DNA from: Sphagnum compactum
Taxonomy: Eukaryota
Direction of reading: 5' to 3'
NCBI GenBank assembly: GCA_965153455.1
Contig: OZ234493.1
Coordinates: forward strand, 7,864,213-7,928,212
DNA length: 64,000 bases
Below are positions 1 to 64,000 of the stretch, piece after piece. Each line of letters opens with the position of its first letter. Position 1 is the first letter of the stretch. Made by a program: the position numbers and the translations under genes. The notes below the pieces were generated by a model. It ran no database searches. It was not told the DNA's origin and saw only the letters and a list, made by a program, of their open reading frames with translations.

Positions 1-719
1 CCAAGGTGAAATAAATGCCCTTCAACTCCACCTTGGGTGCATGCTTATTTTAGGAACACACCACTTCTAGTGTGTAATTAATTTTACATGTATGTAAAAG
101 AACTCATAAAACTCTACTGGTTTGCGAATGAATGTTGAGGGTGCCTTATTTTCAATAAAGTTGATATTGTTGGATGAAAAGGAGTAAGATGAAGGCACAT
201 TGGATGAAGATTTAATGGAAAGTGTTTCATTTTGTCGAAAGTAATAGATGACAAGAATAATTAGTTGATGGGTGTAGTCATAATAACACATACAACAATA
301 AATGTAACGTTTGCTTAGTTTTTTTATGTTTTAAAATCGTAATTTAATTTTATGTTGAAATTGTAACATTTGTTTATACAGTTGTATTTTTAATATATCA
401 TGTACACGTGAATTAATTTGAAATTAATCCAATGAATTAGAAATTAACAAAGTCATTCATTAAACATTATGACATTTTTTTTAAACAGGAAAAATACTTG
501 TAAATGGATTTGAATTCTTTTGAAAATAATGTTTTTGGCCAAAATTTTAACATAAACCTTAATAAATTAGTATGAAGAGAATTTAAAAATTCTTCAGAAA
601 TTTTTTTGAAAACTTTTTCAGGAAATTCCAAGAATATTTTAGGAATATTTTTCAAAAAAAGTCACAAAAATAGTCAAAAAGTAGGCAAGTGTGATTCATG
701 TTATCCCATTTGCACCCTA
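1..719 (+). mobile_element. Possible 3' end of a degenerate hAT-like DNA transposon
   Basis: An acidic C-terminal relic (..LLDEKE*DEGTLDEDLMESVSFCRK*, ~165..244) is followed by an AT-rich tail. The end catttgcacccta has the reverse complement TAGGGTGCAAATG, a hAT-like terminus. Confidence 0.3.
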
Positions 720-3700
720 ATAAGTATTATTCTTCTTGTGTGGATATGAGTATGTGAAGTTGTATGTTGTAGGCTAATAATTTTCAAAAATCTATGGCGA
801 ATGTTTGTGTGTAATTGAAATCAAAACGACAAAGTAGTTACAATTTTGTTTGGTGTTCTTATGGTTTTTCGCAATGGTGAGTTCGGTGGAGATGCTTCAA
901 AGGTTGATTTTGAGGAGGGGTTGTTGACGAAGAACATAAAAAAACAAGTTTTGGGAAAGTTAAGTACATTTCTTTTACTTTGAGCTTTGGGTTTTTTGTT
1001 GGGACATTTGTTAGTAATCTAAGTACAAACTTTATTGTGGCTAGTTGGGAATAATGCCCTTAGGCACTGGACATCTAATCTCTCATTCTAAGATCTATTC
1101 TACTACATACTGGAGTTAGAGAATAATTCATTTAGAAATCATGAATAAAGGTGAATGGAAATAGTGGAAGTGATGATAATCCACAAGGAGCAACTTAAGC
1201 TAGTTTTTAAAAAACATCAATTCAGGTCTATGAAAGGAACTCAAGAAAATTGCATGAAGGGAAGTGAAACAATTCATTGGGAACCCTCAGGATATTGTGT
1301 TGGAATTTTCCAAAGGTAGTAAAGTTGACGTTAATATGTCTGGGATGTTTTTATTTAATCGATTCTTGTCAAAAGTACCTGAGTGAATCTATGGGAGAAA
1401 TGGGGTGTCAATTGTGGACTAGTGTTAAATGAGACCGTGGTAGCCAACAAAGAATAATTCGGAAAGATCTTATCCACCATTTTCCATCCATCATGATTAG
1501 AAATTTGGTTCAAATAGTATACTTAGAATAATGAATAGGCCTTGGTCCATAGGGATATGTAATGAAAAGAAATGTGCAAGCAAGTTGTATAATGAAATGT
1601 TTTTGAATTGAATAAGACATAGGATTCAACGAAGGTATGATGTATGATCTATACGTTTAGTCATTGTATGTTATGAATATTTGAAAGGTGAAGATAATCT
1701 TGTTCTTTTGTTACAATACCTCAACAAATAAGGCACCTTATGCATAACAAGAGGTTTTTTAATTGAATTTCATTGGATCTTTATGTCAAGTAAGGACCAT
1801 AAATGGCATGGTTTTTGGAATTAGAATCACATGCAAGTTCCTCCTCTCCTTCAAATTAAAATCAAAACTATTGGTTTAGTAAAAGTCGAATTCTATCAAA
1901 TCTTTATGTTAGGTAAGGACCTCAAACAAGGCAATTCTTGCAATTTTAATCCCACAATAGGCTCTTACTTAATGCTAGGCCTTCATTCTTAGAACAAACC
2001 CCATTATTGGTCCTTACTCATTACCCTACACAAATCCAACAAACCATTCATGTTCACATTTCATACCATCAATAGGTATGAAGTGTACATCATGACATAC
2101 ATTCTTTTATGTGTTTATAGAGAAAAAAAGATTACACATTATGGAATGGGCCGCATACACCTAGCAACTAGGAACATAACTTTGGTTTTCCTTTTGAGTT
2201 AGCTAATCTAAAAGGGACCTTCATCCAAGGTGATTTTTTTGACCCCTTAAATGGCTTTGAAACCCAACCCAATTGCCAGTTCAAAGGCTTACTTAGTCCA
2301 AATAAAATCTGTTTGAATTTAAGGACTAGATGGTTCCAATATGGATAATTGTTGCAAGTTTGGATAACACTATTAAGCAACCTAGGTAAGCAAGACATTT
2401 CCCTGCTAAAATTGAACACATGGAGCTTGGTATTCACTTTCTACTTATTCAAGAAATATTTAACCCAAATTGTAAAAATTGACTTATTTTGGAACTATTT
2501 TAATAACTTGATAAAGGCTTCTGCATTGAGATAATGAAATCATTTACAATTTTATGAAATGATTAAACCAAAATAATGTATAAGGTTATAATGTTGAAGG
2601 TTAATTTAATAAACAAGTTAAAAATGAATGAACCCCACAAAAAATCTTGAAATAATTTAATATTTTGTCTAGTGAAATTATTTTATTTTTGAAAATCAAG
2701 TTCAACAATAAATATGGTAATTTTGGAATGTTGGTCATAATATTATGCCAAAATAAAAATATTCAACAATGAAGAAATATCATTGCATTTAATGTGCATA
2801 AAAAGATCTCATTAAAAAAAATACATTGCATGATTTCCTTCACTTATCACAATTCTTGGTTACAAGCAAGAAGGTCTTCATTTTATCCAGAAACTTAAGT
2901 GTGTCATAGGAGACATTGAAGCTATGTTACTAAACATTGGTAGGTGAATGACTAATAAATCACCTACTTATTAGATATTAAGTATTGGAACCAAAGAAAA
3001 TGATAAACCAATGCAACCTACACAACTATGTCAAGTTCCCAAAATTTCAACATCAACAAGTAATTTCTTTAGTTTTTTGCATTTTAGGCAAGAACTTTCT
3101 AAAAGATTTGACATTTTTTAAATAATAAAATTATTATCAACCTTGAAAAGGTACTATGGTAATAAACAAGACATTTGAATTTTGAACATTGATTATTTGA
3201 AGACCAAATCCATTCGTAAACACCCAAAGTACAAAGGCCATCAATTTTCAAGGACATTACTATTTGTATTTGTTGGATACCACATGTGTTCGAAGGGTGT
3301 TATTTTGTTACGTATTTGAAATGAATGCTGATATATCCATTATTTGTTGATAAATGTGCTAAATTTTGATAATTTTAAAATAACTTAAATTATTTATAAA
3401 TACAATAAGTTGTTTTATTTTAACCCCTTATATTTTTGATAATTTTCATTTTAAAAGGAAAAAAATTCAGTTATATTTTATTCTAATCCTCTTTTTTTTT
3501 CAACTATTAACTCAAGTCTCAATTTTTTTAAATTCAAATGTCATCCTTCATGTTTTAAAAGCCAACCCAAAAAATTCTTATTACCTGTAGGTAATACTAT
3601 AATAATATGATTTGATCCATACCATGAATGTTCCATTAATTTTAGAATTAGATTTGAAAAATAGGTCTTGACATTCAACTTTCATGATCATTATTGATTA

Positions 3701-5749
3701 GGACTACACAAATTAGAAGGTGAAACTTAAAAAGAGGAAAAAATGAAACATCATGCGCAAATAACATGGAGTAGGAAAAACATTTATGAGCAACACATTT
3801 ATAAGCATTTTGGTCGCATATCCAAAACCCACATACTCCTACATTCTACAACATCCAAATGGTCTTCATGTAAACATGAAATGGAAAAGGGGGTTCTAGT
3901 GGGTATAACATATTGCAACAAGGTTGGATGAAATAAATTGATTGAGTAAATGAATATAAAAGTTTAGATGAGGTTCATCACAATTCTTTCCTAAAGCATT
4001 TATACTAGGGTAACTAAAAATAGAATTATAAAGTCAATGGATGAAAATGCTTAGGTGTGAAAGAGAAAAGAAATGCAAAAATGCAAGTGTAAAACATATA
4101 ATGGCAAGGTGGTAATGTAGCATGTGGGTGTTCACAAAGCATGTGATAGTCAAAGTTGAAAGTTACATGGTAAAGTAGATAAAAGAATAAAAGGGATGTC
4201 CATTTTTATCATGTATTACATGCATACCAAAAACAAAAAAATAACATCAAAATGGGTGGAAGTGCAATAAAAAACCTTATGTCCTATGTTACACTTATAA
4301 TCATCTATCTCCAAAAATTTAGGAATTTTTTTTAATGTAATAAAAATGTATTCCCAAAGATGAATGGTAAATTCATATTTGAAGAGCTTTCAATGCAAAA
4401 TATTAAATGATATCAGTTATACGAATTGTTAAGATATAAAAATCGTTGTGTTGTTTTAGGCATCAAAAAGTTTATATTGTCCTTTCTCATGGTTACAACA
4501 TAATTGACACATATTTGAAACAAAATACCAAACAATGAGAATTAGACATAACAAATATTGGTATTTAGAAAAACTTACCAAAACTTCCCTTGCAAGGAAA
4601 AATTTGAAATTTCTTGCAAAATTATGAAAAATTATCTTAACTTTGAAATTTTCAAATGAAAAATTCAATACATAATAATTTTATAATGGGTTTTGTCATT
4701 GTTTTTACTTACTTTTAAAGTAAACAATCAAGATTATTTCCACTAATTTTTTTTTAATATAATAATTTCATGTGCAAATTCTATAAGGTGTACCATTAAA
4801 GACAAAAAGTACCTAGTCCTTAATGGAGTTTTTTTTGTCCTATATGTTGATCCCCATCAATATTAATGAGTCAAAATGTGTCAAATATTTTATAAATGTC
4901 ATATTTTAAACCATTACAACTACAGATTCCATCAATCTCATCCATTTGGACCGTGCACTCAAAACTCCATGTTTTCAACTTCAACCACCTCAAGCAAAAT
5001 GATTATTCTACTTTAAAACCATTAAAATTTCCACTTGCATTTTTTCACCTATTAATCAAATTGACATCACGCAACTTTTTAAAAAATAAGATATGTTATA
5101 CTTCACAAATAACATTTTTTTTAAATACATTAATTATTTACAACTATTGTGTGTTGGTAAAATTCATTTATTATTATCATCAAATCATTGAAACTCTACA
5201 ATCTACCTTGAACAATGACTAGTTGACGTAATCATTATCAAATAGATCTCATTCATTCAAATTTCTAACCTTGACTATAGATCTTATGTATTAAATAGTT
5301 AATGATATGGAATATAATCACATTCCTAACAGTAATTGCAAGAAAAAAATAATCCTCATGTTCAAATTGTTTTATAATGTTTAAAACAAATTTTGAATTA
5401 CTCCTTTAACCAACCCATTACATCCATTGACTATGAAACGTATTTGTTAATCGAATTTTTGTCTTTGTGTTTTGTCCTTTTGTAACAATCTTACTAACAC
5501 TTTAATGAAATACAAAACTTACATGTTTCTTTTGAATTTTGTCAAATGTTAAACTCCCTTCATATCAAATTGAATTCATTATAACTTTTGTAATATTTAT
5601 GCGTTGAATTATCTCCATAGATACTAACCACCTTCACACATTTTCCCTACTCAATTGTTGTAATGTTATTTTTTAACATTAATATGGTGACATTAGAATA
5701 TTATAAAAATCAATAAACAACCTTTAATTTATTTTTAAATTGATGAAAA

Positions 5750-6196
5750 TCTGTCTATGAAGGTATTTTGTTTTGTATTTTTTTATTTTATCACATTGAG
5801 ATTTCCCAAACTATAACACTTCATGTCACGCTCTTGATATTTTCGAAAAACTTTTGATGAGTAGGGGTGCATCAACTTGGTTTGAGATTGTTTGGACCTA
5901 CAGTGTGAAAGCTATTGATTATTGAACCATTTTCTTAATGAAAATTATATAAAATAAATAATAAAACCTATATTCAATTTTAGGGGTGTTCTTGGTGTTG
6001 TTGGAAATTCTTGACACAAGTCAAATTCAATAAAAACTTATTTCAGAATTTTTAGAGCTGAAATGTGGAAGATGTTCTTTTTGAATGGATTTTGTTGCTG
6101 AAAATTCAAAAAAATTGTAAAAATTGGGTTTGGAAAAAAAAATTAGTTGAGCTTTCAATGTGTGCACACTTAGGCCAATCGCACGAGCTACCTTAG
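5750..6196 (+). mobile_element. Probable degenerate non-autonomous Helitron
   Basis: It reads A|TCTGTCTATGAAGG...ggccaatcgcacgagctaccTTAG|T, with a CTAG-like end. A related segment occurs inverted at ~7060..7395. Confidence 0.45.
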
Positions 6197-9100
6197 TAAC
6201 AATAAAATATACAACATGATCTTTCAAACATAATGTCAAATTGATGAAAATATTTTATTCACATCTTTTGAAAGCATTTAATTGTTCATTCTTGTTTGGA
6301 ATAATGATCTTGATAGAGGTGAGGTCATTAAGAAAATTGCAAAAACCTTCTTAAAAAAAAGTGTTCATTATTCTAAATTTCTATGTGAAATAATTCAATA
6401 ATCCACATAATCTGTTGATCTCCAAATCCATGTAAGGCTTGTGAAAAAACCAAAGGAAAGACAAAAGTGTAGGTAAAGCATGGAAGGTTGAAAACTTTGT
6501 GTGAGAGCAAAGAAAACATGGCAAAGGAGCAAGACTCATTCCAAAAAAGACGATAAAAACATGTTAACAATTCACCTCACTAATATCTTCCACACATTAT
6601 GGCCATGCAAGAATTTCAAAGCTACAATTTAACATCAAAAGATCATAGACAACCTAGGCAATATAATACCATGAATACACAAACAATGCAATAAAAGACC
6701 ATAATAGATTATTTAACCCTTTTAGTCCATGGTATATGTACACTTAGTGGTGGGGTTAGGGACACCAACAACCTTTCATGATTGACAAGGTCAATCTACC
6801 ATTCAATCTTGCTACCTAGTATTCTAACTTACTAAATGGCACATTTTAATTATTTTTACACTAAAACTAAAAAGGATGAAGGTATGCATGTAAAAACATA
6901 AGGGTGTATATTAGGTATCAACAATTTGTGCCCATGTTAAGATGTAAATTGTATACCTAATATACATGTGTAATGTTGTAACATGTGCAATTGACCCCCA
7001 AGTGTGAATTAATTACCCAACTAATTTTTCCTTTCAAAACCATTTGTTAATAATTCAATTGAACTTCCAAGAAAAAAAAACTACTCAAAATTCAATATCT
7101 CCCACACCTTAAGTCTAAAAATTTATAAGTTAACTTCATTTAATCCTATTCATCGAGGGCTTTTTAACAATACTAAGAGTGCTCCCCAAATTCTTCTATA
7201 ATTTTCTAGTTTTGATTTAAATAAATTCGCGGAGAAAAAAAAAATTGTTGAATATATTTCAAGAACTTCTCCACCATAGATGAAAACATTATGAAACCAA
7301 TTGGTGCACCCGTATTCATGGATGTATGTAGGGCTTTTTCCGATGGTACCAAGAGTGTGGCAAGAGGCATTGTGGTTTGGTGATCCCAACTCAGGTCACA
7401 TAGGTAATATATTTTTCCTCCCAGCAGCAGCAGCATTAGGTGAACCACCAGTACTTATTCCAGTACCATGGTAAATACCCCAAAGAAATTAGGGTTTACT
7501 TCTTTACATTAGAAATAATATCCCATACTTAGACTAAGTCAGAGGGTGTCTATGAGTCCAAAATTAACATTCCCTGTGTTAGTTAGTTAGTTATTAGGAG
7601 GTATTTTTGGATGAGAAGAGAATAATATTTCACAAACTTGTCCTTAAATGTGCAATAATAAGCTCAACTACACTACTGAAATTTGAGAGATCCAATGATT
7701 TCTTGTCCTTCCCTTTGACATGTTAACCTAATAGGACAGGTATTACTTTTTCCACTCACCTTGCCAAATTCATTCATGGTGCATGAATATGATCATCAGG
7801 ACAATGGATGATGCCCTTGCTGTTGCATTCAATGAATGAATAAAAATAATGTATTTATAGGGCATATATATATATATATATATATAAAATATATAGTATA
7901 CATGCCAAAAAACCCACCATAGAACTCTCATGATTCCACAATTATGCCAATTCCCTTGTTGGGAAGGTGGGTTTGGAGCTTGTTCAGATTTGGGTATTGG
8001 GAATCTTTTTTTCCTACCCAGATGATGGCTGATACTGACCTACTTACTAGGTACCCCAACTTTTCATTGGAGAAAGTGCAAGCAACTCTACTAGGTACCT
8101 TCTCTCTCTCCTGAGTCTTACTAAGCCCCACTTTGATTGGCATGTAAGCCTTTTTTTATAACTTGTTTGTTTTGTCATACACTGCTGTAGCAGCACCAAC
8201 AACAACAACAACAACAAGAAAGGCTGTGTCACACACACTGTGGCCGTGCCATTTACATTAAAACATTAGTATCTTAAGAGCAAAAGAAGAAGAATTATTA
8301 TGGAAACTCAAATATTTTTTCACCACCCAAAAATATAATCTTCAAAAAAAAGAATCCTCTTATGAAAGAAACCCCAATCCTTCAAGATATGATAACTCTA
8401 TATAATAATCTCAAGTTCCAACACAAGCCAAAATATATGGTCTTTCAAAAATCTTCATATTAAAGTAGACCAGGCTATAACCTAGAGGCCAAAATCCATT
8501 AAGCTACTATACTCTATAATGAATCTAAACACAACAATATCCTTGCCTACCAAGGCCAGGCCAAAAATTCAATCAAGTGAATAGAAGAAGTGAATGAATA
8601 GAAGAAGTATATTCGGTGTTGTGTGTGTGTGAGTCCTGTCCTGACTCCCCAACTTTGAAGAAGCATCAGGGTGAGTGGGTGAGTGGGTTGGATGGTTGGT
8701 TGGTTCAAGAGTTGGAGTTTTCTCAGATTTAGAAATGCAAAGGGATTTTGTTCCAGTGTTTGGCGGTTCTTGACTTTTCTGAAGAATCTTCGGTTTTGGG
8801 CTTCTTACAAAAAAATAATCAGAATGGGTTTGGGTTCCAGTTTCACAACAAAATGGAACCTTGGTTTTTTCAGTTCTCGTCAGGTTCTTGAAAAAATATT
8901 AAATTCGAGTTTTGTTCTACGTAACCCAGGTCCAGTTTGGGAGTGTGCTTGAATTTTGAGGTGAGGACTTTGCATTCACAAAAGTGTGTGTGTGTGTGTG
9001 TATGTGTGTGTGTGGGAGGGTGCAATGAAGGTGAGTTCCAAGCACTCCCAAGTGAGAATCACCTTGAGAAGTTCAAGTCTTCATAGTGTTTGAATTTTTT

Positions 9101-9488
9101 TAGATTATAATGCAAATATTATACATGATCCAAATTGGGCCTCGATATATTATTAAACTAATTTCGAAATGTAAATATTAAAAATGAACATAGCTTTTTC
9201 ATTTAAAATTATGAGTTAGTAACTATGGTCAAAAGAAGGGTTGAAAGTCAAATTGGTAATTTGACTATTGATCACTCAAACAAGGTTAGATGACCTCAAA
9301 GCGAAACATGCGACATGACACTGAAAAGATCTCTACAAGATGTATAAGACATTGTGCATTCATGTTTGTTTCAAGGGAATTATGTGATTTCAAAGTTCTC
9401 AGACATTACATGTCCTTATTTTGCTAGTCTATTTCAGGATTCCTAAAAGTTTTGACCATTTTAATGCAACCTCCGTAAACAATTACAA

Positions 9489-9856
9489 TCTTATATATTA
9501 ATTCATTAAGTCTGTCAGTCTGTCCGGGACGGGGGTTTTGGGGGGTGGGGGAGGGAGAGGCCGGTGAAGCAGCGGGTGACAGGTGACAGGGCGGGGGGGG
9601 GGGGGGGCCAGCACGGGCGAGGGGCAAAAAGTTAATTACCATTGCATTAATTGCACTAACCTTTGGGGGGAAGGGAAAGCCTTAGTTAGTGGGTGAGTTA
9701 TTGTGAGTACAAAAGTAACTACACCCCCACTCACCAGTCTGGGTCAGGATTGTACCAGAATTCAAATTCCATTTTGGATTCTTGACCGGACCGGGGGATC
9801 GAAGGACCGGGCGGGGGGGAGCTCGACGGGTGCATTATGCACCGGGTTCACACTAG
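9489..9856 (+). mobile_element. Non-autonomous Helitron (368 bp)
   Basis: It sits between A and T. The 5' end is TCTTATATATTAATTCATTAAG. The 3' hairpin GGTGCA-TTA-TGCACC is followed by CTAG (9853..9856). There is no TSD, and the interior is GC/G-run rich. Confidence 0.8.
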
Positions 9857-12800
9857 TGTATATTATAAAGGAAAAAGTGGTGATTCTTGCCAACTATAAG
9901 TGACAAGCCTATGACATAATTTGGTTCCAAATGCACAAACTACACTCTTTTATTAGTTTCTTCTATTAGTTTGAACATGTTCACATGTTCAAGAGCTCAA
10001 ATTGATGAGGTCCTCTTGATCTCATTCCAAAGTTCTCACACACCCATCCAACTTGAAAAAAGAAACCTTAGTTTTAAGGAACCCACTTCTAAGTTTTAAT
10101 GAACTTAAAAACCTTGGGTGTGTTCCTTTTCACACCCATCCAACTTGAGCCCATTTGCTAACCATTACCATAGTTGGCAATTGTCATCTTCATTTTTCTT
10201 TATGTGGATAAAATGGTTTGAACATTGACTCTCACACTAATTAAAGAATTTTTCAGTCACTAGCACTACAATATCCCCTCAAAAATGAAGGATGTCTAAA
10301 AGGATTAAACTAATTTTCATAATTCAAGTACAATCACTAAAATTTTGAGAAAATGTTGAACATTAGACAATCAGTCATTAACATGCATACTTTTGCAATG
10401 AAAATTGATATTCATTTATTTTGTTGCTACTATTTTGTGCTTAACACCATTAAAAGCATTGCTTCCTTTGAATCTAGGTTGTATATATAACTGCACAACT
10501 AATATTGTGAAACGTCTTAATAATATGACTTTTTCATCCCAAATTATATAACTTCAAGGTTTTAGTGGTGTTTTTTGGACATATGAAAATGTTTGTCAAT
10601 TAAGGTTTCTTTCCAATTTTTGTATGCAAAGGTTTAAATTAATCCACATGATAACCTAGTGGTTAGAACTTATGAAGCCATTTTAGAAAGTCCAAGAGAA
10701 ATTGACATCTATTTAAAAAGGAAAAAACCACTCATCAAATTCATGTATTCAAAACAATTTCATCACATAACTTTGCTTAGTTTTTTTGAATTTCATGAAA
10801 AACACTCCATGTTTTGTGGCAATGCAAATTGAAGGCACCTTATATGTCACAATGTTGAAACATCAATTTGAATTTTAATGTTACCTAGTGTGACATCAAA
10901 TAAGGTCAATATAGGGTCATAACCCAAATCTAGCTACCTAAAATAAGGTGTAAGGTGATTGAAATTTGTGTTGTTCAATCACCTTAAGCCTTGTGGCAAT
11001 TGAAATGACAATCATCGTATAATGACTAATGACCAAACTATGGTGAAGGAAAATAAATTGGCATGGCAACTTCAATGTTTTTTTGGCAAATTTTAACTAT
11101 TTTAGACCAAGAAAATTAGGAAAATTTTGGATTTTGAATGTAAATTTAACCAAATTTCTTATGTTTTGGTTAAATTTTGTCAAAATTTTGACACCAAAAA
11201 ATGAAAAAAAATAGTGGTAAGCTTTCATTTGCATCAAAAAAATATTGCTTCAAATGAATATCTATTGATTTTATTCCATTATTTGATGTGTATGACCTTT
11301 TATTAGAACATTTTGTATATTGCCATAAACACATGGATCTTCTAACATGTCAAAATATTGACAAAAAAATATTTTGGGGACATGAAATGATGGGATGTAT
11401 GATATTATTTATACCCTTAACATGTGCATAAAGGGAATCACAATATCAATGCAAATGAACCAAAAATCATGAAAATCTAATCATGTTCAATGACAAGTTT
11501 ACTACTACTCAAATTTCAAAAATAATCACATATAATATCATGATTCCTTATCAAAAATTTATTTGATTAAGTCAATACATCCAAAACATGTCACTTTCAA
11601 CCATTCATATGAACTACACAAAATTTCATATGCACCAATTATAAACAATCTATGGTTGCTTTTGGTAAAAGAATTTAGGTGTAATCTAGTTGTATGGAAG
11701 CCCCACCAATGTGCACACATCATGATGGATGATTCTTCACACCTTTAAATTCATCTTATACATATCATGAATGACCTTGCCAAGATATATTGGTTGAATC
11801 ATCTAAAAAATCATTTTGCATTGAAATCTTCATCCCATATGACATTTGTCAACCTTCCCATCAAATATGCCTCAAACATCAACATTGTTTGGTGTGATTT
11901 CATTGTATGCCAAAAGGAATTTGCAGTTCCAAACTCACCATATATAAAAAATAATTAAAGGCCGCCCACCAAAATGTTTTTCTTGCATTGATGGCATTTT
12001 GCTCCTTGACAAAAGCATACAAAGATAGAGTCACCTCTTGCATGTGTTTATTTTCACACAAATCACACACACCAATGTACACAACATTTGTCCAATGGAA
12101 AATGCAACATGATGTCCTTTGACAAATCATTATGCAAAATCCCATTATTTTTTACTATACACATGATGTTCATGAATGCCCATGCCATCTTCACACGATT
12201 TCACCTAAAGATGATAGGTCATCTTTGTCATTCCACATCAAACCCTCTTTCCACAATAACGTTCAATTGTACATAACGAGTGAGTACTTCATGTTGTAAT
12301 CCAACATTTCTCGAAGTGTGCCCCCATTCCACCACAATGTGTAAGCTTCCATGGTTTTTGAATGGATAACAAGGACCTTGATGACACCTAGAGGTTCACG
12401 TGGGCAAGCCGATGCTTCTACTAAATGTTGTTTACATGCTTCCTATTTATCATTTGTTTTGGGTGTTTTCCTTGCTAATTCAATAGTATTTGGGATGCAA
12501 TCAAACCTTTCAATCCACACCTTACACACCATGCCATGACCACCTTGATTGACTTGACCTGACAAAGGCATCACATTCATTATTTTTGGAATCCATTAGA
12601 TGCCCTAACTTACTATTTGGGAAAGAAAATTTCAAATTCATTTTTCCATCCATGGTGTCAATCATGCCTTCTTCAAAAAATTCTTGTTAGATTTGGTGCA
12701 CCATGTCACCTTATCCCACAATTCCACCACCTCCACATTCTAATTTACCTTGTCTTTTGTTAAATTAAAAAATTTGAACCATTATGACAAATTTGACATC

Positions 12801-14822
12801 ACATCTTTAACCTTGCATCCAAGTCACTCTAAAAACCTTGGAAAATTTTACAATTTGATATATTCCATGGAACTGTTTATATTCCATTAAAATTTTGATT
12901 CTATGACTTATTTGTACCTTTTTAGGCCAAATGTTTGTTTGCTCACGAAAGCAAAGTCAAGGTATTCAATCATATCTCCTTGAAAAAATCCAAGTCATTC
13001 TTTTTAAAACTACCATGTGACAATATGTTTAAATCATTTGCCACAAGCTTTTATCATTTTTGAGAACGAGTTGATGAAATGTTTTCGCCTCGATACATTT
13101 CACTTTTGGGATGACACACTATTAAGCCTTACATGTGAATTAACCAATGTATAAAATAAAGGGCCTAAGGTCAAATTGTTCCCCTAAAGATTGGTTGGAC
13201 AACATCACTTTAAATTAAGATGCTTAAAAAACTTTAAAACCTTCCAAACACTAATTGTTATGAACAACTAGAATTTCAAAAAGTCAAGGTTTAAAGTTTT
13301 TCATTTTTTTGTGAAAAGGTTAACAAAAGCACAGACATACCCAAGGTTTCAACTTCCTTAGGTCACATGAGGTTTTAAACAATGGTTGTAAGTGTGCAAT
13401 CAAAAACACAAAACCCAAAAGAAAAAAGTTGAGACAAAAAAATGAAACTAAGATTCATTTTTAAAATCTCATAAAAGGTTTCACCCCTCTTTCCCGAGAT
13501 ATATAATAACGATTGCTTCTTAAACAACATAAGCCCACACACCTCAAAAGAGAAAGTGAATTTATAATGCGCACTTCACTTTTTATTACCCAGCACAAGC
13601 AAAGTGGGTTAGTTACTTTTTTTTGTGAAAGTTAACCATTTTTCCAACAATGATCAGATTAATTTCAATCGCCAATGGGCACACATGATTGATTCCAACT
13701 ACTAAAGAAACCTACCCAAATAACAACCAAAAAGTGTTCCAAATTTAGTTGTTAAATGAACAATAGAGATTAATCCCTCATTAATTAGATAACCAAAATC
13801 TATTTTGATTGCTAAAATTGTGGTGATTGGAAGATTTTAGTCATGACAATTCAATCCATTTTCGATCATCGTGCATCCAAGGGGTAGATTGAAGATAAAA
13901 AAATGTCCATGTCCCACCTTATAAATGAAACTAACATGTTCGGATAGCCACTAAAACGATGATGAATGGCAAATGAGCATGCCACATCATTTCTAACAAC
14001 CCTAATATACATAAATGTGTCATCAAGCATTTTAAAAAGCAAAATGCCCACAAAGGCAAGTGTTTCACTTTTTGAAATTCCCACGTTACTTTTTTTTTTT
14101 AATCGATACATGGTGGGTATTTGTCCAATACTTGTTGGGTATCATAATATAAATAAATAATAAGTAAAAATTAGTTGTGTTTTAAGCCAAAAAGCAACAC
14201 ACCTTGGGGCTAGGGCATTCCCAAAATAACAAGCCCCCAAGGCTAGAGATCATGGACCCATTATTTCAAGAAACACCCCAATCATCAGGGCGTTACCCTA
14301 CACACAAGGACCTAGCACCCCCAAGTACCTACCTACCTACCTTACAACAATTAAAGAACAAGCTAATGCCTCATCATAGGCCCCTTATTTTGGGAATGAC
14401 CCCACCTTGGGGCTTTACCCTACACATAAGGTACTCACTAGGCTATCATCCACTTAAAAATTGTTTTTAAAAAAAATTCATACAGGAGAAGGGTCTAGTT
14501 TTTCAACCTTTCCAGAAATTTCAGAATCCTTGCTGAGTGTTTTTTACATCCCCTGGGTCCGTTATCATGGGGAAAACTGGGTACATATGCATCATATATA
14601 CTATATACAAATGCAATGTATAGTACAAAGTAAACACTATATAGTGTTATATTACACCCTATATGGAATGCAATATGTGTGGGTCAAGAGGCAAAAGTGG
14701 ATGAATGTTTTCTAAAACTATTCATGTAGTTCCTTCCAACTTTTGAGTGTGGACAAGACTTTCTAGAATGATGTTGGGATGTTTGGATCCCAACTTTAGA
14801 GTTCCAAAGAAATATATATATA

Positions 14823-14966
14823 CGAGATGGATGACGGATGGATGGATGGAAAGCTTCATTTCATCCTGATGTCTGGATGAAAAGCTTCATTTCATCCCGA
14901 CGTCTAGATGGAAAGCTTCATTTCATCCCGAAGCTTCACGACCACGACGTCCTTTACTATATAGAA
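14823..14966 (-). mobile_element. Mini element in a (TA)n tract containing three 31-bp hairpin repeats; Helitron-like ends
   Basis: TA runs flank both sides. The minus strand starts TTCTATATAGTAAAG and ends CTCG|T. The unit GGATGGAAAGCTTCATTTCATCCYGAYGTCT occurs three times at 14844..14930. Confidence 0.4.
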
Positions 14967-15829
14967 TATATATATATATAGCCATGTTTAGTTCCAGGGT
15001 AAGGGGTACCTATTGCAAAAGGGAGGCTTGGATTCCCCAGAATGTATGGAGGTTGTTTGTCTTTGGTCAGATCTTGTGCTAAAAGGACAAAAAAGTGTGG
15101 ATACGAGGAGGAATAAAAGATCTCTTGTATCATCCCGGTCCTGAAGGCTGAAGTAATAAGATTTCGAGCATCTCCGCCAACAATGGCAAACAACAACAAC
15201 CCTTTTGATTTACTCTTCTTGCAGCTATCAGGATAGCGCAATTCCTGCTTTGCTGGTCTTCTTCTTCGGTATTGATGGTCCATTTTGCAGTGGTCATTTT
15301 AACCCCTTCAAAAGCTTTTTTTTCCTACTATGGTTTTGGACAGTGATCATTAAACGGTATTCTATTCTAAAATAAAGGAGTTGTTTGCCAGTGTGGGGGT
15401 GGAGATGCTCTTAGAATATACTTTATTGGTTCTGCCCCCTCACAGACATAGCCATGCATTCAAAAATCATCTAAAATTGCAAAACTTATTTATAAACACA
15501 CTGCAGATTTGGGAAATGTGTCTTGTATTTCATTAAACTTCTTCTTCTTCTTCTTCTTCTTCTTCTGGTTGTTTGATGCCTTTCTTCAGGCTGCAATAAA
15601 AAAGGCCTCAAACCCATAATGGATGTGCACATTGCTCTCTCAAGTATTGATCATCTGTCACTAGATTAACAACTCTCTAAATAATTAATTAGTTTGTTAT
15701 GTTAATATGTTGCACCACCCCTCACCCATTTCATAAAGACCTGTGGAAATCATTTTAGTGTATTCAATGGCATAATTCTAACACTAAAATTTCACTTGGG
15801 AGAGGTTTGAAAGGCATTCTGTTTAATGG

Positions 15830-15831
<2 letters not shown>

Positions 15832-15866
<35 letters not shown>

Positions 15867-15888
15867 TCTCTCTCTCTCTCTCTCTCTC
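15832..15888. repeat. Compound (GT)n(CT)n microsatellite
   Basis: Read directly. Other simple repeats nearby are (CTT)n ~15538..15566, (CT)n ~16141..16175, (GAA)n ~16848..16874 and (CCT)n ~16953..16981. Confidence 0.95.
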
Positions 15889-16135
15889 ATCTTTCCATCT
15901 CCCAGTTTTTGGAGGCATCTTCTGTTTTCTCACAAATTTTAACAGGTCTGTACATGGGTAAGGCCCTCACTCAAAGACATTACCAGAAGCACGTGCATAT
16001 GCAACTACCGCCTCATGCAAAGCCCTTCTTCAGCAAATGCCCTTGACCTCCGGCCTTACCCTACACGGATGTTTGTAGTTGTTGTCTTGATACATGTGCC
16101 TCCAATTCATTTTTCTCATATACCCATATCACTCC

Positions 16136-16179
<44 letters not shown>

Positions 16180-17087
16180 TAGTTCCTCTCTTCCTTTTTA
16201 ATTGCTTTGATCATCTCTTGTTCAGTTCTACCAAGTGTTGATGGTAAGAGAGAGGCAAAGAGTAGTATTTGACATGTCCTCTTTCTCTACATAATGCTTG
16301 CAATAAAGCCCTCTCTCAGTTGAGGAGTGTGATCCAATAGTTGCAGCGGGTTTGTGAGAGTTTGGCAGAAGAAGTACATCACAAGTGCTTAAGGGTTCGA
16401 AAACTAAAAGCACTACCAAAAACTTCACAATGTACATAACATTTGGTTTGGGAGCATCCTGTTCTCCCTTGATGAATCATACATATGTTGATCGAGTTGA
16501 ATCTTGGTTGATTCTTCCAACAAACTATGCTAAAAATAGAATTCAGTGGCACCCAAAACAAGCTGACCACTACTACATGTCCCACTACTTAGTGTATAAT
16601 ACTGTCCAGATCCACATCATGACTACAGTCATCTTCCCATTTGATCAAAAGGATGCTTCAACTAGAACGCATCCAGAATTTATTCAAACACAAAAAATTT
16701 GTTTTCCACAACACTTTGAAGAGAACATTACAATGAGTATTGCATCAATCATATCCTTATGAGAATCACTCACAAAGTGTCAGACCACCATCACGAAGAG
16801 AAGAAGAAGCTTGAAGACGAAGACGGTTTAGGGTTAGGGCTAAACACGAAGAAGAAGAAGAAGAAGAAGAAGAAGGTGTGAACATGGTTGGTTTTGTTTC
16901 TTTTTGTTGTTGTGCGCACAATCGCCAACAACGGTTGTGTTTCCGTGTATCTCCTCCTCCTCCTCCTCCTCCTCCTCCTCCCACGCTGCTCCTCTTCTTG
17001 TGTTTCTTTCCAGCCAGGGTAACAGGAAGGAGGGAAGGAAGGAAGAGGAGGGGGTGTGCACTACTCTTGTGTCTTGGAGCAACAACC

Positions 17088-18439
17088 ATGGCTGGTGATC
17101 ATGGCAATGTGCATGTGGTGAACAGCAAGCAGCTCTGGGAGACGAAGGTCGAGGATGCCAAGAGCCGTGGCAAAATTGTGAGCGAATCTCTTCTGTCTCT
17201 CTCTCTCTCTCTCTCTCAATCCAATTTTCAACTCCCTGTTCTTGTCATATATATGTCTTCTGACAAGAAAACAAACTTGTGGCAAGAAGAAAAAGAAGTC
17301 TGAAGAGTACCTAGTGACAATTGCCTTCTTCTCATTTTGTTCTGGTTCTCAAACATACAATGATACAACTACTGTTGTCCACAGATTGTGGTAGACTTCA
17401 CAGCAACTTGGTGTGGACCATGCCGGCTTATGGCTCCAGTTTTCTCAGACCTGAGCAAGAAATATGACATTCTCATCTTCCTCAAGGTTGATGTTGATGA
17501 AGTCCAGGTGAGATTCTTCTTCTTCTTTCTGAACTTCTTCTTATTCTTCAATATCCATGATCACAGACAAGCAGGCATTGCCTTGCTAACTCTGATTTCA
17601 ACCATGACCTCTTCTTCAACACAGCCTCTTCTTCTTCTTCTTCTATTATTTTCCAGAACTTCTTCTTTTTTGTACTTTGTGACATGAGGACTGAAACAAT
17701 TTTACACATCCAACTTTTGGAAGTGCACTGCTGCAAGGTGCATCAGATCAAAGAGAACCAAATGCTTCTGAGACATGTGCATCAGATTCTTACATGTTGG
17801 ATGCACACAGTTTGTTGCCACCGCCACTCCCATCTTCTGTTTTTTGCAAGGTGCATCAGATTAAGAAAATTCAAATGCTTCTCAGACATGTGCATCAGTT
17901 TCTCACATCATGTTGTTTGTTTCTGCAAAGTTTGTTGGACCGCATGTTTCTGATCACCACCACCATCTTCTGTTCTTTGCAACATGCATCAGAATCAAAT
18001 GCTTCTCTCAGACATGTGCATCAGATTCTCACATGTTTGTTTCTGCCAAGTTTGTTGAACCACATGTTAGTCACCACTGCCATCTTCTGGTGTCCAATTG
18101 CAAAAACATATGCAAGAATGTATAAGCTATTATTTTTTAAGTGAAAGGGGTTTCATTTGTGTGTGTGTGTGTGTGTGTTAGGAGAAGGTCGATTCCTTTC
18201 CTTAGCTGGTGGTGCAAATGCTGTGGGTTTTGTTTGTGTGTGTGTGTGTTAAACTAGTAGTCAAATTTCCAAGAAGCAATTTGGCTACCATTGTGCAGGA
18301 GGTGACTACTGAGTGGGAGATTCGAGCAATGCCAACCTTCTTGTTCATCAAGGATGGGAAGCAGATTGACAAGATTGTTGGAGCAAACAAGGCAGATCTG
18401 GAGAAGAAATGCCACTATTATGCAACAAATCAATCGTAG
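17088..18439 (+). CDS. TRXH: h-type (cytosolic) thioredoxin, 3 coding exons: 17088..17177, 17385..17507, 18299..18439; 117 aa
   Basis: ATG in context aacaaccATGg. Spliced translation is [117 protein letters not shown]. It has the WCGPC active site plus the KVDVDE and AMPTF motifs. Both phase-0 introns are GT..AG (17178 gtgagc..cag 17384; 17508 gtgaga..cag 18298), matching the typical plant Trx-h exon layout. Confidence 0.95.
17731..18089. repeat. Three diverged ~115-130-bp tandem repeats in intron 2 of the thioredoxin gene
   Basis: The pattern tgcatcaga..caaatgcttct..agacatgtgcatcag..agtttgttg..ccatcttctg occurs three times. Confidence 0.85.
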
Positions 18440-21400
18440 GGCATGCTTGTTTGTTAATTGTTTTGTGGTGGATCATATGTGAACACATCTCACAAATTAT
18501 ACACCAAAGAATCTCATCATTGTCTTTCATCATGGCGATTCATTGGCAGAGAGAGATTGAAAACTTGGCTTTCTGTTGAGCAGTTTTTTTTGCTCTGTGT
18601 GTGTGTGTGGGTATGTACGTAAGGGATACTACTCTTGCAGCACTTTTCTTGATTCACAGTTTGTGTTTTTTTTGGTTTTGTTTTACATTCATGCTTTTGT
18701 CTCTCTGTCTTTGTTCAAACATTTTTTGTGTGGCTTACAGGGGTATCGACTTACATGCTTCAAAGCATGTCTCATCCTCCCCCAGTCGCTGTCACATTTG
18801 TTGAGAAGAGAACTGGCCAACCCTGCATTTGCTGGAATGGTTTGAGCCATGATGGTATGGAAATAGGTAGTTGGTTGTTTGAGGAAAGCATCTTCTTTCC
18901 TGTTATGGTGGAAGCCATGAATTGGGGACCAGAACTTCTTTGCAGGGCAACAAGACTAAAGATTGCTCAGTATTCTTGCTTTTATGTACATTGGAATTTT
19001 TTAAAAATTCGGCATTTTCTTGGATTGCTTGCTGAGAGTATGGTGAAGTTTCTTAGACTTCAAAGTGCAAGTGCAATTGTGATTCATGTTGGTGTATTTA
19101 TACACTTCAATGTGACTTTCATGTGGATTGAAAGAGCTGAATTTAGTCACCAAATGTGCACCAATCTGCTTCAGCAGGCCACTCTTAGATCTGATCTGAT
19201 AGATGCAGTGTTCTCAGGTGGAATGGCTTTCCTTCCAGATCCCAATCTGTCTTGACTTCATCCTTTGAGGAGATTATTATGGGCCCAATCTTATGTAGCT
19301 TTGGGCTCTTGTAGCTCATTCCTCTCTATCCAATCTGTGTTGGTTTTCTGCAGCAAGATCAAGACAGCACTGGTGGTGATGACACCTTCACCGATTTTTA
19401 TTATTGGTAATGCTGCTTAAAGTTTGTTAGAATCATTCACCTCTTACTTGAGCATGTGCAGCTTCCAGACAAGCTTTGGAACCTGAACACCCAGTATTCA
19501 ATCTGCTATCAAATGGGTGGCTCGCGGATTCAAATTATTCTCCTTTAATTTGATCTCTCATATCAAGCTTCAGTAAAGAGATGTGGGATGATGATTTCCA
19601 GACATTCAGATAACTATTTTCCTGCAGATAAGTTGTGTAGATATGGTTCTTCTGAACTGCCGGTGTGTGCAGACTCGAGTCTGGAAAATTCAATTTGTTC
19701 TTCCTTGTACTTCCCTTGGGTTTGTTGAAGTTTTCTTTAGAGAAACTTAGTATCAGATTGTACTTAGTCAAAGATTCTACTGGTGATTACAAGAGCAAGA
19801 TGATAAAAGGGAGACAAATGAAGGTTGCTGTCTTCACCTAGACGAACTGCAAGTTGTAGTTTTGGGAAGTACCAGAAAACTGAGAGAGAGTGATGACTTA
19901 CTTGACAAATTTATGCTTCAGAAGAGAGATGTGCATCATTTGCCCAGGTTGGAGCTCCAGGGCCATGGAGTCTAGAGTCACAACAAATGCTAAAAATGCG
20001 TCAAAGAGAGTGAAGGAGAAACCACAGCTGGATGGGTGGGAAACATTCAGCTTGTGAAGGGGGCAGGCGCATCAAAATTTATTGCATTCCAATAGCCATT
20101 GCCTCCCAAAGAGTCTTCAGCTACAAATGTCAAGGTGAGCTGACTACCAATTCAAGATACTCCATTCACAACATTACACCTGAGATCTTGCATTGATCTT
20201 GCATTTGCACCTGAGAAGAAACATGAATTGACATCAACACAAGATCTTGAGTTTAGCAAACAGAAATCAAAACCTTCCATTGATGTCAATTTTTGTGTTT
20301 TGAGACGCAGATTTGTCCAATTTCTTAGTGTTTACCTGAAGTTTTAGCTTTGCAATCATGCTGGCCTCCATAAGATGACTCTCCATACATGATGGGTAAA
20401 TTGCTGCTTCAGCTGACTGATTCTTGGGCTGTCTGCAAATGGGTTCACTCTTTCTTGGGCATTTGGAAGACATGAGTAGAGTTCTCGCATGAATCCTTGG
20501 AGTTCTCCTCTAAATCATTTCAATCAATCCACATGCATATGGGGTGAATTGTTGTCAAACTGGTAGCGGAGTGACACCATAACAATTGATATAACAGAAC
20601 ATACAGTGTTGCAAGTGTGTTTACATACCATGCAACTTTTGAATAGTAACACTATGATATACGAATAGTTAATTTTAAGTGTGAAGCAAAAATCACAATG
20701 CAATTTGAAGATAGTTTCACTTTTCTGGACGCACCAACATTACATGGAATCTTTTTCATTTTTGAAGCTACCCAATATATAACCCATTCGGAGCTATCAA
20801 GTTTGGTATTTAGCAATAGAAGGTGAATAAATTTGAGCATTATTTAAGCATTATTGGCCAATCTAAAGATGACACATTGGCTTGCCAATACAACCTCAAG
20901 ATTCCATGTTAGAACTTTCAGGGTGCACCCCCAGTTCATTAATTTGTGAATGTACACATATGGCATCCACAAAGCCATTACAAATAGTGAACACTTTATT
21001 TGTTTCCATTTGGGAAAATCAACTAAAACTAAAAAATGGCTTTAATATTCCATAAACAAAGTGAATAGCATGTGCATTACAAGGCAAGTAAGTGGACCAA
21101 CAATATGCTCAGATGGTGGCCCTTCATCAACTTATTGTGTTGACCAAGTATAATCAATTTATTGGTGTTACGTCTACCTTAAACCTTTAATATAAATTAC
21201 ATTCTCTTTGACATCTTATTAAGTGAGCATGTTAAAGATTAATACTTATTATGTCTTTTGTACATATGTTATATTTACTCCATTTTTTTCTAATACCCAA
21301 TATTAATGCATATCCTATAGTTGTTTTTGGATTTTGAAAATGAACATAATCTGAGTTATTTGGTATTGATGTCTTGCTTCCTTTGGACGAAGTTGAGCTG

Positions 21401-24400
21401 ACACTTCATTAAAGGTAGGCAATTGAATCTGAACAACTAAAATTCAGGAAAATGTATTCATAGCTAAATGATAGAGTGTTGATCATTCATTTTGCAATTT
21501 TTTTGGTGTTAGGTGTTGCTTGATCAATGCTTACTAGTTTGTATTATATCTTTTGAATTTTGTGAAAGCACTTCATCCCTAAAACTCCATCAATGAATTG
21601 TATTGTTACAAGCTTGTCTTCTAACATAAGCCTTGTTGCATTGTTTATGGTTTGGAATTGTTCTAAAAGGCATTTTCACACTTCTCATGGACCTCATAAA
21701 CCTACATTTATTAGATACACAATTTTTTTGCATAGTCAAAATGATTGTGGTTAATGCATTCACTTTTTGCCATTAAGATATCTCGTGTTGAACTACATCT
21801 AGATTCTAAGGGTATCAAATTAATAGTGCTTGGATCCGTGAACCTCCATTGATTATCTTACATGAACATGTTCTCCACTCTAAATTATTTCCATGAATTA
21901 AGGTTTGAAATTTCTCCTAATTTATTGACTTCTATTACTAGGTTAAGACTAAACATGCTAATATAAGACTAATCTAACAACATGGACCAAGTTTGAACAA
22001 ACTTAACAAAGGAAACAAAATGGCTTGTTAAAAAAATCATTTTCTTCATGTGGATGTATTCGTGAAATTATTGTGAAAGATAAAACCACATTAATAGGAA
22101 TGAACAACAACCCTCTAAATCATTGTGACTAGTCCTAACAAGTTGATGTGGTAACACGAAATTTGTCAAAAAGTGTTGAAACAATGTTAAAACAGTTTTT
22201 TACATATTTCACTCTGTTGAAAAACGTTGGTTCCGAACTTTGAAACATGTTGTTCAATGTTTTTTATATTCATTGGATTACTTTCAGACTTATCCAAATG
22301 TTATATTGATATATTAAAAAGGGCGTTATACAAGTAAAACACAACATTTCAACATTCAATTAGTTTATAAAACTTGTAAACATTTTAAATAAAAAATCAT
22401 TTTAATCAATTTGGGCATTGATTATGCCCAAATTGACTCCTTTCAATGCGTTTTTACCTTGAAAGATTATTTTCTATTGCCATTAAGGGCCATTTTTAAA
22501 AACTCGTCCAAATTCAAGGACTTGGAAACTTTGTAATCGATTAATACATGTTTGACTTAAAAGATGGTTTATTACAACATAATGGATTAATTTTCTCCTT
22601 GATAGCCCAACTCAATTTCAAATTCTAAAAACCAAGTGTCATGGATACAATTTAACAAAAAGAAAAAAGAAACTAAAAGAAATAACATGATACTAATAAG
22701 AATTTGGTTTTTAAATGTAATATACCATGAAACCTATACAATTTGAAATGTATCGTTTAATTAAATTATAAATAAAAGATTTAATGACTTATATACATAA
22801 TGTGTTAAAAGATAGCCCACTAACAATTAATACATATTGTAGCCATGATTGATAATCAACAGATTTTTGCAAAATAATTAATTTTTTGAAAATAAGTTCC
22901 AACAACCCCAATCTGAATATTCCATAATTTTGACAATAATTAATAAAGACACTAAGTCCCCTACTTGTTGATCATGAAGATGAGAATATCTCACTAATTT
23001 GGACCCATACGAATATGGGGAAGGTTTAGAGTTTAATGCCCTAAAATCTTCAACACTATAAAATCAGGATTTTTTATTAAAGCTAACCTTCTTGGAATTT
23101 AATGTACATTGAAAATTAGTAGTAGGTACAATAGTTGTTTCTTGAAAAGCCCCCTAACGGATTTTCAAATAAAAAGTGGTTTCTAGAGTTTTCAAAGGTC
23201 AAGAACCATTGAACTACAAATATGATTATAAAAGTAAACAATAGACCTTGGTAACAATGCAGCCCTCAAGTCTAAGGGGAAGTGTCGAAGTTGTTCTTGG
23301 CTCCAAAACAAGTACTAGATAAATACATTATTGGAGGGTCTAAATTATCTTTGTAGGCCCTTTATAATTAACATTTAAAACCAATAATTTGATTTAAACT
23401 ATAAATTTATTATACCAAGGTTGTCTTTTTAATGTCTCATAAAGTGAACATAAAGGTCAAGAATCATTAACCTACAAGTGTGTTGCATAGGGCATTTACT
23501 TGATATCTTAAAAAACCAAATATTTTTCCAAAATTCAAAAATCAATCATCAATACATGATGTAAACAAGGGTGTATCTTTTATGTTGCAAAAGGTCACCT
23601 AGTAACTCCAAACTTTAAAGGTCAAGGGGGCCTCCAAGAAGTTGCACTATGACCTCCATTAAGCAACAATAATTTACAAACTATATTATGTCATTAATCA
23701 TTGTAATTAACATATTATGGTGTTATCTATGTTGTCCATTATAGTGTGTTCACTAATACATTAATTTCATGCCACTTTTGTCATGATCACTAGCCCAAGC
23801 TAAATCATATATCTTGATATTTAAGATTATTGTATAATTTTATTTGATCCATATTAGATATACTAAAATACTTCACATGATAATTCATGTAGTGAAATTT
23901 GTTGTTCATGGATGAAATTATCCATCATCACCAAATTCATCATTCATGAATTAGGTTCATCCATAAATTTTAATTGTTCATGCTTAATGAATCAAGTTCA
24001 TCACTAGGGTTCACCTATCATGCATAATAGATATTTATGAAATTGTTTAAAAAGATTCCTTGGATGCTAGCCAATATGAAAGTTTATAAGGAAGTTCATT
24101 TAACTTCCATGAAATCTATAACTATCGATAGTCTCACTTATTAGTTGTATTATGATGAACATTAGTTGAAATATAACTTTGCATCATGATCTTGTTCATT
24201 CCATTTTATGTTCCAATTTTTCATGTTATGATCATTTGCATTCTTATATGTGTTCACTTTGTGTGGATGGTGGGAATTAAGGTGATGCATGTTTTGTTGT
24301 AGCTTGTGATAACCCTCATGTTCATTGTGTATACTTTTCATTGTGATAGTTTTCATGCTCATGACAACTTTAGAGTAAATAACACAATGAAATTGGTTTT

Positions 24401-24527
24401 ACATATGATCACACACATGAATTTTTTCAACCATTGGAAAACATGTTTTCAACAAGACAGCTTCCAATTTTGAAATAGTTGAAGTAGCATCATATAGCCC
24501 TTGGGTGAATCAACACTTACATTGGTA

Positions 24528-24839
24528 CTAGTGGGTACCTGTGACGTTCGGACACAATCCGCCCGTGCCGAGCCCGCCCGTGCCGTGCCCAGCCCATCCG
24601 TGCTCAGCCCGTGCCCAGTCCGCCCGTGCCCGTGCCCAGTCCGTGCCCAGTCCGCCCATGCCGTGCCCGCCCGTGCCCAGTCCGTCCGTTCCGTGCCCCT
24701 CTCTCGGGCCCAGCCCGCCCGTGCTCGTGCTCAGTCCGTGCCCAGTCCCGTGCCCAATCTGTGCCCAATCCCGCCCGTGCCCGTGCCCAGTTCCCGCCCG
24801 TGCCCAAGACAGACGGGCTTACTGAATTAATATATATGA
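24528..24839 (-). mobile_element. Non-autonomous Helitron (312 bp), same 5' family as 9489..9856
   Basis: The minus strand reads A|TCATATATATTAATTCAGTAAGCCCGTCTGTC...CACAGGTACCCACTAG|T. The interior consists of CCCGTG/GCCCAGT GC-rich repeats. Confidence 0.8.
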
Positions 24840-27139
24840 TTGTGTAACAAAAGAGTTAAATATCATGTCCCAAGATTAAAGTAAAATCTTTAATTTGAAA
24901 TTTAACATTTCTTCAATTAAAGGTAACCACTTTTTAAACCTAATTCAAGAAGGTGAAGGTAGTAATATGGATGTTGGCTCACCTTGGCTGGGGTCTTGTA
25001 ATTCATTCCTTCACTATATTTGGAATATTTTACTACTTGCCTAACAAAATGGATTGCTTTGGTGCGTATGTGCATTCATGGTTTTGTTTGCTAATCCAAC
25101 GTGTTAAGAACAGTACAAGGAAATATAGGTGCAATAAACTAAACAATTTACTTATTTTCAAATAACAAAAAGATCATTCAATATAATGAATTCATAAATT
25201 AGAACAACGAACAAATGTGTGATGAGCAAATTGGGACCAATAATACTGACCAATTGAAATATGATACCATTTGTTCATGTGTACATTGTTCAATATTAGA
25301 TGTGCATGTTGTTCACATGGACATTGTTCATTTTTTAAATAAGCATATTAATCATTATTATTAATATTAAAAAATTGAACAATCTTTTAATTCATCCATA
25401 ATATTATGGGAATATTTAAAAAGTAGAGCCAAATTTTAATTCACCCATAAATTTTTCAAGATGTTTTATCAAAAGTTAATTTTACTTAATCCACAATCTA
25501 TTGCCTTATCCAATTAACTACCTATTTTAAGCATTACATTTCTAATAAATGGAAACATTCATTAGCCTTTTTTAAAGGAATTAACTAGCATTAATGAAAG
25601 CTTGCCATATTCTTTAAAATGAACTTGGAGAGATTGCAATAGCCTAAGAAAAGCTAATGGACGGTTTAGCAACCCAAGAATGCTTCACAAAACATGGGAA
25701 GAAGCCATAGGTACTTGAACCTCTCATAGACCTGAACATTCATGGGTTTTTTGAAAAGTTTTTTTTTCACAAGGTTAGGTTGACATCAATGTTGTATTAG
25801 TATATCTTTTACCCAGATATACTCACCAGGTATGGGTAAGGTATATCACTTACCTTAACTTATTTTCTTAAAACTAATACACCCTAATGAAACACATACT
25901 CGAAATATATACATATGAAAAAAAAATACTATTAATACCATTGGGTTGTATGTAAGATATACCCATAAAATTAAAGTAAAAAATAAAGAATAATTTTCAT
26001 TATATTTTTAAAACTTCCTATAATTTTGAAGTGTGAACATTTATTATTCTTATGAAATAAATTAAAAATACATACTCATTTTCTTACCCCAACCCTAAAC
26101 CTCTCGTGGATAGTCGCCAAACCCACCCAACTCACAAAATTGGGGGAAAAACCAAGCTCAAAGACCCTAATTTAGACTTATGATGAACTATCTACTATAT
26201 TCCTAAGCAACCCTAAACAATCAAATTTTGGGCTTTTACCATGGTACCAATGTAGGTGCCAGTTCACCCAATGCTAAAGTCGTTCATCACATATTATTTA
26301 AAGGGTATTTTTCTTGGGTTTACTCTTAGTTTGCATCTTGGTTCTTCAAATCATGAGCTCTCCTTTTGCGCTCTTCTTTTGCGCTCTTTTTTGGTCCCAA
26401 CCAATTGGTGTTCTTACAAAATGGTGCCATGTAAATTTAGCTTCAATTTGCCACTTTTTGGTCTTGGACCTTCATTTAAAGGCCATGGGTCCAATCTATG
26501 GCTCTTAGCCAATAGGATTGTTCTATTTCATTGGACCCTGGACCTTGGACTTTCATTTAAACTGACCTTAAATCGTATAAGATCCCTCTCTTTTAAGGAG
26601 TAGGTGTAAGTATCATCCTGCTCCTATGCCTTAAGATTGATGTATGGTTAGTTTCATGCTACCCTTTACCTTATGTTTTACCATTGGTAAAGCCCACTGA
26701 TGAGGGGTATTCTCAAAAATGCAAGGCTAGACTTGGCTATTACTTCCACCTAGGTCACTTGCTTTAGGCATGACCCCATTCTAGGGCAATACTTTAGCCA
26801 TAACCTAGTCTTTGTGGATCATTCTAGAGCATCTGATCTATATGTTGGCTAATGTGAACCAACAGCCACCAATGCACCAATTGACTATTCTGTTTATGGG
26901 ATGGGCTACATATTTTCATCCAGCCTCAGTAAGTCAACTTTTTTTGGTTTTGACCTATGAAGTTTTTTTTGGAGTTGTTTTTTTCTCAACCTTGACCTCC
27001 ATACTGCCTTCCCACCTAGTTACCTTACTGACCTAGCTATCTTATTGACCTAGCTACCCTACAAACTGACATTTTAGCCCTACTTACCAACTAACAACCA
27101 ACCCCGCCCTACCTACCTACCTACCTTTTAATATTTCAC

Positions 27140-28015
27140 TGGCTAGGTTTTTACCTTGTAAGCAAAAGCTTTTATTTCTTCTTGGCTAAACCTTTACTTC
27201 TTGACAAAACTTATATCTCTTTATGGCTAAACCTTTATCTTTTTGCAAACTTTTTATTTATTGGGTAAATTTATTTTTTCTCTACATTTTGATAAAACTT
27301 TTATCTTTCCCTAGCTATATTCTATTTTTCAACAAAATATTTTTACTTCCAAGCTAAACATTAACTCTCAACAAACCTATTTGCTTCCTAATTAAACTTT
27401 TGTCTATTGGCAAAACGTCTTTATTTCTTGGTTAAACCTCGACCTCTTAATTATTCTTAGTTAAATTTTTGCCTATCAATAAAACCTCTTTATTTATTGG
27501 GTAAACCATTGCCTCTCAATAAAACCTTTGCCTGTTATTGGCTAAACCCATATCTTTTAGCAAAATTAATTTTTTACTTAATTAAATTTCCACCTTTTGG
27601 CAAACCCTCTACCTTTTGACAAAACCAATATATTTTCTTGGTTAAACTTCTACCTTTTGACAAAACCTTTTTACTTATTGACTAAACCACTACCTTTCGG
27701 TAAAACCTTTATATATTTCCTAGTTAAACCCTTATTTTTTGACAAAACTCATTTTTTTCTTAGTTAAGTTTCCACCTCTTAACAAAACCCCTTTAGTTCT
27801 TGGTTAAACCTTCACCTCTTAGCAAACCAACATCTTTTCTTGGCTAAATCTTTATATCTTGGCAAAATTAATATATATTTATGGTTAAACTTTCACCTTT
27901 CATCGAAACCTTTTTATTTCTTAATTAAACTTTCAACCAAACCAATATGTTTTCTTAGTTAAACTTCTACCTTTTGACAACACCTTTTTTTTTGGCTAAA
28001 TCACTACCTTTTTGG
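27140..28015. repeat. Degenerate ~38-bp tandem array (>20 copies)
   Basis: Units resembling TTCTTGG(C/T)TAAAC(C/T)T..ACCTTTTGACAAAAC recur throughout. Confidence 0.8.
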
Positions 28016-30929
28016 TATTGCTTTCACACAAGATAATTTTAAAGGTGATGATTATCGTCAATGAAAATATTACGAAAATCAATGCATTCAAGGTTGAATG
28101 GAATTTCAACACACTTTTGAAACAAGTTGGCAATATTTTTTTAATTGATAAATCTCAATAACCCAGCTTAAATGACAATGTAATACCTTCACCTACCATT
28201 AATGAATCGTACTAATTACCCCATATGTAATACATGCATCAATATTATGCCAAAACACACGTTGGACATGACACATGCAATATTTGAATATAAGTGAATT
28301 CTAAATTGGGAAAACATATATGTATGCAAATATTACATAATTGGTTAATACAACAATGGAAGTTCAGGACCCATATGCATGTATTACATAATCGGCTAAA
28401 AGAACCAATGAAGAATTTGGGAATGTGATGTGGCATGGTGGCAATGTTGCAAAATGTAAAATTTTATGGATGCAAATATTGCATGGTTGGCCAAAAAAAC
28501 CAATGAAAATTTTAGGAGGTTGATGTGGGTATTATAGAGCAAAACATTATAAAATGCAATATGAAATATTGATATGAAAATATTGCATGTCCAAACAAAC
28601 ATTATGTTTATTGTTAATGTTTGATATTATTTGTCTAACTAACACAACAAATTTTGAATTTGGAAAGAGGAAATATTTACATGAATTAATGTAAAATTTG
28701 ACGTAAACTTGAAATTCAAAAATCCATTAGGATCTTTTACAAACCATTCACATGTCATTGGTTGCTAAAATACCAAATGGCATAATCTAACATTTAGTTT
28801 TTTATGTACACATAAACTACATGCAAAATGCACCAAACCATAAAAACTATGTTCCAAAAAATGCAACTCAACAAACCCATGTTAAACCCATGACGACATG
28901 TAACTCCCTCTCCATAGAAAATCCCTTTCTATTGCTAACCTCCTCATCCATAATGTCACAAACTTGGTGGTAAACTATAACTACTTTAGTCACATTTGTA
29001 ATATGGTGATATGTGCACAATTGTTGCTGCTAGATGTGAAAATGAATTATGTTGACCACAAACTCATCTTTGGTGGTTTTGCAAAATCGAATTCACAAAT
29101 ACAAATATGCATTACTAAATAAAGGTTTCAAGCTTCTATTAGTAAATAAAATAAAATAAAATAAAAGATAACCCACAAACATAATATATATAAACAAAAA
29201 AGAACACACAAACTCAAAAAAATCAAAACCAAAGTAAAGGACATAATTTTAAAAAAAATTAAAATGCACAAATAGGGGGTAAAAAAACCAAAAAACAAAC
29301 AAACAAAAAAAAAAAAAAGTTTTGAATTTTTTTTATTAAAAACAAAACAAAACAAAACAAGAGAAAACCAAAAGAAAAATTTAAAAACAATGCAAGGAAC
29401 AAACCCAAACAAAACAAAACAAAAAAATAAAAAATCTCACTTGAAAAGCTATTGAACTTCATTGCATTTTTGTAACAAGTCTTGTTGTTGAAACCCATCT
29501 CCACATTGCATTGGATTTTGTTTCAAACCAAAGTTCCCAATCTGTTACAACAAATTACAATCTTTCTCCAAACCTTTTCCCCATATGGGACACTAATAAG
29601 AAAAAAATAAAAAATACATTAGTAAAAATATATGGTGCAATATATTGGTTGTTGGGTTAAAATTATAAGTCAATTAGTTAAAAAATAGGGTACATTTTAT
29701 TCAAATAATCAATTTAATTAATATAAGGTATGTAATAATGTAAAATAATGGATTAATGTAAAATAATCAATTTAATTAATATATGATGGTTTTAATATGT
29801 ATATATTAGATAATTAGATAATATATAGGTTGGAAATTTATCTAATAAACCCCCCTAAAAATGGTCATTTGACACATGTAAATCCAAAACTTTACATTAA
29901 ATGTCCCCCCAAGACCCTTTCTTGTTCCAAACTAAAGTTCCAAACACATACTCCTCAAACCTTTTTCTTATTCCAACTAGAAGTCTCAACACACATGAAA
30001 GAGAAAAGAAAAAAATAAGGAGAAAGAAAAAAAAAAACAAGAAAAATAAGGAGGAAGAAAAAAAAAGGATTAAAAAAAAAAAAAAACAACCAAGGAGAAA
30101 AAGAAGAAAAAACAACCAAGAATAAAAACGAGAAAGGGGAAATAGGTTTGTGAGGGCAGGAAAATAAAAGAGGGCAATGAAAAAGTGGGGAATTTTTTAA
30201 AAATAAAGCTTCATCCACCCAATAAAACCCACAACAGGTTATGTTGGATTAATGCGTTGGTGGGTGCTAAATCATTCCAACCTTATGTGTTGACATCTAA
30301 ACCATTATTAGAACATACATTTTAGAATGGTGCATTACAAGATTGTAGTTTGCCAACTTGGAATATTACAAAAATAATAATATCCCAACTCAAAGAATTA
30401 TACATAAGGAAGTGCCAAAATAATTCACAACACCTAATCACTTACGAGAAAATGTGCCCTAGCATAAAGGCCCTTTCAATAAAAAAACAATATGACCCCA
30501 AAGTTTTGCAAACCCCAAATTTTTTGTTGTTGCCCTACAACACATATCTAAAACCCAAACTATATTCACCTATGTTATGTTTTCATTTTTCTAGCAAGTC
30601 CAAAACCCAATGGCTTTGGAACCTAAAGCTTACATTGCTCAAATTTTTATTAAGGAAGATTACAACTTATAACATGGTAATTTCATTACATTGTAGTTGA
30701 CTAATGACATATTGCAAAGATTTGAGGGAGTTAATCATTGCACAATGAAAAAACAAAGGATAAAATTTCCACAAACTTACGAATCCAAAATGTTTATAAA
30801 CTTCATATCCATCATTATAGTTCATCAACATTGAAATAACTAACTACATTCAACATAGTATCATTTTCATCAACAATTCTTGCCTCTTTTGTGAATAATT
30901 CATCAATGGATTGCCCTTCTTAATCCATG

Positions 30930-33000
30930 CATCAACTTACCAATTTTTCATAATCATGACGAATTTGTTAAGGTTATCAACTCCTAATTTACAAGGTCAC
31001 ATGCTTGTTAACGTTCAAGTTATATTAAAGATTATTTTAGACTCAATCTAAGACCTAGGACTCTAAAAAATCTATCAAGCAACAGAAAATTTGTTTGGAA
31101 TCTATATTTTATGGGATTTCCAATAGGTTGGGGGTAATAAACAATCTTTAGGTTTCACATGGAAATGTTGAAATAAAAACAACCTGTTTTTTAACAACCC
31201 ACACAAAGTAGCCTCATTTGATGTCATTATTCCAAAAACATATTCATCATCATCAACCATAAGTGGTTCAATAGGGCCAACAATGCTAGGATTTTGGAAT
31301 TGAAAATCAACCATTAGTAGTGGCATCAAAGTCTTGTTGTCAGATTCCACCACTATACGATCATTTTTGCCTTCCCTACAAATATTTTCACCACATCAAG
31401 AGATTTATAGTGCAAATCCAACATCAATGCCAACATGTTATGAGCCTTGCTAACATTGTAAGTGGATGAAAATGACAAAAATGGAACCAAGATTGCAATG
31501 ACTTTTGCCATCATACACATGTGCACAATGCTTGCAATTCAGAATCAAACTTTCCCTTCACAAAATCAGTGGGGTTGGTCTCAAATTGTTCAATTTCACT
31601 TTGCAAACACACACTCATTGAAAATGTAGCACTTAAGGCATCAAAGACTAACCAATAACCTCAAGTTTGGTTTTAAATATATTGGTTTACAATGGGAAAC
31701 ATAGTTTCACAAATTGTTTTAAAAATTGTCCATGTTTGGGCATCTAACACACGACCATGTAACTCTAAAGTTTCTTGCTTCCCATAACAAAACTTAATGG
31801 CATCCCAATATTCTAGGGCTTTTTGGAAGAGAATCACCTTATTATTAGCAAACATAATTTTCAATGAGGGTTCAATTTTTTATGGTTGAGATTTGCATCA
31901 AGGCATGCCTTTTTCCATTCATTATGTCATTTGCAAGACTTTTTAATCTAGGTACTTGCTTTCTGTATGGAAGTTCAAATGGCATTCAAATTGACCTCTC
32001 CAAAACCAAGGCGTACATTTGCATCATTGCAAACATATTGACATGTTTTGTTGAAAGTGTGGCCAAAGCAAGACCCTTGCCAAGGAGCTACAAGTCCCAA
32101 AGGATTATATCTAACCACATAATTGAAAGCTTATGCAAAGGTGGACAAATTGCCACCCTCATTCTTCACAGGTGCAATCAATCTGTCCAACAAATTGCAA
32201 GATGACATTAGATATTTCACCTACATTGCCATTGTAACTTCAACCATGTTAGTGGTTTCAAACAATCTTGTTGTCACATGGCAAGGTACCCATTGTGAGT
32301 TAATGAAATTCATCACAAGTGTAAATGTGTCATGTCCAACTCTAAACATCCACAAATCACAAGAAACATATTCTAGACAAAAGAATCCAAAGTCGTCACA
32401 TATTGTTCCATGGTTTTGACCACCAATGAAGGGATGGCATGTCAAACCATTTGTTTCTAGTTGGAAACACAACTCATGGATTTTGATCCATGACCAAACA
32501 CTTCAACCATTGATTTTTCACAATAGAAATAAGCATATAGCCTTTAGCAACAAAGAATAAATCTTCCACAAACTTCTTTATTGTGCATCCTCCTTCTTGT
32601 AAGAATTAATACTCCCAAAATGGTATGTGATGGCCCCATACCCAACATTGATTTTGGACTTGGATTTTCCTCAATGTTGCTCTTTTGTTGCAACAAATAT
32701 ATTGGAACTCTTCTATCATGCCAAGTGGCTAGAGGCTTAAACAATTTATTTTTCTTCATAGAGATAATCCCATGCTATTGGTTATATGTGAATCACATTT
32801 TTTTGTTTCTTAATGGTATTGTTAGAACTATGCATATGGGGGACATAATGAGAATTCACACAACGCATGTTTTGAACGTTAATAGGATTTGGCTTATTGT
32901 TGTTGTTAACCACCAAAAAATGCCAAGGTAGAAAAACATGTGTTGAAAGATCCATGACTTAAAATTCAAGGTCATTTGAGTTTTAAATAACTCCTATGCA
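30930..33000 (-). mobile_element. Degenerate hAT transposase
   Basis: SCDLWMFRVGHDTFTLVMNFINSQWVPCHVTTRLFE contains the first catalytic D-x-W region (32221..32472). KVILFQKALEYWDAIKFCYG is at 31673..31864. A dimerisation-domain relic reads ..YWKSH..CKLGVDNLNKFVMIMKNW (~30940..31130). The element ends are uncertain, possibly ~25790 and ~34370, where TACCC-rich sub-terminal sequence occurs. Confidence 0.8.
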
Positions 33001-33279
33001 ACTTCTATTTCCAAGTCCAAGGCGCTTGGTGTTACAATGCTTTCAAAAATAGAGGGCATGCTAGGTGTTGAACTGAATCAACCATTGGCCTTGAATCCTT
33101 AACTAACCCCATATCCAAATCACCAACACAATCATAATCATTATCTTGCAAAAGGTCATCATTCAAATTAAATGCATTAATATTTGCCATTTACACTTTG
33201 AGCTTATGGGGGAAAAAAATAGAACTTTAGAAGTTAAATGAATTCAAATATTATAGAACAAAACTAGAACTGGATTATG

Positions 33280-33667
33280 GTTTTTGGGAAATTGTTGTTG
33301 ATGGTAAGTACAAACATATCCTTAATTGGGATAATGGGCCAACCTAACACACTCAAGGCTTTTGCAACATTCTAGTGTAAAAAAAGGTCACCTCAAGGTC
33401 ATTATGAAGACATAAGAATTAAAACAATATAAGGAAAGGACAAGTGACACAAATGCATTCTAAAGATTACAATAGAATCTGGGTTTTGGGAAGTTGGTGA
33501 TTGCAAGCATGACAAATAGAATCCTAATTGGGATATCGAAACAACCTAACCCACTAAAAGCTTCTACAACACTCTAATGTAAAAAACAATCACCTCAAGG
33601 TCAATCTAAAGACACAAGACTTGAAACAATCTAAGGAAGGGACAAGGAACACATATGCACTTTAAAG
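33280..33667. repeat. ~200-bp diverged tandem duplication upstream of the hAT transposase
   Basis: The pattern ttttgggaa..taattgggata..aacctaac..cacctcaaggtca..ggacaag occurs twice. Confidence 0.75.
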
Positions 33668-35257
33668 CATAATTTTGTTAAGGATTCTATGATTTTGCAA
33701 CATTCTAATGTAGAAAACAATAAACTCAAAACTCAAGATAGAAACAACAAGCAACAATAACCTTCAAACACTCATATGCACCTCAAAACTCAAGACAAAA
33801 GCAATAAGCAACAAGATGTGTACATTCATTTTACAACAAAAGAAAGGACCTTATTCCACTTTCCTATGGAATTTTATTTAGCTCTAAAAGATAGAGGATT
33901 GAGAACACAATTAAAGCAAACAAATCCCCATGCAACTTTTCCCCACTCTAGCTCCAAATTTGTCTTTTCTCCTTCCACTCCTTGAGTTGACACTCACAAT
34001 GACATTCAAAGGATAAAAATGACAACCATTGAAGAGCTAGCACCCTTGAGAAGATCTATCCTTATTCACTAACAAGCCCAATGTTGTTGAAAGCCAAGAG
34101 GGAGCCCTTAGAGTGTGAGCGAAATCAATGTAGGGTTTTAAGTATTAGGTTACCTAGACGGATGAAATGGTTTAAATGAAAAATGGATGAAAATGAAATG
34201 AATAAGCGACTTGGGTATAATTTAGTTGTCCCACCAAGGATATATAGGTAGGGTGTTATTTTTTTGAAAGTAATACCCGGAAAGCAGGGTATGTGTGGGT
34301 ATCAAAATTTCTGATACTTGGCCAGGTAGGCTCATGCCTCATCATGCCAATGTATTAACAATACCCAGATCTGGCAGGTAGGTTATACAGTACCTGGAAC
34401 TAGACCGAGGCTGATAATCGGGTCAAAAAGCAACAACCAGCCAACTCCGAACTGAACCCAAGTTCCTCCTTAATCACTTAATGGATATCTCTGGTATATA
34501 AATAACAAATAATAATTTAGAATTTCATTTTCTTCTTGTGCAATTATTGGTTTAGTTGCAAATTTAGTGTTTGTTAATAATATATAAGCTTTTAGTTATA
34601 TTATGAAACAAGGTAAATTTGAACTGTAAATTATAATTAAATCTAAAATAAAATTTTGCAAACATCATAAAATATTGCACCTAAGTTTTATTTAGGAACC
34701 CTTCATTCAAATGGCAGCAGAGTAAAACTGAAAACCAGCTCTTCTTCCTCAGAAAGATGGTCCCTGGCCATGCACATCTTAAACCTGGATCTTTCTCCAT
34801 TGAAAGAAAGAATTGCCCTGAACAGGAAGCAAAACCAGAACAGAAGAACAATCTGAGCTAAGTGAGCTAAGTACCAAGGGCTTGCTTTTTTGAATTGCTG
34901 TTTAACAAGCTCTGGGTATGTATGCGCCAGATTTATGAAGAATTTGCACTAAATGTCATCATGTCTGGCACTAATATCACTGGATTTGAATGGCACTAGC
35001 TGAGCCCAAGCAGTTAATTTTTTAAAAGCTTTTTTGTCTTTAGTAGACTAGCTTCCATATCAATAAGCTGCCATTGAAAAACAAGATTATCATTCAAAAA
35101 TCCCAACTGACAAGCTTTCAGTGAAGACATTATGATACCCATCATAAGGGGGATTAGAATTTAGGACTTATATAATTACTAAGTACATCTCAGAGTCCTT
35201 TTGCATTATGTAGCAGGAGTGAAGACCATAGGAATTAGAGTTTAACAATTTCTTGAA

Positions 35258-35507
35258 CTGGATCCCAGACCTAATCAACTGAGCTGGATCCCAGACCTCA
35301 TTAACTGATCTCTTAATTAAGTGATCTGGATCCCACATCTAACTCATGGATCTGGATCCCATACCTAATTAATTGATGGGGATCCCAGACCTAATTAAGT
35401 GATCTGGATCCCAGACCTAATTAATTGATCAGGATCCCAGACCCAATTAATTGATCTGGATCCCAGACCTAATTAATTGATCTGGATCCCAGACCTAATT
35501 AATAGAT
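35258..35507. repeat. 26-bp minisatellite, ~9 copies
   Basis: The unit CTGGATCCCAGACCTAATTAATTGAT repeats head to tail without spacers. Confidence 0.92.
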
Positions 35508-35654
35508 AACTTCCCACCCTTTTTTCCCTTGGAATTCCCAACATTTCAAATTTCAGTCAGCATTTATACTTGTTACACTATAATACAACTTATTACAAGC
35601 CTTCGTCAAGCTTGCATGCATGATGGATCATAGCTTGATAGACCATTCATGGTT

Positions 35655-35690
<36 letters not shown>

Positions 35691-38600
35691 AGCAATCCAA
35701 TGCAAAACAGGATATTATTCACTCTGAGTTGCACAATCAATGATCCTCTCTGGGTGGTGTGGGGGGACCTAATATCTTTTCCCACCTGCTTGATACAAGG
35801 GGTCCAGTTATGAAAACTATTCACAAAAAGTTCCAAGCTTCTTATCCTTGTCCATAGGACTATTCCAAAAATGACCTTGGCTCTCTTGACTCAAGCCTAG
35901 GGGTCTGTCTTCAAGAGATAGTTCTATACCATGGGTTTTTAGGGCATTGGCAAAAAAGACTCTTTTTTTTTTTTTTTTCAATTCCATATGCAGGTCCAAG
36001 AAAACAAAAGGTGGGAGGAGGAAGGGGATGAGCCGAAACTAAATATTAAAACATTGTCTGCAAATTTCTATGAGTTTGGAAGTTGAAAACAAATTGGGTG
36101 GAGAAGTGGTATGTAAGGCCCTCAGACGGGCATGTCGAGACTGCCCTCAGCTGCCTCCAGTGGGTCCCTTATACTGGTAAAGTGCTTGTCCAAGGGCCTT
36201 ACCGTGTGTGTAAGGACTAATCACCACCCAGAAATGCACAAAGAAAAACTGATGGGCCCTTATGAAAATGTAAGAGCCCACCTAGAAACATAAGATGACC
36301 TCCTTTGTTGCCTTAACCTTACATTGCATTTATTTAACTTAAAATATGGATACTCTTTTTTTTGGGTACTTTGCATACAAGTTCCCTAAATTGTAATTCA
36401 GTAGTGTTCAAATTTATTATTAAAATAACAATTCCCTTCTAGATTTGGTACACTTCAAAGTAAGGATATCTTGTTGCGTAATAATCCTAATTGCAAATAG
36501 CTGTAACTCGTATGAGGCCACTTTCATTTTTAAAGTTTAAATGTCATCGCTTCTGACCAATGTAACAACAAATTTCAAGCATTTGTGGAGTTTCTAGTTC
36601 TTAACAAAATCATCTTGAAAGAGCTAAAACGCACATTAACTTTTATCTAAGTTTTTAAAGTTTTGTTTTTGTTTTCAAGTGAAGTTCATAAGCATTCTAG
36701 TGAAGCATTAATTGGCACTAGAACCCAAAGTTCAAGAAGGAAGATTGAGAGGAAGAGTTTGATTAAACTATATATATATATATAATGAAAAAATTAATTC
36801 TTTTGTTGGGTTCAACAATTATTAGTCCTACAAGTTACAAGGTATTTCAATAAAAGTTTGTTTTCACATATTACACCATTTTTCATGAAACCAAACTTGA
36901 CATTTACACTCACATTCTACACAAGCATTCTATACTTGAACTTAATGTGGGACAATTTTAGATTTTGCAATCTCATTTTCTTTGAAGCACATAGTACTAG
37001 TGTAAATGCTTGATCATCCAAATATACCACCTATACATTCGATATGCAAAATCTACATCCATGCAAATTAGAGCCCACAAACAATAGTTGTAATTGGTAG
37101 GTAATGCAACAAAGGGTTATAGATATGAAAAAGCAAAAGGGCCATACTTTTATATTATACCCTTGCTTCAGAGAATATTTTGTTAGCCAATGGTAGATTC
37201 TATTAGCATGGGGCAATTTTTTTTCTTGGAGCCCTTGATTTCAAAGTCCATACTAGAGGGTTTTTGATTTTGCTCATGGGATTTTTATTCTAAGCAAGGG
37301 TAGGAGTTCCATATTTTATATTTCATGGTCTACCCATTTCATTGGGAACTTTGCATAGGAACAAATGGAATTGGAAAAGTATGGCCACATGAATGCATGT
37401 TCACAATGGAAATTTGTTTGTGTTCACATGGAAATTTTGTGTGTGAACACATATTCTTTCCATTTCCATGTGTTCCCTTGCAAAGTTCCCAAGAAAATAG
37501 GCAGATTATGAAAGTTAAAATCCAATTCATATACATGTGTATATGGTCAATATAGAATTATAGCTTGCATGGACCATTGAGCCCGCACTTATCTACCATG
37601 TGCCCAACTTGCACAAGGTCCAAACCTGAATAAAAAAGCCCATTGCTCAGAATAAAAAACCCCTTGCTCAAAATCATAAACCCCATGCTTGGAATCTACC
37701 CTAGACTAATGAAATAATCCAAATAGTCCTAAATAAATTTTGTTTCATTAGCAGTCTCTTTTCTACATAAACATATATATATATATATATATATATTAAG
37801 AACTTCTTTAAGTTTCATTTTGAGGTCATTAAGCATTCCATTGAAATTATGGTAAATTGAACATAAAGTTTATGAAAAAAAATTATATTTAAAAATGGAA
37901 GAAAAGAATGTTTTGAATTGAGAATTTTTTTTCAAAATTTCTAAAATATTTTTAGACAAAAACTTTGATAGATTATGATTATAATATGAAAAGTTTAGAA
38001 TATGATAATTTCAATTAAATTCTTTCATGTACTTGTAATCTTATTTTGCAAAATTGTGACATATATTTTCATATATTTTATTTCAAAATATATATATTAA
38101 AACATGTGATTTTTCAATATTATGCAATAAAATCAAAAAATTCCTCTTATTGATTATTGAAATAAATATTATTCATAATTCAATATATTAAGGCTTACTT
38201 TATGGATTCCCCTTGCCAAAAGTCTATGAACAACATAATTTACCAAGCTTATGCCTAACAAATATATATTAAAAGTATGGCCCTTTTGCTATTCCATACA
38301 CAAAACCTTTTAAACCTTGTTAGTATACAAATAGATACTATAGGATTAGTGTGAAAAAAAATACAAATATACAAGAATTTGAAGCCTTTTAACACATGCT
38401 TCTATGGTTTCATTCAGGTTGCACAAACCTTAACAATATTGTATATTATTTCAACCTTGCAACCTTTTCTTCTCCTCATTTGAAAGACCATGTTCTGGCA
38501 CATTACTTGTGTTGTTAGTTAGGACAAGGGTGGGTGGGTGATAAGGCAGGCAACCTTTACACTCTAATAACTGGATTGGAATGAGGTCTGAAGGAAAGAG

Positions 38601-39664
38601 CATGACTTCATTTAGGGTTTAGGATTCCTATTTCAGAATCCAATGGTCCATGTGGTATCCATGTTTCTGACCCCAAAGGGCACTTGATTTCTTCAGGCCA
38701 GAATTGACCCTCTATTTGCATGTCCAAATGTTGAAGGTTGAGTACCTTCTGTGAATCAAAATGAACTGGTGGGTAACCAAGTGATGCAACCAGTTTGACT
38801 ATATTCTCATGTTTATGAAAACCATTTTGGAGTGTCATACAAGGACATTATTTGGGCACAAGAACTTAAATTAGCCTCTTACAGTGCAACATAAAGTGCC
38901 ATTCAAAAATGTTCATACCATTGTGGGGGCGGGTCTTTGATTTTGTATTACCCACCAGTTCCAGGGTTTAAGAAAAAATCAAAGTGATTGAACTACTAGT
39001 TCCAAGTATGAAAAACATTCAGAATGAAAGAACCAACAAAAACTCGGCAATTTTTAGGCGGTTGTGAACCATACCGACATAGCCATGTTCGGTAGTATCA
39101 ATTTTTAAGAGTTGCATCAGGGATATTTGAATGTGGTAAAGTTATTAGGGGTTTTTAACAACTTCATGTTGGAATAGGGGATGATGAATGCGCATTGTTC
39201 TATGGGGGGGTTGTTTTCTTTTCTGAAATACGATATTGGTGAATAAGGTGTTGGGTTACTTCTTTTCTTCAACAAAGAGCTGGTAAATCATAGTTTTAGA
39301 ACCTTAGTGGCGTAATTAGGGGTGAGAAATCTCTAGAGGGTTGGGGGTAAAAGCAGACACCAAAAATCGTGGTGTGCAACAAAACTTTGGTCTTGTTCTA
39401 ATATTTATTGAGTAGCAAGGATGTTTGAGATTCATGAAGCAAGTGAGGGGGTGTCAATGAAAGGTCCAACAGAGATAAAACAATCTTCAAACCTTATAAA
39501 CATAAAATTAAGTCGAAACAATTTAACGATTAAATAAACAAGGGGATAGGATGGCAATGGCAACATGAATTTCATAATGAATGAAACATTTATTTAGATT
39601 ATGGATGAGCTCAATAAGGAGCTGCAATTACATGTTGAGTCTTGGGCCATGCCATAATGATAGT

Positions 39665-40087
39665 TCATAACTGCAAAAAATCTAGGATGCGTCGAATGGT
39701 GTGAACTAGGTAGTCCGCTTTGCTATGAGGAGGTAGTCGGCGAATCGGATCGTGCAACCAACGATAGTGTCCAACGTTGGGAATTGAAGACCATGCGAAG
39801 ATGGAGGTGTCTTTAGTCTCATAACAACCTTCATAGACGGTTTCAAGTTCATCACCAAAAGCAGGGTTGACTTACAACAAAATCACCAGGGTGCGAGAGT
39901 TTGGAGAAATGCGATAATACCAAGCTCAAAAGGGTTCGACTGCAAGACGAGCGCACACCTCTCGTGGTTCGGGGTTTTCATCACGAGGATCTTGAGTCAA
40001 CATCAAATCTAAAGATGACTCCGGAGCCGGTTCTTCATTCACTTGTGTAGCTTGAAGTTCATAAAATGTGGCCATACGCAACGCCAT
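39665..40087 (-). pseudogene. Intronless 140-codon orphan ORF inside the solo-LTR-like element, with two premature stops
   Basis: One frame runs from ATG 40087 to TGA 39665..39667: MALRMATFYELQATQVNEEPAPESSLDLMLTQDPRDENPEPREVCARLAVEPF*AWYYRISPNSRTLVILL*VNPAFGDELETVYEGCYETKDTSIFAWSSIPNVGHYRWLHDPIRRLPPHSKADYLVHTIRRILDFLQL*. Minus-strand TATAAAT is at 40178..40184 and AATAAA at 39589..39594. Confidence 0.5.
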
Positions 40088-40335
40088 AATTTCAAGGAAA
40101 AGAGAAGAGATTTTCAATCAAAATCAAATCGACAATGAATGTGTGGAGGACTTGTGACATTGAGATGTGCGGTCGTAATTTATAAGTCAAAGAAAAGGGA
40201 GGAAATGCGTAAGTAACGGCCTAAAACCATGGTAAAGTAAAAGCTTAAGATCAAAGGAAAAAATGAATTTTTAAGTAAAATTTGTTGGGGGGAAAGTGAA
40301 AATAGGTAAAAAGGTGTTTCTCATTCTCCTTCCAA

Positions 40336-40454
40336 AGGCCACCAAACAATGGAACCTTCCATTGGCCACCAAGCATTGGAACCTTTCAAGGGCCACCAAA
40401 CAATGGAACCTTCTAAGGGCCACCAAGCAATGGAACCTTCCATTGGCCACCAAG
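40336..40454. repeat. 27-bp minisatellite, ~4.5 copies
   Basis: The unit GGCCACCAA(A/G)CA(A/T)TGGAACCTT... repeats head to tail. Confidence 0.9.
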
Positions 40455-40721
40455 TTGGGATTTCCTTCACCTCCTTCCTTCTCCTTCTCTTTAAAGGGAT
40501 GAATTCGGATCATTTGGAACGTTTTTTTTTCGGAGGATAATTTTCGATTCAAATCTTGAAAATACTTGTTCCCATAACCTTCTTGAGAAGGAAAAGAATG
40601 ATTAGGCTTAGTAGATGGTGAAAAGAATGAAAGTAGAATGACGTTTGAAGTAGTTTTGAAAGAATGGAAAATGAGTAGGCATAGTGTTAGGAGCTTAAAA
40701 TCTTAGAGAATTTTCACAAAC

Positions 40722-41084
40722 CTTCTCAGGTTTAGTAGCATAACTTCTTGCTGGTTTAGCTGCAGATCTTAGGATTTGGTAGGAAGGTGCGCCTTATAGT
40801 TAACTTTCTAATGAACTAAGGCAAGCCAGATTTGAATAACATATGTGTTAGGAATAATATTTCAAGTGACCGGTGGTCTAGAGCCAAGTTGAACTTTTTA
40901 CTTTCATAAAACCCTCTCGGGTTTGGTAACATAACTTCTTGCTGGTTTAGCTGCAGAGCTTAGAATTTGGTACAAAGGTGCACCTTGTAGTTAGCTTTTT
41001 AATGAGCCTAAGCAAACTAGATTTGGATAATGTATGTGGTAGGAAAAAAATTTAAGTGATTGGAGGTCTACTGCCAAGTTGAAC
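40722..41084. repeat. Diverged tandem duplication with a period of ~190 bp, 2 copies
   Basis: The segment cataacttcttgctggtttagctgcaga...gccaagttgaac occurs at ~40739..40894 and ~40930..41084. Confidence 0.85.
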
Positions 41085-43299
41085 ATGGAGTTGAACCCTT
41101 AAAAGTTGGTTTAAATGAATGACAATTTAACATAAAATTCTAGGATTTGGAATGTTTGGGCTTGGAAGATATATCTATCAATCCTAAATTATAAATGATG
41201 CATAGGAAGTAAGCTACTTGGTTTGAACTACAACCGCAATCTAATATCTAGAAATACACTTGCACTTTTCCTTCACCGATAACATATGTAATTTTAAGTA
41301 TAGTCACCTCATAGAACCAGGAGTAGAGGGACAAAAAGTCACCTCACACCGGTTATTTGACTTTTTCAATAAAAATCGAGAACCACAATTATATATAATA
41401 ATTATGTATTTGAATTTTTGATAATCATGGATATATAGCAAAACTGAATGTTTGATCTTTTTAATCAAGACTATCAACTTTCATACCTTGCCTGATACCC
41501 CCTAGTGGTGGTTTGGTGCCACTCTGGTTCATACACTCATGCACAAATTCTTAAGATCCCCCCCCCACCCCCAAAAGCTGACCTAAAGCAAAATGCTAAA
41601 TACCCCCATCGAGCTATGTCAACTGTTCTTCCCAAACACCATGCCCCACCACTAGAGCTTTCACCTAGCTAAGGGGGTGTCCTACCTCCCATCATTTGCA
41701 AAATGTTGTTGAGCATCCTCCCAAGCCTTTGTTGTCGACTAGGATTGCAATGTGGTCTATAGAATGCTCCCATGTTCTATGCAAATTTTTGTGTGCGCAT
41801 AGATTTGAAATCCAACTAAAAATAGAGCCTTCAAGGTTTTCAGTTTTTGATTTGCAAAGGTCAAGATTATGGGTGTAGCAAAACCGCAATGATTATGGTT
41901 CATTTCTTACATCTAAAATTAGACAATTTGTGATGATAAGATTCATGGCCAACCCACAACCATACATTTGATGCAAACCAACATAGCATGTTGTCACGAC
42001 TTCCAATTTTCTTGCGACGAACTTGAATCATTGATTTTTTAAAAAATTATTATTTGCTTCCAACTCCATTTGCAAAACAAGATTTTTTTGCTTGAAATAA
42101 ATTAGGAAATTGATTTCCTATCCATGCTTGCAAGAAAATTATTTAAGGTTGCATTAATCCTTTGTTGTGTCCTTTTTAGTTGTTTGTTGAACCTTTGTTT
42201 CTCATGGTTTTGGATTTCCATTGCAAATTTTGAATCATGCTTACTCAAAATTGAGGTTTCCATTCGGCATATCTTGTTCATAATCAAATATAGGGATTTC
42301 GGGTTGAAGAAAATTTCCAACTGTAATTCACATTTAACCTAGATTCCAATTCCTAGATATTATTCTTTAAAATTTAAGGTACAAAACCAAAGTGGTACAT
42401 CATTTGTGGGACTATAAAGTTTGATTATTGCAATCACATGCCAAGATTGCAAAGTTGTTGTGGATGTTGTAGGTACAAAAACATTACAAAATGTACCATT
42501 TCTTGTTTCGAATGAAAAAGATTTAATTCAAGCTTTGAAGGAGACAATGTAATTTCCTCCTCATGAACCATTTCAAAAGCACGATAGTAGGTAGCATGCT
42601 CATGTCACAACCGGGCATGTCCACTATAACCATACAAAAATTGTGGTCATTCCATGGGATCAATTTGAGAATTTTGTCCAAGGATAATAGAATAATCCTA
42701 AGTTTTCTTACAAATTTACAAGGACATAAGAACCCAAAATTTGTAATCTCCCAAACACATTGACACACCCTAGAGCAAATTCTATAGTGTTTGTTTACAT
42801 TTGTTTTTGAATTTCTAAAGTTATTCTTCTTCAAAGCAATGCATTTGGATTTATAGTTTGTTTACCATTTATTCTCACTTTCACAACCAGGTTTTGGAAT
42901 GTTCCATATGTGGAAAAGTTCTGTTTTCTAGGTCCCAAATTGAAATGACCTTGATCACAATTGGGTGCAGAACAACATTGCACCGTTGTGTAAAATATAG
43001 CAACTTCCAACCATTGTTTTCTAAGCTATTAATTGGTAGACTTATGACATTTATTTATATTCCTACCATTTGTAGGTCATTCAAAACTATTATATTTGTT
43101 TTGCAGATATTTTTGCAACTTTGGACTAGAAGATCAAATGAACATTCTACATGCAAACATGCAAAAGTTTCTCTTGTTTACACAACATAAATGCAAATAG
43201 AGGAAAATGAATGATACTATTGCCAAAAAAAAGGGAAGAAAAGCTTTGAGTGAGTTTCCATAATCGATCCAACATTCACAACCCAAATTTCGAATTGGG

Positions 43300-43830
43300 A
43301 AGACAATGTTAGGTATGTTCATCAAACGAGGTTGTCAAAAAGCATTCATTGCCAAACAACAATATCTACACCAAAGTCTTTGTAAGTTGGTATAGCTACA
43401 TGCATGGCTAAATATGCCACAATAAAACTCTACTTGGATACCACCATGCTATGGGATTTCAATTATTAGACGATATGAAGGCACGTTTGATGGGACTTAT
43501 AAGGCAAGGCCTTTCTCCCGCTAAAATAATAACTCATCATAAGGCCTATTGTTAAGGAAAAGGCATTGAACAATGAACCTATGACCCGTGACACTTTTGT
43601 GCTCCCATCCAATGTGATAAACTTAGCAAAAAATATAGTTGATGAGTTATGGCAAAAACACCCCAAGGATCCCATCAGTGTTAGATTGTGGGTTCTAGAA
43701 AACCTTAATTTAATTTTTATTATGTCTAGCATGCCCCTTTGGACATGAATCTATCAAACCAAGATGACACACCATTCACATTCGGGAATTCAAACTCCAT
43801 GTCAGATTGAAATGACGGAAATTTTTGGAG
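43300..43830 (+). mobile_element. Fragment of a MULE/SWIM-type transposase-like gene (pseudogenised)
   Basis: It reads KRGCQKAFIAKQQYL..GLSPAKIITHHKAY..EPMTRDTFVLPSNV..HPKDPISVRLWV..PFTFG/IQTPCQIEM (across a frameshift). These resemble the KRGC, RD..L, D..S...WV and PFTLGIQT.WQ motifs I recall from plant SWIM/MULE-derived proteins. Recognised from memory, not by search. Confidence 0.6.
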
Positions 43831-46800
43831 ACCAAAATTCAGTTTCATTTGATGGAACCTTTGGAAAAAATCAAAGCAGGGTATGCCTTTTTTTTTCATT
43901 GAATGAACTGTAGTGACAAAATCATTGTTTGAGCAATTGCAACATCCACTTTGAACCAAAAATTAGGAATAAATGAAGCCATGAAATTTGTCCAACCCCC
44001 AATGGCCACCAATTTTGCGAAATGTCATCTTTTGTTTGGGTTTATTCGAATTCATCAATACTATTGTTGTCCAATATTAAACTGCAATTTACCCAACAAT
44101 TCATTGCATTAAACATTAGTTATGATTGCATGGCAATTAACATTCCTTGTATAAAAATGTTGAAACTAACATGATGTAAACCACAATGAAAAGAAAGACA
44201 TTGAAACTCCCAATAAAAAATCAAATATGCATTCATGATGTGAAATTGTGTTCTCCTTGTTGCCTCTTGCAAGTGCAACCACCCTACCTCGTAGCTCTTT
44301 CCCAAGCATAGCATGCTACAACCAATTCCACATGTTCACATGAATGAAAAGACAAATGGCACCTATATGTGCAAAAAAGAATAAATGAATTCCTACAACA
44401 CACCAAAGTAGCTAACTTACCTGACCACCACCTTCACCATTCTGACTTTCACCCACATTCATTTTTGAATGAGACTTCTACTTGTATAACTTCTTCATTG
44501 GCGATGCTTTTGGTTGTAAAACAAACCCAATCCTTACCTTAGTTTGCACTTCGTGGTAATAGTGTTTACTTCTTTGGTGAAGTCTCTCTCATCATTTTTT
44601 CTAAATGACATCATTGGGTTTTTTTTGGTTGTGAATGCACTCGATTCACATATTCAAGAACAATTTTTCCCAAGGAATGTGACTATGATCTTTCACTTCC
44701 ACTACCCATCACATAGGCTTCCCTTGGATCCACATCCTTCAACCCTAATGTTTCCTTTAGAAGATTGTGAGGTAATTGTGGCTTATGTTCAGAGGTAGAT
44801 TTTGGTTCCATTAAAACTAATTAATTAGTAGGTTCTTTTGCCTTCCTAAATACTCAAAAACATTAATTTACTTTCATTGAATGCTTACATATGGAAATGT
44901 TGATTATCCAACATGGACGCAAATTTGGCATCTAATTCATTTTGCTTCATATTGATGGATGTCATTTGAACCTACATTCTTCCAAATAAATTATGTTTTA
45001 GATAATCCACACCATGATATTAAATCACATCATTTTCATACTTGTAACATATTCTAATTTTATATCATACTATACATATTTACATGCAGATTTTTAAATG
45101 GATCAATTTTGGTACAAAATATTTGATGCATCCATGATATACGTGAAAAAATAAAATAAAAATTGTTTTCAACATGTCTTTGAACAAATTTGATAAATAG
45201 ATTACCTCAAGAGTTCAACATGTACTTGATTTGTTTTTAATCCAACATACAATAACATGAATAATAATTTTATAATATAATAAAAAAATTGACATTTTGC
45301 AATGGGACTTGAGGACTTCAAAGGTCATCATGTACCTCAGAACATTTCGACTAAATAAATAGGCTAGAAAATAAATGATTAATTACATCAAATTTTTCAC
45401 ACAAGGTTGTGGTGTCTTACTAATGTTGGACAAGTCTACTCCGATCCCTAAAGTTTCGTAACAATATTTGTCAAAACGAGATTGTGTTGCCTTTTTTTCC
45501 TTTGCAACAATAAATGAAAGTTAAAGTCAATGGGCAAAGACATGATTCCTAACAAATGAACACCTAAACATCATGAAAAATTTAGGGGGAGAATTAAAAG
45601 TCAATCAAGTACCAATCTTGTTTCTTTCCCCAATTTGCCCCATCACCCCACACTACCCAATTGCCCCACACTGCCCATATCCTTCATTTTGCTCCTAGCA
45701 TTAGACATTTGTTTTGCCTTCCTTTTGGTTTCGAATTTGGACCAATAAGCCTTTAACCTCTTTCAATAAACGAGCTCAATATTAATTAGGCAATCCATTT
45801 CCTCACCATGTACTTAACCTTCAACCTACTCCTTTCTATTTTCAACCATCTTTTCACAACATTCCTAAATCCAATCCTAGATAACTCATTGTCCACACAG
45901 TCAAATTCCTTGTCTAAAGATGCCTTCAATTTTTCTAAGTACTCAAGACCATGCCCTTTTCATTTCACAACATTAATATTTAATGTTCAAAAAATTAATT
46001 TTCTTACCACCTCATCCCAAACATTATTCTTGTCACATCCCCCATTTATTTTAATTTTTTAAGCTAGACAAATTACTAGCCAAAAGCCCTTTAGGGTTTT
46101 ATTTTAATCTTGTGGGTTTTTGTCCAACACCTTGTCCAATGTCAAAAGTGGCATCATTCTCATTTCTTTTGCCCTATGAACTATCCTAACTATTCTCTTT
46201 AACTTCACCTTAATTCATTATAAGAAATTTTATCGTTTGCAACTAATCATTATGCAACCCATTATTATTGTTTGCAACAACTTTGGTTATGCTTGCAACT
46301 ATAAAATTGATATCGTAGAATTTTTGGGCCATATCGCTGTGTGTGCAATTAAAATGCAACTAATGATGTACAAAATCAACATGTGTCATAAAACAATGAC
46401 CTAAGTTAATATACCCAATATATTTACATAAGCTATGTATAATAGTATTATTTTTCTAATACTAAAGCTAAAACCATGTTAACTAAAGCTAAACCTAAGC
46501 TAGCCAAACTTAAGCATTGACTAAATCTAGGCTACACTCACATTAACCACAATTAAACGAACCATGATTAAATTAACTAGGAAGCTAAATTAACAATGGT
46601 TAAATTAACTAAAAAATTTAATGTTACATGGCTAAACTAACTATGATTAAATTAACTAAACTTTAAATACCTTAGCTTAGGCTAGTTACTAGCCTAAAAT
46701 AGGTAGTTATATAATATTACTAATAATTAGTATAGGTAAACATATATAATTATTTTAATAATAATAATACATATAATTACTAAAGTAATTAATTATTAAT

Positions 46801-47650
46801 GAAAATTATTATTCTTATTAGTATTCAGTTGTTAATATTTTAATATTATGAATCATAAAAATGAATATAATCAGGATTATTTATTTATTTATTCAATAAT
46901 AATTATTTTAGTATTATGAATTTTTTAAAATTAAATTTTAAGATAAATAGTGAATAATAATTAATAATAATAAAAATAATAATAAACACCATGAGTATTC
47001 TTCAATATATTTTATTATAATTATATTATAATTATGTCAATATTAATATACCTATGGCTAGTAGGTTACATTAGCTAACCTAGGCACCCTATCGATGTAA
47101 ATTAGTTAGCTTAAATTATATAATAATATTATAACATTGTTTATTACTAACTATTATAGGTATTCATTGTTATTAAAATCTTATTAAAACTGAAATGGAT
47201 ATTTATTAACAAATTAGTATTATTATCATAATATTATAGTATTATTACCTATTAAATTATATTACTCATAATATAATTAATATATCTAATAGGTAAAGTA
47301 GGTTAGTATGGCACAAATACAATGCAAATACAATATTTGCATGTAGGTTGCAATTATATTAGTTACATTGGCAACCAAACTTTTATCTTTTGCCCTTTAT
47401 TCCAAGTGTGCACACTATATAAGTAGGTGCATTAATCTTGTTTATAAACCAAATACCAAATGCCATTTAGGATGAGCCAATGAAGATACTCAACCTTAAA
47501 GGCTAAACCCAAACGTAAAATTAAATTATTTAAAACCTAGCTAACTACCTTAGCCCTACCATCCTACCTACCTATCTATGACCAACCTACTTATTTACTT
47601 ACCTACCTACCTACCTAACTAAAAATAATAATCAATGGGCTTGTAAAATT

Positions 47651-47915
47651 ACCATGTGTCACCATATAATTGGCCATCACAAATGCACACCTATCAAAAT
47701 CTGATTCACACTTTATTGGACGATGAGAAATTATTAGTTTATTAATAATGATAAATATTGAAATAAAGTTCAAATGCCATGGGTCATCATATAATTGATT
47801 TTAACAAATGAACACATGTCAAAATTTGATTCACATTTTATTGGATGATCAAAATATTATTATTTTATTAATAATGATGAATATTGAAATAAGGTTCAAA
47901 TGACACATGTCACCA
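47651..47915. repeat. ~125-bp tandem duplication
   Basis: The pattern tcaaaat.tgattcaca.tttattgga..attaataatgat.aatattgaaataa.gttcaaatg occurs twice. Confidence 0.8.
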
Positions 47916-50900
47916 TGGGCAACCCCTATAGAATAATATAAATGTATAAAATATAAATCCATGTTGTATATGTTGTCTGCATACATATTATCACATGTAA
48001 CTACCAGTTGTGTAACTACCAGTTGTGTGCAACTTGTTTTATGCAACTACGGAGTCTAGTAATTGCATGTGTCACATGCAATTGAAAATCATTGGCATAT
48101 GATAATTGCAAATGATAATTTTCCTTCTAATGGTTACCATTGCAACAAACACTTGTGGTGCATTAGATTGGCCCACAAATTGACTTCCATTCGGTCTAGG
48201 CACTTGGATCCAAGACCCTGGGTATTGAGGTGCATCATGGGTGGCAACCCTCATGGTTGCAATTGTATCCAAGTTTCTTGCACCCACCCATGTGACGGGT
48301 GCCATTGCCACCATGTGACGGGTGCCATTGCCACTAAGGTGCAAGGATTCAATTTGAAGACCTGAGGAACCCATTACCTTTAGTAAAACTTGAACATTTG
48401 GATTATTAGGGGTCCTAAGCAAAAATTGGTTTTTTTTCACCTTTGTTGTAGATGAAATAACTTGTTTAGTCACATCATGCATAGGTTCTACGTCTTGTCT
48501 TGTCTCTATTTACACCCCAACACCTACAAAGACGTACACCCCCATTTTAATAAAGGTTTTACATAAAAATTCTAAACCATAACTACCTTGTTCAAAGTTT
48601 TGCAATTGTATGTAATCCAATATGTATCAACTAATATAACTACATTAGTTGTTATTTGTTAAGTAATATAACAAATGGCAATCTAGTCAAATGTTAGACA
48701 CTATAGTCAATTAGTTGTTACATAAAGTTTGAAAATGAATATCACAATTAATTTAACTAAAGTCAATACATGTGACAATAATTGAAGTATGTTGCAAATG
48801 AATCAAACCAAAACCTCATTTTTGACATTTCACAACAATTACAAATTTAATTTTGATATCAATGCCTTTTCACAAATGAAAAGACTCCAACCAAGAATCA
48901 TTGAATTTTCACAATAATACTTGCAGATCATGGTTTGTACAGGCATGTTCTATTGAATGGATGTTATAATCACCTTTGTATTTTTCATTGTTTATATCAA
49001 TGAATGCTTCCATGATAAACCCCCCCATGCACTCTTTGAAAGTGCACTTTGTAAAAACAGCCCTCTATGTAGATAGGTGAGTAAGGCACTTGTTGGCTAC
49101 TAGGTAGGTAGATATGTGCAGGTGGTTAGTACATGACTTACCAACATGGTGATGATTAGTCCCAAGGTATAAGACACAAAAAATAAAAATAAAAATCTTG
49201 TTCACATGCCATTCATCATGCATAGTGCATTGATTGATGTTGTTTTAGTTTTAGTACAAGAACACACTGAAATGCCAATTTAGTTTTAGTAGAAGGACAC
49301 ATAAATCGAGCCCTTCCAACAATATAAGTTTATCTTATCCGGTTCAAATATCCATGTTCAAATATGCATAGAGTCTATGTATGGATAAGTGTATATCATT
49401 AAGATATATGTCATCCTTGCTAATTAACAACTCTATTAGTCAACCCAATATTGTGGATGGATTAAGAAAACATGTCATCTTTGCAAGGATTTGATGAATG
49501 TCCCACATCTTCCAACTAAAGTGGAGAAGGTTCTCATACAGTCTTAAACCCTTCTTCTCTTTTTCTTTGTCTTACTAATTTTGCATTTTAACTAGACTAC
49601 TAGGCTTATAATAAGTACCCAATACTTATAGGTGTGCACTTATTCATTCATGCTTCTATTAATTAGTGAGAGGGTCATGAGTCCCCAATTTCTTTTAGGA
49701 GGAGCCATTTGATTGGTCCATCAGCAATATTTTTGGAACATGTGGCACTCCCCAACATAGAAGCCTAAATATCGGTCTTCCCAAAATGGGAGCATGCTTT
49801 GTCATGCTCCCCTTTGGGCCCCCCCCCCTTTACAACTTAGATACATGAAGTTGAACCAGTGTCAAACAATATGGGATAAAAAATGAAGTGCTATTTGGGA
49901 ACATCTTAGGGAGCACATTAGGTACTTGGGGGGAACACATTGGGAACAATCAAAAGACAAACCACAGCACCCTTGAGCTGACTGCTGGACATAATGAACA
50001 ACATCCTTTACATTGATAACCTATTTAGTGGGTGGATGTTGATCATTATCATCCATCCACAAAATGGATATGAATCACTTTTCATCCACACACACAAGGA
50101 AACAAGCAAAGTCTTAATATGTGATATAACTCTGGCATGAATCTCCAATCAGGAAGAGACAAATCAGCGAGTCAGCTCCTAGAGCTGGTTATGTACCCGG
50201 AAATTGATAGTTAGTTGGATGCTAACCAAGTTCTTTGACCAAAGACAGATTTAAAATCGAGAGAAAGGGAAATGAGCATAACATATTTATATGGGCATTG
50301 CCTTTTTTTTTAAAAATAATAATAATTATTAAGTTCTTATTTTTTTTGTTTGAATTTCATTTATTTGTATTAACTAAATCACTTGTAAAATTAAATCATG
50401 TTTTACAAGATCCTATATTAGCTAGAAATTCACTTCACATTTATGCAAGATTCGTCATCAGTGGCGTTGGCTTTTGGTACTTGCCAGTCCAATCTAGCCT
50501 AACACAGAGTCTCTTTCTGCTTCAAAGAATAATACTTAGGGCCACGGTTTGTTTTGGGTTTTTTTTAAATAAATTTTTTTTTGGTATAAAAAAAATTGGT
50601 GCATTACTCCAAAATTGGTCAAATTTACACTCAACATTTAAACATTTCCAGAAATTTCCCAATTTTTTTTAAAAATAAAAAAAGTAACAAAATTTTGTTG
50701 AAAAAATCACTGCTTAGGACACAGCAAGGACCTGACAGTTCTTTAAAAGCTAAATATCTTGAGGAACCTTGAAGGTCTTTTCAAATCTCCCATTTTTTTT
50801 TACCATTGGATATTTGTCAAAGGGTTCTCCCTAATATTATGATAGTGTAAGCGAACTCAAATCCAACTCCAATTTTATGATATTCAAAATCTGGTGAAAT

Positions 50901-53399
50901 TTTCCAAAATAATAGCAAAATTAGACCAAACTTTACACTGGAAAAACAAAAAATTCCCAAAAACAATAATTGGGCAAAAGGTAACAAACTTTGTTGGAAA
51001 AAAATCAATATTTTACCTTGTTTGTCACATTGGAATGGTAGGCATAATATTTACCTTGTATGAAGAATTATTGAGTTAGATCCATTGGGTGCAGTGAAAC
51101 TTTTTTTGTGCAATTAAAGTTTCCCCAGGTTGCAACACAGATTCAAATTTGATGTCACAAGATTAAATTTTTTCCTTGGAATAATTCGCCATATTTAGGC
51201 TATACTGTTTTTTTAGCCTGAATCAGTAGGATTCTATCTCAAGCCAAAATGAGTAGCCAGAAAAAGGAGGATCAATAAACATTTCAAACTTTCATACTTT
51301 GTTTATAGCCAAATTTGGCTAGATCTTCTTATGGTTCATCACAACCTGTGCTACAGCAGATTTTTTTAATATTATTATTTATTATTATAAAAAAAAACCC
51401 TGATTGATTGGGTGGGTAAGGAGAAAATATCAACTATATTACATATTTTTCTATCATCTAGAAATGAGGACGAGTTTGGGTAGTTATTACCTGGTTTCAA
51501 AATTCAAAATATTCGCTCCCATTTTTGCCTTACCCATCAACTATATTCAGCCTCCTCACCCCCATCATTCTACCCACCCACCTACATACCCTCCTACCTA
51601 CCTACCCACCCACACACCTACTTTTCTACCAACTTAGCACTTAAGTGATATTGATGTTGAAAATATGGCAAAAAATACAAATATTGCAAAAACTTGCTGA
51701 CACCTATTTTATTCTCCATTCTAGCCCTCATGCATGTATTGTAGTATCCTCAGTTTATGCAACCATTATCTCACGTTACCTTAGAAAATGCAATACCCAA
51801 ATGTGACTTATTTTCATTTCTTATATGGTTTTAAAATTATTAAAAAAATTATGGCCAACCTTTATTTTTCTTTTTTCTTATTATTTCTTCTTCATTTTTT
51901 TCTCTTTCCAATTTTTTCCTTCTTCATTTCTTTATCCTTTTTGCCTTCTTCATTGTGGATGCATAGGATTTTGCTCGCATGCAAGTATGCACAAGTTGCC
52001 AAAAAAACCAGCTGCCATTTCATGTTTTTAATGCCAGTATTGCACAACAAACCCAAAAAAAAACAGTGCACATTTTGTGAGCTCAATGTCGGTATTGCAA
52101 AATCCAACATAGAAATCAAATACCCACCTTACATGGACCCAATAAACCAATGCACTTAGTGTTGGGGTGAATGCTTGATTTCTTTAATAACCTCTGGTTC
52201 CGATTGTTTGAAAATTTTAAAAATCAAAGAACCTCTGGGTCCAGGTTTTTTTCAAAAAACCCCTCACAGGACTGATGGATTTATGAATTAACCAGCAGTT
52301 TTGTAGACGGTTATCTGACCAGTTCTTAGATTTTTTTGGCAAACTATGCCTTTATATATCAGAGTCAGTTTTGTTTTTTTTTTTCTTCTATTTTTGGTGG
52401 GGGAGAACAGCAGTTATGTATTGGATCCAATTCTTTGACGTCTAGAACCTCGGTTAAATGTATTTAAGAACCACCCTGAGAACCGCCTGGCATTTGGTGG
52501 CCCATGTCTAATACCCACCCTATAACCCTCTCCTCTCCAATTGGGTGATTCATGTATTGGATGGAACCCAGTGACTTTACTTTGTAGCACCTCTCATTTA
52601 ATACAAACTATGTTTGGAGGTAGCTGGTAAACTTTTATTGCTACCCTTTTAATACCCTACCAAAGCTGGTAAAAAGATTTCGTACTTACCTTTTTGAAGC
52701 CTTACTTGTTAAGTATATACTTTTACTTTACCGGGAAGGGGTAAATGTTTTGAGGCAAATACAAACAGGGTATATGCCAAATGCTTTTTCTATAGAGTAT
52801 ATAGGCGTTCCATAGTTTGCAATATGATGAATTTGTTTTGAATTATGGTGAGTAACTAATGAATATGTTTGTTTTTGGAATTTTATTTCTATTCACTGCA
52901 TTAATTGTCTTGAACAAGATTCTTACCATATACTTTTGGAATCATTTATTTTATATTCATGATTGTAGTTCCATGTGATTTTATATGAACGTTTGGAATC
53001 TATTATAAATATTTAATTCTGTTGAATGGTTTCATTATATATTTTTTGTGATTTTTTTATGTAACAAGTTTTCATGTGTCCATGTTTGTAATGCTAATTG
53101 TAGAACTAATTGTCTTTCTTGACTTGCTCATGTAATATAATTGTACATTTATTATACATATTCTGATTTTTTATGCCTTTTACCCTACATTTACCCACTT
53201 CCACCTCTTGGATAGTTATAATGTATGTTATACATTATTTACCCTTGCTTTTATTTTGTGAACATGGTAAAGGTTGGGGTGTTTTTTTGGGAGCTTACAT
53301 ATATTTGTCATGTGTTCCTATGTTGGCATTTACAACTATCAATGTCATGACATATACAAAACATAATATAAAAATACCATAAATGGTACACCATGTCCA

Positions 53400-54420
53400 A
53401 ACCGCCCTCCTATCTAGGGCTAAGGTCCCCCAAGCCAAATAACAATGTTGCTCCCTAATGGAATTTCATTATGGATTAACACTTTGGTTCTAAGGTGAAA
53501 AGACTAATTAACCTTAGTGTTTTTTCTCATGATGATTCACATTTGGTTAGGAATTTGAAGGATTGCAACAATGTGAGTAACGACCTTTGGAACCTAGGTC
53601 TATTTGGTGAGCTAAAAGCAAAATCATTTGTTCATTAACACTTCTTCCAAAGGTAGACATCCCATAGGCCAACCTCAAGAACATTAATCACAAATCAACA
53701 CAATGGTAGTTCCTGAAGATTGCCCACGTAACATACAAAATAAACCAATGGGAACCATTGATAAGGATGAGTTAATAATATTGACAAATGGCACAATCTT
53801 TTCCAAATACCTAGAAAGTCACCTTAAAAATGTGTTGCAATGAAAATTGCAACATTGTGACTCCTATTTGTTTACACCATACCATGGGAACACCCTCGAG
53901 GCTCATAACCACCTTTGTCAATAATGGCATAACAAAACGTATCCCAATGTTGGGCAATTGCAAAATTTTCCATAGCCATGGGTATACATGTTGAAACAAA
54001 ATAGCCCGTTGCTCACATGCATGAATCCACATGTTAAGATCATCCAAGTTGATTATCACCATCACATTTCGTCAAATTGAAGTTGGTAGTTTGGGTTCAT
54101 GGCCAAACAATACGTATGGTAAAAAAGATGAAAGAAAAGCATGTCAAATGAAGCTATATCCCATAACTAGCCATGGTATTTGCAAGTCCCAATCTTGAGT
54201 ATGGCCCTTTTGGAATCCATATTTCCACAAATTTTGTTTCACCGTTTACACCATCCATTTAATTAATGAATTTATCTCAAGATGGTTTCATGAAGTTGTG
54301 TGATGATTAATCAAGGCCTTTTCACATAACTTTTGGAACTCCTTACGAAATACCATGCTTGGTGAATATTTTGACTAAAACCCCAAATCTACTAGGCACC
54401 CTATCCAGACACTACTAGAA
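53400..54420 (-). mobile_element. Relic Ty3/gypsy integrase (rve core) followed by a decayed PHD finger
   Basis: The minus strand reads LDRVPSRFGVLV..EFQKLCEKALINHHTTS*NHLE..TVKQNLWKYG..DWDLQIPWLVMGY..LFGHEPKLP. It continues to CMLRGQSSGTTIVLICD*CS*GWPMGCLPLEEVLMNK*FC (~53618..53737). A purine tract (AGGAGGGCGG) lies near 53402..53411. Confidence 0.7.
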
Positions 54421-55036
54421 AACATGTGGTTATACCACTAATCATGTATTTAGTTAATTCCAGACTTTTAAAGAGTCTAGAATTAACATTCGACCATTTG
54501 AAAGATGGAAAATTAGGAAGAAGTTTCCACTTGGGGGCCACCAAATGATGCAACAACAATTATTATTAATATTTTGCATCATTAGATGATCCAATAAATA
54601 TATGCTAACAATAATTTGCCTCAAACTTAATCCCAACCATTAGGTTAGAAAAAGTCCAAAATTGACAATTTAGTTTGTAATTAACTAAATACATGTTTCT
54701 ACAACCAACCACCCAAATCAACTTTGGGTGGTTTGTCATTGTGACAAACCATTAACTGCCAACATGAATGGGCACAACCCACTACATCCCCACTATAAGG
54801 GTTTTATAGTGGTTGACAATAATGGTCATGTTTTCTTTCAACTTTTTATGCCCAGTTTTATTTTCAAGTAATATTAAACCCCACCCACCCTAGTTAACCA
54901 TATCACCTAAGTGGTTTGCATTAGTGGTAAAAATATTTGTACTTGGATTAACCACATGAAAGCTTTTTATTTTCAAATTATACATACAAACATAACTACC
55001 TATATAGTAACTATAAGTAGGTAATTGCCTACCTAT

Positions 55037-55668
55037 TGTCACATGCACATAAACAACTAAAATGACAAGATTTCCTAAATCAAGATTAAAACAAGGGCAA
55101 GCCTAATCTTAAATCCAGATCGTGAAACAAAAAAAACAAAAACAAAAACACAACAAGTACAAAACAAGATTTCAATAGGATTTTATTACAAGAACAAAAC
55201 AACAACAAAACAAGGTTGTGACAAGAAAATATACCCAAAATTAATGTTGAATAGATTAAAGGTAATAAAGAATTCTACCTCTATTTATACCTATTCGACA
55301 CCTAGCTTAAGAAACTTCCAACTTATATGTGGCCCATGTTCACCCATGTGTGACCCATGTGTACCAATGTGTGAAGTATGAGTGAATTAAAACTCAACTA
55401 ATAGTGAACAAAAAGTTAATTAAGAATTAACTGGAAGGGAATAAGAATTAACTAAAAATGAATTAAAAGTCAAGTGAATTAAAAATCAACTAAAAGTGAA
55501 CTAAGACATAATTAAGAGTGAATTAAAAATTAATTAGAAGTGAACTAAACTTTAACTAGAAGCTAACTAAGAGTGAACTAAAATTAAATTAAGAGTTAAG
55601 TAAAAATTCATTATAAATCATGAATGAACATTCAAAGGAATGAATTCCATAATGTTGGCATTGTGACA
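55037..55668 (-). repeat. 3' LTR of the chromovirus (632 bp)
   Basis: Starts tgtcacatgcac and ends gttggcattgtgaca. It is colinear with 60650..60790 plus 61539..61980. Confidence 0.9.
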
Positions 55669-55682
55669 TCACCTCGCCTTCT
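55669..55682 (-). other. Polypurine tract of the chromovirus
   Basis: Minus-strand AGAAGGCGAGGTGA lies immediately before the TG of the 3' LTR. Confidence 0.75.
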
Positions 55683-58600
55683 AATGACGAATTCCACAAC
55701 GAGCAAACTTGGGCTTGTTCGGATATCATTGATGAAACTCATGAACCTTCTCCATGGCATTTGATAGGTTTTTGATTGGTTCCCAAGTGCGTTCTTTCAC
55801 ATCATACTAATGCTAGTATTGGAGTTGACAATTAAAAATCTTTGAATCCAAAATGTTATTCACTTCATATTCATGTTTAGCATCAACTTGAATAGGTGGA
55901 GAGGGATCATGAATTCTTCTTAGAATGGTAGATGTGTGGTAAGGTTCCAACAAGGAAACATGAAACACAAGATGGATTTTTATAGAACTTAGAAGCTTGA
56001 GTTGGAAAACCACGACATTGATTTGTTTCACAATGAAGAACAAACATAACCTCTGATGATCCAACTTCTCTGTTGGCCTTGTTGTCTTAATATGTTGTGT
56101 GAAAGTTAAACCTGGTCCTTGACAAAGCTAAGTTGTTCCTTTTAACATTCATCAGCATTTTCCTTGTATAATGCATTTCTTCAAGGTTACATACAAGTTG
56201 AGCTCGAACATCCGCTCACCACATGGCTCAATATTTAATTATCAGATTCACAATTTGTGCACACCTTGAATGTCAAATTTGGGGTGCAAACCATGATTTG
56301 CAAAGAATGTGTTTATTGGGTCAATGAATGCACTACGTTGTTATAAACAAATTCTGCCATGGCCAAAAGTTCTGACCAATTATTTTGATGATAATTGGTT
56401 ATGCATTGTAAATATTGATTTAAGACTTGATTGACCCATTCTATCTGTCCATCCATCTAAGGGTGGAAAGTTAATGATAATTTCACCTTCACATCTAAAA
56501 GATCAAATAGTTGCTTCCAGAAGTTGGATGCAAATTGAAGCTCACGATCAAAAATGATATCTTTAGGGAGACCATCATATCAAAAAACATGATCAAAAAA
56601 TAACTTGGTTATTCCTTTGCCAATTATTGTTTTGGTACACAGAATGAAATGAACCATCTTCGTTAAACGGTCCACCACCATCAAAATGGAGTCATAAGAA
56701 CTAGAAGGTGGAAGGTTTGTGATGAAGTCCATGGAAATTGAAGATCACAAGGATGCAAAGATTGGCAATGGTTGAAAGAGATCATGAAGGTGATGATGAG
56801 GTTTCTCACAAAATCCAACAAACTCCTTCACATATTCCAAAACTTTGGCCACCAATAATCTCGAAACACTAATTCCATGGTCTTGTTGAATCCAAAATGG
56901 CCTGTAGCCAAAACATTGTGCCTAACTTGGAGAATTTAAAATCACATAGGGCCATCAAGAACATGCAAAAGACCATCACAATATAATAAACCATCCTAAA
57001 ACTTGAACTTAGCATGATCATTATAAAAACTTGATGATGATTCCTTAATTGGCCTTGGATGTCAATAGCAAGAAGGTCTTTCTTTAAGTATTTACAAATT
57101 TGACAAAAAAAGGTTGTGTCATTAGGAATTACCAACAATGCAAGAAGTCAAAGATGTTCAAGCTTGATAATGACATCACATTGTTGTTCAGAGGTTGCAT
57201 TTCCCTTCTTAGGCGCAAGGTACGAGCGATGGGACAATGCTATCAAGTTTCCCCTTGCTAGCACCCAGGGCGATATGTGATGACAAATCGAAATTGAAAC
57301 AAAGACAATGCCCATCGAACTTAACATTGATTTAAAACATGAAGTGAAGGTTCTTATGATTAAAATACATAATCATTTCATGTTGAATTCCTTCAAGTAA
57401 GTGACATCATTTTTAAAAAACATCAATAATGGCCAAGAGTTATTTGTCATGAATCTCGTAATTAATCTCAACATGAAAAAACTTACAAAAATAATAACCA
57501 ATAGGATGAAGGAAATCATCATTTTTAGGTTGTGAGAGCACAACTCCTAATGCAAAATTAGAAGCATCTGTCTCCAAGACAAAGGATTAAGAAAGGTCTA
57601 CATGAATCAATAATGGAATAATTATGAAGAAAAACTTCAAAGATTAAAAGGCAATTTCAGTTTTAGGTCCCCAAGAAAAAGGTTGATCCTTTCGAATTAG
57701 ATGAATAAGATGAGCCACTATTGTGGAATAGTGCGTAATGAAACATTGATAAAAATTTGCAAACCCAGGAAAACATTGAACATCACGAATAGAAGTTGGG
57801 GTACCCTAGTCCACAATTGTTTAAACCTTGCAAAAATCCATGTGCACACCATCTCCATAAATGATGTAACCAAGGAATTCCACTTCAATTTAATGAAACT
57901 CACATTTCTCCAATTTGGCATAAAATCCAACTTCCTTGAGCTTGTCCATAACAAATCAAACATGTTGTTCATGCTCTTCAAAGTTCTTGGAGCAAATGAG
58001 GATGTCAACAATGTAACAAACCTTGAAATCATCTAGGTATTCACGAAAGTCATCATTCATGAAATGTTGAAAGACAACATGTGCATTCCTAAAGCCAAAA
58101 GGCATCACCACATACTCAAAATGACCATAGCATGTACAAAATGTAGTCCTCCATTCATCACCTTCTTGAATACACACCAAGTTGTATGCACCACGCAAGG
58201 CGATCTTGGAGTACATTTTGGCCTAACTGAGTTGATCCAATAATCTTGATATCAAAGGTGGTGGGTATTAATTTTTGATGGTGAGTCGATTCAGCCCACG
58301 ATAATCGACACACATTTGGAGGGATCCATCCTTATTCTTGATAAACATGATCGAAGCACCAGTTAGAGACTTGGAATGTCATGCTTGTGATAGTGGCTTC
58401 ACCATCCAAAGGTTCTTGCTTGGGTGCTTCAAAATGGAGACTCTTCATATGCCAATCCATTCGTGGATTATGCAAAACAAGTCAAGATAATTCAATGATG
58501 ATTGGGTTCTTCGAGGATGAAATGACATTGAACACAACCTTGCTAAAATGTGACCTAATGGTGATCTCCAACATGGGTCTCATGTGTCATAAGTCCTAAG

Positions 58601-60574
58601 GAAGGTCTCCAAACGTCAATGAATTCAACTCTTATCAATGTCATTTTTTTCACCAAGGCCAACTTATGTTGTTGCACTAACTATTTGTTAATAAAACATG
58701 CAAATGCATCATAGTTAAACAATGTTCGAGTCTTTATTATCTTGTTACATTTGATCATGACTAGTAACAAGAAACTGGGTTTAGATCTGAAAACAAGCTA
58801 GGACCAATCCTAACACATGATGTATCGAAGTCTAGTCTCAAGGTCCTTACTAAGAATGGACATCTTCATTTTTTGATCCTCCAAATTTTGAATTAGTGAA
58901 AGAAGTGGCCTATGTTGTATGTGGATTTTGTTTCTTTGGACACTCACAAGTAGCATGACCTCATCCTCCACAATATAAACAAAGGTTGTTTGTATGTTGT
59001 CATTGTTTTTGTTTTTCAATGAGGGGTTTGAATCTTGTCTCATCAATTTGCATGGATTGTCCTTTGTTGTTGATTTGGTTGGGGTGGCATGGAGGTTATG
59101 AAATTTTTATGTACGGGCGATGGCTCCCATGGTGAAAACACATTACGGGGGGGCCACTTTGGGCAATTTCACAACATGTATGTAATGTACATTTCTACAA
59201 AACTTGTAACACTTAATTTTGGGTTTCACTTTTGGTGTTTGGGCTTGATATTTTGATTTTCACAAAGTCTATGATATTTAATATTATTTGAAAAAAAATC
59301 AAGGAATAATAGGTATATTTATGGTTTATACAATATAATAGAGCCTATTCTTATTTTTGGACTTCACTAGATTTGGGTTTGAATTAGTTAACCAAAAAAT
59401 GTTTGAAGTGAAATTTTTAAAATGACCCACTTCACATATCTTGTCGTCTTCCATTTGAAAGTGATAGTTTGTCAAATGTTTATTTACAACATATTTATAG
59501 TCATCGCCCCCAAAAACACCCCTTTGTGATATGATAATTATCAAACTCTTCACATGGTTCACAAACTTATTCCAATCATATGGAATCACAATGTTTAATA
59601 GATACAAAAAAAATTCATAAAGACTAAAAATAATTTCAATCATTTTTTGAGTATATTTGCATTTTTTAATACGTTATGTTTTTTTTTTGCACAAATATAT
59701 TCTAACATCATATCATATTATATTTAAAAATGTAATTTATTTGGAATTTGATTTATTTGGGTTTGACCTACCAAAATATGTAAAGACATTGTGAAAATCC
59801 TTCATAATAATGACATGGTTGAAGTTCAAACATGGGACCCCTAAAAAGTAGTATAATGTGACAACAATTTTGGCCCCCCCATAGTGTGCTTTCACCCCCC
59901 AATGCTTTTTTTAGCAATGTTTAGAAAGACAATTGTCACAATGAACAACTGATGCAATTGTTTGACTCAAGGTTGTGGGATTTAACATAGTTAGAAGTAA
60001 GTTTTTCACATTGCTGCGTGTCCCAAATTGGAACTAATTCTTGAGTGCAACCTCGTCCCATGAAATGTCACATGTTAATTGCTTGAATTCAAATGGATTC
60101 ACAAATGCAAGTTGTGATCTTTGACGAAGAGATTGCAACTTGCTAGTAGATGTGCCTTCTCCATCCGAATCTCCAAAGGTTGTTGTGAATTATTTGAAAA
60201 ATGTTTCAAAGTTGTTTAAAAGTGATGATTGTCGTTCAAGTAACAATGCAAACTAGGCTAGTGCAGTGCCTAATAATAGAATGCTAATGAGTCCAACATG
60301 GGTTCGTCCATCTAGATAATGGTGAGGATGAAGTCAAATGACCAAGCGCACCTAATTGAACTTTGAACGATCAGTCCCATCAAATTCAAAAAGACTAATT
60401 CAAGGCTCCTTTGTTGGAATTTGCATTGTTGGAACACACCCTAATGACATTAAAACCTGGTATTTTGGAAATGCATGACATAGTCACGAAAAAATTGACT
60501 TTCTTGTTGACATGTTGAAGAATTGCAAGAATTTCTTCCATGGATGCCATCAATTCTTTTCTAGACATAGACAT
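55681..60574 (-). pseudogene. gag-pol of the chromovirus (many stops and frameshifts)
   Basis: Gag starts MSMSRKELMASMEE at 60574. The zinc knuckle reads CLYCGG*GHATCECP (~58935..58985). RT reads GAYNLVCIQEGDEWRTTF..YGHFEYVVMPFG..CYIVDILI, with YxDD mutated (57956..58216). RNase H reads FVLETDASNFALGVVLSQ (~57535..57585). Integrase reads [33 protein letters not shown] (~56640..56745). VFHVSLLEPY and the chromodomain YEVNNILDSK..RTWEP lie at ~55720..55970. Confidence 0.9.
59130..59897. mobile_element. Non-autonomous TIR DNA transposon (MITE-like, 768 bp) nested in gag; 4-bp TSD
   Basis: Left end is tGGTGAAAACACATTACGGGGGGGCCA and the reverse complement of the right end is GGGTGAAAGCACACTATGGGGGGGCCA. 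The TSD is CCCA (59126..59129 and 59898..59901). Removing the element and one TSD copy restores the gag reading ...KHWEPSP... Confidence 0.85.
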
Positions 60575-60635
60575 ATTCTTTGAAAAGTTGAAAACAAAAA
60601 CAAGAAATGAACAAAAGATGTAGGCCTAGTGGGGC

Positions 60636-60647
60636 TAGTTTGTTCAA
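60636..60647 (-). other. Putative self-priming primer-binding site
   Basis: Minus-strand TTGAACAAACTA lies 2 nt after the 5' LTR. There is no TGG tRNA-type start. It is complementary (11/12) to LTR sequence 61612..61623, about 30 nt downstream of the TATA box. Confidence 0.6.
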
Positions 60648-60649
60648 AT

Positions 60650-61980
60650 TGTCACAAGCACAAAAATAACCAAATCTATGAGATTTTTAAAATCAAGACT
60701 ACAACATGGGTAGGCTTAATCCCAAATCTGGAATATGAAACAAGAAAAACAAGAACAAAAACATGACAAAAGAAAAACAAGAATTCAACAGGGTGAATGC
60801 ACGGTATTGTGGTTTAAAACCAACAGAAAATACATTGCCTATGAATCCATACAAGATTTTTTACAATGATTCAAATGGACATGGTTGTTACTTTTTAAAA
60901 TATATATTTTTCTAATATTTGAATAATACATGTTCAATCACCTATAAACGTCCCCAAATCTATGTGAAATTTAGTATTTAATGTAACTGATGTCATTTTT
61001 TGATTTGGAAGTCCTAAAAGAAACCCATAAAGTCCAAAGGAATAATGTCCCATTTAAAACTTTTTTTAAAATTATTTTTAGGACAAAAAATTTGAAAAAC
61101 AAATAAAATTTGCAATTCTTATGGACTTATGAAAATATGGTCAAATTTTAATCATTCAAAAGTTCCTAACTATAAAACGGTTAATGTTTTCAAAGAAAAG
61201 ATTCTTCATATGAATTTATCGTCTTGTATTACATTATATATTAAGTCAAAAAACAAAATTGGAATGTGAATCAATATGATATTTTTCCATTTTGTGATGT
61301 TCCAGTCAAATGACCTGTCCATATTTTTCACTTCAAAAATCCATTACTATTAATAAACAAATTTTTTATTAATAAATAATCACACAATTATTTTCATAAT
61401 GAAGTTGTTAGTTTAGATCCAAGTCCCAATTAGTAAATACAAGGATATATTAATCATCACAAGCATTTGAATAAAGGGTACCCAAGGAAAAAACATCATT
61501 TCGTCACAAAAGTGAGCCATTGCAACTTGCATCTACCCAATTGGATTTTATTACAAAAACAAAACAAAAAAACAATAAGACTATGACAAGAAAATGTACC
61601 AAAAATTAATGTTGAACAATCTAAAGGTAATAAAAAAATTCTATCTTTATTTATACCTATTGGGCACCTAGCTCAAAAAACTTTCAACTTATATGTGACC
61701 CATGTGTGCCCATGTGCACCCATTTGTGAACTAAGACTCAACCAGATGTAAACTAAAATTTAATTAAAAATTGATTGAAAATTAACTTAGAATTAACTAT
61801 AAATGAACTAAAATTTAATTAACTAAGAACGAACTAAAAATTAATTGGAGGTGAACTAAAACTTAATTAGAAGCAAATGAAAAATGAACTAAAACTAAAC
61901 TAAAGGTTAAATACAAGTTCATTACAAATCATGGATGAAGATTCAAATGAATGAACTCCATGGCGTTGGCATTCGTGACA
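60650..61980 (-). repeat. 5' LTR of the chromovirus, interrupted by a 748-bp insertion
   Basis: Starts tgtcacaagcac and ends gttggcattcgtgaca. It aligns by eye with 55037..55668 once 60791..61538 is removed. A minus-strand TATAAATA lies at 61648..61655. Confidence 0.88.
60791..61538. mobile_element. Non-autonomous TIR DNA transposon (748 bp) nested in the 5' LTR
   Basis: It is absent from the 3' LTR. Ends are GGGTGAATGCA and TGCATCTACCC (imperfect TIR). The flanks aaca and aatt correspond to a single aata in the uninterrupted LTR, i.e. a decayed 4-bp TSD. Confidence 0.75.
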
Positions 61981-64000
61981 CCTATGTACCTACCTACTTA
62001 CTATTTACCTACTTACCTACCTACCTAATTACTACTATTTATATTTTTTGAAACCATAAAATTAAATATAAAATTGATGCCTAGAATATAATTAAAACAT
62101 CCAAGTTGGGATTATTGTTCAAAGGTTTATTTAAATGAATATCTTCTTTGAATTTCTTGACATTAAATGATGAAATACATTTTTATTAATGATATCCAAA
62201 GAATTTCAAAAGAAATCCACATGCCCCAAATTGACATTGTTTTATATGTTTTCATGTGATGGGTAATAAAAGCTATAAATTTGATATTCATTAATTTATC
62301 AAAGTATTTGGTCATTTATGATGAAAAGTGGATGGTAATGAGTGTTAGTATGGATAATTTTTAAAATCATGATTGATTAGATCCAACATAGAAGAAAATG
62401 GATAATGGATGGATGTTATTCATCAAAGAATGATAAATGAATGTTCATGGATGAATTATGACAATAAGTTTTTTCAAAATAAATCAAAAAAATGTTTACA
62501 TGCGTTTTTGTATTTTGTGTGGGGCCAATGGATGTGGAGGCTGATTTGGGGAAAAAGGTGGGGAATTGAACATGTCAAAAGAATTGTGGAAGGACATCAA
62601 TGACATAATAAATTATTGTGAATTCAATTAGCCATTGTTTGGGTTTATAAATGGGCCATAATATTGTGACATTATTATTATTTGATAATAAAATGGTAAG
62701 ATGTTTCCACTCTTATGAATGTAGATCAAAATTTGGAGTTTAATTATGGGAATGCTTGATATGAGTGCACAAGGTGCTATAGCTCCAAAGTTGAAAATAC
62801 AAGAAGAGGAGAATCCTAACGTATAAATTGAAAAAATATTTAGTTGCAAATATAAATAATCAAAAAGACCAAATTGCAAAAATATATGATAGATCAATAA
62901 TTGTTGAAGAAACGTCAAAAACAAAACTATTGATATGCATAGATTGAAGGGTTGAACAAAAAATGAACTATGCATGACATGTAGCAATAATATGAATTAC
63001 ATAGGAACCTTATTAAATATCATGATTTAAGTGTGCAAAAGGTTTACTATTTTTGGTTACATGTATCATTTTATTCTTGACAAATAAAGGAAATGTGCGT
63101 ATATTTGTGGTGATTTAATATGAAGTCAATTGAAAGAATTGAATCATTTTAACAAAAATCAAGGAAGGGGTTTTAAGGTTCAAGGTCATGGAAGAAAAAG
63201 GAAAATTATTTTTAATTTACAAGTGGAAATGATGAAAAAATGGCAAAGGAAAAAACCTTGCATGAGTCTTGTAGTCCTAAATGCATATGTTAGAATCAAG
63301 GAACATAATAGTTTTAAAACATTTTTTCATTTGAAAATTGAGCAAATGCAATATTATAACACAAATTTCTTTAAAAAATTAAACATGGGGGTTTTAAACA
63401 CGTGATTAAAAATTACACATAATAGTTGGATAATGCAATATTTGAATGCATTTTGTCACAAGTATTTTCCAGTATTAGACATGTACATATCAATTGGGTA
63501 AGCATATATATATATTTTAAAAATGCACTACAAAGAATTTGCATATGAACAACTAGTTTTTTAGACTATTTTTCAATCATAAATGCCACATGTGATTACA
63601 ATTTGCTCTAGTCGATTTAGACAAGTCACATAAAATTTCAATCGCAAAAACAAAACGTGGCATGAAGTTCAAATGACAATCGCATAAAGATGCAACTTAT
63701 ATGAACGTTTCATGCATCCAAACAAGCTTACATGGCATTGTCATTTTACAACTGCTTTTACAATTAAGCAATGTAGTTGTATTATTTACATGAACATTTC
63801 TAAATATATAATATTTAAATATTAAAAATAAGATTATTACTTTTGTATTTACATATATTATATTATCGATAATTTCATGAATTTCAACTTATAAGTTGTT
63901 GACATGTGTCATTACCTAGGCCAGGCTAAAAACCTAGTTTATGTTACTAATAAGGCCGCCTAATTCATCTACCTAGTAATCTAAGTAGGTAGGGAATATT

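Follow-up and report, generated by a model that had tools for sequence, protein, structure and literature searches.

Long terminal repeats (LTRs) are usually taken as non-coding. The locus analysed here raises the question of what an open reading frame with signals of its own is doing on the antisense strand of a moss LTR, and whether it is, or was, a gene. The window, i.e. the whole stretch of DNA that was analysed, comprises 64,000 nucleotides of Sphagnum compactum (assembly GCA_965153455.1, contig OZ234493.1, positions 7,864,213 to 7,928,212), and all coordinates below refer to it.

Results

A solo LTR that contains an antisense gene cassette

The element runs from TGTGA at 39063 to TCACA at 41348 and is flanked, as the preliminary description had claimed, by a near-perfect 5-bp target-site duplication (TSD; GCGGT/CCGGT). 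The claim that a host repeat is cleanly interrupted by the insertion received thin but positive support: an uninterrupted version exists elsewhere, with three exact pattern matches compared to none for the control. Both LTR ends are present in 24 of 30 family copies, and the TSDs of these 24 are perfect in 15 cases, with one mismatch in eight and two mismatches in one. In good agreement with the suggestion that this is the LTR of a gag-pol element, other family copies adjoin a tRNA-Gly primer site and gag-pol. In the window, recombination has reduced such an element, a moss Ty3/gypsy retrotransposon of the non-chromovirus type, to a solo LTR (Table 1).

Table 1. Features of the solo LTR and its insertion site (positions in the window)
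Feature	Position	Strand	Remarks
Left target-site duplication, GCGGT	39058..39062	+
Solo LTR, 2286 bp, TGTGA..TCACA	39063..41348	+ (gag-pol sense)	Non-chromovirus Ty3/gypsy family
Poly(A) signal, AATAAA	39589..39594	-	71 nt past the stop codon; 30/30 copies
Antisense accessory gene, 140 codons	39665..40087	-	Decayed in the window copy
Conserved C-terminal domain, ~85 aa	39668..39922	-	Beta strands, GHxxWLxGP motif, C-terminal helix; common to other-moss homologues
TATA box of the antisense gene, TATAAAT	40178..40184	-	28/30 copies; sole conserved TATA in the LTR
27-bp tandem array, 4.7 copies	40328..40454
Two copies of a ~190-bp unit	40718..41084		Further units in other LTR copies
TATAAAT private to the window copy	41190..41196	+	Not a conserved promoter element
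Right target-site duplication, CCGGT	41349..41353	+	One mismatch

Wholly inside the LTR (nt 603-1025) lies a 423-nt frame of 141 codons (40087..39665) that is antisense to gag-pol, an orientation already proposed from the window and confirmed by the copies joined to gag-pol. As described before, it is free of frameshifts and interrupted by two stops, at codon 54 (39928-39926) and codon 72 (39874-39872); these are stops of the window copy, and other natural copies are open. The upstream TATAAAT and downstream AATAAA that had been noted around the frame are both there and conserved in the family. So is the reported CpG enrichment: the observed/expected ratio is 1.03 in the frame, compared to 0.27-0.45 in the remaining LTR and 0.24-0.27 in the remaining window. 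A TATA box, an ATG, 140 codons and AATAAA together form a self-contained antisense gene cassette within the LTR. The second, plus-strand TATAAAT at the right end was also correctly seen, but it is not the LTR promoter that it had been taken for, as it occurs in the window copy alone (1/30), and no plus-strand TATA[AT]A common to at least 8 of the 30 copies was found anywhere in the LTR. Searching 11.9 million RNA records (~12% of one poly(A) run) against one copy of the gene yielded a single read, less than 90% alike.

The encoded protein was kept by selection while the family transposed

Among 30 copies picked by DNA likeness, 21 keep exactly 423 nt, and the mean number of stops is 1.6 in the gene frame vs 4.1-11.5 in the other five frames. 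Between young subfamilies dN/dS is 0.05-0.14, and fixed differences between them comprise 42 synonymous vs 4 non-synonymous changes (p = 6e-5). Because these young groups were chosen by protein likeness, a choice that biases dN down, we repeated the selection test on the DNA-picked copies: group-diagnostic changes split into 25 synonymous and 9 non-synonymous, compared to 34 and 78 for private changes (p = 2e-5). Indels per kb per copy amounted to 0.98 vs 8.9. A variant-frequency test was noisy since methylation-type transitions recur (ratio 1.6 for changes seen 2-3 times), and is superseded by the subfamily and DNA-picked tests. The protein was kept by selection while the family transposed, and copies decay once inserted. 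That the window holds a solo LTR with a selected antisense gene is, in our judgement, nearly certain.

The gene is shared by unrelated retrotransposon lineages

Calling the gene an orphan, as was done initially, proved too strong: homologues are found in Physcomitrium and Ceratodon, where they are multi-copy, in other Sphagnum species and in a chromovirus, and span three families and three moss genera. A sister family carries the gene with 44% amino acid identity (dS saturated, dN 0.45), and in one of its young elements, whose LTRs are 99.2% identical, the frame does not differ between the two LTRs; a third family likewise carries it in the LTR. In the chromovirus (locus L217) the gene lies in sense orientation, after pol and outside the LTR, a context known from one metagenome contig and old Physcomitrium gene models. 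The RNase H-integrase (RH-INT) regions of the carrier lineages are only ~30% identical, and their priming layouts differ. Within the focal family, element C20 is full-length, yet both of its LTRs are deleted for the gene, and therefore the gene is not needed in cis. None of the focal-family loci fetched has two full-length gene-bearing LTRs, an arrangement encountered in the sister family alone.

The protein is not basic (15 K/R vs 21 D/E) and has no hydrophobic segment (top 19-residue hydropathy 0.47). The earlier failure to assign it to any family was reproduced with broader searches. Pfam gave no match for the domain in four open copies and 29 homologues, a PDB sequence profile search gave no matches, the ESM Atlas returned no usable feature match for two queries and no structure match with TM > 0.37, and no relative was found in IMG/VR. 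Two AlphaFold2 models are of low confidence (pLDDT 50 and 53); with these models Foldseek against PDB and BFVD returned nothing at E <= 0.001, and the best VIA-align Z was 3.7. The absence of a Pfam, PDB, ESM Atlas or fold match, the last judged from low-confidence models, extends to TRP28, PMD/VANC, Athila ORF1 and env-like proteins. The protein is predicted to be soluble, with an acidic, probably disordered N-terminus, a folded domain of ~85 aa and no membrane helix.

The parental element is a Ty3/gypsy retrotransposon with some Athila features

Copies of the LTR serve as 5' LTRs at C4, C6, C3, C10 and C20 and as 3' LTRs at C15, C19 and C20, with both LTRs in one element only at C20 (short form) and in the sister family. 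Downstream of the 5' copies lie an 18/18 match to host tRNA-Gly(TCC)+CCA and then gag-PR-RT-RH-INT, and the domain order Gag, PR, RT, RH, INT is that of Ty3/gypsy. Pfam identified Retrotrans_gag, RVT_1, RT_RNaseH, Integrase_H2C2 and rve in three C20 frames, while the protease region was recognised by eye only. There is no chromodomain match at the integrase C-terminus, and the integrase C-terminus and the tree separate the family from two chromoviruses (support 100/100), which rules out chromovirus identity. Tat elements (TatI-III, Ogre, Retand) were rejected because neither the RT nor the RH-INT frames, which cover the region before RT to the open-frame limits, contain an additional RNase H, and Phygy (4-bp NCGN TSD, tRNA-Trp site) because of the 5-bp TSD and tRNA-Gly site seen here.

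As far as Athila is characterised in the consulted sections of REXdb, PMC6317226 and 10.64898/2026.03.20.713144, the family shares with it the Gag-PR-RT-RH-INT order, the lack of both aRH and chromodomain, the 5-bp TSD and the long LTRs, and its RH-INT is ~40% identical to that of angiosperm relatives. It differs from the Athila of the same sections in its primer site (tRNA-Gly(TCC), 18/18, instead of tRNA-Asp/Asn/Ala), in having no polypurine tract where Athila has a conserved one, and in having no 3' internal ORF (PMC6317226; 10.64898/2026.03.20.713144). In a tree built without classified references, the family clusters with sequences from Riccia and Cryptomeria and not with those of angiosperms, with support of just 90/89.

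A tRNA-like site precedes the 3' LTR

No polypurine tract was found before the 3' LTR of full-length elements (9-10 purines in the last 20 nt, longest run 5-6, vs 11 in the chromovirus control). Two nucleotides before the 3' LTR stands a degenerate 3' half of tRNA-Arg(ACG) with CCA. The tRNA-match scores at this site are 13, 10 and 14.5, whereas 64 solo-LTR flanks do not exceed 7.5 and 20,000 random 30-mers do not exceed 11.5, and host tRNA-Arg genes were confirmed in 8 of 9 loci checked, from 18 pattern matches. Both families also have a second, colinear box and a hairpin that differs in sequence between them and pairs in the same way; taken alone, the upstream tRNA box is weak (scores 11-16, with 273 of 20,000 random windows reaching 11). 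Three intact 3' junctions were seen. The C20 junction is rearranged and without the 3' box, C4:6161414 was not counted, as it was retrieved with a pattern derived from the motif itself and no element lies beside it, and C16:13398677 was a chance match. The opposite LTR orientation, in which the gene would be sense and tRNA-Arg the true primer site, is disfavoured on two counts: it is the tRNA-Gly site that leads into gag-pol, and in both families this site matches perfectly over 18 nt, unlike the imperfect Arg site.

In the canonical scheme, as outlined in part of PMC7264820, a tRNA primer-binding site follows the 5' LTR, as the perfect 18-nt site does here, and the plus strand starts from a polypurine tract, in place of which these elements have primer-site sequence on the minus strand. 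Judging from these sequences, priming of both strands by tRNAs is possible, and if the tRNA-Arg site does prime the second strand, it would be an exception to polypurine-tract priming. We lean slightly towards one of the other origins of the site: it may mimic the LTR end, as an att copy resembling a circle junction, it may be the relic of a captured tRNA, or it may yield a non-purine primer from the genomic RNA that resists RNase H. Just before the 3' LTR of the focal family, the final 9-10 nt look like the right end of the LTR itself and, with the LTR start, make up a short palindrome; RNase H would reach a DNA-paired tRNA before it could prime, and only the three intact junctions were seen. 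What speaks for tRNA pairing is that the match to tRNA-Arg(ACG) persists in the sister family, where it is at its best (16/17 nt), although the LTR end of that family is unlike the site, and that the colinear box and, despite differing sequence, the hairpin pairing are kept in both families.

Discussion

We propose that the protein is a trans-acting accessory factor that would aid retrotransposons sharing little else. Because the carriers share so little, both in RH-INT identity and in priming layout, its target would most likely belong to the host, with silencing or some other restriction as the probable candidate, rather than being Gag, RT or a DNA sequence of the element itself. The location in the LTR would mean two gene copies per element, and each solo LTR would retain a potential helper gene. 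We hold a host-directed counter-defence function only tentatively, at somewhat below an even chance; the statement as a whole, i.e. a solo LTR with a selected antisense cassette for a soluble, trans-acting, host-directed accessory factor, comes close to an even one. Rather doubtful is the wider picture, in which tRNA-Gly would prime the minus strand and tRNA-Arg(ACG) the plus strand, and the LTR gene, encoding a new small fold, would move between lineages as a counter-defence helper seeded by solo LTRs.

It is unlikely that the protein is instead a self-limiting copy-number regulator, the dose of which rises with solo LTRs and dampens transposition, possibly with an antisense RNA acting alongside. 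This would suit the antisense promoter being the sole conserved TATA in the LTR as well as the excess of gene candidates (674) over gag candidates (139), and antisense RNA regulation is discussed for plant antisense ORFs (aORFs) in a section of PMC7264820. However, antisense RNA and solo-LTR dosage are not common to all carriers, the chromovirus gene being sense and outside the LTR, and RNA action leaves the strong protein-level selection unexplained. An equally improbable role would be one in the particle or in reverse transcription, e.g. as a chaperone annealing two tRNAs or as a nuclear import aid. The families with the gene in the LTR do also have the tRNA-Arg-like site where a polypurine tract would be expected, but in the chromovirus carrier the polypurine tract is ordinary and the LTR is followed by no evident tRNA site, the carrier enzymes are only ~30% identical, and the protein is not basic. 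We consider it very unlikely that the gene is a captured host gene fragment that, independently of the retrotransposition cycle, benefits the host cell or acts like a selfish toxin: while Ceratodon gene model P0065 holds the domain twice in tandem, most named homologues are gene models present in several dispersed copies, as is typical of transposons, and inserted copies decay neutrally, as seen in the private changes. Finally, the frame as a non-functional by-product of a GC-rich LTR stretch, for which the two stops of the window copy, the dN/dS of 0.70 within its old group and the single RNA read could be cited, is refuted by the between-subfamily dN/dS and opposed by the stop counts, the fixed-difference and indel tests and the conservation across families and genera.

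Plant Ty3/gypsy elements are known to carry a conserved extra gene antisense to gag-pol, as in the aORFs of Grande (gene23), RIRE2, Retand (TRP28 ORFs) and PvRetro13 treated in parts of PMC7264820 and PMC11963269. With the aORF-3R type the moss frame shares its antisense orientation, its presence in most copies and its being under selection. According to the same accounts, the Grande aORF has its own upstream promoter, aORF function is unknown, and these aORFs are internal, placed between pol and the 3' LTR (PMC7264820; PMC11963269), whereas the moss gene sits within the LTR and has a poly(A) signal to itself. With 140 codons it falls below the 250-codon cut given for the REXdb survey in PMC6317226. 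The aORFs are described in PMC7264820 as being without similarity to other transposons; the moss gene is shared with a chromovirus, and has no TRP28 or other Pfam domain.

For a gene that solo LTRs preserve, the precedent that we found comes from a retrovirus, namely sag of mouse mammary tumour virus (MMTV), which is in sense orientation. In the portion of PMC4667437 that bears on it, sag lies mostly in U3 of the LTR, has its own promoters and is preserved in hundreds of solo LTRs, with purifying selection attributed to the replicating phase. It is a vertebrate betaretrovirus gene acting on T cells (PMC4667437). No sequence likeness between sag and the present gene was found, the host here is a moss, and the functions cannot match. 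The VANC proteins of VANDAL DNA transposons, as presented in parts of PMC13547354 and PMC10398659, are transposon accessory proteins that counter host control in trans; the likeness is a hypothesis only, since VANC is sequence-specific for its own family while the moss protein is common to unrelated lineages, and no homology was found.

A complete, selected gene cassette in a plant LTR makes hundreds of 'dead' solo LTRs potential helper genes and many moss 'hypothetical proteins' transposon genes. With an accessory protein common to a chromovirus and a non-chromovirus, what such proteins do for plant retrotransposons can be tested in Physcomitrium, where both homologues and gene targeting are available.

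Antisense gene within a solo LTR

The focal element (39063..41348) is a solo LTR, and the minus-strand frame within it (40087..39665) is a real antisense gene. At the positions given in the preliminary description we confirmed the TGTGA..TCACA ends with their near-perfect 5-bp target-site duplication (TSD), the 423-nt frame with two stops inside it, at codons 54 and 72, a TATAAAT upstream of the frame, an AATAAA downstream of it and the elevated CpG; the host repeat said to be interrupted by the element is uninterrupted at three other places (exact pattern; control, 0). The plus-strand TATAAAT at 41190, proposed as the LTR promoter, is private to the window copy, and no plus-strand TATA is conserved across the LTR copies. 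Elsewhere in the window we noted thioredoxin-like gene exons with a WCGPC motif (17061-17687, plus strand), a GC-rich tandem array of GCCCGT-type units (24558-24805) and, by eye, broken frames resembling a hAT-type transposase remnant (31102-32502, minus strand) and, from the frame list, degenerate RT-like and chromodomain-like pieces of Ty3/gypsy pol (55813-59106, minus strand).

A DNA search of the genome with the focal LTR gave 443 candidates, of which 40 were scored and 30 loci fetched. Both LTR ends are visible in 24 of these, with a 5-bp TSD that is perfect in 15, has one mismatch in eight and two in one. The flanks of four copies (L080, L081, L082, L085) are 97% identical over 1.5 kb, either through segmental duplication or because another repeat carries them. 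The antisense TATA is conserved in 28/30 copies and the AATAAA in all 30, and the frame lies on the strand opposite to gag-pol in every linked copy examined. Its length is kept in 21 of the 30 DNA-picked copies, five of them free of internal stops, and stops average 1.6 per copy in this frame vs 4.1-11.5 in the other five. A protein search of the genome (674 candidates, 150 scored) found stop-free frames in 22 of the best 30.

Selection is evident between young subfamilies, where dN/dS is 0.05, 0.08 and 0.14. For the most distant pair we counted 42 synonymous and four non-synonymous fixed differences, the corresponding counts inside groups being 17 : 17 (p 6e-5); another pair gave p 2e-4 and the third was not significant (p 0.10). 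Since dN in the most distant pair is about one ninth of flank divergence, CpG-inflated dS does not explain the low ratio. These subfamilies were picked by protein likeness, and the test was repeated with 12 copies chosen solely for DNA likeness, where group-diagnostic changes number 25 synonymous to 9 non-synonymous vs 34 : 78 for private ones (p 2e-5). Among the other five frames of these copies, one on the opposite strand repeats the pattern less strongly (p 0.002), but it contains ~8 stops per copy. In the old group to which the window copy belongs dN/dS is 0.70, and 66 of the 108 private changes of the window copy are C>T or G>A; its gene decayed after insertion. The gene is thus under purifying selection in transposing lineages and decays neutrally once inserted. 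Searching 11.9 million records (~12%) of one poly(A) RNA run with one central copy at 82% likeness returned a single read, which speaks against expression but is compatible with silenced repeats.

The gag-pol family

On the plus side of other LTR copies we found TTG, then an 18-nt primer site, all 18 positions of which match the 3' end of the host gene for tRNA-Gly(TCC) with CCA added, then gag-pol. Pfam identified Gag, RT, RNase H and integrase in gypsy order, and neither a second RNase H nor a chromodomain. In a tree of 12 RH-INT proteins the family joins sequences from Riccia and Cryptomeria, with support (90/89) that is not firm; its angiosperm relatives fall separately, and chromoviruses are distant. 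The family is Athila-like, but differs from Athila in its primer tRNA and in lacking a polypurine tract.

Focal-family 5' LTRs (contigs C4, C6, C3, C10) and 3' LTRs (C15, C19) were found, and none of the loci fetched showed a focal element with a gene-bearing LTR at each end. Just one focal element, on contig C20 (TSD GGGTT), was seen with both of its LTRs; they are short, nt 134-1723 being missing with an identical junction in both, and the gene region can therefore be lost in cis. This full-length element (C20:2198286-2189448; L100, L101) has long open gag-pol frames and a locally inverted 3' junction; beside the C20 element, L101:2421-3540 contains frames like plastid ndh genes (by eye), possibly a plastid-derived insertion. 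Three internal regions (L169, L173, L185) correspond to the C20 internal sequence only from nt 191-225 onwards, and none has a 5' LTR close by.

The protein and its carriers

An acidic, variable N-terminus precedes a conserved domain of ~85 aa, which bears the motif GHxxWLxGP; strands and a helix at the C-terminus are predicted in it, and the helix alone is modelled confidently. Family and fold searches gave no match, in keeping with the earlier failure to assign it.

Among named homologues, those of Sphagnum tenellum and S. troendelagicum are closest (84-86% identity). A sister family has the same primer site, gag-pol DNA ~68-70% identical to the focal one, and a 2653-bp LTR mostly unalignable with the focal LTR; it encodes an antisense homologue at 44-46% identity, and in one element (TSD CTCAA, LTRs 99.2% identical) the gene is letter-identical in both LTRs. 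A sister-family solo LTR is nested within a focal-family internal region (L171, C9:1002670-1004926), and a chromovirus within the sister element's pol (L177-L178, C19:3797300-3787500). The same gene layout recurs in a third family, in two copies sharing 2.15 kb that start TGTGAGCC.

Outside the genome we found 260 cluster representatives at E <= 0.001, with identity down to ~30%; among them are gene models that occur dispersed and in multiple copies in Physcomitrium patens and Ceratodon purpureus. Two proteins (P0065, P0059), Ceratodon gene model KC19_5G095800 and an unnamed one, hold two tandem copies of the domain and are a possible domesticated gene or host source. One homologue (P0320), on a contig of 549 bases, bears the name Kitasatospora herbaricolor; it is 80% identical to the Physcomitrium-type protein and probably reflects contamination. 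Scanning metagenomes with the Physcomitrium-type protein yielded two loci from 105 candidates. The longer, L217, is a gypsy element with a chromodomain, in tandem with a second copy with which it shares one LTR, and carries the homologue in sense, outside the LTR, with pol ending before it and an ordinary polypurine tract after it. RH-INT identity between L217 and the focal family is 30%. The gene predates the focal family and is more mobile than it.

A tRNA-like site before the 3' LTR

No polypurine tract precedes the 3' LTR (longest purine run 5-6 in 60 nt vs 11 in a chromovirus control). Instead, three intact 3' junctions (focal on C15 and C19, sister on C19) reproduce the 3' end of host tRNA-Arg(ACG) up to 2 nt before TG, complete with the CCA, which is absent from the tRNA genes of this host.

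Features of the 3' junctions and of the metagenomic homologue
Feature	Coordinates	Orientation	Locus
tRNA-Arg(ACG)-like 3' half, degenerate, with hairpin	G000:C15:5045740-5045794		L170
tRNA-Arg(ACG)-like 3' half, degenerate, with hairpin	C19:1770418-1770470		L186
tRNA-Arg(ACG)-like 3' half, degenerate, with hairpin	C19:3783859-3783915		L213
Homologous gene, metagenome contig	2284-2706	sense	L217

In a post hoc test using four tRNA ends, the junctions score 13, 10 and 14.5, vs a maximum of 7.5 among 64 solo-LTR flanks and of 11.5 among 20,000 random 30-mers. The focal pair of junctions are related to each other and first came to light through a pattern requiring TGG; the sister junction, located by structure alone, is the best match (16/17 nt). 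Upstream, at the T loop position, lies a 16-nt hairpin whose pairing is the same and whose sequence is different in the two families, and there is a second colinear box, weak alone, that fits tRNA-Arg(ACG) better than tRNA-Arg(TCG).

The site reads as a primer-binding site on the minus strand, and tentatively we suggest plus-strand priming by tRNA-Arg annealed to the minus-strand cDNA. Standard reverse transcription renews only the first-strand site from tRNA in each cycle, and for this reason a perfect Gly site and imperfect Arg sites fit such priming. Counting against it are the number of junctions, only three, the possible destruction of a tRNA-DNA hybrid by RNase H, and the resemblance of the last focal nucleotides to the LTR's own end, which is not seen in the sister.

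Discussion

We have shown that an antisense cassette lies inside a solo LTR, that at least one insertion did without the gene in cis, and that an unrelated lineage has it in another position and orientation. The product would be an accessory protein that diffuses. Its carriers have different enzymes, LTR sequences and priming layouts, which makes a host target likelier than cognate Gag, RT or a DNA motif. Our best guess, a cautious one, is that the protein may act in counter-silencing or another counter-defence; the main rivals are that it limits its own element or helps replication.

The available sections of the REXdb survey (PMC6317226) cover frames of 250 codons or more only and report no gypsy lineage in which a tRNA-Gly site dominates. 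The accessible portions of two moss-element papers (PMC7466625, PMC2864245) do not mention the gene; PMC13547354 and the ATHILAfinder preprint, each likewise in part, provide context. Neither an LTR-encoded protein in plant retrotransposons nor a second tRNA site replacing the polypurine tract is described in the literature searched, which was mostly without subscription work (Steinbauerova 2011, Repbase reports). The observation is real: an accessory gene without fold match lies wholly within a plant LTR and is common to different gypsy lineages, and the focal family also has a tRNA-like site where the polypurine tract belongs. For a U3 gene preserved in solo LTRs, MMTV sag offers a precedent, according to the accessible part of PMC4667437.
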